NCBI RefSeq assembly: GCF_009914755.1
Contig: NC_060929.1
DNA length: 64,000 bases
Strand: one strand, 5' to 3'
From: the human T2T-CHM13v2.0 reference genome, Homo sapiens
Shown here: positions 1-64,000 of the stretch, piece by piece
How positions within the stretch are numbered: the stretch's first letter is position 1
How the letters are laid out: every line of letters starts with the position of its first letter
The notes under the pieces: generated by a model
Databases searched by the model: none
The model's input: only the letters and a program-made list of their open reading frames with translations
What the model was told of the DNA's origin: nothing
Position numbers and translations under genes: made by a program

Positions 1-1410
1 GTCAGGGCTTTTTGTCCTTGTCATATTTTTTATTGTTTTCTATATTCTTTGTTTCTTTCTTTTTTCTCTTATTGTTTGTCATTGTGGTCTGTTTTTTTCT
101 GTAGTGGCATAATTTGAGTCTTTTCTCTTTCTCATTTGTGTGTTTGATTTACCCATGAGGTTTATACTTTCATGTGTTTTCATGATGATAAATGTCTTCC
201 TTTCACTTTGAGGTTTAGAACTCCCTTTAGTATTTCTTGTAGTACCAGTCTAGTGGTGATAGATTCCCTTAGCATTTGCTTGTCTGGAAAAGAATTTATT
301 TCTTCTTCATTTATTAAGGATATTTTTGTTGGTTGTAGTATTCTTGGGTGGCAGGTTTTTTTTTTTTCAGTTAGCCTTTTAAATATTACACTCATTCTCT
401 TGGCCTATGAGGTTTCGGATGAGAAACCTACTGTTAGTTTATGGGAGTTCCTTTAATAGGCGACTAAACAATTTTACCTTGCTACTTTTGAATTCTTTCT
501 TTTTCTTTGACTTTAAACAGTTTGGCTATCATATCGGGTGAAGATACCTTTTTGTGTTTTATGTGTTTGAGGATCATTGAGCCTCCTGTATCTGGATGTC
601 TAAATATCTTACTAGACTTGGGAAGTTTTCATTTACTATTTCATCAAATAGGTTTTGTAACCCTTTTGTTTTCTCTTTGGTGTTGAGGACACCAATAATT
701 TGCATATTTTGTCATTTTATGTTGTTGTAAATGTCACAAAGACTTTGTTCAATCATTGTTATTATTTTTCAAAAGACATGTCTTCAAGTTCTAAGATTCT
801 TTCTTCTGCTTGATCTAGTCTATGGTTGAAGTTTTGAATGTATTTTGTATTTCATACAATAAATTCTTCAGTTGCAGGATTTCTATTTGGTTCATTTAAA
901 AATTATTGATCTTGTTGGCAAATTTCTCACTCATATCTTGAATTAGTTTTCTGATTTCTCTGTATTGTATTTCAGAAGTCTCTCATATCTCACTGAACTT
1001 CTTTAAAACAGCATTTTTAATGTTTTATCTGAGATTTTTCACGAATTTCTTTTTGATTGGGATCTGCTGCTGGAGAATTATTGAGTTCCCTTGGAGGTGT
1101 TGTATTTCCTCAATTTTTCATGTTTCTTGTGTCCTCATGTTGAGGTCTACCCATCTAGTGTAACAGTCGCCCCTTCTAATTATTTGGATTTGCTTTTGTA
1201 GGGGAGGACATTTTCCTAAACATGGATATACATTGTTAGTTGAGTAGCAACTTTGGCTTTGATTTTATGTCTATGCAGTAGTTTGGTCTCTGTATGACTT
1301 CTTTAGCTTTAACCAGCTTTAGTGGTTAAATCTAAATCACAGCTATCTCTGATTTCCTTGGTGGTTTATGGTGCAGTTGTTAGTGGAGGCTGTGGTGAAG
1401 TTTTGCTGAG
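1..1410 (-). mobile_element. Old L1 (L1M-type) fragment: partial 5'UTR, ORF1, inter-ORF region and start of ORF2
   Basis: Minus ORF 180-395 (CHPRILQPTKISLINEEEINSFPDKQMLRESITTRLVLQEILKGVL) matches the L1 ORF1p C-terminus; A-rich inter-ORF spacer leads to ATGACAAGG near position 24. Confidence 0.9.
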
Positions 1411-1429
1411 TCCATTCTCAGTGGATATA

Positions 1430-2153
1430 TAGGAAGGCAGTTGCAAAGGGCACAAAAATTCAGAAAAAAATTTAAAGACTTTTAACGAAGACATAGAAAT
1501 AATAAAAAATCAAGTGGAAACCTTGGAAATGAGAAATACATTGGCTGACTGAAAATTTTATTAGAGACTTCCAACAGCGAAATGGATCCAGCAGAGGAAA
1601 AAATCAGTAAGCTAGGACACAGGATATTTGAAAACACACAGGCAGAGGGAAAAAAAGAAAAAGAAGATTGCCATATAAAAAATTACCTCAAAAGACCAGA
1701 TTTAAGAATTATTGGTGTTCAAGAAGGAGTTGAGCAAGAGCAAGTGGAAGAGCGCTTATTCAAAGCAATCATAACAGAAAACTTTTCAAAGCCTGAGAAA
1801 GATATAAATATCCAAGGAGAGGAAGATCAGAGAACACCAAACAGATCTGACCCAATTAAGAGGCATATAATAATAAAATTCTCAAAGGTCAAAAACAAAG
1901 AGAGAATTCTAAAAGCAGCAACAAATAGAAGCAAGAAACATAAAGGAGCTGCAATTCATCTGGCAACAGTCTTCTCAATGGAAACCATACAAGCCAGGAG
2001 GGAGTGGGACAATATTTTCAAAGTCCTGAGAAAAGAAACTGCCATCTAAGATACTGTATCCAACAAATTTATTCTTCAAATATAAAGTCTTTCCCAAATA
2101 AACAAAAACTGAGAAAATTCAACACCACTAGACACACCTTACTACAAATGCTA
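1430..2153 (+). mobile_element. Second old L1 ORF1 fragment, truncated at both ends
   Basis: ORF 1582-2049 (KRPDLRIIGV, IITENF, RHIIIKFSK, KERILKAA, QARREWDNIFKVL) matches ORF1p coiled-coil/RRM/CTD; continues after a frameshift in ORF 2004-2207. Confidence 0.92.
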
Positions 2154-3592
2154 ACTCTTGTTGCCAGTACTCAGAAGAGTAAATTTTTCACAATAAGTGC
2201 TCAGTAAATATTTTATGAATGAGTGAATTAATAAATATCTCAATATACTGAATAGTCATTCTACTTTATGTAGCCTCTGGGCACTTGGCTTTCATTTTCT
2301 TTTCCTTTAGCATTTTATACCTTTTAACAGTTTTATTCATGAGAGAATATAAGTATAAGCTTAATGAACACAGAAATGTACAGATAGAAATTATAGTTTT
2401 GCTACTGAATTCTTACTGGCTATCTGTGAAATCCTTTTAGAGAAGGTCAAGTGGGTGTAAGCGACCAATTTTTTATGCCCACATGTGTAATTGTTTCTTC
2501 AAAGAAGTCAAAAGGCAAAGTTCTATTGCAAATTATATATTGTATTGGTAATCAACTAGGAGGGCAGGATTTCCTAGACCAAAATGTGCATGATTTATAG
2601 GAAAAGATGAACAGTAAGCCCAAAATACAGTTTTCTTTTTACAAAAACAGATTCATGATAGGATGCTTCAGATTGTCTTGAAATCTCTATAGTCAATAGA
2701 CTGATGATTGAAATTTTATAGACAATTACATTATTTCTTATTTATTTAAGACTGTCTAGCAAGCTCAATTACCCAGATTGCTAGCTCCCTTCTTTCCATT
2801 TAATTATCCTGAAATGATCAAGGTCTGAAATTCATTTAGGGACTTTGGGACATTTTTATTTGTTGGGGAATCTCTTAGTGTATGACTCTTGAGTGCATTA
2901 AATGGTCACTAGGGACCAAATGGTTAAAGCTGCTTATCAATATTATGGGTTCTCTCTGAGATTGAAACTCATTCCCTGAAGAGTTTATGTTCTAATATGA
3001 AGCTAACCAAAAACATAAATCCGTAACATTTAGAGGCATGGTGATGGTAACATCAGATTTGAATCTTCTAATCTTAAAATATCTCAAGGGAGGACACAGA
3101 AACTGAAGTTATCTGATGCCTTAACAGCTAATGACAATTAAAACCAACTTTTATGCCAACAATGCTAGCTTAATGTATAGAAAAGTGAATTTAGATAACT
3201 GAAAATATGTTTCAAAATAGCACACATTTCAAAAGTGAAAAAATGGAAAAATAGCAAGAAATACTGGTATGAAAACTATAAAACAATTACCATATCTTTT
3301 ATAACTTGTTTTTTTCAGAAAGACCTATTCATTTTCAGCTCTTTCAAAGATTAAAAAAGGATTTGTAACATGTATGTTGAGTTGAATCTTTTTGGAATCA
3401 ATGAAATTTTAATTTTTAGCAATACACTATGACTCCTTTCAAAAGGTAAGCTCTTCAAAATGTTCTCGATCCACACTTGCTAATTTGGAATTCTAAATGA
3501 GCCTTATTGAATCATAATGCAATCTTTGAACTCTGTCAGATCGATTTTTAATAATGTATTTTTTTCCACAAGGAAGGGAGAGGTTATTTCTT

Positions 3593-3626
<34 letters not shown>

Positions 3627-3640
3627 ATCTATCACCTATC
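3593..3640. repeat. (TCTA)n tetranucleotide microsatellite
   Basis: About 8 perfect TCTA units followed by TCA/TCTA variants. Confidence 0.95.
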
Positions 3641-5019
3641 CATCCACCCACCTACCCCACTTATCCACTTTCCTTTTACCTCTCACTTGTATATACATAT
3701 TAAACTAGTAGTTCATTGGTGTAGATGATTTCGAGTATAATAAGTCTCATGTTGAAAAATTATTTTATTGTTTGTATGACTATGTTCAGATATTATTTCC
3801 CCAAGACACTTGATATCTGTTCTGTGGGTGATTTTGATCCTATAATGTCAGAAATAAACTTTCTGCATAATCACCAGCTGAGTAGATATGACATTTTAAG
3901 TGTATAATTTGAAATTACTACTTGAAAGTAGTAAATTGGAATCTTGAGTTTTATATCCTCCTTTAAAATCAGATATTGAAAAAAGTTCTTAAATTATTTG
4001 AAAGCTTATGATTTTTAAGTTAAAATTATTTTTCAAATGGTGACATTTAAATGATATTTAGCTAAAATTAAAGATGGATTCCACAAGGCACTAGAAGGAG
4101 TATCTTGTTCTCTAAACTTTATGAAAGCAAGTGACCTTACCCTTTCCCTTCCTCCAGCCCAAGTTTACCATCCCAGCAAGACTCTCTTACTATGAGCCCT
4201 CTTGCCAGTGCTCTGCTGATCCCCTTAGTTTGCCGCTCCCCACTTAAAACTCGACCTCAAGCTTGGACTAAAACATTTTTCCTAGCTTCCCCTGAATCCT
4301 GAATGAGGCAGGCTAGAATTTTTATGAAATTTCAGGAGAATTAAAACAAATAGATAAAGCTTAAAATGTTCAAGCTTACATAAGTAGCTTTCTGAGTTTA
4401 CAGTACTTAATGCACCACCAAGGCTCATAAAGTCTATTTCATTTCATAACCTAGCTCTCAAGGTAACAACCCTTTAGCTCCCCAAAAGGTACTGTAACAT
4501 AAGAATAACGTTCTTGCCATTTTGCAGTTTTGTGATCAAAATCCAAAGATAGTTCTAAGATTTTCTCATGGCTCTTTTTTTTCTGTTTATAGTGATGTGC
4601 TAATTCTAAGGCCTGGTATTGTTGAGATTCTAATGACTGACAGAGTAAAATAATCTCTATCTTTAGTGAGATTCTGTGTTTTCCATACTGTAAATTTCTA
4701 GGTTTCCATGAAGTAAAACAAAATGTTAACCTGAAATTAGTCTATTGTTGATACAACATCATTAACATGGTTTGATCAACAGGAGTCATTCTTTTTCAGA
4801 ACCATGTAACAGTATTTTTATGATGTGTTTATGTGTATGTGTAGGAATCTCTTAGGGGAAGCATGATAAGAGCTATTCTCTATTATTTTTATTTCTGTAC
4901 TCATATCCTGTTTTTGGGTCTTGTGCTTCATTCTAAAGAAAAAAAAACAAATACATTCAACACTTATTTATTATTCTATAATGCCTAAATAATGCTTTTA
5001 ACTTTTTAAAGTATTACTA

Positions 5020-5098
5020 TTAGATTGGTGCAAAAGTAATTGCAGTTTTTAGCTTTACCTTCAATGGCAAAATTGCAATTAATTTTGCGCCAACCTAA
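5020..5098. mobile_element. MADE1 (Hsmar1-derived MITE)
   Basis: TTAGATTGGTGCAAAAGTAATTGC...GCAATTAATTTTGCGCCAACCTAA: ~80-bp palindromic element matching MADE1 TIRs, TA on the left side. Confidence 0.93.
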
Positions 5099-5100
5099 CA

Positions 5101-5417
5101 TTTATTAATTATTTAGAGACAGAGTCTTGCTTTGTCACCTAGGCTAGAGAGCAGTGGCATGATTACCACTCACTGAAGCCTTGACCTCCTGGCCTCAAGC
5201 AATTCTCCTAACTCAGCCTCCTGAGTAGCTAGGACTACAGGCATGCACCACCACGCCCAGCTAACACATATATATATGTTTTTTTTGTGGGGGGAAGGGT
5301 AGAGATGGAGTTTTTGCCATGTTGGCCAGTCTAGTCTCGAAATTCTGGGCCTAAACAATCTTCTTGCTTTGGCCTCCCAAAATACTGGAATACAGGCATG
5401 AGCCACTGCACCTGGCC
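5101..5417 (-). mobile_element. Alu, old (AluJ-like)
   Basis: Full dimer in antisense (gagacagagtcttgc...gagccactgcacctggcc), heavily CpG-decayed. Confidence 0.93.
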
Positions 5418-5744
5418 TCCTTTTATATTTAAGTATTGATTTGATATAACATGTTCACCAAATGTTAATAATAGTCATGAAAGCAAAAGCAATTATTTAC
5501 CTACTTTAGGAAAAACATGAATTAGCAAATTTGCAGAACATATTAAGAACGTTGTTAAATTCTTTACATCATTTTGAAGAATGATTAAGACTATTTTGAA
5601 CAGAAAGTAGAGACTATAGGAAGAAAGGAATAGTTGCAGGGCAGGGTAGTTTCATTTTAAGCTTGTTTGAAATACTATAATTGAGCCAATTCAAATAAAT
5701 AAAATTTCCAAAGTAAACTGTAAAGTTTTGGATAACCAGCTGTT

Positions 5745-5830
5745 TAGTCTCAAACTCCTGGCCTCAACAGATCTTCTTGCCTTGGCCTCCCAAAGTGTTG
5801 GTATTACAGATGTAAGCCACTGTGCCCAGC
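5745..5830 (-). mobile_element. Alu left-arm fragment
   Basis: gtctcaaactcctggcctc...cctcccaaagtgttggtattacag...gccactgtgcccagc. Confidence 0.9.
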
Positions 5831-6139
5831 TGCACTTACTGTTTGGAATCATCCTTCCCAGCTTCCTCCTATTCATTTGGCTGTTGGAGACATGCATTTT
5901 CTCTTTTTCTATTTTCTTAAAAATAATGTCTTCTTAATTGGTTTAAATAAATGAGTCCCACGTCACTAGGTCTCAAAATTCAACAATGTAGTTCAAACTC
6001 ATTAATTTGGATCCCAAATATCCAGAATTTGTGACAATGTAGTTTAAGACTGGGTTGAGTTTATTTTGTACCATCTTTGAGAGAGTGGTTGCTGAGTAAA
6101 TTCTTAGCCTTAATGGCATCACAAGGAGAATTATGTTTC

Positions 6140-6235
6140 CAGATTAAGACATAGAAGTTAAGATTTAACTTTCTCAATGCCACACATTAATTAATGGCAG
6201 AGCCAAGACTGTAGCCCAGGACTCCTGATTCCCAT
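6140..6235 (-). mobile_element. MIR fragment
   Basis: ttaatggcagagccaagactgtagcccaggactcctgattcc resembles the antisense MIR core. Confidence 0.65.
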
Positions 6236-6599
6236 TCAGAGGCAACTTATGAGAAGATACTGTTTTCAGGCAATTTAGAAATTTCTTTTGTATATAGAAC
6301 GTGATGAACGCTTACAATTTTTCTGAGTCGTGTATACATTACTATGTGTGCATGCTTCTCCCCTCCTCTATAGCAGGATGGGAATATTTTGCCTAATTTG
6401 GGGGTACAAATTTCTAACTAAATGAAGTTTGGAAATAATTGAGAGAATGAGAAGACCTTTAAAGAACTGTAGTATCATTGTTAAGCAACTCAAAATTAAA
6501 TTTAGTCACAGGGTAAACTGATATGAGGAATGTGGCTAATGCTGTCTGGGCAAATGGTAAAACAAGGAAAGGGTTTGTGAAAAAGTTAAATAAGGGGTT

Positions 6600-7300
6600 A
6601 TGGAAGTGTTCACCCCCTTGGACATAAACTGGCCCACAGGATGTTAAATCATTTTAACTACAAGTTTGTGTACATGGTGGGGAACTGGTTGGTTATCCAA
6701 TATGGACTTTAAAGGAACAAACAAGAAAGGAAACAATTTATGTCGGTCTTTTGAGTAACACAGAGGAAATGATCAGCGATGACATAAGGGACTGCTTAAC
6801 GGAGTGATAGCCATCATAATTCAGTTAGATTGTAATTCATAATCAAGTGAGACCCAGGAAAGTAACACTTAGAATGATGATTGCCAAATTACAGCAGAAA
6901 AAATGCTGAAAGAAACACAATACTTAAATATAAAGTTGAGAGAGAACGCTCTGGAGGACAAAATTGAAAAGTATAAGAAGGAATGGTCACTAAAAATATG
7001 CATCAATTTTGTTTTTAAAATTCTACAATGGCTAAATCACTTTTTATAATCTAGGGAAAGAAAATATAATGTGTAAATAAATATAAAATGCAAATGAGGT
7101 CCAAGAAAGATTACAGAATGAAATTAAAACTGTGAAGTGCTAATGAAAGCTATGTTGGCAAAAATAAACATTGTTGCAGAAGAAGGTAACATAATGAAAT
7201 ACAACTTTTTTTCTCAAGATTCTAACATATAAAATATCAGAGACAGCTTGTACTAGCCCTAGAAAGATGGCAAGGAAAACCCATGGGTAGAAGAGATGGA
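6600..7300 (+). mobile_element. Possible ancient RTE-clade (L4-like) LINE ORF remnant
   Basis: Conceptual peptides IWTLKEQ, ISDDIRDCL, LEDKIEKYKKEW and a frameshifted PRK-W resemble C-terminal motifs of RTE-type ORFs; heavily degraded. Confidence 0.3.
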
Positions 7301-8004
7301 TAATTGTTAAAATAGAAGAATTTTAAATTTGAGTTGACAGCAAATACGGCCTCACCTGATTACTTAGCTTTGATGAGATAAGAATTTATTCTGCCTAGGT
7401 ATAGACAAAGACCATGATTTATTTGAGCTTTAGGGAAATTCTGTGTAAACGTTGCACAAAGACTGACCTGTTACTAAGCTTGAAGACTACAGCCCTGGCT
7501 CAAGAAGGTGGTGTTTTCCTTTGGCAGAGCTGAAATCATGGAGCAAGTGTGAACCTTGAAGTCAGTGGGCATGGGTCTAGTCCATGTCTGCCCTCAGTAG
7601 CTGGATGAATTTCGGCAAATCACGTTAGTTATGGAGTTTGGTTGCTTCAAAATTATTAGATAGATAAGACCATTTCTCAGTTCCTTTTAAGTTGAGGTGT
7701 ATGAAAAAATAACACAAAAATAACATGAAAACTGCCCTTTCTTTTATTCCTGAATCTGCACAACAAAAACCCAGGGCTTAGGAAAGGGAAGTAACCTAAT
7801 TTCTTTCTTTATTCCTGACCTCTGATCCTAGTAATGATTTTAAAAGCAAATGCCAGGTGGGAGGATTTCATAATGATTTGAAGTGATCTGAGAATAGAAA
7901 TACTTTGTGAGATTCTGAAAGTCTTGCTGTTCTGTTGAATCCTTGCTTACAGATAGGACTGAAAAGCTTGGGTGTCATTGTGATTTACCGGTACATGATG
8001 ATTG

Positions 8005-8120
8005 TATTCACTCACTCGTTCAGCAGGGATCTTTTGAGAGACTACCATATGCTAGGTATGCTCTAGGGTGTATGAGTACAAAGTAATAAGGCATCACTCC
8101 TATTTTAAAGGACTCACTAT
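8005..8120 (-). mobile_element. L2 3' end
   Basis: ttcactcactcgttcagc...ctaccatatgctaggtatg, antisense L2 tail. Confidence 0.6.
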
Positions 8121-9471
8121 AATGAATTGATTTTCATGTTTTGCATTGGTAGAAATAAATATAGTATTGTTGAAAAGCAACTTGGATACTTTTATGAAGG
8201 ACATTTAAAAAATAATTACTTGACATCAGTGTATTTGTTTTTTAATAGCTACTATATGCTGTATTTTTATGAATTTAATATATTTTATCAAATTTAAGAT
8301 ATCAACAGTTAGTAGATGCATCACTAGTATCACAAGTACTTTGTGGGGGGAAAGAAGAAACTGCTATACACAGGTATGCATTGATTTTAGACATCCTATT
8401 TTATGAACTCTCAAAATTTGAAAGAAATTTGATTTATAATTGAACAGATAGAGTTGGTCAGTACATAATAAAATACTCTTGGAGATGAGCAGGACCTGAA
8501 TAGTGAGAAAAATAGCAAATTATCCATAAACTGGGAATATTTAGTAATTTCCTCTACTTACAGTAGTATAGAAAGGTATTTGACAATCAAGACATCTGTA
8601 GCTTTTCAAACAAATCACAAGACCTTTAGCAAGGGTCTCATTTGTGAGGAGCTAGAAAGGGATACATCTTCCTCACATCAACCTGTGTTATTTATCCCAG
8701 ATACACATTCTGCACCGAATAGGCCAAAAGCTTGTTGAATGGGCTAAGCTGAATTGTCACTTCTGGGTTCTTATTTATAATAGAAAGTGGAAATATGAGT
8801 GTAGGGGATAGAATAAATATTATTTCTTTTTAATCCTATGTATACATCATGGGTAATTGCAAGTTATAGGTGTAAATAATTGAATACAGTTGCAACTGCA
8901 ACTGTAAACTGGCAGAGAAGTACATTTCCAAGCTGTTGCCTTGAAAATAGTAACATCAACCAACGCACAGAATGCTTGGATGCATTTTTTTGTTTGTATG
9001 TGAATGTTTTACATAAATCACATCTTGCTTCCCCAAAGAATATAGCACACATGTAATTACACATATTTACCTATTATGGGGCTAAGATGTATGCTCATAC
9101 AATTTTTAAAACATCATAATTTATTGAAAAACTAGGTTTCAAGTGATATGTACAGTCAACTTTGGGCCAAGAAGATGTAGAAATTGATCTTGGGTGCCAA
9201 ATCTGATTTGGACGGTCAATTGTCTACAGAAATTGCTGCCAAAAATATTTGTTGTGAGTCAGAATTTCTTATTGTATAAATTGATGAAAAATTTCTGTAT
9301 CAGGTATGTGGTGTGCCATATGAATATTAATAAAATCATTTTGAAATAAGCCAATAAACCATTTGCCTTAGAATATATACATACTTACTATATTCTAACT
9401 TAGTCTGTGGGCTAGAATTATACCATATCTGATTCTGTAGAATTTTTTCTTGTGTAAATCATTTATGCATT

Positions 9472-9725
9472 GTAATGGGCTGAATGTTTATGTTTTCCCC
9501 AAATTCATATGTTAAAAATCTTAACCTCCAAGGTGATGATATGAGGAGGTTGGATCTTTGGGAGGTGATTAGGTCACAAGGGTAGAGCTTTCATGAATGG
9601 GATTAGTGCCCTTATAAAAGAGACCCCAGAGAGACCCCCTTGTGCCCTCTGCAAAGTGAGGACACAGCAAAAAGATGGCCATCTATGAACCAGGGAGAGT
9701 ACCCTCACTAGACACCAAATCTGCC
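9472..9725 (+). mobile_element. MaLR LTR (MLT1A-like), 3' truncated
   Basis: tgtaatgggctgaatg...ccccaaattcatatgtt...gggaggtgattaggtca...catgaatgggattagtgcccttataaaagag. Confidence 0.88.
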
Positions 9726-9769
9726 ACAAGACACCCTAGACTGTCACCAGACTGGGGAGCACAAGAATG

Positions 9770-10780
9770 GCTACAAGAATTTAGGTCAAAGATAATAAAT
9801 AGACTGAACCAAATTAGTGACATAGTGACCGTAGGAATGGAAAGAATGGCAAAAATTACAGGAATATCCAGGAGGAAGAACATATAGAACTTGAAAGAAT
9901 AATTGGATATGAGGATGAGAATAAGCAAGATAGTAGTTGTGTATTCCAAAATTTCTGGCTTAGGCAACTGGTATTCATCAACATAGGCATACATGAAAAC
10001 AGGCTTGGTAGCAAGATGGTGGGTTAAGTTTGGAACATATTGTGTGTGAGATAGCCTAGTAGATATTTGGAAATATGAATCAGGATGTCAGGCAAGAGGT
10101 CTTGGATGATAGATTTAAAAGCCAATGGGATTAATAGTGGGTGAACTATTGGTTGTATGTGAGATTACTCAGGGAGAGTAAATAAAGTAGGAAGAAAAGA
10201 GAAGTGAGGATTGTATTTAGGGAACAACATTCATGGGTAGTTTTGAGGGGAGGAATCATGAAGCACCAAGAATGAGCAATGGAAAGGAATAGGAAAAATA
10301 AGGACAATACTAAAAGCCAAGAGATTTCTGCAGTATGCAATATATCCACATAACACAACTGCATTTATAGCCCTAAATATATTATATATATATATAAATA
10401 TATATATTTATTTATTTTAAAATGAGGAGGATGTTATTGGGGCTCATGCTAAAAAGGGTTTCAAGAAAGAGAAAGTCAATATAATCAAATTCTCCAGGTG
10501 ATGATTGCAAAAGTCACTGGATTGGGGAATTTTTCATATATTTGAAAGATATTTACTGAGTCCCTATTATAAATGTGCTAGATGCTGGAGATTCAATAAT
10601 GAACAAAAATGGATCTCTTCTTGTTCTCATGGAACTTGTAGTCTTATAGAGGAAAGACATGTTGATCAAACAACTGCTGAAATAAATGTAAAATGGCAAC
10701 TCTGATAACTTCTATGAAGCAAAGATATATAGTGAAATTAATAAAAATAGGCTTGATGAAGAGGTAAAGAGCAAAATCTA
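9770..10780 (-). mobile_element. L2 fragments, interrupted by a TA-rich tract at ~10375-10415
   Basis: Purine-rich antisense L2 signature; tail motif atatttactgagtccctattataaatgtgctag. Confidence 0.65.
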
Positions 10781-10939
10781 GATTAGCAAGGCCCTTCCTT
10801 GACCTGTAGTTTTTATTGGTTTTTAACTACATTCCCAACTTACCCTCAAAGACTCCAATTCCTTCATAAATGTTCATCTGTGGCTGTTAGTAGAAGACTC
10901 ATGGCTTAACCAAAAGATCATCATCCTCACATGTCTTGA

Positions 10940-11300
10940 GTCCCTGATTCATCACTTAAACAGTTGAACAAACTTGGAATAAATCTCTGAGCCTTAAATT
11001 TCCTTATAGTGTTTTTATGGGTATTGAGCCAGATGATGCATTTGAAATGACTTCATAAGATAAATAGATCAGAACAAATGTTGGTAGTTGTTATTTTGAG
11101 AAGCAGCTGTGTTGTGTGGAAATTTCACTGGACTTGGTTTTTAGTCTGAATTATTAGGTGTGTTCTTGGTTCTATGACTAATGGTATAAATCTGGGCAGT
11201 CATTTAGCTTCTTTTGCTCTCAGTTTACTCATTGGTGAAATAGGAGTAACAGTACTTATCTCACCACCTTATGGAAAGTAGAGAAATGCTTATCAATGCC
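10940..11300 (+). mobile_element. Two MIR fragments
   Basis: ctctgagccttaaatttcctta and gggcagtcatttagcttc...ctcagtttactcattggtgaaataggagtaacagtac. Confidence 0.6.
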
Positions 11301-13059
11301 TCAATCATGGGTTGGTCATCAGACCCCAGTATTAGCTCTTTCATATTTAGGGTTAGTAATTTGTAAATGGTTGTTTAAGTTTAAGTAATGACAGAGAAGA
11401 GTTTGCGCACATTGTACTGGACTTAACTTACTGAAGTAGCCAGAAATTCAGGGTCATGTACTTGCTCATCTTTCCAGTCTTGTTCTGAGCTATTTCCCTA
11501 CTAGCTCCCTGAGTACCAACTGTAACCAACTAGTTGTGTTTTCTTACTCTTGCTCCTGTGCTTCTGGACATGCTATATATTTTGTGCAAAATGAATTTTC
11601 TCTTACATTGCTCCAAAGAACTCCTACTTATTCTTTAAAATTAGATTTAGAGGTCACTTTTCCAAGGTGGACTATGTGTGCCTTCTCACAGCACTTACAC
11701 ATTGTATCATTTGTTTCATCTTCTTCTTCAGAGATTAAGGACATGTCTTAGTTTATACTCCCAGTATCTAGCATATAATATGTGTGCAGTAAAGAAATGT
11801 GGGAGTAACAGCTGCTTCTGAACTCAATGTTTAGAAGTACAGAAAAAGTTATTGGTCATAGGGATAATTACCATCAAACACAGAGGCATTTGAATATTGA
11901 ATTATTGGCACCCTTACCTCCTATTTACAGGTAGTTACAAATGCCTATGGTTTTAATAATTGTTTCTATAACTTAAAATGATCTCACCACCAAGGTATAA
12001 AATAGAAGTATTTTCAGTTTTGGTATTTCTACTTAAATATATCTGAATTCACATAATTATGAAATGTTATCAATTTATTTGATACAGGAGCTTGCTAGTT
12101 TTGGCTTTGTGACCTTTGAAAAATTCAGCATTTTCCATTTGTTTAAGGGAGCAAAAGATCAGCCCGCCCTTTAGGAATGAGCTATTATTCACAATGAGGG
12201 AAATAGCAGTCATATTGAGAGTTGCATGGCTTGTTGAATACTTGGCTGGAATCCTATAAAAGGAGAAATCATTAAGTGTCAGTTAATCCCTGTAGCTCTT
12301 TGTTATTGTTCTCATCATGTTCTCTGCCAAATGAGAAGATAAAATTTGTGTGGAAATATAAGGATAAGGGACTCTTGACCAAGGGCATCTGGAAATAAAT
12401 AAGTGAATGGAGATGGGGAGAGGGCTAGATCGCAACCTGTGCCCTGGCAGCAGCTACCAAAATGCGTATGTGAGCAATCTCTGGAGAAGCGGTGGCATGG
12501 GGTGGGGTGGATTTATGGGGCTTTGACATTTGGATTAAATTTAAAGGGCTGTTTTTCTCTTACTACCAATGCCTCATGTCTGAGTGAGTGTGTAGTTGGA
12601 GTCTCAAGTTTGATAAGATGCAGAGATAAAGAGGAAGAGGGAAGAGAGGGATGAATCAAAAATGAACTGAGCACAGCTGGAAGCAGATGGATTCCCCAAG
12701 GCCCTTGAAGCCTTTAAAAGAGTTAAAAGAGGAGGGAACATTAGAATGTGAGCTTGGAGGGCAGATTGGGATGGCGCTGTGTTTGACCAAGTGTTTTGAT
12801 GACAAAGCTCAGCCATAAGCTGGGCATATGGTTGAATTGGGCAGGCCTGAAAAAATATTGCAGTACATGAAATTTTCCTTGCTTTCTATTTCTTTTTTCC
12901 TGAATCTGCATATCTCTTTTTTTCCTCCTTAACTTTATTTTGGGCACATATCTGTTAGGAGGAATTCATGTGAAAATTTCTTTTTGTGTCACCCTTCATA
13001 GAAATATTCACATGTTTAATATTTTGATTAGTAGAATGTATTGATTATCTAATCAAGAA

Positions 13060-13861
13060 TGGTTTAGTTGCTATAATAAAAGTTGAAAACAGGCTTTAAA
13101 GAAGATAAATTTTTCTTTTTCTTCTAAAAGTCTGGGGAGCTGTAGTGACTCTGCATACAAAGTCCTCAGGGGCCTGGTTTTTCTATGTTGTTATTCCATT
13201 CTGAGTGTTGCTGTCATCTGTTCACCACCTTGTCCACATTTCTGTCCAGCATGGAGAAAGATGAAAAGAGGAAGATGCGGGTGTGCCCCTTCCTTTCAAG
13301 GGCATGTCCAGAAAGTTGTATTTGCATCGCATTGGTTCAAACTTATTCACGTAGTTTCCTTGGGATGCAAGTGAGACTGAGAATTGTGGCTTTTTTCCCC
13401 CTAAGTGCCTGTCTTAGCTCAGGCTGCTATAACAAGACTTATTTGTTAAACAATATAAATTTATTTCTCAATTTATTTATCGAAGGCTTGGAAGTCCAAG
13501 ATCAAGATGCCAAGAGATCTGTTTCCTGGGGAGGGCCTTCTTCCTGGCTTGCAGATGATTGCTTTCTCACTGTGTTCTCATGGCAGAGAGAAAGATAGAG
13601 CTCCGGTCTCTCTTCTTCTTCTTATAAGGATGCTTATCCCATTATAGGGCCACCCCTCAAGACCTCACCTAAACCTAATTACCTTCCAAAGATTCCACCT
13701 CCAAATATTATCACATTGAGAGTTAGGGCTTCAACATATACATTTTGGGAAGACACAGACCTTCACTCCATAACAGTGCCTATTCCTCCTACAAACTGGG
13801 GATTCTATTTTGATAAAAACAAAGAATAGATATTAAAAGATAATTATCAGTCTCTGTGGCA
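13060..13861 (-). mobile_element. Old MaLR LTR (MLT1J/K-like) split by a younger LTR
   Basis: cattggttcaaacttattcac...gggatgcaagtgagactgagaattgt, resuming after 13780 to cagtctctgtggca. Confidence 0.55.
13410..13775 (-). mobile_element. Full-length MLT1A-like solo LTR with 5-bp TSD
   Basis: TG...CA termini (tgtcttagctcaggctgctataaca...ccataaca); GTGCC duplicated at 13405-13409 and 13776-13780. Confidence 0.9.
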
Positions 13862-13964
13862 TTATTTGAGAAGCCAATGCTTAAATTTGGTGGGGTAGGG
13901 TTTTTATGAAATTTTACTGGAAGATACATTCTGGGATGGGTAATACCCTAGCATATCAAGTTTA

Positions 13965-15350
13965 TCCATTCATTCAACAAATATTTACTGAGTATGGCAG
14001 GTACTTTGCTAAATATTGGCATACATTGATGAACAAAGCATACATGTTTTCCACTCTTGTGAAACTTACATTCTTGGGGGGTGGGTGAGAGAAATTGATA
14101 AAATAACCACATATATAAACATATAGGTGGTGGTAAGTGTTATACAGGAAAAAGTAGTGAATCATAAGGGATTTTAAAATACGGCAACCTGCTCTTGTCT
14201 AGCCATCAGAAAAGACTTCCCTGGGTGAAATGTCAGCTGAGATCTGAAGACTAAGGATAGAGGGAAGAGCAACCTAGGCAAATGACACAGTGTGTGCAAA
14301 GGCCCTGAGGTGGAGAGAAGTGTGGCTTGTTTGAAGAACTTAAGGTGGGACATGATAACCAAAGGGAAGAGGGATATGTAATGAGTCTGTAGACATAGAA
14401 AGGTGATAAATTAGGCAAATGTGTAGAAGCTATCTTAAAGATGCTGACCTTCATCCTAAGAGCAATGTGAAACTACTGAAGTGTTTTAGGCTGAGATTAA
14501 CACAATCAGATTTACAATTTGGAAAAGCTCACTCAGGTGGCCTGTGGGAGAATGGATTCCAGGGGACATACAAAGATGAGTGAAGAAGTTATTGGAGGGG
14601 TCCAGGTGAGGAATGATAGTAGCTTGGAATTAGGCAGTAGTAGTAGATGAAAAGAAGTGGATGTATGCAGAAGACATTTAGGACACAAAAAATCAACACA
14701 TTTAGTGATATATTGGATATATATCCAATGGGTATCAGATGAGTAGAATGTCAGACAGTAGGGGTCAGAGATGACTTTTGTTTTCTGGTTTAAGTAATTG
14801 GATGGATGGTGGTGCCATTCACTCATAGGGTACTTTGGGAAAGGACTAGGCTTTAAGAGGAAGATCATGAGTTGGATATGTTGAGCTTGAAGGCCTTTGT
14901 GATATTTAAATGCAAATGTCAAGAAGGCAGTTGTTTAAATGGGTAGAAATTTAGACAGTAGTTTAGCTGGAAATATAAATATATTTGGGAAACATTTAAA
15001 AATGAAGAGAATTGAGGCCACACCTTGGATGGTGCAGAGAAAGAAGTCTGTTTTGGGAAGGGTCTGGGGGAATGAGAACATATAAAGGCTGATTAAGAAG
15101 TGGGTGAAACAGCAAAATCAATGGAACTAGAAGGTGGGCAGAGAAGGAAAACTAGAAGCCTGTGGTGTTAAAGAAGACAAAGTAAGATAAGTCAAATGCA
15201 GGGAGAAGTCAGATAAGATGAGAGCTGAAAATGTTCTTTGAATTTAGCAAAAAGAATAAATAGCTGGTGTTGTTGGAATCGTTTTGGATGTATGAAAGCC
15301 ACTGGATTGAGAAGTGCACTGAAGGTGAGGAAAGAGAGACAGCAGGTTGG
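13965..15350 (-). mobile_element. L2 (3' ~1.4 kb)
   Basis: cattcattcaacaaatatttactgag tail, tgcaaaggccctgagg, gtccaggtgaggaatgatag, ggatggtggtgccattcact. Confidence 0.9.
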
Positions 15351-15499
15351 TACCTGAGGATCGAATTGGATTGATCTTTTGTCTTTGGTTCATTGTCTTA
15401 TCTTCATTTTTGGCCTCAAACTCACTGCCTGTTTTTCTCATTGGCCCCATTTTTATAAATTTGATTTACATCATTCATTTGAACTTTTGTATTTTTAAT

Positions 15500-15985
15500 C
15501 ACCAATGTGTTTACACATGAAAAATATGTAATATGATTTTGAGTCTTTCTTTTAAAAATTATCTAAATTCTGTTGCACTACACTGCGCTTCTGTTTCTTG
15601 AATTTTTTCACCCAACCTCTCAACATGTTGTTTTTTAAGTCTATCCATGTGGACCTAGTTTGTTTCTTTTTTTAATGGCATCTCAGTTTTTCTAAGATGG
15701 GAATTTAAGTTGTTCTCAAACTCTTAATACCACATATGATGAAATAAGAAGCACTATTGTATATGTATTTTGGATTTGGTACGTAAGTTTCTCTTGGGTG
15801 TATGTCTAGGGGTGTATGTTTTATTGAATTTTAGAATATGCACAGACTCACTTTCATAAAATATTGCCAGAGTACTCTGTAGGATGGCTGGCCAGGTTAC
15901 ATTCCTGCCAGCTGCACAAGTGAGACCCCATTTCCTTGTATGCTTCCTAGCATTTGATTCTGATATTTTGATTTGGGGCATTTAG
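15500..15985 (-). mobile_element. L1ME-like 3' fragment
   Basis: tctatccatgtgg...gtttctcttgggtgtatgtctagg...ttacattcctgccagc, antisense old-L1 3' region. Confidence 0.7.
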
Positions 15986-17861
15986 TTTTTTTGTCTAGCA
16001 GTAATATTATAATGGTGACTATCATGAACATAAATGATTAGATCTATATCGTGAAGTTTAAGGAAAATAAAGACTATACATGGAATTAACTCTCAATATT
16101 TAGTAATGAAATGATTAAATTTAGGCCAGTTTTCCATTCTTGGCCACACCTCTTCCTGCTTCAAGATTGCCATTCCCCCTCATTTGTGTAATATGCTTAA
16201 AGAATCCAACAACTAAATAAAATATTTATAGAGAAATTTATAAAAACTAAATCCTCTGAAACCTAAAGTGAGAAATTACAAGTTAACAGTAACCTATTTG
16301 TCAGTTGTAAGATAACCTACTCTTACTCTGAGTTACTGGAAAGATACTCTTAGAGACAGACCATTTTCCAGTTGTCTTTCTTTCAAAGTTTGGAAAGTTT
16401 CAGAAAACTTCTGAAGTTTCTGGGAGCACTTTGAAATGAAGATAAGGTTCTGAGTCACCAAGTTCCATGGGAATTATAAAATTAAGAAAAATAAATATGT
16501 AGTTTATATTTTTGTTCCCTATTTGTGTGCCTTCTGTTTGTATTTATATTGGCATTCATGATAACTTTATAACCCCAACCTTCCTCTCTTCCTATTAGCT
16601 ATGAATGCAAATATTTCCAATCAAAGTACTTCATTTCTGTTTATATTCCATGGTATCTATCAGTAGGTTATTGGAGTGTGCTCACTCAAATTCAGGTATT
16701 TCCACAACAAACAGGATTTTAAATAACTCTTTAAATAGCAACTTTAAACTACAAGTGATGAAATAACCAAAAAATATTTTTTGGAAAAAAAGAAAAAACC
16801 AAACAAGCACATGTAACTCAGAGATGGCTGTGAGTAAGGCATAAGACTGTGGATCGTTTGGCCTCTAATCTCTCCTCACCAGGGATTTGTGATAGTTTGA
16901 TAGTCAGGGAGCTTGGTCTATCTCTCAGCTTATTTTATTTTTTTTGACTTTTTGGTGTTGGATCTCATTTTTTATCCCATTAATCCTATTGACTGAAAAA
17001 ATAATGATCTACTAGGTTCTTTTAACTTCTAAGAAATATAGACATGCTCAGATTACCTTATTTAATGGGGTTTATTGTAATGATACCCCGGGAAACATGG
17101 AAGCATGAAACAGTTTCAACCACTAATCACTCAAGCTTCAAGGAAACTGCAATGTATTTTAGGATACAGTTAGGATACAGTTCTTAATAGCTCTGACATC
17201 CTATTACTCAGAAACTGAAAAACCTATTGCTCCCTATTCCATGGGCCATCTTTATGTTAACATCTCTTGCTATTTCTGCATCTACTTCTCCTGACACTTC
17301 TCCTTGAACCTTCTTTGTAAATGTCAAGTTCAAGTCTTTTCTCCAACAGGGTGGTATAGTTAATCATCATCCATTTTAGGCTTCACCTTCCCTTATCTAC
17401 ATATGAAGCTGGGTTCTTATATGAGTTTGCTTTCTAATTTGCTAACAGCCTCTAGTGTCTGCCTCTGGTTCAGCTGTTCATGCAGGTCCAAACATTGTGG
17501 CCACTGTACCAGCAATGCTTATGTGTGAACAAATGGTCATGGCAGGACTCTGAGACTGTCTTGAAGTAATCAATATAACTAGGAAGTATCTTGCTTGACC
17601 AGATGAATACAGACTACATCTGACTATTTTGTTAAACATGTAGGAGAGACTTACTTTAGCTGCAGGCATTTTCATGTCCAAGATGATTGTTTTCTAAGGG
17701 TTTCCTTCAAAGCTAGTATGGTCAATTTGAACTGGTTTTCCTGGAAGTTTCCAGGTTCAAGCATTGAAGGTTTCATATACTGGGAAATTCCTGTCCCAGG
17801 CATCTGGGGGGTGGGGGCGGGAGACTGGTTATACTAAAGCATATTCTTTCACATTTTTCTT

Positions 17862-18008
17862 CCTTCCTCCCTCCCTCTTTCCCCTCCTCTCTCTCTCCCT
17901 CCCCTCTCTCTCCCTCCCTTCCTCCCTCTCTTTTTCCTTCCTTCCTTCCTCCCTGTCTCCCTCCTTTCTGCTCTCCCTCTCCTCTCTCTCCCTCCCTTCC
18001 TTTATTTC
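17862..18008. repeat. CT-rich polypyrimidine low-complexity tract
   Basis: ~145 bp of almost only C/T (CCCT, CCTT, CT units). Confidence 0.95.
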
Positions 18009-18680
18009 TTCCACAAATGTTTATGAAGTACCTGTTATATCAATCTCTGTACTGGGTGGTGGAGAAATAGTGGGGAAGGGGACAGATATATCCTGTATTC
18101 TTTTTGAACTCACAGGTCTATAGTGGCAGACAGAACCTGAACAAGTAATTCTAAGTGTGATGAGCAAGTGGAAAAGCAAAGTGCAAGGTATCCTGGGGGA
18201 GAAGACTGGAACTTGGAAGAATCTACCTGGAGGAGAGTGGATAGTGAGGAAACAACTGAGAAAAGGACACTCTCATAAATTATATTCAAATGTGTGTGGG
18301 GGGCGGGAAGGGGACAGAGTGCTAATAAACAAGTGAACAAAGTGAGTGCTCTGAAACAAATCAAACTGGGTGATGAGGCAGCACCTTGACAAGCGGTCAG
18401 GTAGTCAGGTAGTCAGGGAATTTCTCTTAGGGGAGGCAATATTTTGGTTAAGACCTGCTTGGGAGGAAGGAGTTAGTCATCCGTAGTCATGAGAATGGAA
18501 AGGGGGCCAGTGTCACTGGCCTTAATGAGTGGTAGGAGATGAGGGAAGAGAAATAGACAGAGTCCAGATCACATAAAGTATCGAGTCTTAAAAGTCCATG
18601 ATAAAAACTTGGATTTTATATTTTATAGCAGGTGTGATGGGAAGGGTTTTATGCAGAATAACCCGATCTCAATTCAAGGG
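18009..18680 (-). mobile_element. L2 3' fragment
   Basis: acaaatgtttatgaagtacctg...gaactcacaggtctatagtgg...cttggattttat. Confidence 0.7.
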
Positions 18681-19391
18681 ATATTATTTTCCTTTATGTG
18701 TGAGACGGTTAAAGCCTGAAGAAGTAATACTAACTATAATACTTAAGCTGGAGAGATTATGAGGTTGACAGTATCAATGCCATTGAGAATTTAGGGAGAG
18801 GTAATAGCTTACGGAGAAAGAAATTTCAACATGTTAAGTTTAAGAGGGATAGTGAAGCATAAGAATTCCTGGTTAATAATTTTAATTTGAAGCTGGTTTT
18901 TAATGTAATATTTAGAGGTATTGTGTACTTCTACCAGTGGTTAAAGGTATGTGATTATATTAATTCCCCAGAACAATGTAAACAGAAATGAAAAAACAGA
19001 GAACCCAGGACGATATGAGAAGACAAGTCCAATTTGATGGTGTCAAATGTTTGAAATGTGTCTTTGAGGCATTTAAAATGGCAAAAATCCCTTGAGCTCA
19101 GCACATAATTATTGTCTAAAAATAATAGTCTACGTACTAAAACACTTTTAAGTCCCATATAGACCAACTATGAACAACCCTTATCTTAGGGAAGAGTCCC
19201 TGATTCTCAGACTTTTAAAGCAATACTAACTAGTTATCCCTGGAAACACACAAATTTCTACTTGGCCAATTACACAAAGTAGAGGACTACAAAATATTTT
19301 TTCAGAATGGAAAGATTTTATTTTATTTTTAAAATGAAATCTTTTCTCCATAAAAAGAAAAATATATTTATATGTGATTTAAAAATTAGTT

Positions 19392-19652
19392 TCTTTCTTT
19401 TTTATTTCAGTAGTTTTTGGGAAACAGGTGGTGTTTGGTTACATGGATAACTTCCTTAATGATGATTTCTGAGGTTTTGGTGCACCCATCACCTGAGCAG
19501 TATACACTGCACCCAATGTGTAGTCTTTTATACCTCACCCACTCCCACCCTTGCCCCCGAGTCCCCAGAGTCCATTATATCATTCTTATGCCTTTGTGTC
19601 CTCATGGCTTAGCTCCCACTTATAAGTGACAACATTCGATGTTTGGTTTTCC
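19392..19652 (-). mobile_element. 5'-truncated L1PB (L1PB1-like) 3' end
   Basis: tttttgggaaacaggtggtgtttggttacatgg...cttagctcccacttataagtga; 17-bp TSD at 19303-19319 and 19652-19668. Confidence 0.92.
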
Positions 19653-19719
19653 AGATTGGAAAGATTTTAAATGCAGTTTTAAAGAACACGTGCATTTTTA
19701 GTTTTAAAATGCTTCTTAT

Positions 19720-19808
19720 CAGATATATAAGAAGAATAAGTTCTAGTATTCTGTACACTGTAGGATGACTCTCGTTAGCAAAAACATATTACATAATTTC
19801 AAATTGCT
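19720..19808 (+). mobile_element. L1MA 3'UTR fragment
   Basis: gaataagttctagtattctgtacactgtaggatgact...ttcaaattgct. Confidence 0.75.
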
Positions 19809-22049
19809 GCTTTTCTTTGAACAGCCTATTTTTGGTGAAAAGTAAAGTCCCTTTAGCAAGAAAAATTGGACAATTGACAATATCTTCCATTTCATGTGCA
19901 CATGAATCAGAAAGGTCGAGCTGATGCTCAGCTCATCCTTCAGAAGGTTGACAAGGGAGCAGATCGAGAAGGAGAAAACATGGTAAATGAAGAAAGAAAA
20001 GAGGAACAAGTGAAGAGTGAAGGAATAGGGTTCTCAGCATAGGGAGAGCTAGCCTAAGGGGGTCTTCATGATCCACTTGGAGAGGCAGGGAGTGATTAAT
20101 AATGGACTCATCCAAGAAGATTAGTAGAAACTAGGGCAGTCACGGAGAGAGGAGTGATAGGAAACTCCCCAACTTCCCATACTATGGTAACAGGTGCTCT
20201 GAGGACCATAAGGTATAGGTAGCATTTCTTCTGTGCAGATGATACAGGGGATGATATAACTTGTAAATAATCTCAGAGATAGTAAATACTGGAACAAGAG
20301 CTACAGCAATCATGTGTTCTTATTCTTAATTTTCCAGCAGAGTCACAATTTCAGATTTCTACTTAGTGGTACCCAAAGAACATTTTTATTTCTGAAACCA
20401 TGTGTTTCAACTTACTAGAAGCTATGTGTTTTGGGTCCTGGTCCAGCACTCTTTTCACTATACTTACCACCTTATCTCTCAGAGGGAGTCTGTCAGATTT
20501 TGTAACTTTGACAGATATTATTCCATAAGAGGTTTACCCAATGGATATCTAACAGGGAAGTGAAATTCTTCTCACAGTTGGTATGATTTACTCTTAAATT
20601 ATGAATGACCACTGGGCAACATATTTGAGATGGAAACTTATGTAATATGATTAAGCTATGTTCTCCAGAGTGGCATTCGTTTTACTTCAGCAATAAATAC
20701 CAGAGAAAAACAATAATTGGTTTTGTATGGAAGAACAAGGGAAGTATTTTATCTTCCTAACTCAAGTGTTGGAACATTTTGGCAGTGTGGGCGAGAAGGA
20801 TATTAGAAATAGGGCTGAAATGTAGTATATGTTAGAGAGAGAGAAAAGCCTTGGCCTCTTGCTAATCTACTTATCCTTCCGAGTGAGAATGCCACCACCT
20901 GTGATTTAGTATTTAGAAACTACTTTGACTTAAAAAATAAAAATTTAAGGAGCAGTCATTAATAATTTGGCCAAGAGGAATATCAAAGTTTGAAAATGAT
21001 TCAAGAATACAACACAACAAAATTTGAAGCAAAGCATCTTGATTGGTGAGAAATTCAAATAGGTGCAGACCATATTTGTGAATAGTAGGCTGAGGAGAGG
21101 TAGCTTGTTTTGAATGTAGGTAATACACAAAATGAAGATGCTGATTATGAACAGTAAAAGCCTTTAGAAGTTTGGTAATTTTGAACTGAAAATTACATTA
21201 GTGGGCATACTCTCTGACTTTAAAAATATGCCTTGTGGAGAATGCCTTATCTAATGAGCTTTTTGCTAGAAACAGAGTGTCATGTAAGCTGGGAATAATT
21301 AGAAAAATAGGTCTTGTAGAGAATCTCTGATTTATAGGACTTTTTGCTGAACACAGATGGTTGGGTTTCTAGAAGACTCTTATTGAATGTCTTACTAGAT
21401 AATGTAGAGGATTAAAAATTATCTCAGAGGTGCCTTTGCTCTCAAGAAGCTTATAGTCAAGTAATGAAGATAAGTCATACATGATGAGCTGATCAATCAC
21501 TTTTTGACTTTTATCTTCTTGTATTTTCTGTGTTACATATTATGTAGCCAAAATGTGTTATCTAAATTTCTACCAAATACTAAACACATTTGAACCTTTT
21601 CTCAGATTTTTCACTTAGGAAACACTTTCTTCCCCCAATCTCTGCAAACCCAAATCCTACCAAACTTTCTGGGCCAGCATGCTGTTGTATTTGGCTAAGT
21701 TAGAAGAAAAGCTTTCATCATTAAGGAGGCTGAGAAATTAGACATTGTGTTGTCAGAATCACTGTCAGCCTGGATGCTGAAGTCACTGAGAACAGTGGCT
21801 GATTGTGGAGTGAAAAGGATGGCTATGAGCAAGTGGCTGATAAAATGAAAGAAGATGGAACTGTTTTAGAAACTAGTAGAGGATGGAACACAGCGAGGAA
21901 AAGGTGACTTAAATGGAAGTTTTCCCCTTAGAAGAACAGAGGTAATTGAGGGAGAATTGCAAGTGAGTAGTTTGAGAACAATGATTGGGAAGAAAGAGAA
22001 ACTATTTTATCAGAAGCCCCAGGAGTGGGATATTCAAAACTGGATATGT

Positions 22050-22455
<406 letters not shown>

Positions 22456-23479
22456 CTAGGAGTTTGTTCCTGAATGAACAGGGCTTCCATAGAACAGAGT
22501 GGGAGGGATAGACTGGGTGGTTCAAGTGTTGGCATTGGAGGGACCTCGTGGTACAGATAAAAGAGGATGGAGGAAATTGGAAGGGGTGGAAGCATGCTCT
22601 GAGGATGCAGATAGCGAATAACTGGATTAGAAAGTGTAGTGGATTAGGAGAGAGCATAAAGGGATTTAATAAGAAAAGGAAGAAGTGAATGTGAAAGAAG
22701 TGACGTACATTTTTAAGTATGATTATTTACCAGACTTGAAATCAGTGAGCTGTAGATTTCAGTAACAACTATCAGCTAATAGAACTTTGAGGCTAGTGGC
22801 TTAATATGTTTAAGTCTATTTCTTAATCTGTAGAATGGAGATAATGACACTTGCTGGATATTTCTCACAGGTTGTCTTGAGAATCATATTAAATATGATC
22901 ATATTTAATATTTAATATGATTTGATCATATTTAATATGATTATGTTAAACACATATTTTCTTGGGAAAAGGAATGTTATCATTTAAGTGAGATGACTTG
23001 ATACATTATAAATTGCTGTTTAAACGTAACAATTAGAATTATTTTTATTGGAGAAATAAGGATTTATCAGCCCCAGAGTTCCAAGTAGATCACGAGTATG
23101 AATCAAAATTTTATTTTATGATGATATGCATCTGAAGAAATGACTTCCTCTACTCAGTAAATCAGCATTTCCTTCTTAGGTGAACTACACTATGTGAATA
23201 AGATTCAACCAAATTGCCACAGAGAATTGAATTCTGGAATCCAATGAAAGAAAGGAGATTAAAATTAGGGGGCTTTAAGAGCTGTAATTGTCTTTAGACC
23301 TTAGGGTCTTCTGGTAAGAAAAAAAAAGGAAAAAAATTATATCAATCTGCAGCTGTCTGCTTCATTCTTCCATAGACAGGCTGTTCATGTTATTGAAAAT
23401 TGTTTCCAATACTATGTTCTGTGTTTAGGAAAAGGGTGCTAGAGGGGAGTAATTACAAGTACTCTGGCCTTTCATTTCA

Positions 23480-24160
23480 ACCCAAGAATCTTAAGTGACA
23501 GCTGTTTGAGGGACTTGTCATTCAATTAAGTGGTTTGAGACTTTGCCAGTGGTTAAAAACCCTGTGGTTCATAGGAGTTTGCAGCCATAGGGCCGCGTAG
23601 TCTCACCAGAGCACTCGTGTTTCATTGCAAACCATTGCTTTCTTGGCCACAAGGATGCCGGACAGACGTCCTGACCACGATGTTTATTTCTTGAGGGCAA
23701 AAATCACAATGAAAATTGGACCCGAGTCTAAGAGTAAATGATTTTTTTCCCCTCTGAAATGTATAACATGGTAGTTAGAAATGAAATGATTGTAAATGTT
23801 TTTCATTCAGTGAGAAGATGCAGAAAGGGTTAGTAGGAGAGTGAGATTTTCTTTTTACTCTTTCTTTCCTCCCCATCAAATGGTGATTCTATTTCTAAAT
23901 GATTTAAGTTTATCTTTCATAAATGATATTGCACTAGGTATACGTGGGATGAAAAGAAAGTGGAAAGCAAAGTACTTTGGAGAATTTGCAATGAGTAGGG
24001 GAGTTACAACTGATAACAATTTCAAGGCAATTCATAAGCCATGGTGGTACTGTTAAGTACCAATAGAGTTCAGAAGCGCCTGAGAGTTACGTAATGACCT
24101 CCCTCAAGTGAGATTCCTAAACAGCAATGGGAGAGAATGCACTCAGCGCATGCTTCCAAT
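23480..24160. promoter_or_regulatory. Candidate enhancer (non-repetitive, CpG-retaining, motif-dense)
   Basis: TGACAGCTG 23496, TTAAGTGG 23526, TGTGGTT 23563, 7 CpGs in 23590-23725, GTTACGTAAT 24086; motif inference only. Confidence 0.4.
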
Positions 24161-24659
24161 GGGATAGATATCCCTCCCCTGAACTAGGTCTCTAGGTGTC
24201 AGTCTGATCCATCTCTCTTCATTTCCTCTGTTTTGGTTGTCTTCTGCTTGGCTTTTTTTTTTTCTTGTGTAATACATATTAGAAGCCTAGTATTATTTAT
24301 TAAGTCATTAGTCCTTTTATTTTCCATGGATACAATCTTGCTTTTTCCTTTGAGAACTAGTTAGGGTTGTCTTGACAAGTTCTATTTCATGGAATAAATT
24401 CCTAATCTTAAGGACTTTTAGAATATTATGCTAAAATCTTTTAAAGCAATATTACTAAGACCTTCAAAACCATTATAGATGTAATAAAGAGATTGATTTT
24501 GAGAACTTGTCCTATAGGCTAGTAGTGACAACACAAAATTTTCTTCCCTCAATTTTATGCAATTGCAACGTAAACATATTGGGTGAGTGTGATGGAACTA
24601 ATGTAAGATAAAAATATTTAAGTATGAAAAGGCAAAATGAGGTTAACTTGCCCTAATCT

Positions 24660-25330
24660 TTTATGTCCTGCCTTGATGTCATCCAAATGACCTATTAGAA
24701 TAAAATCGCCTTTATTTAAAATTTGGTGGTCAAGCAGGAAGCCTTTCTTATCAATGTCTGTCCTTGCACCAGGAATTAAAGAAGCCTACTCCCTCAGAAC
24801 AAAGGACATTCCCATTCAAAAAATTGCCCCCATAACCCTAACCTGATACCTGTTTGCCTTTAAACCTTCCACAGTAGGTCATTCCTCAGGCACATGAAGG
24901 CATCTCCTCTCCCAGCTCCACATTTATCAGCAAAAAAAAGCAAACACCACCATTTCACAGGTACACAGTGTCTCCACACCTATTACAGTGGGGGCAGTGG
25001 TGACCTTACCCTGGCCCAAGCCACCCGTGAGGAGCCTTTGATGTGACCGGAGCCTCATGTTTTAATACAGTCTAAACATCTCACATTCAAACTGCATGAG
25101 TCCTCTTTCCAGCCATATTAGAAGTGATATCAAAGGCAGTCACATTTTAATGGTCTTTACCCTAAGACAGGGCAAGGGACCAGGGTAAGCTTGGTGAGGC
25201 TGTGTTTCTTCCCTGTTTTTACCTCTCCTGCCGTCTACATCCATCTTTCTGTCCCCAATTTATCTGCATGCCACATGTCTATCATGTGCAGGATAGACTG
25301 GTTCCGTGAAAAGAAAGAGCCCTCACAGAA
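24660..25330. promoter_or_regulatory. Candidate enhancer with TCF/LEF and nuclear-receptor half-sites
   Basis: CCTTTGATG 25035, ATCAAAGG 25129, several TGACCT/AGGTCA, GATA sites; GC higher than flanks. Confidence 0.35.
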
Positions 25331-25794
25331 AATAAGCCCACTTCCTTTTACAAGTTAAAAAAATATGCCACAGGGGGTAATTCTACATTGTCTTTTCCCA
25401 GCAGAGTGGGTGATGTTCATATTTGGGGTTAGGCACTTGGTGGATTTATAGCGCAGTGAGAGAGTTGTCACAAGAGGATGATAATTAGCAAGTGGACCAA
25501 GGAAACCAGGAGTTCCAACTTTCATTTTACAGGCTTATAGCTGGTGCTTGTTTGAGCAGGAAGAAAGTTTAACTGTCATATGGTACAAGAAATTTATTTT
25601 ACAGATGAGGTTATTCTTGGTGTCAAATAGAGTGAAACTCTTAAGGAAAAAGATTCAGTGATCAAATTATGTCATGTATGGGATGGTGTTGAAAAACTTT
25701 GAGGAACTATCTTTCATTATAACACACACATGCACACGGAAGTTAAATCTTATGTAAAGACACCTTGAAGGTCATTTTTACTTATGGACTCACA

Positions 25795-26040
25795 GTAATA
25801 ATAACAACACACATTTACTACCTGATTATATGCCTCATACTCTTCTAAGCACTTGATAGATTTAATTTATCTAGCCCTGATAGCAACTCTCTGAGGTAGG
25901 TACTATTACTCTCATTCCAATGGAAAATTGGAGGCAGAGAGAAGCTGAGTAACTAACTCAAGGTCACCCAGCTGGGAAGTGGCAGGGGTAGGACCCAACG
26001 CAGGAACTTGGCTGCTGTGTCTGTGCCCTAATCTACCACA
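25795..26040 (-). mobile_element. MIR
   Basis: gaggtaggtactattact...ggaaaattggaggcagagagaagctgagtaactaactcaaggtcacccagctgggaagtggcagg. Confidence 0.88.
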
Positions 26041-28152
26041 TCCTATTATATCTCTGGCAGTCTCTGACCAGATATGTAAGTTTTGTATTTTTTTACTAGT
26101 TTTAAAATTGAAATTATTAGACTCGATTTTTTTAAAAGAAAAATGCACTTCTATATTTGTGTTGCTATCATTGTGTCGGCACAATGACATACACGTATTA
26201 GACTGATCAGCTTCCGTGCTTCCCTGCCAAGCAACAATATTTACAAGAAAGAAAACCCATACAAAGTTCTGACTAAATTGTCCCATTTGTGTACTTCTCT
26301 GAGGGAAAAATGTCTATGGAAATTTCTTAACATGAATTTCTTTGAAATTGTTAAAGCCTTTTATTTATCAAACAGTGTAGACTGTTAAAACTTCCTCTCT
26401 GCTCCAAATTTTGGCCCAGTTGGTTAATCTTTCAGGAGTGTTGAAAACAGAGCTTTAATTAGCAATTTTATCAGTTAATCCAGTCACTCAGCTTCAGTTC
26501 TTATCTGAATCCTTGGTAGTGCCAGCACTTTGGGACATCAGAGAAAAGCCGGCTTGTCAGTGTGATAGTTGAGAGGACTTCTGTTGAGGAGAAAAAAGAT
26601 CTCAGAAATGGACAGTATTAAATGGAATCTGATACCAATCCAAAAGAAGTGACCTCACCAACAGAACCTAGAATAGAACTTGGTTTCTCTTGCATGTCTC
26701 TGTAATCCTCTGTGGTATGTCACCTTTGTTAGGCAAGACAGAGTCTGCAGTCTTGAGGAGTGTGAAGATAGGACTTAAAACAAGTGAAATTTCCAAGCCA
26801 GTTAGTCACTGAGTTGAGCATAACCCTGGAGTGGCTCTTCACTATGCAAAACCAAAGAAGAGTTTGGAAAATTAACATAGGGCTCATAGAACTCAGTTTC
26901 CTGATGGAAATGAGAAAAATCTCAATGACATGAAGTCATTAATTTTTTGCCTTCTCTAATGCAATCCAATCAGGGAGGCTTGAATCTTCTTCCAAATTCA
27001 TTTCATTTTTCCCTCTGGTATCCTTTATTGATTGCATTTCTATGAAACATCTTGTTTTTCTTGTATTTGAACTGTATTAAAATATATTATTACCTAGAAA
27101 GAAACCTTTACTTCTTCAGAAACAAAGAGCACTTAAGCTATAAAAAGAAGATCCATAATTTCATTATCTCAGCATGCGCCTGTTATCATTGCAACAGCAG
27201 AGCAAGTAACAGGGAAAAAAATTCCATAAGGGAGACATTGGAGCCAGGAGATATTTACGCTTGCCTAAGCAGTTCTGATGATTTGATAGTTGAAATGTTT
27301 ATGCTTTTGTTCACTTAGATAACGTTCTTAGGACATCTATTTTAAACAACAGATAATCGTAGTTAGTACTGAGGGGGCTGACATAGTGGTCGTTTGTATC
27401 TGAGGATTATTAAAACAAACTTAGATGATTGTAGCATAGGGTGACTATTTTTGGTGAAGCAATACTTAGCATTTCATGCTAAAAATGATAGCGTTTTAGA
27501 TTTATTATAAAACTACAGAAAAACACATTTTTCTTCAAAAGCAGAAGAGTGGAATATTAGAGCTTAAGGAAAATTTACTTTGTTTTTATTTTTCACTGGA
27601 CTATGCTTGAAAAGTAAAGTTGGTATATGACTTTATTTTGTCTTTTGTTCAGTGTTCTTTCTTCTTCTTTATTGTTTGACCTAATTTTGAAGTGGCTAAA
27701 GTGCCAAAATCAAAGACCGGTTAAATTTTCTCTGAAGGCTATTGAATGTCATGCCATTATTCTAATAATAAGAGGTTTGTTTAGCTGCTTTGATTTCCAC
27801 AAGCTCAATAGCCTTTTTTTTCTGAGGGAAAAAACACCTCTTGCCTAAATTTTTCTCACAACTAAGCAAGCTAGATATCATGCCAATCTCTGACTTGGAG
27901 CAAGTTGGAATGGCTGCTGCTTTCACTTACTTATTGAGATATAGGAAATTATGAGCAAATAAAATGCAGAACTCAGCTTAATAGGCTATATTAAGCTTGT
28001 GTACACAAACTCTATAGGAGATTTGAATCTTACACTTTGCTAGTTCCAATAATGAGACACTGGCAACACAATTCTTGGCTCTTTGTGGAGCTGAAGGTTT
28101 ATCAGGATTTAATAAAAAGTACCAATTATATATTATATATCTCTATATAATG

Positions 28153-28163
28153 CTCTCTCTCTC

Positions 28164-28199
<36 letters not shown>

Positions 28200-28211
28200 C
28201 GTGTGTGTGTA
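28153..28211. repeat. Compound (CT)n(AT)n(GT)n microsatellite
   Basis: Direct reading of the sequence. Confidence 0.95.
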
Positions 28212-28229
28212 CATAATTACCAATAACTT

Positions 28230-29075
28230 CAACCAGTTCTGAGCGAGTTTCAAGCATCTCTTTCGCTAACCATCACCTCATAATTTCCCAGCTCATGCCC
28301 TCTGGTACCCAGACTCCTCCATCTAACTGGAATGTATACTATGTTGATTCATCCACCTTTTCTTGTTCTTCCCTACTCATGTCCTCCCTTTCCTCCTTAC
28401 CTGGCTTAAATTCTACCATTGTAATCACTTTCTTACATACACCTTTTCCCCTTTTCACTTTGATGTACTAACTTCTTGCCTGTTCTGATCCTGTGCAGCT
28501 ATTGTGGCTGGAAAAATAGTCATAAGCAAGCTGACTGACTTCATTCAAAATTCATGCCCACTGGCCTCGAGTGAAACTTTAGATGACCTAGGGTCACCAT
28601 CTTTTTACATTTCTCTACTCCTTTCACCCTCCCCATTGCCTAGGGAGGCAGTAGTTTTTAACCATGGAGATTTTGTCCCCGGGGGACATTTGGCAATACT
28701 GGAGATGTTTTTGGTTATCACAGTCTCGGGGAGGGAGTGCTACTGGCATCTAGGTGAGTAGAGATCAAAGATGCTTCTAAATAACCCCACGACAAAGAAT
28801 TACTCTGCCCTAAATGTCTATAGTGCCAAGGTTGAGAATCCCTGAGTAGAGCATTTCGTATCTTCTCTTTCTTTAAACTTCCAACACTCTTTACTGTCTA
28901 CACTTTCAGCTAATGATCTTAATTCTTTTTCAATCTGAGAAAATAAAAGCAGTTAAAAGAGACTTACTCGCTCAAACTCCCACTGGCATACTTGCCTACC
29001 TTCATATGTCTATGCCTTCCTTCCTGTTACGCTGGATACCCATCTCTGGTCCTACAGAGGGCTGATCCTTTTGCA
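28230..29075 (+). mobile_element. L2 fragment interrupted by MER20
   Basis: Pyrimidine-rich L2 ORF remnants (tggctggaaaaa, cagctaatgatctt...ctgagaaaataaaagc). Confidence 0.7.
28649..28844. mobile_element. MER20 (hAT-Charlie)
   Basis: cagtagtttttaacc...gggacatttggcaat...tgctactggcatctag...tagtgccaaggttgagaatccctg. Confidence 0.93.
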
Positions 29076-29079
29076 TGAG

Positions 29080-31079
29080 TACTCTTCAATCAGGGACAGA
29101 GTTCCAAGCTCTGGAAGGGTGACACTCTGTGTTTGCCAAGACCACCCTGCTTTTAAACCCAACAACATTGAAAGGCAGCCCACAAATCTGAGGGGCATCA
29201 CTTTGAGAGACATTCTGGTTATACAAGATGATGGTGACTACTGGACTGCCTGTTAATGACTAAACTGAACTCTAGTAACATGCTACTATCTTTTGACTCC
29301 TATTTTTCAGGTTATATCTACTACAAAGAATATAATCTGGGAAGGAGTTTCTGAGAACTACTAGGAATCTAGGAATTCAAACTGTGTGGTGTAAGTCTCA
29401 GTGTGCAACTGTAAATACTGGTGATCAAATGCTTTGAAAGATTCCTGGTTATAACAGACAAGCTATAATGGTAGCATGCCCAACATACCACAGTGTACTC
29501 TGCACTAATGCATGTTACCATCACTTTTGTGGATGGAAAGCTATTAAGCAGAATAGGGAAAAATTCTGAAGTTCCTGATGGGATCAAAATAGTGGGCATT
29601 GCATGGTAGATCTGAGTTCCCCTGAGGAGTGGCCCCACCCTGAGACAGGAATATTGTGGCCTTATGGCACACTCAAACTGAATGGTATTTTGATCTGACC
29701 ACCACTCATCTAACCCCAGGATTATGTTGCACCCATCATTTTGGGGTACAAAATATGTACTCCAATTCTACTCAGGCCATTAACATGATTTGGCAATAAC
29801 ACGCATGGTAGATTAAACAGCACTGGCCCACAAGACAGAAAAGGGCCTTCGAGGAGACAGGTGCTGGTCTAGGTATCTTGGGACAAAGATAATTTGCTTT
29901 TAATGAGGAGTGGTATTTTGAGGAAAATGATTTATTAGCTAGAATAAACAGATTAGAGAAGTTTCCTTCCAGGAGGAGGCAAAGGATGGAAGTCACCCTG
30001 GAAAGATAATTAGCAAAGTGGGTCTGGCAGATTCAACAACTAATGCCAGATAGTGCTAAATCTACTCTTGGGAAACAGCTTGTACCCTGACCCAATAGGG
30101 CCTCTTGACTATTTTAATTCAAATGAAGGATGAAGTGTTCATGGGGCAGTGACCCTCTATTCTAGTTGCTGAAGCATGAGGGCCTCACCTTTGGGAATCT
30201 TATGGCCCTCCAAACTTATGGAAGTTCTCTGGGGGCACTCGAATTTGCATCATTATAGTGTGACTGACTTTGCCCCCAGAATAGGTTGAAAATAAAACAC
30301 TATTTAGGATAGGAGCTATTCTAAATATCACTTGTGTCCTGCCTGTGGGAGGGAGGTGGCCCCTGCTACATAACAATACAAAATGGTAATCAGACTCAAT
30401 ATAGTCTGTGGGATGAGACAGGGTGGTTGACTTTGTCCCCAGTTAACTTGGAACCGAGAAATAACTGAACAATGGCCAATTGTAACAATGTCTGTTTTTA
30501 ATAAGATCTAGTATATGGGCAAGTGTTGATTCTGTTAAGAAGATAAAGCAAATGCCTCTGTAGTTCTTACTGATCTGTTCTGTAATGAAACTGAAATATA
30601 CTGTGACCATACTGCAATATGGTATAATACTGGTGTTGTTGGTAATATTCAACTACCTCATGTAAACAAGTCTTATGATAATACTGATATTGATGATTAA
30701 TTATATTGAGAGATTGAGTTACATCCTGCTCAGGATGTAATACCTATAGAAAATGGCTGATCTGAGGAAGAACTTGATACAGCTAGCCTAAAGCTGATTT
30801 CTAGGATAAATAGTTCAGTACAAGCTTATCATAAGATACAAATAGCAGTAGACCAGGGGAAAACAAGAATAACAAATTAGTACAAGCATACAAAGATATA
30901 AATTATGGTTTTATAGGTCAAATTAGTTGTTTCTTTGAACTGGCTTCTCCAAATGTGAGCCATATTCATTTTGGTACCATTGCTACATCTATTCTATGAG
31001 TGCTGCATCAAATATAAATGTTCTGACAGGCATAATCAGTTTGCTGTAAAGGATATGTGTCAAAGACCAGGGGGTGACC
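29080..31079 (+). mobile_element. ERVL-class internal sequence (MER21-int-like), degraded
   Basis: About 2 kb non-L2 block directly 5' of a MER21 LTR, ending in a PPT-like ccagggggtgacc. Confidence 0.6.
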
Positions 31080-31860
31080 TGTGGTATGATAAGAAAAATA
31101 TTTGGTCTTTGTCTCTGGTTCCTGGCACAGAGCCAAAACCCTTAGAATTTTCTGAGTGATTAGATTGATAGGAGCATCTTTTGTTCTAATGAAGTGCCTC
31201 TTGAAGCTTCCCTAGAGAGATTTAGGATGGGGCCTGTAACCTGAAGGACTAAATCTTGATTAGAAGCTTGGAACTTTCAGTTCCAACCCCCAACCCCTGG
31301 GAAGGATAAAGGGGCTGGAGACTGATTTAATCACCAATGGCCACAATCATGGTTGGGTAATGAAACCTCCATGAAAAACCCTAAATGATGGGGTTTGGGA
31401 GCTTTGAGTTGGCAGACACACCCAAGTGCCAGGAGGCTGGTGCACCCCAACTCCATGGGGACAGAAGCCCCCTTCTGTGCTTGAGACCCTTCCAGACTTC
31501 TTCCTATATGCCTCTTCATCTGGCTATTCATTTGCATCCTTTGTCATAAACTGAAGTAGTAAGTGCAGTGTTTTCCTGAGTCCTGTGAGTCTTAGCAGAT
31601 TATTGAACCTGAAGTGGAGGGATTGTGGGAACCTCTGACTTTGTAACCAAGTCAGACAGAAGTGTGAGTGAGCTGGGTACCTGATATATGTGTAAGCAGC
31701 ATCTGAAGTGAGGGCATTCTTTTGGGACTGAGTCTTTAAACCTGTGGAGTCTGACACTAGCTCTGAGTAGTTAGTGTCAGAATTGGATTAAATTTTAGGA
31801 AGCCTAGTTGGTGCTAGAGAATTGGACAATTGGTTGGCATGAGGAAAAAACCACCCACTC
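31080..31860 (+). mobile_element. MER21 LTR (ERVL)
   Basis: tgtggtatgataagaaaaatatttggtctttgtc...ggttcctggcacagagc...caactccatggggacagaagc...gttagtgtcagaattg. Confidence 0.88.
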
Positions 31861-31864
31861 TGCA

Positions 31865-32530
31865 TCTGTGCAACCTCTCAACACTGAGTGCCTTACGGCT
31901 CAGCCCTGGATCTCCTAAGTTCTCTGCCAACACTTGTTTCTAACTGGAGATTGCATCCCGTATCATGGTTTTAATTATCATCCATATGTTCTGGACTCCC
32001 AGTTTTGGATTACTGGCCTGAATTTTATCTTCACTTCCAGGCTCTTTATCCAGGTACCTTCTCTGTATATCCACTTGGATTTCTAATATGTATCTCAAGC
32101 TTAGCAAACCAAACTCCTGTTCTTATCTCCCTAAACGTCTTTCATAGTTTTTCTCAAAAAATGGTATGTTCATCCTTCCAGTTGCTATAGCCTAAAACCT
32201 TGGTGTTACTCTGGTCCTTTTTTTTGTGATCTCACATGCCACATTTAATCTATCAGCAAATTCCATGAGCTCTGCCTTTAAAACATCAGACTTTGACAAC
32301 TTCTCACCATCCCCACTACTACCATTCTGATCAAGCCTCCATCATCTTTCACTTTTTTTTAAACAAAAAAATCTATATTCCTCTATAATCATATAAGCTT
32401 CCTAAGTCTTATAATCTTTTTTTGGGGAGGGGGGGGCTCTGTTTTGTTCACTGCTATGTCCTTTGCATCGAGAACAGTTCTGGGCACATGGTAGATATAT
32501 GGCACATGTGTTAGAAGAATAAATGAATAA
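31865..32530 (+). mobile_element. L2 3' portion
   Basis: catccttccagttgct...cagcaaattcc...tttgttcactgctatgtc...gggcacatggtag...aataaatgaat. Confidence 0.85.
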
Positions 32531-32669
32531 GAAAATTGTATCTTAATCATACAAACCATTCAGTGAAATAACATCTTGCTGGCTTAAGAAAAAACCCTAA
32601 GTGACAGTATTAAGGCAATAATGCTTTAGTAAAAACAGTGGGGAGTGGGGAAAAAGAAAACAACAGCTG

Positions 32670-32880
32670 TTGACAATTTACTCTGTTCAGGTACTATGCT
32701 AGTTTCTTTATATACATATTAAATTAAATATTTACGTTTATTCCTGTGATGTGGGTATTCAATAATTTTATAGAAATAGTAACTAAGACTCACAGAAGTA
32801 AAACTATAGCTAAAGGTCACATGATTGCTAAGCAGAATAGACACATCTTAAAGCTAATACTGATTCAAAATATCATAAAC
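32670..32880 (-). mobile_element. MIR
   Basis: tactctgttcaggtactatgcta...aactaagactcacagaag...aaggtcacatg. Confidence 0.65.
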
Positions 32881-34149
32881 TTTTTATGTTATCATGCATT
32901 TTAAAAAGAAGCTGGGAAATGCTAAGAGATACTGAGATGGGTTATTAGTGCCATACCACCCTTTGATAGGCATTATTGAGTTCTGATCTTTTTTCTATGC
33001 TTTCTTAAACATATTTTTATCTTTAAATAATCATGTATCACAGAATTTAGATAACATTCATAGGAAAATAAGAATCAAGTATTTAATGAGCATTAAGTGT
33101 CCTATTAATTATATTACATTCTTTATTTTAGGTTCTCTTGTTGGGAAAACCTTTTCAAGCCTATATTATATACAGTGAAATAACATTGAAATGTGGCAGG
33201 ATCATTTTTTGAAGCTGTAGAAAAGCTATTTTTGTGACTTAAATAGTTTTCTAAAGTTGCATTGAATTATGTATTTTGATAGCCTCTGTTTTCTGTCTTA
33301 CTGTAAGTATGCACTATACAAACTATAGTGTAACAATATTTACTTTCATTTGAATTTGTTGCTGGGCCCATGAAGATGTTTCCTGACCCTTACCCTTATA
33401 AACTTCCAAAGGAGTTTGTGTGTACCCTATTAACAGAGAAAGTGAAAAAGTAGATAGTATTCAATTAGTTCAGTTGATGATGAAGACATGTTCCCCTTTA
33501 GAAGAAGGATATTTTATAAGTCTTACAATAAATTAATTTATATTTTATTTTTGACTTTATCATTATCAATTTGGGGCAAAAATTAATCATTTTGTATGCT
33601 AATAGAGGTCAATGACTAGATGCCAATATCCGATGATTCACACTAATCCTTTTATTTTGTAATGTTTTAAAGGACATTTATTACCTTTCACAGTATATCT
33701 TTCTATGGGATATGAGAAAGGTTTATCACATGGAAGACACTCAAAGATATTAACTTACATGGGGTTGAACAGCACAAAATCAGTGGTTCATTACTTTGAA
33801 TATTAGCTGTAAGTCAACAAATAACTGTGATGAAGAAAAATGCTCTTTTTCACAATAATGGCATCACAAAGGTCTTTGGATCATATACTGTCTAATATCA
33901 AAAAATGAAAGTTATATAAAATAGTAAAAATTTGAAAGCATGGTCTAACCACAGCTTGGGATCCTAGTCATTAAAAATTATAATATTGGAGGATTCCATG
34001 AACATGAGAAATTGTTTACAATATAGTGCCAAGTAAAAAGGCTATAAGATAATGTGTGCAATAAGGTATGCCTTCATATACATATGAAAATATATATTCA
34101 TATTTGCACATAAAAATGTTGAGTGCTTATGCTTGAGATGTGATGTATT

Positions 34150-34535
34150 TCTTCAGGTTACTGTGGTAACTCCATTAATTTTGCTGAGTTTAATTTGCTG
34201 AATTGCCAGCTGTGAGGTGGCAGGATGGGGTGGGGGCTATTCCACATAGTCATTCAAAGATTCAGGCTGATGTAGACTCTACAGTCATTAGCTTGGGATT
34301 TTCAGTGTTTGCTGGGCATTGTCAATCAACTGCAGACGGGAAAGGAGGGAGAGAAGATCTTTGGAGGGTTTTATGGGCCAGGCTAAAAGTGGAGCAAATC
34401 ACTTCTGTTGCATTAGCCAGAACTCAGTGGCATGGCCACAAGTAATTGTAAGAAGGATAGAAAGTATGGTCTGTTTTTATGCTCAGGAGAAAAATAAAAT
34501 GGATTTTGGTGAGCACATAATAGTCTCTGCCTCAG
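34150..34535 (-). mobile_element. MaLR LTR (MLT1J/K-like)
   Basis: cattagccagaactcagtggcatggccaca...ggattttggtgagcacataatagtctctgcctca. Confidence 0.75.
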
Positions 34536-35179
34536 GTGAGATCCTGAGTAATATGTTTAGTCATTCTCAGGCTTTGCTCTGTTTATAAGTGGTTGTTGGA
34601 TTTCTGTTTCTCTGCTTAAGTGACAGAGCAACATATATCATCACTCGATTTTGTATCAGTTCTCATTACTATTGCTACCACCAGAAAGTGAGGCTGACAT
34701 CAGGGTTCTATATGAGGGACCTACCTCAGACACTACCTGGGATTGGCTTTTTAATATGACATTGGTCCACTCATACTCTGCTGTATCAACCATTATTTCA
34801 TTGTACATAGGAATCTTTACAACTTGCCATCAATCTCTTGAACATCATAAACCATGAGCCATAATAACATGTGACCACAAGAATATGATGGCCAACTGCA
34901 GGCACATAAGTTTTCTCTACTTAGTGCATAGTAGGTGTTAGAGTAATATCGATTGATTGATTGATTGATTGATAGTCTTCCTGAATTTTTCTGAGTGCTT
35001 TTCTTTCCCTAGTTTATAAGCTGGGATCCCCTAAAGGCAGAGACATTACTTTTGTTCTGTAAATCTCTGTTGGTATATACTTGGCTGATTGACTTTTTAG
35101 ACTCCTTCTGCTGTATGATGGGCTTCTGTTGCTCAGACCAACAACAAGCTTATGTGGATAAGGCCAAATGGAATGATCT

Positions 35180-35460
35180 CTGGGTTTAGAGGTAGAAGAC
35201 CCAGGTTCTAGTTAAGCCTGGGAAATAATCAGCTTTCTGACAGATCCATGGACACAGTGGTGTTTTCTAAACTTTTTTGGATGATTTAGGCAAGTAATAT
35301 TTCCTCTCTGTCTTCTATTTCTTAATCTGTAAAATGAGGCTAATAATACTAAAACACCTACTGTTTCTCTGATATAACTGTGAAAATCAAATTGCTCCTA
35401 GTTTTCACTTATGAACATAAAGGATGTATGTAACATATCTAGACTTTAGAAATATGAACT
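35180..35460 (+). mobile_element. MIR
   Basis: gaagacccaggttctagt...ggcaagtaat...ttcttaatctgtaaaatgaggctaataatac. Confidence 0.65.
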
Positions 35461-35484
35461 TCCATAGTATTCAATTAAATCCTG

Positions 35485-35968
35485 CTGGATAGTCTCTCTA
35501 GACACATTCTTTAGGCTTGTCCATTTGGCTCTGTCATCCAGAAGGCTGATCTCTGTGAATTATTTATTGGCTAGGCTCCCTTGACCTATGGGTTAGCTCA
35601 AAAGCACCAACAAGAGATTAGATGGCTAGAGGAAAGAGAATTGGGGTATTTATTCCACAGCTGTATCTTTGCAGGATTGCAGGGTGTCAGTTGCTGTGTT
35701 CCTTTACCAAAAGCCAAAATTCCTATTTGGAGGGCTCTCCTACAGTTACAGCTTTCACCAAGTTTCTAGAATTGTTCTTTCCCCTGACCTTGCAAGCCTA
35801 AGGGTGGTAGTGGTCTTAAGGTTGCTAACCCTTGGGTGTTTTTCAATCATCCCTTATGGTTGTCTTAAACCCTGCTTACATATTTGTAAGTGGCCGCTTC
35901 ATTAATTTCAGATCAATCACCCCTTTTGTGTGTGCTATCTGTATCCTACTGAGATTCTGACCCATGAA
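35485..35968 (+). mobile_element. LTR33-like ERVL LTR
   Basis: caagagattagatggctagaggaaagagaattggggtatttattcc...cctaagggtggtag...aaccctgc...tgtgctatctgt. Confidence 0.75.
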
Positions 35969-36207
35969 GAGATTTCTTCAGAGCTGGAAGGAAAGTTCAT
36001 ATTCCCTTATGTGCATTATACAGTAGCAACATGTGCTGAGTCTACATACAGGAAATGGAAAAAAATTCCTGACATTTAGGGTCTTAAAATTTCATAGATG
36101 TCATAAACTTTGAATAAACAACGAAAAAGCATATAAATACTGAGACATTTCAGATGCAAATTATTTATAAGTTGTGCAAATATTGTGTATGCCCAATAAT
36201 AAAAGAC

Positions 36208-36390
36208 ATCACACACCGGGACCTGTTATGGGGTTGGGGGAGGGGGGAGGGATAACATTAGGAGAAACACCTAACGTAAATGACAAGTTAATGGGTGCGG
36301 TACACCAACATGGCACATATATACATATGTAACAAACCTGCACATTGTGCACATGTACCCTAGAACTTAAAGTATAAAATAAACAAATAA
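36208..36390 (+). mobile_element. 5'-truncated L1PA 3' end
   Basis: cacacaccggg...gggaggg...catgtaccctagaacttaaagtata plus A-tail; TSD aataaaagacat at 36198-36209 and 36390-36401. Confidence 0.95.
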
Positions 36391-36587
36391 ATAAAAGACA
36401 TTAACATTATGCATGCAACTGTGTATATTCAGGCCAGCTCCTAAACAGAAATCTCTCCAATTTTTTCCTGCTTGGGAACTTTTGGTCAGCTCCTCAAATA
36501 AGTTGCAATTTTCCTCTCAAGACTTCACCTTTGGTGCCCTTTCTTCAAAATGTTTCTCTGACATAATATAGTGGTTCAATGTATAAT

Positions 36588-36715
36588 TAGGTTGACCCTA
36601 CATCCCAGTTTGACTGAGAATTTCAACTTAGTTAAATACCAGTTTAATTATTAGGAGTACCCCCTACACTCTTAGAAGTTTCCCAGTTTAGAAGATAAAT
36701 TGTGTACAATGGTCT
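36588..36715. mobile_element. MER94 (hAT-Blackjack)
   Basis: taggttgaccctacatcccagtttg...taattattagg...cactcttagaagtttcccagttt...gataaatt. Confidence 0.75.
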
Positions 36716-37694
36716 TTTACTAAGACCATTGAGAGATCTTGGAGTATAAGCTTGTATAACCTGGGAAGTTTCAAATACATGGTCTCATTTGGCTATGCTG
36801 CTTCTTGATGATCTGTGGTATTTGGTTTGTTTCCGTGGTTGGTTACCAAAGCATGGTAGACATAATTTATTGGTCACTTAATTTTTCTCTTTTTTTGCCC
36901 CAGTTTTAACAATTCCAGGTTGAAATAGCTTTTTCTGCAGGCTTATATAAGTCCTGCATTCTTTCGTAAAGCAGCAAAGTTCTTTGCTTTCTTAACTACA
37001 AGCTGTTCTCTCATAGTTTGAATTAGAGTACATTTTTCTTCTTCGTGTAGAAGTTGCTCTGAATCATTTTTTTCTTTGCTTTCTGTGTCGCATCCTGTTC
37101 TCCAGGTTTAAATGTATCAGGATGCTTCTGGGTTTCTCTGTGCAGCATGTAGCATTTGTTTCTTACTTTCCAAATTCCTCATGTTTTTGAACTCTATTTC
37201 TCTAAAAAGCCTAAATTTTACTTTATGATTGTACTCCCTCCTTAAAGTCATAAGTACAATTATCCCACATTTTGCTCAATATAAACATTCATAAATTTAA
37301 AGCTAACTTTGTATTATAATTGGGTCAAACCTGGGAGATGGTAGAATTTTGATCCCTTTTAGGATTCTGAGGAGAGGAGTTTTCCCCAAGATACCTCATT
37401 GAAGGTTTCTGAAATATGAAGTCATAGGTAGAATTTTATCTTTTACAGTCACTACCACCTAGTCAGAGATAGAAAGCTTATTCTAAGATAGAATGCATGG
37501 ATGTTAAATAATCTGGCAACTGCATGGAGTTTTCCCTCTAGCAAATAGCAAGTAGTCATGAAACAATATCATCGATAAAATGTTTTATCTTTTCAAAGAT
37601 ATTGATGAAGCATGAAAATATCTACTGCCATCATTTACCTCAGCTTTTATGTATTTTTAAAATAGTTTGATTAGTTAAAAGGCTTATTTTGTCA

Positions 37695-38235
37695 TTTATT
37701 TATCCATTTACTCATATAGTCAAGAAGTATTTATTGAGCACTTAGAGTATGTCAGGCACTGTAGTGGATAGTGAGGATACAACGGTGAATGAGAAATATA
37801 CAATCATTGCTCTCAGGGAGCTTATAGGGTCATGGAACACAAATAGATGCCAAAAGAATAGTGTGATGAGGAAAGTACAGATGTAAAAGATGCATCTTTC
37901 TGAGAGCTAGGGATCAGACAAAGCTTCTTGAAAAAAGTCCAGTCCAAGCAGTGCCTGAGAAGTGTGAGTTATCTCGGACAGAAGTGGAGAGGCCTGGGAG
38001 AAGGAAAAGGGCAGAAAGTGTTACAGGGAGGGAGGATAGTATATGTAAAGGTTCTCTGGTCAGGGTGGTCAGGGAGAACAGGGCACATTAAGGAAATAAA
38101 TAGTTTGGCTGGAATATAGAGGGTAACAGGTGGAGAGAGGTGAGAATGAGGCAGAAGATAAGTAGGGGCTATAGGATGTAAGTCAAGATAAGGAGATGGG
38201 ACCTAGTGGTGAGGGTAATACAGACCTATGAGTAA
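37695..38235 (-). mobile_element. L2 3' end
   Basis: gtatttattgagcacttagagtatgtcaggcactgt...ctctcagggagcttatag. Confidence 0.85.
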
Positions 38236-41200
38236 TTTGTCATTCAGATATTCTAGGATCTGGCCAAACGTACTTTTCTGGGATAGAGTCTTACCATTTA
38301 TCAATATGTGCTCCAGGGTTCAGTTGAAGTAGACCAGGAGTTGTTGCTCTTTGAAAGGGCTTTCCCATCCATGTCTGTAGACTGTCTTCTCCATTCAACT
38401 CTCATTGATTTTCATGGTCAGGAAAGACCTTCTTTCTGTTTTGAACTCCCACAATTTTGTGTACTTCTTTTATGAGCCTTACTCCATAGCTTTTATGTTT
38501 ATGACATAGCTTCCTGCTAGATAGCATCTTGAGGGCAAGGGTTTGTCTTATTTATCCATTTTACCTCTGATAGTGAATATCTAAGAATTAATATAATTTT
38601 ATTTGGTTCATACTCACCTCCATTGAATTTGTTACAGTTTGGAAGCGTCAACCTCACACAATCAAGACACCGGACTTTTTAGATCTTCTTCCTTTTCTCT
38701 AGCCTAAGTATAGTTGCAATATTCTTATTCTTGGTAGACAGGGAGTTAAAATGATCATCAGGCCTCTGTGACCTCAGTGGAGAAAAAGATAGACCAGTAG
38801 CAACTGGGCCTTTAGGGAGCAGTGACAGTAGGTTACTCTTTTTCTATGGCAGTGACTGGCCACATCACCACCTTGAATTGGAGCAGGGGGAGGAAAAAAG
38901 AACTGATGCAAAGTATAGATAAGCAAACTGGTAGAGAGCCCACTGAGCAAAGTCTTTGGACTCCCAGATCTATTTGGGAAGAATTGGAAGGAGACTTGAG
39001 TTTTCGTGAAACAGGTGAGGTTAAGCTGAAGAAATATTTTTATAAGGCTGCATTTGTGTTCCAGGTTTTACCCCTGGCATGGTGTGCATGGTAAATATAA
39101 ATCACCTACATTATATTTTATTTGTTTCCCAAAATGCACTATAAATGTCCTCCAGGAGAGAGATCCTAACCCTATAAGACTTTTGAGCTGCATGGTTAGG
39201 GAAGCACAGGTCCCTCCTGGAGTGGGATTAGGAGCTGGGGTGCTATAGCAATATGACATTGCAGAACCTGTCACCAGGTCTAAAATGCCAGCTCACCTTA
39301 ACAGCTGTGGTAGGTGGCACCAGCCTTTTTTCCAAGGGTAATTGGTTCTGGGGTTCAAACTGCAGTTGCAACTGTGAGAAGTGGCAAACTCTCAGCTAGA
39401 TTAACCTCATCAGCATTAACGAGAGCACCAGGACTTTTCCAACCTGATAGGGAGCTAGGGTCCAAATCTTGCCATTAATTGTTTTAATTGTTTTCAGCAC
39501 TTGGCCTAGCTATTTTCCATGGAGCTTTTCAGGAGGCCAATCTCATCTGAAAGGTCAGCCTACAGGAGTCAGATCTTAGACAAGTCATCCCCTATCTCTC
39601 TTGCTTTCTAAGCACATGAAGTTAAAAATGTTGAAAATGCTTTATTGCCTTTTTATCTAGGATTTAAATATTTCATTCTGCTTGTACAATGCTTAGCTCT
39701 GTAACAGTCACAACTGAGTTCTTAGTTTTCTTTTAACTTAAAAACTTGTATTTTTTCTTACTACAAATGTAATAGTGCTCAATAGAAAAACTGAAAAATT
39801 CGGATAAGATTAAAGAAGAAATTAAAACAGAAGTAGTATTCTTCAACAGCATTTTTCCCTCTTTCTCTCTCTCTCTCTAGAAAAAAAATACAAATATACA
39901 CACAAATGTATAAATGTGTATATATACATTTGTGTGTCTATTATAGACTGTAGGCTTCATATAAAATGATATCAGATGTTTGAATATTGATGGTTACACA
40001 TAGGAATTTCATTCACATGGATGTGAATAGATATGACAACCTTGGATAATATTAGGAGTTATTTATGGTTAGATTATTTAATTAGATTACTTATGGAATT
40101 AGGTGAGAAGCTTTTGCAACCCAAAATAAAGAAGGCCCACATAAATAGTAGAACAGTTTTGGTGACAATCAGTTAAATATTAAAAGAATTATAAAGCACT
40201 GAGATAATTCTATCAAATAATAATCTTACTAATTAAGAAATTGTGTCTAATGATACAGAAAGCCCATACTATCTGAAAAGCAATCATATGACAAGGGTTA
40301 CCATGAGATAATGACTTGCATCATGCCAAATAGGTTCAATAATGTAGTGGACATCTTTTTCTATGTTGGCTAAGGCTCTTAGGTATGTCAGCATAACTGA
40401 AAAGAACCTCAAACTGGAGTTTTGCTGTTCTGTTTGGGGAGAAAACACTTTGTTGGGCAGAACTCCTGAGAGTTAGCTTATTAAGCCTTATTAATAAGCA
40501 TATAATTAATTATTTATAATAATTGTTTACTGTTAATTAATAGTTAATAATTATTAAGCATATTATTAATTAATGCCTAAGGAGTTACGATTCTTTTCTT
40601 TAAGGAAAGGAGTTTGGGCACAATTTGTGTTGGATAAAAGCATGTTGTTTGAGAAAGCATAATTAAAATGAATTTCAATTTGTCTTTCTTATAATTGAAG
40701 GTTTTTAAGAAAAATGTAAGTCACAGGAAAAACACTGACTTCCAACTATGTAAAAAGAAAATCACATGAATGAATGAAAGGAGTAATTTGTTGGGGGAAG
40801 ATGAGGCAATTCTTTGACAATGCAGAGAAATCATCAAAATGCTGTTCTTGAATGGCAAAATTTCTTGGTGGCTGCCCAGCTTATATGGCATATCATTGAT
40901 ATTTAAGATTATTGTTATTGACAGTGCATGGGTTCTGGACAAAAGCACTGCCTTGAGAACTGAAATTTAAATTAAACCACTTCCTAACACTGAAGAAATG
41001 ATGGCTTTTAAGAGTGCCAAAATGACTCAAGATGAGCTGCCTACAAAGAACTTGAAAAAAGCAATTTCAAAGTTGCCTTCAAGATAAAATTTTGCAAAGG
41101 ATGAGTAAGATATTTTAGATAAAAAGTTCATTTTCTTGAGTAATTTGACATCTGGTATGTGAAGAGCTTATTTATATAGAATGCGATATGTAGAATTAAG

Positions 41201-41459
41201 GTAGTGTTCCATATAAGAACATTTTAATATGTCAGTGCTTTTAACTTTAGACATTTTTATTATGCATCACATACCTAACTAGTGATTTCAAGTACAAAAA
41301 CATTGGAAAATGATTTAATTCTTTTTGATTAAATCTTTTGGATTTGGAGCCACAGTGTGAATTAGCAGCTATTACTCTAGCATAGAAACAATGCTCTAGA
41401 AAACTACTGAAGTAGATATTTTTATTTTTTAATTCTTTCCTAGAAAAATGAGAACTTAC

Positions 41460-41540
41460 AGACCGTATCTTTCTTGTCTTTATTATCAATATGATTTATC
41501 ACTGTTGCTGTGGTATAATACTACCACTAAGGTACAGTTT
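41460..41540 (-). other. Candidate 81-nt exon
   Basis: Acceptor tgttgtttgattcctAG, donor CT|GTAAGT. Confidence 0.25.
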
Positions 41541-42329
41541 CTAGGAATCAAACAACATTTTTTTTCCTAAGAGATTCTGAGAGCAATATTGCCTCTCTAG
41601 GAGAGTAAAATGTATATATTTTTGGTATGTTTTGCTGTTTGAGGCCTTCCAACTTTATGTATGTGTTCTGGTTAACTAAAGAGTTACAAGCAAAAATAAG
41701 TTACACAAAAATAAGTGAGTCTTTTATTATTTACCTTTTCCAGGAAAAGCTTCTCTATAATTACTTTGAAAATCTTAAAAAGGTCCAGTGCCAACCAGCT
41801 GTTAAGATTTTTGGCCATTGTTAGATAAATCCACAGAAAAATGAGAATATTGTTTGAACCTAATTTAATATTTAAATCTATTTGCAGTTTATTGACATTG
41901 ACAAGTAGAAAGATTATTTGGAATTTTTCTGAATTGATGATATAAGCAAACACAACATAACTAAGTGCTCTTAAATTTTAACTTGTTTGTATTGTACTCT
42001 GTAAAATGCTGTACACTATTTTCATTGTGTAATGCTAGATTTCACTGGCACTCACTTTATCTGTGGTATCTGAATAACACTAGCTGTGACATATCATGGT
42101 CGAATTTATTATTTTTTCTTTTACATGTGGTGAAAATTTGATTACATGGGTTTGAATCCAAATTTTTTGTTTCTTATTCCTCATCAAACAAGTATTTGTA
42201 TTTTAATTTTTTGCTTAGCAAGAATCTAGCCTGATTAATTTACTCTGGGTTCTTGTGTAATATGTGAGGCCTAGATAATGAAGTTTGCTGACTTTGTCAC
42301 AGGTCTGCTTATTCTAGTGCATCTTTCCT

Positions 42330-43080
42330 GCTGACATTTGTCAAATCTCTGCCATTAGGTCGTTCTTTAAGTATCATTATCAGCTCATGTTGGTGACTCC
42401 ACATTACAAATATTGTGCCTATGAGTGTTAACAACTCATATTTCTGAATGGTGCAAGTTTTGTTAGTGAGCATGGTCCTGAGGAAATGGATGGGAGAAGA
42501 ACTATGTTTTGATCGGGATTTGAGATAGGACAGTTTGGACATAAGTGGCTGCCCCAAAGGCTGTTGAATGTGGCACATTTGCATGAGCACATAACCCATT
42601 TGTGTTTTTTTGTGACCCCCATCTTCTTTCTTCCCTGTCTCCTCTCAGAGGTAGCTGTTATCCTGAAATTTGTGTTTCTCATTTCCTTAAGGGTTACAGC
42701 TTACCATGTTTAGTTTTGCATGCTTTTGGATTTTGTGGAAATGGAGTCATAATTTGGTAACTTACTTTTATAACTGAACATTATGTTGGGTTCCTGAGAT
42801 TCATTCACGATAATGTGTATAACTGTGGTTTATTCATTTTTAATGCTATTATTGTATTAATTGAATATGCAACAATTTATCTATGAACATATTTAGATTT
42901 ATCTATAAGTATGCATACTTATAGATATAACCCTTGATATTTTAGGCTTTAAGATTTTTGGTAGTCTGATGGGTATCTCACGGTGGTTTAAATGTTCAGT
43001 TTTTCAATTATAGTTAAAATTGTGATTTGTTTCATGTTTATTGTCAAGTTGTGGTTTTCTTTGTGTCCTTCATAAACAAC
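42330..43080 (-). mobile_element. Old L1 (L1ME/MC-like) 3' fragments
   Basis: gaggtagctgttatcctgaaatttgtg...ctgagattcattcacg...ggtatctcacggtggtttaaat. Confidence 0.6.
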
Positions 43081-43549
43081 AACTTTTGCCTCATTTCAAA
43101 AGGAATAGTTTTATAACAGAAGTTTGCTTTGGAAAATTGCTCATTCTTTTATAATCTTATGCTTTTCACAAAGAAGTTTCTTAAAGAAGCTTGATGAATT
43201 TTTAACTCGAAAATACTGCCAGCATGGTAAGTTTTGTTAGAATTTTTTTTTTTTTTGGTGATCTTTAAGTTCAATTTAGGTTAATTCTCAAGTAAGTATG
43301 TTGATTAAAATGAAAAATTTTAAGTTGAAATTGCTTTTATGAGTTTCTTAAGATGTGTTTTGATGCATTTACTTTGTGAGATACGTTTGATGTAAGAAGT
43401 GGTTTTCACGGGATCAGTAACTGCAATTCTGGCACCCTTTTTCTTCTCTGTAGTGTGAATAGAAAAGTAGCTGCTGTTTCAATGTGATGTAAATATGTCA
43501 CTGGGGATTGTTTATTGTTTTTCTATTTCTTTAATATGTCATATTAAAG

Positions 43550-44610
43550 AGACATCATTATGTGGACAGCTGAGTGATGTCCTCAGTATTTCTATATGGT
43601 TGTCTCAATTTGTACTAAGACTTACCCCACCACTCCTTGTTGCTTGTGTCATTTTTGCTTGTTAGAATGAGTGGTCCTCTTATAAGAAACTCTAGCTGAG
43701 TATGCTTTAATTTGGCAGGTAAGAGCTCATTAGCTCTAGAACAAAAATTATTTGGTTTTAAGTCTCCCCAAATCACCAAATCAAAGCCATTTAGGCAGAT
43801 TATTCTTGGCCTTTGGTCATGCTTCCTTAGTTCTGAATTGCTAGAAATCCCTTGTGTATGCTCCATCTCTTGAAGAAGGGCAGTGAAAAAGAGAAATCTT
43901 TTTCTCCTAGATGATCTTTCTTGTATAAAAATGACTTTCAAATTTGCCTATGTTTGGCAGCCAATTTCTTTCTATATATTTAAAAAAAAACTCCGAAAAT
44001 ATCTACATCCTCCAATTTTCATCTTTATTTTGTTATAATCTGTCCCATCATCTTAGAGCAGTCTTCTAAATTTCTAGTAGAAATTACTATTTACTATTTC
44101 TAGTAGTAAAATCTTTTCAGCCTTTATTCTATAAAATACCAACACTTCAATATAAATTCCTTATATGGAATCAGGGCACATATGTTGTAAATAAACTCAG
44201 AATTGCTATTCTTATTTGAAATATAGAAGGCGATTACATGAAGGAATCACATCTTGTATATTGTTTAGATGATCTAAACCACAGCATCTCATATGTAGTT
44301 TCATAAAAGTTGTGGGTACATTAGATCGCGTTGATGTCCTGCTTTCAAACTGCAGACATGAGAAGTAGATGCTTAAATAAGAAAACATTTACTGTAATTA
44401 TAGAAATAGAGGATGAGAAAACCCCGGGTGGCTGCTGTGCTCCTCACCTGGCCCCTCCTGGGAAATACAGAAAAAGAAAAATGAGGGATCAGGAGAGAGC
44501 CTGGACACAGCCCTAGGCTAGGATTTACGAGAAGTAAACAGCTTCTGACCTGAACTTGAAATTCTAGCATCTGTCTCTCACAGAGAGGCAAACACGTTCG
44601 AGTTCTATAA
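43550..44610 (-). repeat. Left arm of ancient inverted duplication
   Basis: Reverse-complement homology to 47460-48400: clear at 44020-44610, weaker outward. Confidence 0.85.
43626..43868 (-). other. Candidate 243-nt exon with an open frame
   Basis: Acceptor tttctctttttcactgcccttcttcaAG, donor GG|GTAAGT, stop-free frame (part of track ORF 43615-43941); product not recognised. Confidence 0.3.
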
Positions 44611-45274
44611 CATTTCTTTACAGTTCTCTTTAATAGGCAGGCCTCTCTCATTTCAGTATCTTGACACAAGCTCAATTCTCAGTTACTCTTTATGTCTTAG
44701 TTCAAATATTACTTCCTCATTGAGATATTCCCTGATTACTGAAGAAAGGCTTGGGTATCCCTTTTCTAGCTCCCTGGGCATGTTTCATATACATCTAATG
44801 ATCAAAGGCACTCTTTCCATAGTCTTTTGCAGAACTCTACTTGAGTTTCTTCTCAAAACAAAGCAACAAACTCCCAAACCTGTTTTGTGATCAATAATTA
44901 GAAAAAACTCTACACTCTAGACTTCTATTACATATTTCTTATGCACATTTGAGTATTAAAGGCCCTGAGAAGTAATTAAGGAAAGAAATTTGTTTTTATT
45001 CAATGTTTCCAGAATTAATTGACCATGAAACATGTCTTTTGAGAAATATCTGCCTACAGATTCCTCTGAAACAAGGGTAGGAAATGTCTTATTGTGTTGT
45101 GATTTGTTTTCTTTGTACTGCCTCTCTGCTAGACCATAATTATTTCTATCATCAGTGCTGGGTCCAGTGACTGGCACATAGTAGGCCCTTAATGAAATTA
45201 TTTGCTAAATAGAAACATGGGAGAGAAGATGGTAATGATTCCTATGTTTGAAGCTAGGGTAGCTAGCATGGTAA

Positions 45275-45720
45275 TTTGTTGTTGCATAACAAACCACCCT
45301 AAAATTTAGTAGCATGAAACAACTTTTGTTTTAAATGCTCCTGTTGTTGTGAGTTTGGAATTCATAAAACGCACACTGGGGACAACTCCCCTCTGCTTCA
45401 TGACTTCTAAGGTTTTTCCTGTGAGGATGCAAATGACAGGGGTACCCAGAATGGGTGGAGGCTGGGAGGGTTGGGCTGGAAGAACTACTTCCAAGATGGT
45501 CTCATAACTCACAGGAGAGGCTGGACCACCTACCTATGGCCTCTCCAGCATGGCAAACTTAACATTGTTGGACATTTTGCCTCAGGGCTCCAAAAACACG
45601 TGTTCCCAAAGACCAAGGAAGAAACTGCAGAATTTTTTTTTAATTACTAAGTCTGAGAAATCTCAGGTATGTCAAAAAATCTGTAGCAAAGGTTCAAACT
45701 GCCACAGAACTTCTGAGGAT
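45275..45720 (-). mobile_element. MaLR LTR (MLT1F/G-like)
   Basis: ttgttgcataacaaaccaccctaaaatttagt...ttccaagatgg...ggcctctccagcatggc. Confidence 0.78.
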
Positions 45721-45769
45721 AGGGATGCCACTAATTGACATAAGGGATTCAGGAGAAAAGAGACTTTGC

Positions 45770-46330
45770 TGAGTAGCAGAGAGTGTGTAAGTGTGAGACA
45801 CACATGAGCAACCAAGTGGAGAGACCAGGGGCAGTTGGGAGAATGTATCTGGAGCTTGGGAGAGACATGGGAGTTGAAAATGAGGGCTGGGTTTATACCA
45901 TGTGGGTTGACACTGCAAGCATAAATGAAATTCTCTAGGGAGACTTTGCAGAGAAGGAGAGGAAAAAAGGCTCGGATACATGGGTAATGCCAACATTTAT
46001 GGGGAAACTGAAGGAAATGGAGCAGGGAAGGGAGCTTAGAAACTGCAGCCACAGATCGGGGAGCAGTAGGACAGAGCGGTTCTGAGCAACCCAGGCAAGA
46101 GTTTCAAGAGCGCGCTGGTCACCAGCGTCACATGCCTCAGAGAAGTCAAGAGACCTGAGAAGTGTCCATTGGATTGATCCGGCAATTATGGAATCTTTTA
46201 TTAATAGTAAGGATATTTTGGTGAGGAGGGATGGGTGGGGACCAGAGGCGGCAGAGGTGGGTGGAGATAGGGTGGGATGGGGGAGTTGTAGGAATGGGGT
46301 TTGTGGCTGGAAGATGCAGGGTGGGGCTGA
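45770..46330 (-). mobile_element. L2 fragment
   Basis: gtatctggagcttgggagag...agaagtcaagagacctgagaagtgtccattggatt. Confidence 0.65.
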
Positions 46331-47459
46331 GGGAGGAAGCAGATTGAGTGAAGATGGGCTCCACTTTCACAGTTGGGCTCCATTCTGGTGGTGAGAGTGC
46401 CGTTTCTCTCCCTGAAAAACCCTTTCCTTGTGATTTCGCTGGAGAGTCACATGGCACCTCATTCACAGTTGTTCAAAATGTGTAAAAGTCATTGAATGGA
46501 AAAAAGCTTTTAGGAGCACAAGGCAGCCAGGACTGATCACATAATGGCCCAAACATGTGACACATCTGTAGATAACACTGAAGCCACAGCCAGTAACAGC
46601 TCTGGAATCTGCCAGGGAGTAGCCGCTGTGAAGAGCAAATACATTTCCTCTGTTTGGCATCTGCTGGCTGCTGAGAAGGGCAGTTAGCAAAGTCAGTTTT
46701 CCTGAAGGGTTAAGAGTCATGAAGGCTCTGTTATTACAGAGATATGTTCACATATGGGGAGTGAATAAGAACTGTTGGCACAGGGAAATGTTATGTCACC
46801 TTACACATCCTACTAGTCCTCCAGACATTTCTCTTTCAGGAAAAGGCAAATGCAATCCTACAAAAGAAACAATTTTTTTTCAATATTTTCAATTTTGTGG
46901 GAATTTAATGTGACTGTTGGAAAAAATGTGTTACAGTTGATAAACTGTAATTAAACAAATGAATATACATAAAAGAATTAGAATAGTGCTTGTTCTAAGA
47001 ACAAAGACCACATGAATGTAAAGCATTATTATTAACATCATATTATTATTATGTTCTAGCTTTAAATACAGGATTACAGTTCAATTTGAAGGAATTTTTT
47101 CTTTTTTTGTTTTCTGCATTTCATGATAGATAAATTTCATATTTTGGGCTTTTTCAAGAAATATTTTAAAGATGGGAGTAAAATTAGTTTACCATGAAGT
47201 AAGAGCCATTACCCGAAAACAGAGTAACAACAATCCATGTGTACTCAAAATAAATACTAAATTTGACAACTAAGTGGGTGTATCTAACCTAAGTGGATGT
47301 CTTTTGTGGCTGGTGGGCTTTGATTTCAGTGACTTGTTTTTTGACTCTGAATATCCAGCTTGAGAAGGCATCCCTTTAGGAAGAGTGGTGTGCTCAAATG
47401 ATAAAATGTATGGGTGTAAAGTGATCTGACTTGAAGGCCTACTGAAAATTAGGAGCCCC

Positions 47460-48400
47460 ATTGTACAGCTCTGGTCTCTTTTGCTCTCTTGGAGAGAGAG
47501 AATGCTAGCAAGTTCAGGTCAGAAGCTGTTTACTTACTAGCAGATCCTAGCCTGGGGCTGTGTCCAGGCTCTGTCCTGATTTCTCATTTTTCTTTTTCCT
47601 GTGTTTCCCAAGAGGAGCCAGGTGAAGAGCATGACAGCCGCCTAGGGAGGTCTAAGGTGGGATCTAAGGGGATTATCTTAGTCCTTTATTCTTATTCTGA
47701 CAATAAAATCTTGTCTTACCAAAATCTTCTTCCCATGCCTTTACTTTGAAAGTAGGATTCCAATTTGATTCAGAGCTCACAAAAATTTGATATAAATCCA
47801 CATCAAGCTGTGGATTACAAGCTAGGGTAAAAGTAGAAGATGTGATTTTTGACTTCAAGAAGTTCACAATATATTTCAGATAAGAATGAAGACCACAGCC
47901 ATATATATAATATATTTGTAGATGAAATATATGTTCACTTGGAAACATAAAGTGTTTATTTTGAAATATAAGTTGTTTTATCTGAAAAATAGTAGGAGAT
48001 TTATATAAGCTTGGAAGGATGTTTTAGGAAGGTGGGATAGACTATGGTGGAATAAATGTAGATGTGGAGTAATTATATGTGGAGTAACTATATGTAGAAT
48101 AATTAATTAGAGACAAAGGCTTGTTTTAAAAAATTGTTCCATTAGAAATAGGCTTTCAAAGTATTTTGGACAGAAGTAATTTTGGGCAAACTAAAAAGGA
48201 GCATAGGTACAATTAGTCAATCTCATGAATGCAATCACTGTTTTTTCTTTTACTTTAAAAAAAAATTTTTTTAGCACTTTTCTAAGTTGAGGACCAAGTT
48301 GAAATGGTCACCTGTTGTGGTAAGAAGGGATGTTTTGGCCTGACAGATATATGGACTTGCAATTCTAGAGAACATAAGTAGGGTGGTCTCTGATCTTTAA
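47460..48400 (+). repeat. Right arm of ancient inverted duplication
   Basis: e.g. caagttcaggtcagaagctgtttactt (47509-47535) is the exact reverse complement of 44532-44558; further collinear blocks to ~48060 and beyond. Confidence 0.85.
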
Positions 48401-49394
48401 GTATAGAGGATTTAATTTAATCACAGGGACAAGCAATGTGTTTTGCACATGGCAGGTGTTCAGTAAGTGCTTGTTGTTCATAATGTAACTCACTTCTGAA
48501 TTTGTAAGGGTTTCATTGATCCTAAATTCCTAAAATGCCTTTTTGTTCTCTTGGTTTTTGTGCTTTCTGACATTGAACTGAGTCTTAGATCTTCTTCGGG
48601 CTGTGCATGCATGTTTGAAAACCTCCTAGGAGCTGTAATGCTATGCTTATATTGGGAAAATGTCATAGATATGGGTATTTCCTTCTGCTGCCTAGAAAAA
48701 TAAAGCCTGCAGTAAGATTTTCTGTCTTTACGTATGAATTCAGGTGATATGTCTCTGAATATTGGTCTTCAGTAATTTTCAAGACTAAGGTCTCTTACCT
48801 TCCATAATGATATGGAAGTCAGCTGTTTCTAAAACTCAGTTTTGTGAGACTTAGAACAGAACTAGTTTCTAAGGAATTCTTATGTCTCTGAAACCCATGT
48901 CCCTGTTGGTCTAGCAATTAGATTTGGGGGTCTTTAAGTAATGAGGCAAGACCTATTGGTGGTTAGTAAGCATTAGTAGTAAACTCAACTGTTGAAGTGA
49001 AATTTTGGCAAGATCAAATGGAGTACCAGATTATTTCTAAATTAATTTTTGATTATCCAGACCAATGGAAATGCACCAAGAGACCAAGGAATATTACAGG
49101 GGAAAAAGAAACTCACTCACTCATTCTATCAATCGATCATCTATATACATATATGTATATATTCCACACACATACTCTTAGAATTTGAGTGACTCCAGAA
49201 AGAAAATAATGTACCATATTGGGCTTCACATCTACAATATTTATATCCATATTAGCCATCATTAATAGTAGCAATATTTTACAGGGGGCAGGAAATTGGT
49301 GATCAATGAGATAATTTTTACCATCATGGTGGACCATGTACAAGATGGTGATACAAGATACTATACTCAGTTAATGGTCCAAAGAAAAGTAAGT

Positions 49395-49750
49395 TCAATG
49401 TAGTAGTCACTAGCCTTGTGTGGCTACTGAGCACTAAAATGTGGCTAGTGAAATTGAGGAACTAAATTTTAAATTTTATTTGATTATAATTATTTTAAAT
49501 AAAAAACCTGGCAGTTGGTTTAGTTATTGGAAAATTTTTATGCATGTTTGAAACAACTTGGTCATATCAATTTATTTTTTAACTGTAAGTTTTATGAAAT
49601 CCAAATATAGAGCAAATATTTCCTATGAAAATTTAGTATCTGAATTGAGGTGTGCTATATGTGTAAAACATGCCCTGGATTTTGGAAACAGTACAAAAAT
49701 ATAAATTATCTTATTAATAATCCTTTTACATTTGATATGATAATATTTAT
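49395..49750. mobile_element. MER33 (hAT-Charlie)
   Basis: cactagccttgtgtggctactgagcact...aatgtggctagtg...gaaaatttagtatctgaattgaggtgtgct. Confidence 0.85.
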
Positions 49751-49944
49751 CATCTCAATTTACATATCTTATTCACTAGGAAATGACGGAGCAACTGAAG
49801 ATTTTTGAAAAAGGATATTTTATGGGGGCTAATTTTGTTTTATTTGAATGGAGATTATTGAACAGCCAACCAGTTAGGATAATATGATATTCATGGTGTA
49901 ATGAGGGCCTGATTTCAACTGAGTGGTGTTACTGGAAACAGATC

Positions 49945-50165
49945 TAATGATAATAATGAGAATAATGATGGCTAATACTTATTAAATGATTATTTTGTGC
50001 CAAGAATTATGCTAAATATTTTGTATGAGTTATATAACCCTCATAATTCATCTTTGAGGTAGCTGCTATTGTCCCCATTTTACAGCTGAGGAAAGTGAAG
50101 AACATAAGTTAAACAACTTGACCAAGATCATACAACTGGTAAGAGGTGATGCTAGAATTTGGCTG
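49945..50165 (-). mobile_element. MIR
   Basis: ccccattttacagctgaggaaagtgaag...aacttgaccaagatcatacaactggtaag. Confidence 0.88.
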
Positions 50166-50212
50166 AACTAATGATATTGCCGGTAATGATTACTGATAAA
50201 TAAACATTGTTT

Positions 50213-51331
50213 TCAACTTAATGTCACTAGCTGCATTAACCCCTAACAGAAAGGTCAGCCTGTTCTTTGAAACTCTGAAGCCAGGCATTAACTTCTCTCT
50301 AGCTATGAAAGTCCTAGACGACATCTTTTTCCAATAGAAAGCTATTTTGTCTACACTGAAAATTTGTTGTTTGATGTAACCACCTTCATCAGTTATTCTA
50401 GTTAGGTTTTCTAGAGAACTTGCTGCAGCTTCTCCATCTGCACTTGTTGCTTCATCTCCACTTTTACATAATGGAGACAGCTTCTTTCCTTAAACCCCAT
50501 GAACAAACCTCTGCTAACTTGCAACTTATCTTCTGCAGCTTCCTCACTTCTCTCAGCCTTCATACAATTGAAAACAGTCTTCCTTTGGATTAGGCTTTGG
50601 CTTAAGGGAATGTTGTGGCTGGTTTGATTTTCCCAGGCTGCTCAAACTTTCTTTGTATCAGCAATAAGGCCGTTTTGCATTCTCATCATTTGTGTGTTTA
50701 CTGGAGTAGTGCCTTTAATGTCCTTCAAGAACTTTTCCTTTGCATTCACAGCTTGATTGTTTGGCTTAAAAGACCTAGCTTTTGGTCTGTCTTGATTTTG
50801 ACAAGGCTTCCTCAGTAAGCTTAATCATTTTTAGCATTTCTAGCTTTTGATTTAAAGTGAGATATGTGCAACTCTTCCTTTCACTTGAACATGTAAAGGC
50901 CATTGTAGGACAATTAATAATTGTCCTAAATTCAATATTTTTGTATCTCAGGGAATAGAGATCCCTGAGGAGAGGGAGAGAGAGAGACAGGGGAATGGCT
51001 GGTTGGTGGAGCAGTCAGAACAAGCACAACATCCATGGATTAAGTTTGCTATCTTCTACGGTCACAGTTTGTGGAGCCCCTAAAAGATTACAATAATCAC
51101 ATCAGAGATCACTGATTACAGATCACTGCAATAAAAATAATAATGGAAAAGCTGGAAATATTGTGAGAATTGCCAAAATGTGACACACTGGCACATTGAT
51201 ACAGAGACACGAAGTGAGCACATGCTATTGGAAAAATAGGCCGATAGACTTGCTCGATGCAGGGTTGCCACAAACCCTTAATTTATTTAAAAAATACAGT
51301 ATCAGCAAAGGTTAATATAACAAGGCATACC
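50213..51331 (-). mobile_element. Tigger1 5' ~1.1 kb with decayed transposase N-terminus
   Basis: Reverse complement starts aggtatgccttg...gtttgtggcaaccctgcatcgagcaagtctatcggcc; remnants of the CENP-B-type HTH/DDE ORF. Confidence 0.93.
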
Positions 51332-51419
51332 TTCATTTGACAATACTACCAAGATGACTTGTAAAACTTTAGGGTGATTCCTTTTTTTCTCTGTATGTGT
51401 ATGTTAAAAACAGAGGTAT

Positions 51420-51620
51420 CTTTTAGTGACAAGAACAAAGCCTTCAGTTTCCAGGCTTGCCATGGGCCAAGCTTCAGATTCTCTGACTTTTGTTATCTCT
51501 AAAATGGGAAACTATTTATATATTCCATGCCTACCACTAAATTGTTTTGAGAATTGAATAAGTTAATATACATGATTGTGTGATTTTAGTTTGAAAAATG
51601 ATACAATTAAATATAAATAT
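51420..51620 (+). mobile_element. MIR fragment
   Basis: tctctaaaatgggaa...gcctacc...ttgttttgagaattgaataagttaatatacatg. Confidence 0.6.
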
Positions 51621-52525
51621 AAATTGATGATATTATTAAGTACATGAAGTTCTAAAATATGATAAGGTAATTCACTGGATATTCAAGCAACATTATTCAA
51701 AGGAAGATCAAAATAAACAATTCAGATTTAGAAAAAGGACCTTAAAAACTTAAGTGATATTGTCCACAGTCACATAATGTTCTAACAGAACAGAATTTTG
51801 GCATTTTGGGGTTCCCAGTGGTTCCTTTAGTCAATAGAGTCTTGATGCCTCAAACATCAGATAATATAAAACCTGCACCTACTACCATGTTTAAAAAGAC
51901 ATATACCATATAGAGTGATTTCCTGTTTCACTTTGTGTGTATACATGCACGTGCATTTATGTGCATATACATGTGTGTCTGAATTCTTTTATGAATGAAA
52001 TTAAACATGGAATTAAGAAGCTCATATTAGGGATTTATCATTAATCAGAAACTTCCTACGAAAAGGTCTATGCAGATGCAGTCCAACTTTGACAGCTGTT
52101 TTGTGTACAAATCAGTATGAGGTAATTTAATTTTTATATCATAACACAGAAGAACTGTAGATCATGGATGGCCTCCTATATTATAAAAAATTACATTTTG
52201 TAAAATTATGTTATTGAATGTGTTTCATTATATTTTACTGAAAACTTATAATCTATATATATTATTGCTATGATTTTGTTTACAACCAATATTACATTTT
52301 TATTTAAAAGTAATTTAAAATTTATTCTTTTTAGAAATATTCTTTCATTTGAACAAACTGTTTTCTGTGTTGGCTGAGCATTTTGTAATATCAAACTTTC
52401 CCTACATGAACAATATCAATTGTATGAGAAACAGTGTAGTTTAGATGAGTCTCAGTGTAAAAATTAAAGAAAAAAAAAGAAAAAGAAGCTAAGGATGAAG
52501 GCCTGAGGAGTGGTAGGGGACACTC

Positions 52526-52935
52526 TGATGTGCTGTGTAGAAGCCCCCTTTTGGGACCAAACACTCATCCCATCAGGGATCTGCTGAGTACCTGTCTGGA
52601 AATTGTCCTCTGCCAATATGTGCCACTTTATTCAAAGTTACACACCTTGCCGTGGGGCAGCCCACGTTCAATGGCTGATCAACACAGGATGAAAAAGCTC
52701 AGCCTCCTTTTCTCACTTTGGGACCACTCCGAAGAGATGATTTCATCTTCAAATCTTCCTGAGGCATTGGCTACAGCCTTTCATCAGCTGCATCACAGAT
52801 CAATGTTTCTTTCTGCCCAATCTTGTTTCCCTCATTCCTTTGCAGGTATTGTCCTTGAGGTGCTTCTCAATAAGCCTCCTGCACAGGAATCCCTCTATCA
52901 CAGTCTATTTCCCCAAGTTACTCAATCTAAGAGAC
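52526..52935 (+). mobile_element. LTR16-like ERVL LTR
   Basis: ggggcagcccacgttcaatggctgatc...tctgcccaatcttgtttccctca...ctcaataagcctcctgcac...tctaagagaca. Confidence 0.8.
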
Positions 52936-53035
52936 AGAAGAATACGTTTTTAAAACTCAATCCTGTCAAGTAAATGGAAACTTCTGAACTGAGGAGAAAG
53001 ATACTCATAGAGGTTTTGGAAACCTGCTTAATCAT

Positions 53036-53423
53036 CATTATGGTTTTGATCAGTGTCCTCACCCAAATCTCACGCTGAATTGTAATCCCCAATGTTGGAG
53101 GTGGGGCATGGTGGGAGGTGATCGGATCATAGGGTTGGATTTCCTCCGTGGCACTGTATCACAATAGTGAGTGAGTTCTTGTGAAATGTGGTTATTTAGA
53201 AGTGTGTGGCACATTCCCTCTTTTTCCTGCTCCAACCATGTGAGACCACTTGCTCCTCCTTGCTTTCTGCCATGATTGTTAATTCCTGGAGGCACCACCA
53301 GAAGCTGATGCCACTATGCTTCCTGTACATCCTGCAGAACCATGAGCCAATTAAACCTCTTTTCTTTGTAAATTACCCAGTCTCAGGTATTTCTGTATAG
53401 CAATGCAAGAAGAGACTAATACA
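53036..53423 (+). mobile_element. MSTA/B solo LTR with TSD
   Basis: cacccaaatctca...tgtaatccccaatgttggaggtgggg...aaattacccagtctcaggtatttc...ctaataca; ATCAT at 53031-53035 and 53424-53428. Confidence 0.93.
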
Positions 53424-53489
53424 ATCATGCTGATAGTGGATATCCTTTTCTCTTTTTGGAATACCAGAAGATGGAGGCTGTTATTTTGC

Positions 53490-55000
53490 AAGGGTGGTTA
53501 GGGAAGTTTTTTTCTGATAAAGTGAGAGTTGAGTAGAGACCTGACAAAAAGGAAGGAGCAAGGGTTATAGCTTTCTGGAAAGAAGAGTGTTCCAGAGAAA
53601 GAGAATATCAAGTACAAAGACCACTAGGTCTTTGGTTGCATACTCCAGCAATGGCAGAGACTCATTCCAGTGTGTGGCTGGGGCAGAATAAGCAAAGAGG
53701 AGAACTGTATAGGAGATACAGTCCATAAGGCAAGTATGTTAGACCATGTAACACCCTATGCCATTATATGACTGGATTTTACTTTGAGATGGGAAGACAT
53801 TGGAGGAATTTGAATAGAGAATTAACTTAATCTGATTTATGGTTTAAAAGTTCCCACTGGTTAGTATTTGAGATTAGATTTATGGAACAAAAATGAAAGG
53901 CAAATAGGAAGATATAAGAATAATCCAGGTGAGAGATGTTTCTGCTAAACCAGCATGATAGAGGAAAATGTGATAAAAAGTGTTTGCATTCTGAGTATTA
54001 GAATCAACAGGATCTGCCGATGGATTGGATGTGGGGTGTAAAAGAAAGAAATGAGTCTAGGATGACTGTAAGATTTTTTGGTCTGAACAATTAGAAAGAT
54101 GAAGTTTCAATTTTTTGAAATGGGGAAGAACAGAGCAGACGAAATGGGAAAGAATGGTAAACACACATGAAAAAGGGAAGATCAGAACAGATTTTCTGGG
54201 GAGGCCAAAATCAGGAGTTTTGTTTGGAGCATTTGGAGAGTCTATGTAGCCATCCAAGGGGAGATGTCAAGTAAGCAGTAAGCGATGAGTCTATACAGTT
54301 CAGGGCAACATGCAGGCTGGAAGTATAACTTTGGGGTTATTGATAATATACTTGGTATGCAAAGCAAGAAACTGGATGAGGTCCTTAGGACATGAGTATA
54401 GACAGAAAAGTCTGGACACTGAGCCCTAGGGTGCTCCAACATTTACAGGTTAGGGAGATGAGAAAAAGCAAAAATACTAAAAAGAAGTTGCCAGTATGGT
54501 TGGAGGAAAAAAAAATGTAGTCTCCTGGAAACCAAGTGAGAAAATTGTTTTAAGGATTAGGGAGTGGTCAAGAATCTCAAATACTACTTTTAGGTCAAGT
54601 AAGATGACCTGGAAAATGTCCATTGGATTTAGCAACATGGTGGTTCCTAGTGACTTTAACAAGAACTGTGTCTCTGAAGTGTTGAGGAATAAAGACTGAC
54701 TACACAGTACAGAAGGGAATTTTGATAAAGGAAAGGAAGACAGTGAGTATTGACACATCCTTTGAATAGCTGTGCTGTAAAAGAAAGCAGATAAATAAAA
54801 TCTGAAAGGAGACATGGGGTCAATAAAGTTTTTTGATTTTCTTTTGTTTTTCAAAGGGAATGTAAGGTGCTTGTATGCAGATGTAGGAGAGAGGGGAGAA
54901 TTACTGGAGCAATATTATCAGGCAAAAAAGAGAGAGTGGGATCTTGTGCACCAGTCGAGGAGTTGGCCTTTGGTAGGAACAGCTGTAGTAATAAGAATGG
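53490..55000 (-). mobile_element. L2 (~1.5 kb)
   Basis: aatccaggtgagagatg, gatggattggatgtggggtg, ccattggatttagcaacatgg. Confidence 0.88.
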
Positions 55001-55094
55001 TATTAGATTGAATAAGCTGATACCATGAAATAGTAACCTATATACCAAATTGTTACTTGGGTTTTTAAAATTAAAAAAATGCATCCTTTAACAT

Positions 55095-55720
55095 ATTAAG
55101 CACTGTCATTATCAGTAGAAAATAATTGGAAAACAAAACTGCATTGAGGTACCATTTTTCACTCATCTGACTGGAAAAGATGGAAATGTTTGCTAGTACA
55201 CTGTATAGGAAGAATGTGGAGAAACTGTTACTCTCATATGCTGTTGGCAGGAGTGTAATTGGTAATTTTTCAAATATTTATTAAATTTACAAATGTAAAA
55301 TGCACCCGGTGCCAGAAATTACACTGCTAGTTTGTTCTACAGATATACTTACATATGTGGGAAGTGGCATTTATTCAAGATTATTTATTGCAGCACAGTT
55401 TGTAATAGGAGAGAATGACAGACAATTTAAATATTTATCCATAGCAGACTGATGTATAAATCGTGGTGCATCCATATAATGAAATTAGATATAGCTATAA
55501 AGCAGGGATAGGATAGCCCTTTATCTATTGATAAAAAGAGACCTCTGAGTAGTATTGTTGAGTAGTAATAAAACAAGGTATAGAAGAGTGTGTACAGCCT
55601 AAATGATTTGTGAAAAAATCATATATATATGTGAGTCACACACATACAGATACATATATAGGCTTGCATATGCCTAAATATCTCCAGAAAGATACACAAA
55701 ATCTTTTAAAAACATATTAC
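55095..55720 (+). mobile_element. L1ME/MC 3' fragment
   Basis: gaggtaccatttttcactcatc...ctctcatatgctgttggcaggagtgtaattgg...ttattgcagcacagtttgtaatag. Confidence 0.8.
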
Positions 55721-56215
55721 ATGGAGGGCACTTTACTAGTTCATTTTTCATATGATGACCTATTTCAATAATAATGTCTATTTCTGTAAAATATATGGGA
55801 AATAAATAAAATAAAATGTTTGTGACAATACTGTTCAACTAGCAGCTGAATATTTTAATTATAAACAGCTCCCAATTTTAAATCTAAAGAAGTCAGATAA
55901 TTAAAATGTTTTATATTTGATGTATCAAACAACCTATTTCACATTTTAAACAAGAGTTTACAATGTTATCATTTGTAACTTTTACTTTGAGTGATACATT
56001 TTAATAAAGGATAACTGAATTTCATAATACATGGTCTGTGCTCTAAATACTTTAATAAATTCTCTATTAATGTTATCAATTACATTTAAACTATGCTCAA
56101 TAATATATTCAAATATATTATTCCTAATATAATACTAATAAAATATTAAATATATTGGTAAACAGCATCAATTTTAATCCTCCTAAATTTATCTTAGATT
56201 TAGATTTTTTACAGA

Positions 56216-56271
56216 TATCTATCTATATCTATCTATCTATCTATCTATCTTTCTATCTATCTATCTGTCTA
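56216..56271. repeat. (TATC)n interrupted microsatellite
   Basis: Direct reading of the sequence. Confidence 0.95.
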
Positions 56272-58125
56272 ATTCCTTTATTGTTGCAATCTTACATGGA
56301 AAACAGACTATATAGCTACTTGAAAGTGTAGTGCAATTCTTCCAATTTAAATCTGTTTTTTGATTCAGTTACATTTCTTTCAGATTCTGGGCAATTGAAA
56401 TCTTGCTTTGTTCTATATATTAAGCCTACAGAAATGTAGAAAAGCCATGGCCATTTTGTTTTTCCTTCAGTTACTTAAGTTTGCTCATAGTTTTAACCCT
56501 TTTTTTAGGGGTGGGAAACGGGGACTTTACTATGATGAATATGTCACAACAAATGCATGTTAAAAATCATATTTGAGAATAATCCTGTTAGATTAAGTGA
56601 TATCAAATTAGACAATGCTAAATATTTACACATTTTGGAATGTAGGATTCTGTTTTTTTAATGTTATTGACTATACTTTCTAAGGTGCCACTTGTCAAAC
56701 TTATTTCTAGGAGTCAACAAATGCTGTTAATTTCCAGATTTATAACATACAGTCTTGAAACACTATAGTGGTATCTTTTGTCAGAACAAAGTACTAGTTG
56801 ACAATTCAAAGAAATACCTTTTTCTGAATGGTGTATTGTTAAGAGGAAATACTTGTGAACAAAAGGTGGAAATCACCGAACTAGGAATCAGGTATCACAG
56901 GTTGAGAACAAGAGTAGTGAATAGAATATATGGGCAAAGTCTAACGGCTTGAATGACAGCTCAAAGACAAGATGGGATTTCACCCATTTTCAAAACATTA
57001 CTTTTGTGTTCTACTTTAAAGTACCTGGCTGTCTCTCTTTAATTCAAATGATAGTAAATATTCAGTGCCTCAGCATATATATGAGCTTCCATTTGTTCAA
57101 GGGTGGTAGAAGTATTCATGTTTTACTGGACTTCATTCAGGAACTAGATCCTTTAAAAAGATTCACATTCTAAGATGTATTTTACAGATTATAGATCTAT
57201 AATTTATAGATTAGTTCTTTACATGTATATGCTGTAACTGTTTTATTTTTCCTCATTGAAAATACTAGGATTGTGAAATAGAGACAAAATATAGTCAAAT
57301 CTAAGGTAATCAAATTATTAATCTACCTCTAATAGCTAAGGTCAAGAAATACAAACACCTGTTAATATGTTAAGGTATGTAAATAATCAATTCTGCCTAT
57401 TTAATTCTGAAAATATTCATAGAAATATTTTATACTCCCCCTTTGTAAAGGTGCTCTTTAATCAAATTCATCTGTAATCATCTATCTAAGTATTACTAAT
57501 TAGGGCAGTTCTAGAGACCTGAAACACCCTTGCAATACTACTGTAAAAAATCACTAGGTAATTTAAAGACACGTATTATTTTGAGTGATGACTTTGTGAA
57601 TGAAAGATAAATATCACATTATCAGGAAGCAAATACCCAGGAGGAGATAATGCAAAGTAGGGAAAAAGACTACAAATTTGAAAGCTATCTCAAAAACACA
57701 ATTTGGGGCAATTATAACCTATAATTTCTCTTTTGGGGCAGTGGCAAATCAAACTAATACAGGACCAGGTTACACAAAATGAAATAACATGGGTTTTGGG
57801 TGGAAGTTGAGATAAGATTTTGGAGTTGAAGATTATTTTTATAATAGGAATTTTATTTATTTTACTGAATAATTAGACTACAAGAAAAGTTGGCTTAAAT
57901 TATAGTCTATCACAAAATTTTAATAGATGAAATTAAATAGAAAATTAGTATAATGAGAGATGTCATCCTCAAAATATTTAAACAAATAACTTGTGAATGT
58001 TTCCTATAAGGTAGATTAAAATGAAAGTAACAACAAAATTATTCTTCTGTGATGAGTTTAAACACTTCAGCAATTACTTTATCTGAGTAAACTTCTATTT
58101 CAGTGTCTGAATATTCTCCTTGCAG

Positions 58126-58240
58126 GGAACTAGGATGGAACCTACATATGACACTTATTTGAAAAGAAACCCATCTTCAAACTATAGATTTACTGAGAAA
58201 AGGCTAGTACTCTGTTGGACTTTGGAAGACATGACTTTTG
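58126..58240 (+). other. Candidate 115-nt exon
   Basis: Acceptor attctccttgcAG, donor TTG|GTACGT; one frame open (GTRMEPTYDTYLKRNPSSNYRFTEKRLVLCWTLEDMTF), not recognised. Confidence 0.25.
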
Positions 58241-58289
58241 GTACGTATGTATTTGTGAATTTTAGAGCAAACAAAAGGAAACTTTGAGA

Positions 58290-58450
58290 TCCTAGAGTCA
58301 CTGCTGTTGGAAATAACCTTGGTAGACATGTACTATGCCTCATTTTGATAAGGGAAGTAAACTCACTCCAGAGGGATTAAATACTTTTCTCAGGATCATG
58401 TAGCTAGTTAACGGCAGTTCTAGTTTTAACTAGGACTTCCTAACTGTCTT
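58290..58450 (-). mobile_element. MIR fragment
   Basis: cctcattttgataaggg...agagggattaaatacttttctcaggatcatgtagctagttaacggcag. Confidence 0.7.
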
Positions 58451-60929
58451 CTGAGATGGTGGCTCCTCCAGAGCATCACTCAGATTTATCTGCACTCTTG
58501 CATTCTTGTGATTGTCACCCTGCCCATGCTTTCGCCATTTCTTATGGGGTCGACTGCCACAGTGCTGTTTCTGTGACGTAATAAAAAGGGAGGTCATTGT
58601 GCATTTCATTCTTTGGCGGCCTGTCCTACTGTACCATTAGCAAGCTCAGTAAGATGGAAATGAGATGGCAGGATGAAGATAGATGGTCCTCTAGGCTTTC
58701 ATCTTCTCTTCCATCCATCCATCTGTAAGACATTCTTCCTTCCTGCTTTTACACTCACCCCTCCAGTGGCCTGCACTGTATGCTTTCCATCTTTTCCATT
58801 TTAAGACTGTCTGAATGTTCATTTTCACTTGATTCTATATCATAAAATGCCCCATATTTTTTGGAAGTAGAGATGACAGGATGATTTTAGTTAAAATATG
58901 TCTGAGGACTCATCTCTTCCAAGTTTGGCCCCATCTGTGATGTCCACATATGCTGATACCCCATCTCCAAACTATCCCCTACAGAACTCTCAGGTTAATC
59001 TTAAAGCACAGATTTCTCTGGTGTCATTCTTATTCTTAAAAGTATAAATTTACTCTCAATACTTATAGACATAATTCCTTAGTTGGATATTTAAGATTTT
59101 CCACAATTTCTTCCCTAAGTTCTGTGACATCTCTAGCCACTCATCTCAATGAACACACTATTCCAGTCCTAGTTGTATTATTACTTCTGTCTATTCAATA
59201 AACTATTTTTCCAGGCTCTTTTTTTAAAGACATTGTTCCTGGTGTTGAGAATGTCATGACAGGTGAATATTAACCACTAATGTTGGCGATAAAGAACCCT
59301 ACCCAGTCAATATTGCCAACAATATCTCCATTACTATTATTATTTACCAGGGTAGGTAAATAATATTAACACATACTATAACTTACATGTGCAGAAAAAT
59401 GTAACATTAATTTTATCTATAATTAATCTAATCTCCCTACTGAGCCCTACTCTTCAGATAGCAGAAAACTCTCTGAACCTGGGTCCCCCTCTCTCCAAAG
59501 TAATGAGACTAAATGTTCAAATGTGTTTAAACCTTACTCTGGTCCTATAATTTAAATACTCCACTTAGGTAAAGTTCAATCTTTCTAGGAGCAAATGCTC
59601 AGTCTCTTAAAAGTTTAAATCTTCTGTTCTTCCTCCTGGTTCCTTTCTAAGATGGTATCTGTTCAATGGGTGAGGACAAGGGAGTGGTATGTATCAGAAA
59701 GAAAAACTAGGAGTCCTTGGGCAAGGTGTCCCTTGTTTCTCTGGTCTGTGGGCTAATGTCCCACGCCTACATGGTTGTTATTTGTCTTGCTCGTATTTGC
59801 AGCTGAAATCAGTGGTTGGTGTTCCTCTTGGTACTCCCAGGAACATTCACTTGCATCCTATCTAATGATGGTGCCCCAGACCCCTTTAAGTCCACTCTGG
59901 GTGATGTACTTTGCCTCCCTTAACAGAGAGCCTCCCAACTCCCCAACATCTGTAAATTCTCCACTCAGATTCAGTTCTATTTTTGCTACTTGGAATGATA
60001 GCCGAGGAAAACCACACTTCAGGATTTCTCTCTGCCTGACTGTAATGCATTAATTTCTTCACTTTTCTGGGCCACCCTCTTGTTGTGGGGCTCCCTGTAC
60101 TGAGTCCTAAATTAGGAATGTACACAAAAGACCTGACCGAGCTTCTCTATGCTAATTCGTTTATCTAACCTGTCTTCCATTTCCAGGGCAAAATTGGGAC
60201 CATGTCTTGTCTACTGGTATGTCTCTCTCTTTCTCAGTTCATACATTGTAGTCTGAAGAGAATAGCTTTCCTCACACCTTCTCCCTCATATGATTTTGTT
60301 GTGAGCTACAGAACAGCATGCCTCATGACCTAGCCATTCTGTATTATGCAGAGGCTCTATGAACATGGTCTCCAAGTTTGGTCCTGATATGGGACAAATG
60401 AGAGGCAGAAGAAATGAGCAGATGCTTTCTTAAGACAATAACTGGCTTGTAAGATTTTCTTCTTATAAAAAGATTTTATTTTAGAATATCAGAGGCTGAG
60501 TATTATACAAGCCTGTCTTTTCACATTCCTTCCATAACAAACTCAATCTCTCCCTAGGTAGATGAACGCTTCAGGCCAACAAGGAGGTAGTTACATACTC
60601 ATACAAAAGAAATGAGCACATTATTATCTTTCAAAAGTAATATACTGATGTTACATTATTATTTTGCTGTTAGTAGCTCTGGATTTCATGGATTGCCTGC
60701 AATCAATTTGTTTTTCGTTGTTCTCTATAACTACAATTTCTTGGGTTTATCAGTTTTTCTTGTGAGGTCATGCTGCCTTTTCATGGACTCTTGTTTTAGC
60801 CCATGTTCTCTAGATAACAGAGCCTGAGAAAAGAATGAAAAAGCTGACATCTTGTTTGGGAGGTACATATATATAAAAAGGAGGGAGGAAAAAATAGAAG
60901 TTAGTGAATTGTGACTGGTCAGGAAATAG

Positions 60930-61415
60930 AGAAAGAATGCTCCTACAGGGGGAATGGTTCATGTAAAGATTTAGAGATGACAGGGAGAATGTGACTTATG
61001 AAGGGAATTGAAGCGAGGCCAAGATGGCTGAAATACCAAGTTGGACTGAGAATGACACAGACATCACTGGAGAGATAGGCAAGGGCTGATGTATGTAGGG
61101 CCTGTGTTAGTAAGCTAACACAGTAAGCTAACTGGGAAGCTCTTAAGTAATAGGAAGAAAATATTTTATTTTTAAAAGTATTCTGGCTGCTGTTTGGGGA
61201 ATAGATGGGAGATGAGCAAGAGGAAAGCAGAGAGGCCAGAAAAGAAGATGATGTGATCTGGGCAGGAGATGTGATAGCTTCAATTTGGGCCATGGTGGGG
61301 ATGGAAAGAGAAGTAACAGACTTGACAATATTGAAAAACTTACTATTGTATTGCCAGTACCTACTATACAAATGGACTGGAAAGAAGGAGGAAATTGTAG
61401 ATGATCTCTAGGTTA
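60930..61415 (-). mobile_element. L2 fragment
   Basis: tttttaaaagtattctggctgctgtttgggga...gcaggagatgtgatagctt. Confidence 0.7.
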
Positions 61416-61424
61416 AATATTACA

Positions 61425-61711
61425 TTTACTTTTATTTTAAGTTCCAGGGTGTATGCGCAGGATGTGCAGGTTTGTTACATAGGTAAACATGTGCTATGGT
61501 GGTTTGCTGCACAGATCAACCCATCACCTAGGTATTAAGCCCAGCATGCATTAGCTATTTTTCCTAATGCTCTCCCTCCTCTTACCCCACCCTGCAGCAG
61601 ACCCCAGTGTGTGTTGTTCCCCTCCCTGTGTTCATGTGTTCTTATTGTTCAGCTCTCACTTATAAGTGAGAACATGTGGTGTTTGGATTTCTGTTCTTGT
61701 GTTAGTTTGCT
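61425..61711 (-). mobile_element. L1PA (about PA10-13) 3' end
   Basis: gtgcaggtttgttacataggtaaac...cccatcacctaggtattaagcccagcatgcattag...cacttataagtgagaacatg. Confidence 0.93.
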
Positions 61712-62877
61712 TGTGTGCTAGACCCACTCAGTCTGATTCGAAGTACCAACCGGTCCTTGGAGGCAACTTCTCACACTCACACTCTGTATCTTGCCACCCT
61801 CAATTACTCACTGCTCCGTAGTGAACTTTTTCATACCACCTTTGATTTGTATTATTCACTAAGCCAGAAATGCCCTTCTAATTACCACTGTCAAACTCAT
61901 TGTTTAAGATTTCTAAGAAATATATCTTTTTTTCTCAAGACTTTCCTCTTCGTTTTAGTTGAAACAAATCACTTTTTCCTTGGAGGCTCATAGTACCTTA
62001 AAAAAGCAAGCTAGCTTTTGGGGAACACATACAATAGATTGCTATGGTTAGATTGAAGGTCTGTATCTTGATCTAGATTTTAATGACTGAGGAAAAGCAT
62101 CCTATTTTATTTGTGTACCCTCCTCAAAACTCAGTTTCCTATTGTATGTGGTAGCACTAAATGGATATTTCCTTTTCCTTCCTTGTATTATCTTTACTAA
62201 AGATATTAAAATTGTACAATCTAACCTACTTAATCAGACATTTTTAGGAATGAAAGTTATTGGTTTATGATGCCTTCTGCCTGCCTTGGCTCTTCAAGAT
62301 CAATATCAAAAACCCAGGGCAACTGGAATAGGAGATCCATGAGTTGGAGTGATTTTAGGAGTCTCCAAAGCTTCCACTTTTCCTTGATTGTTCCTGAAAT
62401 TACTCATTAGTTTAAGTCAAGGCATTTAAAATGCAAATATTAATATAGTCATTAACACCTGGAAATTAGCTCACTAGAACTGATAACCAATTCTTGATAA
62501 CTTCTTGGGAAATTAGATAGAGGAAAGATAAGTTTTGAAGAGAAGGGAAGCAAATTGAGGATATCGTCTCAGAGAGGAGTTTCCGTCATTCTTTGTTTAA
62601 GATCATTAGAGGATTGGGAAAGAAAGTGCTGAAATAGAAGCCTAAGTAAAAAGGAAAACAAGGCTGAAGAGGGGGAAGAGAAAGGAAACTGATATTTATG
62701 AGCGCTTATAGTAGGCCAAGTTCTGTGCTAGACCTCTCTTTGTTTGTTAGATCATGTTGCCATGAAGAGAGTGATGAAGAGTAACTGCCTAATTTACAAT
62801 TTTACCCAATCTTTCCATGAATAAATCTGTCCCTCAGAGCCCTTTACTCATATAACAAGAATTTATTGATCATTTCC

Positions 62878-63373
62878 TGCAATACATCACTTTCACTCAT
62901 GACCTTAGTTTTTCTTACCTCCCTGTATCCAAGCCCTTTGATAGCGCCTTCTCACACTGACTCTGACCTTGGCCATGGGCCTTGCTTTTGCCAATAGACA
63001 AATGTGACACAAGCAGAGGCTTAAGAAGCACCTATGCATTTTCACTTGTCCTTTTGCAAGATTGAGATTGCTTGCTCTTGCATCTCTGCCTGGTCATGAG
63101 TAAGTGCCTGAACCAGCCTGCTGAAGAAATGTGAGATGCACATGGAGAAGAGCTGAGACCAGCTGACCCTGAAGATGTGGTAGAATAGCCAAGGACAACA
63201 GAGCCTATCCAACCCATTGCACGCTACTGATGCATGAATAAACCAAGTCACGACCCCCAAAAACCACTCAACTGATCTTCAGACTTTTGAGAAATAGCAA
63301 ATTGTTGTTTAACCCACTGAGTTTTGGGGCGATTTGTAACACAGCATTGTTGTAGTAATAGATAATCTGCTAC
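62878..63373 (+). mobile_element. MLT1H-like LTR inserted in an antisense L2 tail (L2 continues to ~63790)
   Basis: aatgtgacacaagcagaggcttaa...ccactgagttttggggcgatttgtaacacagcatt...agataatctgctaca. Confidence 0.85.
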
Positions 63374-63814
63374 ATACCAGATACTGTGATATGTGCCAGG
63401 AATACACAGATAAATGGCCTTGTCCTCAAGGTGTTAATTTTCTTGTGTGGAAGCCAGCAACACTGAGACCACTGGTATAACAATAATAATAATTACTAAT
63501 AATAAGTAATAATAATAACAGTAGTTCTATAAAAACCAAGAGGAGAATGCTTCCAGCTACCTAAGAGAGTGTGGCAAAAGGAGGTGACATTTAAGCAAGT
63601 TCTTGAAGAACAGGGAAGAATTTCCCCTGTGGACAAGAGTGAAGGACAACTGAGGTAGAGGGAAAAATGTGTTTAAAAAGAGGGAAGCATATCAAAGGAA
63701 AAGTCAAGAGGAACTGTAGGAAGTGGGGCTAGAGTGTGGTTGGTTGGGACCAATGGGAAGAATCTTGGGCACTTTAGGCATTCAACTTACTTTTTATGTA
63801 CTCAGGACACATTT

Positions 63815-64000
63815 GTATATAAGCCCATGCTTATCTACGGGTTCTTGGAAACTGATACTTCAAGTGAAATGACATACAATGAAACAAATTTTATTATAGG
63901 CTAATTGATTGATATAAGACTTAAGTTCCTATGGCATATTTCTGGTTACAAAAACATCAACAAATTCTTAAATAAAGACCAAGACACTTCTAACATTAAA
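63815..64000. mobile_element. MER82 (Tigger), runs off the window
   Basis: ggttcttggaaactg...ataggctaattgat...taagttcctatggcatatttctggt...aaataaagaccaa. Confidence 0.88.

What the first reader, a model, noticed from the sequence alone, without database searches (positions are those of the whole stretch)
43550..48400. Ancient ~1 kb inverted duplication of apparently unique sequence with a sharply conserved core
Seen: the arms ~43550-44610 and ~47460-48400 are collinear reverse complements around a ~2.85 kb spacer. Matching blocks (left arm vs reverse complement of right arm) include attcttat(t/c)tgaaatata, aatcacatctt, tcct(g/a)ctttcaaa and gagcctggacacagccc. The block ttagaagactgctctaagatgatgggacagatta (left, minus strand) vs ttggaaggatgttttaggaaggtgggatagacta (right, plus strand) differs mostly by transitions. 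Similarity is patchy in the outer arms but high at 44425-44570 / 47500-47645. I match the arms to no repeat family. Inference: an old head-to-head duplication whose core has been held by selection or arm-to-arm conversion. It could act as twin regulatory modules, or as a long-range RNA duplex if transcribed through.
Basis: partly seen in the sequence, partly recalled or inferred. Interest (0 to 1): 0.8.

Follow-up and report, generated by a model that had tools for sequence, protein, structure and literature searches.

The report
Old inverted duplication with conserved core
Two roughly 600-base copies of a sequence found nowhere else in the human genome face each other across 2.9 kb in the gene desert beside FGF10; most of each copy has decayed, but a 170-base GC-rich inner end stays about 87% alike, probably because both copies are working regulatory DNA.

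Summary
The inverted repeat is real but shorter than claimed. The arms are 43990-44592 and 47480-48085 (416 of 642 columns identical; score 136 against 14.7±1.5 for shuffles). They sit around a 2,887-bp spacer. No homology is detectable further out, to 43550/48400.

Identity steps sharply at about 44438/47631, from 58% to 85% (likelihood ratio 43.5; largest of 500 permutations 19). An old transposon pair in the same window, also 61% identical, shows no such step (ratio 3.0).

In the 3.1-Gb T2T genome both arms hit only themselves and each other. Two core words with up to 3 mismatches occur only twice each. The same tool gave 6,651 candidates for the control repeat. This is therefore a local duplication of unique sequence, not two insertions of an abundant repeat.

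The outer arms look neutral (K2P 0.43). The cores have about 50% GC against 30% outside and share collinear E-box, GAAA-repeat, forkhead and nuclear-receptor half-site words.

My best reading is twin cis-regulatory modules about 430 kb 3' of FGF10. Gene conversion without function is not excluded. No other species' genomes were on hand, so conservation is untested. The finding is moderately interesting.

The parts
43990..44592 (+). Left arm of the inverted duplication (603 bp)
   Evidence: Local alignment with the reverse complement of 47480-48085: 416 of 642 columns identical, score 136 against 14.7±1.5 for shuffles; E 9e-53.
47480..48085 (-). Right arm of the inverted duplication (606 bp), homologous on the minus strand
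   Evidence: In the whole genome it matches only itself and the left core.
44422..44592 (+). Left conserved core (171 bp, GC 0.51)
   Evidence: 87.9% identical to the right core in ungapped columns, 15 transitions to 5 transversions, K2P 0.135; change point at 44438. Holds CACCTG at 44445, GAAANNGAAA at 44470, GTAAACA at 44534 and TGACCT at 44546.
47480..47647 (-). Right conserved core (168 bp, GC 0.49)
   Evidence: The same motif words occur in the same order on the minus strand, at 47619, 47589, 47527 and 47516.
44532..44558 (+). 27-nt stretch identical in both arms (partner 47509-47535 on the minus strand); contains the forkhead-type word and a nuclear-receptor half-site word
   Evidence: pair I3, 100%. 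With up to 3 mismatches it occurs only at these two places in 3.1 Gb, and the backwards control gives 0.
47648..47672 (-). 25 nt present only in the right arm, exactly at the outer edge of the core; looks like a small local tandem duplication
   Evidence: Gap in the alignments.
44593..47479 (.). Spacer (2,887 bp) with no arm-to-arm homology
   Evidence: Inner extension tests scored 17 against 13.3±1.5 (maximum 18) and 13 against 11.3±1.3. None of the 11 longest open frames (93-143 aa) overlapping the arms and spacer matches Pfam.
45269..45400 (+). Fragment of an interspersed repeat inside the spacer (the label 'MLT1-type LTR' is my recollection only)
   Evidence: 19 of the 20 genome matches of the spacer query fall on this stretch, at 70-90% identity, on many chromosomes.
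45925..46490 (+). Unique GC-rich, G-skewed centre of the spacer (GC up to 0.60; G-quadruplex-like run at 46259-46283)
   Evidence: 45640-46760 matches only itself in the genome.

Best explanation
A roughly 600-bp piece of unique non-coding DNA was duplicated locally in inverted orientation, probably around or before the radiation of placental mammals. Since then the outer 430 bp of each copy has drifted like neutral DNA.

The inner 165-170 bp of each copy faces the spacer. It is GC-rich and dense in transcription-factor-type words (E-box CACCTG, a GAAA-repeat, forkhead GTAAACA, TGACCT/AGTTCA half-sites). It has stayed about 87% alike, most likely because both copies are under purifying selection as cis-regulatory modules.

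The two would then be a redundant or cooperating enhancer pair in the gene desert about 430 kb 3' of FGF10, binding the same factors.

Shown here: the duplication, its extent, its uniqueness, the step in identity, the composition and the shared words.

Inferred: the age, selection as the cause, enhancer function, and FGF10 as the target.
For: 1. The duplication is real and far above chance.

2. It is not an abundant repeat.
- Both arm queries gave 2 of 2 candidates, self and partner, even at E<=10.
- Two core words with up to 3 mismatches occur exactly twice each in the genome; the backwards controls give 0.
- Positive control: the other inverted pair in the window (227-944 / 1457-2154) gave 6,651 first-look candidates and 70 matches at 63-78%.
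- A two-sequence nhmmer profile of the arms found 0 hits at E<=10 in a 259.7-kb sample of the genome. The control profile found 2 copies outside its own pair (E 4e-25 and 2e-11). Single-sequence queries gave the same picture.

3. The core is an outlier and the outer arms are not.
- Change-point ratio for the full arms is 43.5 (largest permutation 19.0), and the best 150-column window of the full arms is 85% identical.
- The outer arms alone give 4.8 and the control transposon pair 3.0. Their best 150-column windows are 65% and 67%.

4. Composition. The cores have GC 0.51 and 0.49 against 0.30 and 0.31 in the outer arms. Only 2.9% of 170-bp windows in the 64 kb reach 0.49. Neutral sequence in this AT-rich desert would be expected to lose that GC (inference).

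5. Four motif words are kept in the same order in both cores. Their assignment to factor families is from general knowledge, not from a call.

6. One-base and five-base indels inside the core argue against coding. No Pfam match in 0 of 11 frames.

7. Argument against conversion alone (inference): conversion efficiency rises with the length of homology, yet the longer outer part decayed fully while the shorter core did not.

8. Location. FGF-domain exons lie at C5:44558597-44558776 and 44564005-44564112 on the minus strand, 428.5 kb from the right arm. That these are FGF10 is my recollection of the 5p12 map. The hub's table lists no gene within 100 kb.
Against: - No cross-species comparison could be made, so purifying selection is not shown.
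- Core divergence is strongly biased to transitions (15:2 in 44422-44558). A K2P of about 0.14 would equally fit one conversion event some tens of millions of years ago followed by neutral decay.
- The core's outer edge coincides with a 25-nt indel and its inner edge with the end of homology. Conversion tracts would be expected to stop at such places.
- High GC could come from GC-biased conversion.
- No functional element is annotated on either core. The RefSeq enhancer at 43440-43609 lies outside the verified arm.
- The motif words are short and were picked by eye.
- Both cores are CpG-depleted (2 and 1 against about 10-11 expected), so they are not CpG-island-like.
Confidence: 0.5

Rival explanations
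1. The core has no function. It was homogenised by arm-to-arm gene conversion, either continuing for a long time or as a single event tens of millions of years ago. GC-biased conversion raised its GC, and it has been decaying neutrally since.
For: - The core is bounded on one side by the non-homologous spacer and on the other by a 25-nt indel, which are natural stops for a conversion tract.
- Core GC is 0.50 against 0.30 outside.
- Differences in the core are mostly transitions (15:2) and are spread without clear clustering. The longest identical run is 27, against roughly 20 expected by my own estimate, which was not run as a call.
- K2P is 0.135-0.14.
- Conversion between the arms of palindromes is well known on the sex chromosomes (recalled, not read here).
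Against: - The 430-bp outer part offered more homology yet decayed to the level of a neutral old repeat pair.
- A late single event would have needed recombination between arms that were already about 25-30% diverged, which is very inefficient (general knowledge).
- The collinear cluster of motif words and the compositional island are what a regulatory module looks like.
Confidence: 0.25
2. The arms are two copies, or the long terminal inverted repeats, of a very old, now low-copy or unrecognisable mobile element. The pairing is therefore not a local duplication of host sequence.
For: - The overall shape, two inverted arms around an internal segment with a total of 4.1 kb, resembles a DNA transposon with long terminal repeats.
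- The genome search is blind to very old families. A stretch in the right flank (48380-48560) that I recall as MIR-like gave no hit in the whole-genome search and only 1 hit at E<=0.01 outside itself in the 259.7-kb sample.
Against: - No other copy was found in 3.1 Gb by BLAST-type or word searches, and none in the sample with a profile.
- The only two recognisable copies lie 2.9 kb apart.
- None of the 11 open frames (93-143 aa) has a transposase or any Pfam match.
- No target-site duplication is visible at 43989/43990 and 48085/48086.
- The best-kept part is at the inner ends, not the outer tips where transposases bind.
Confidence: 0.08
3. The core is a structured RNA gene present in two convergent copies. 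Alternatively, the two cores pair as a long-range duplex in one transcript.
For: - Each core folds better than shuffles on the homologous strand (z -2.35 and -2.59) and less so on the other strand (0.14 and -1.25).
- The consensus fold is below the column-shuffled nulls, with z -2.98; 2 of 300 shuffles reach it.
- Seven one-sided changes keep predicted pairs and none of the 34 pairs is broken.
- The excess of transitions would suit G-U tolerance.
Against: - The antisense alignment folds just as well (z -3.14, 2 of 300), so the signal is not strand-specific.
- 0 of 34 pairs show a compensatory double change, and two sequences give little power.
- The structure was predicted from the same sequences it is tested on.
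- Rfam has no match in the cores at E<=1 and none at gathering score in the whole window. There is no tRNA.
- The hub's table lists no annotated transcript.
Confidence: 0.07

Closest known systems
IgH 3' regulatory region quasi-palindrome (enhancers hs3a and hs3b as inverted copies flanking hs1,2); PMC4757795, abstract and passages read
   Same: Two copies of one regulatory element lie in inverted orientation around a central non-repeated segment. In that system the intervening sequence is poorly conserved while the arrangement is kept in mammals.
   Different: The IgH palindrome spans more than 25 kb, and its function and the role of its architecture were shown by mouse deletions. Here the unit is 4.1 kb. 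Nothing is shown about function, about conservation of the arrangement, or about an element at the centre.
Duplicated conserved non-coding elements (dCNEs) of vertebrate developmental genes; PMC2781166, passages read
   Same: A non-coding element that is otherwise unique in the genome is present in two diverged copies near a developmental regulator.
   Different: dCNEs as defined there lie beside paralogous genes and date from the early vertebrate whole-genome duplications. This pair lies 2.9 kb apart at one locus, is inverted, and by its neutral flanks looks much younger (mammalian). Its conservation in other species is untested.
Shadow (redundant) enhancer pairs (recalled; no paper read here)
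   Same: Two nearby modules with the same binding-site content could drive overlapping expression of one gene.
   Different: Most described shadow enhancers are not recognisable sequence duplicates. Activity here is untested.
Sex-chromosome palindromes kept alike by arm-to-arm gene conversion (recalled; no paper read here)
   Same: Inverted arms around a spacer, with part of the arms kept alike.
   Different: Those arms are tens of kilobases to megabases long and more than 99.9% identical throughout. Here only about 170 bp stay at about 87% and the rest is at the neutral level.
Two inverted copies of an interspersed repeat, as at 227-944 / 1457-2154 in this same window
   Same: An inverted pair with about 61% identity and a similar length.
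   Different: That pair belongs to a family with thousands of copies and has a flat identity profile. The finding has no other copy and has a sharp core.

Membership tests
Multicopy interspersed repeat (two independent insertions) | Other copies elsewhere in the genome | tested here: not met
   The arms hit only self and partner (2 of 2 candidates). Core words with up to 3 mismatches occur twice only. A profile found 0 hits in a 259.7-kb sample. The positive control gave 6,651 candidates.

Limit: families as old as MIR, or with few copies, could be missed. Dfam was not available.
DNA transposon with long terminal inverted repeats | Transposase remnant between the arms | tested here: not met
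   0 of 11 open frames (93-143 aa) overlapping the arms and spacer match Pfam at E<=0.1. Very decayed frames would escape this test.
DNA transposon with long terminal inverted repeats | Target-site duplication and best conservation at the outer tips | tested here: not met
   No direct repeat flanks 43990 and 48085, though the boundaries are fuzzy. The best-kept part is at the inner ends.
Duplicated conserved non-coding elements (dCNEs) | Each copy conserved across vertebrates or mammals | not testable with these tools
   Only the human genome and prokaryote genomes are held.
Duplicated conserved non-coding elements (dCNEs) | Copies lie beside paralogous genes (definition in PMC2781166) | tested here: not met
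   Both copies lie 2.9 kb apart at one locus.
Quasi-palindromic enhancer unit (IgH 3'RR type) | Inverted copies of one element around a central segment | tested here: met
   The spacer is 2,887 bp with a unique GC-rich centre.
Quasi-palindromic enhancer unit (IgH 3'RR type) | Enhancer activity of the copies and a functional role for the inverted arrangement | not testable with these tools
   Needs chromatin data, reporter assays and deletions.
Conversion-maintained palindrome | Arms group by species rather than by arm in a cross-species tree | not testable with these tools
   No other species' genomes are held.
Conversion-maintained palindrome | Near-identity along the whole arms | tested here: not met
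   The outer 430 bp are 67% identical in ungapped columns, K2P 0.43.
Known structured RNA family (Rfam), microRNA or tRNA | Match to a covariance model, or a tRNA fold | tested here: not met
   No match in the cores at E<=1. 0 matches at gathering score in the window. 0 tRNAs.
Protein-coding exon pair | Frame kept open between copies; domain match | tested here: not met
   One-base and five-base indels lie inside the core. 0 of 11 frames match Pfam.

The most novel reading that the evidence does not exclude
The whole 4.1-kb unit may be one conserved architectural regulatory device of the FGF10 landscape. It consists of twin inverted cores around a unique GC-rich centre prone to G-quadruplex formation. 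[quoted passage not shown]
Probability: 0.1. Interest if true: 0.6.

Novelty: new member of a known kind. Interest (0 to 1): 0.35.

Why it matters
If both cores prove to be constrained and active, this would be a clean natural case of an enhancer born by local inverted duplication. The decayed flanks of the same duplication would serve as a built-in neutral yardstick. That allows direct estimates of the duplication's age and of the strength of constraint on each copy. It also allows a simple test of redundancy by single and double deletion, in the landscape of a gene needed for limb and lung formation. If the core turns out to be held by conversion alone, it is a small curiosity of genome dynamics. 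Either way it is not a new kind of element.

Tried and rejected
- **Extension of the arms** to 43550/48400 and further out, and into the spacer: not above shuffles.
- **Abundant repeat family:** rejected for abundant families (with the positive control). Not excluded for very old or rare families.
- **Coding sequence or transposase relic:** 0 of 11 frames match Pfam.
- **Known RNA families and tRNAs:** none. The only hit was MIR395 at 47849-47948, E 0.33, 22.9 bits against a threshold of 56, which I treat as chance.
- **RNA structure.** There is a modest fold signal, but it is equal on both strands and has no compensatory pairs. At the DNA level I found 0 inverted repeats in the left core and one 11-nt pair at 91% in the right core.
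- **CTCF-type site in the core:** by eye only, with a poor match that is not kept in the right arm. No call was made.
- **Covariance model.** I built a sequence-only model of the two cores (R1) to search the genome more sensitively. The tool does not take a model for this genome, so it was not used.
- **Larger genome sample.** I worked with the 200 kb already held.
- **Literature.**
  - 0 papers hold a 19-nt piece of the core.
  - 0 papers hold 'chr5 4387'.
  - 0 papers hold Fgf10 + Nnt + enhancer + TAD.
  - Two broader FGF10 searches (30 papers, 434 papers) were seen as listings only. No listed title or abstract start concerned this locus.
  - One search for inverted duplicated conserved elements gave 1 unrelated paper.
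  - These searches cover the held library only, and supplements were not opened. Published lists of conserved elements or enhancers may well contain these coordinates.
Full report
**What is there**

An inverted-repeat scan of 42500-49500 gave 50 pairs. The three longest are collinear and form one core: 44470-44531 / 47537-47598 (62 nt, 89%), 44422-44481 / 47588-47647 (60 nt, 78%) and 44532-44558 / 47509-47535 (27 nt, 100%).

A sensitive blastn of 42000-46000 against 46001-50000 returned 42 alignments. Only one is strong: 44001-44592 against 48078-47480 on the minus strand, 64.7% over 632 columns, E 9e-53. The next best has E 0.018.

A gapped local alignment places the arms at 43990-44592 and 48085-47480. 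It has 416 of 642 columns identical and a score of 136. One hundred shuffles gave 14.7±1.5, maximum 19.

The arms do not extend further.
- The next 690 bp outward on the left against the next 715 bp on the right scores 11, against 12.6±1.4 for 200 shuffles.
- The next segments out score 13 against 14.6±1.7.
- The two inward tests score 17 against 13.3±1.5 (maximum 18) and 13 against 11.3±1.3.

So the arms are about 600 bp, not about 1 kb, and the spacer is 2,887 bp. The RefSeq 'enhancer' at 43440-43609 lies outside the verified left arm.

**The step in identity**

| Part | Columns | Ungapped identity | Transitions : transversions | Gap columns | K2P |
|---|---|---|---|---|---|
| Outer arms (43990-44421) | 468 | 67.4% (58% counting gaps) | 63 : 68 | 66 | 0.43 |
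| Core (44422-44592) | 174 | 87.9% | 15 : 5 (15 : 2 in 44422-44558) | 9 | 0.135 |

A two-rate change-point model puts the step at 44438/47631 with a likelihood ratio of 43.5. The largest of 500 permutations was 19.0 (all).

The same window supplies a negative control. The pair 227-944 / 1457-2154 is also inverted and 61% identical over 736 columns. It has a flat profile, with ratio 3.0, a best 150-column window of 66.7% and a longest identical run of 12. The outer arms of the finding taken alone look the same: ratio 4.8, best window 65.3%, longest run 11. The full arms reach 85.3% in their best window and a run of 27.

The outer arms therefore behave like old neutral DNA, and only the core stands out. 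The 'patchy' similarity of the outer arms needs no special explanation.

**Unique or repeat?**

The window's whole assembly (3.1 Gb, T2T) can be searched.
- The left arm matched only itself and the right core (84% over query 438-603). The right arm matched only itself and the left core, even at E<=10. Each search had 2 candidates, both scored.
- The invariant 27-mer, and a second 29-nt core word, with up to 3 mismatches, each occur once forward and once reverse in the genome, both at this locus. The backwards-read controls give 0.
- The control inverted pair at 200-2200 gave 6,651 first-look candidates. Forty were scored and 70 matches at 63-78% identity were returned, on many chromosomes. The tool therefore does see old interspersed repeats.
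- As a more sensitive check I took 200 kb from two other chromosomes plus the rest of the window, 259,701 bases in all. Single-sequence nhmmer gave 0 hits at E<=10 for either arm, the core or the spacer centre. A two-sequence profile of the arms also gave 0. The control profile found two further copies (E 4e-25 and 2e-11).

Limits of these tests:
- A stretch at 48380-48560 that I recall as MIR-like was not found by the whole-genome tool. It had only one hit at E<=0.01 outside itself in the sample. Families of MIR age, or rare families, could therefore be missed.
- A 391-bp stretch around the spacer repeat fragment also found 0 hits in the sample, so the sample has little power for some repeat families.
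- Dfam was not available.

Even so, the only two recognisable copies in 3.1 Gb lie 2.9 kb apart. That points to a local duplication rather than two insertions.

**The spacer and flanks**
- 19 of the 20 genome matches of the spacer fall on 45269-45400, at 70-90% identity. This is a fragment of an interspersed repeat. The label 'MLT1-type' is recollection only.
- The centre, 45640-46760, is unique. It holds the most GC-rich stretch of the window, 46081-46490 with GC up to 0.60, marginally above the 0.594 of the masked repeat at about 22000. It has a strong G skew and a G-quadruplex-like run at 46259-46283.
- Both outer flanks are unique by the same search.
- None of the 11 open frames of 93-143 aa overlapping the arms and spacer matches Pfam at E<=0.1.
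- No direct repeat flanks the outer ends.

**What the core looks like**
- It is 0.51 and 0.49 GC in a 0.30 surround. Only 2.9% of 170-bp windows in the 64 kb reach 0.49.
- It is CpG-depleted (2 and 1 against about 10-11 expected).
- Four factor-type words are kept in the same order in both copies: CACCTG (44445 / 47619-), GAAANNGAAA (44470 / 47589-), GTAAACA (44534 / 47527-) and TGACCT next to AGTTCA (44546, 44551 / 47516-, 47511). Reading these as E-box, IRF-like, forkhead and nuclear-receptor half-sites is general knowledge, not a test.
- Indels of one and five bases inside the core rule out a conserved reading frame.

RNA structure gives a weak, ambiguous signal.
- Each core folds below its shuffles on the homologous strand (z -2.35 and -2.59), but not clearly on the other strand (0.14 and -1.25).
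- The consensus fold has 34 pairs, with 7 one-sided changes, 0 compensatory changes and 0 broken pairs.
- Against column-shuffled alignments the consensus energy gives z -2.98 for the sense strand and -3.14 for the antisense strand. In each case 2 of 300 shuffles reach it.
- Rfam finds nothing and ARAGORN finds no tRNA.

**Where it lies**

FGF-domain exons sit at C5:44558597-44558776 and 44564005-44564112 on the minus strand. From my memory of the 5p12 map these are FGF10. The right arm is then 428.5 kb beyond the gene's 3' end, in the desert towards NNT. The hub's table gives no gene within 100 kb. By my recollection of FGF10's GRCh38 position the locus would be near chr5:43.87 Mb in GRCh38. 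This is unverified.

**Age (inference)**

The outer-arm distance of 0.43 is about that of old eutherian-wide repeats. The control family's copies are 71-78% alike, and its two local copies are 61% alike. With recalled human-lineage rates this suggests a duplication of roughly 100 million years or more. Alignment optimisation makes 0.43 a lower bound.

**Selection or conversion?**

This cannot be decided without other species, and none is held.

For conversion:
- The core is bounded by the spacer and by a 25-nt right-arm-only insert (47648-47672).
- It has high GC.
- Its differences are mostly transitions, with a divergence that would fit a reset some tens of millions of years ago.

For selection:
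- The longer outer part had more homology to offer and still decayed to the neutral level.
- A late conversion would have had to act between arms that were already about 25-30% diverged.
- A sharply bounded, GC-rich, motif-dense block is what a regulatory module looks like.

I put about 0.5 on twin constrained regulatory modules and 0.25 on conversion without function. Relics of an old mobile element get 0.08 and an RNA role 0.07. The remainder is left unassigned.

**Compared with what is known**

The nearest described arrangement is the quasi-palindrome of the IgH 3' regulatory region. There, inverted copies of one enhancer (hs3a and hs3b) bound a palindrome of more than 25 kb around hs1,2, and the architecture itself matters for somatic hypermutation (PMC4757795, abstract and passages). 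The present unit shares the shape only.

Duplicated conserved non-coding elements are defined as copies beside paralogous genes, dating from early vertebrate genome duplications (PMC2781166, passages). This pair is local, inverted and apparently much younger, so it is not a member of that set.

I found nothing in the held library on this locus. Searches were seen as listings only, and no supplements were opened.

**Verdict**

This is a real, old, local inverted duplication of unique non-coding sequence with a statistically sharp, well-kept 170-bp core. The arm length was overstated. It is most likely a duplicated enhancer-type element in the FGF10 desert. The cause of the core's preservation is open. 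It is a new example of a known kind and of moderate interest.

Noticed in passing
window 227-944 and 1457-2154: A second inverted pair (61% over 738 columns, E 5e-40, spacer about 510 bp). It belongs to an abundant interspersed repeat family: 6,651 first-look candidates and 70 matches at 63-78%. Its identity profile is flat. I used it as the control. The family was not named.
   Followed up: yes
window 45925-46490 (centre of the spacer): The most GC-rich stretch of the window (GC up to 0.60, marginally above the 0.594 of the masked repeat near 22000). It is strongly G-skewed, unique in the genome, and has a G-quadruplex-like run at 46259-46283. No Pfam match in its frames. What it is remains unexplained.
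   Followed up: partly
window 45269-45400: A fragment of an interspersed repeat inside the spacer, with 19 other genomic matches at 70-90%. The spacer was therefore once shorter. The family name (MLT1-type) is recalled only.
   Followed up: partly
window 47648-47672: 25 nt present only in the right arm, exactly at the outer edge of the conserved core. It reads like a small tandem duplication of about 11 nt.
   Followed up: no
window 42900-42927: A perfect 28-nt AT-rich palindrome (14+14, no spacer), about 1 kb left of the left arm.
   Followed up: no
window 39893-39942 and 57132-57260: Two further self-complementary stretches (50 nt at 84%; 132 columns at 64%) in the window's self-comparison.
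   Followed up: no
window 48380-48560 (minus strand): A stretch that I recall as MIR-like. The whole-genome search did not find copies. nhmmer found one copy at E 1e-3 and three weaker ones in 259.7 kb. This shows the limits of the copy-number tests for very old repeats.
   Followed up: partly
window 44570-44590 and 47482-47500: Each arm ends at the spacer with a pyrimidine run followed by its complement (CTCTC-nnn-GAGAG type mini-palindrome). On the inward-reading strand this also resembles a splice acceptor, with a CTGAC branch-point-like word about 34 nt upstream. This was seen by eye. No transcript is annotated.
   Followed up: no
whole window: Only 13 self-similar pairs at E<=1e-3 in 64 kb, and only 3% of the window is masked in NCBI's file (hub's table). 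The region seems poor in young repeats, as regulatory deserts of developmental genes often are. Not quantified against the genome.
   Followed up: no
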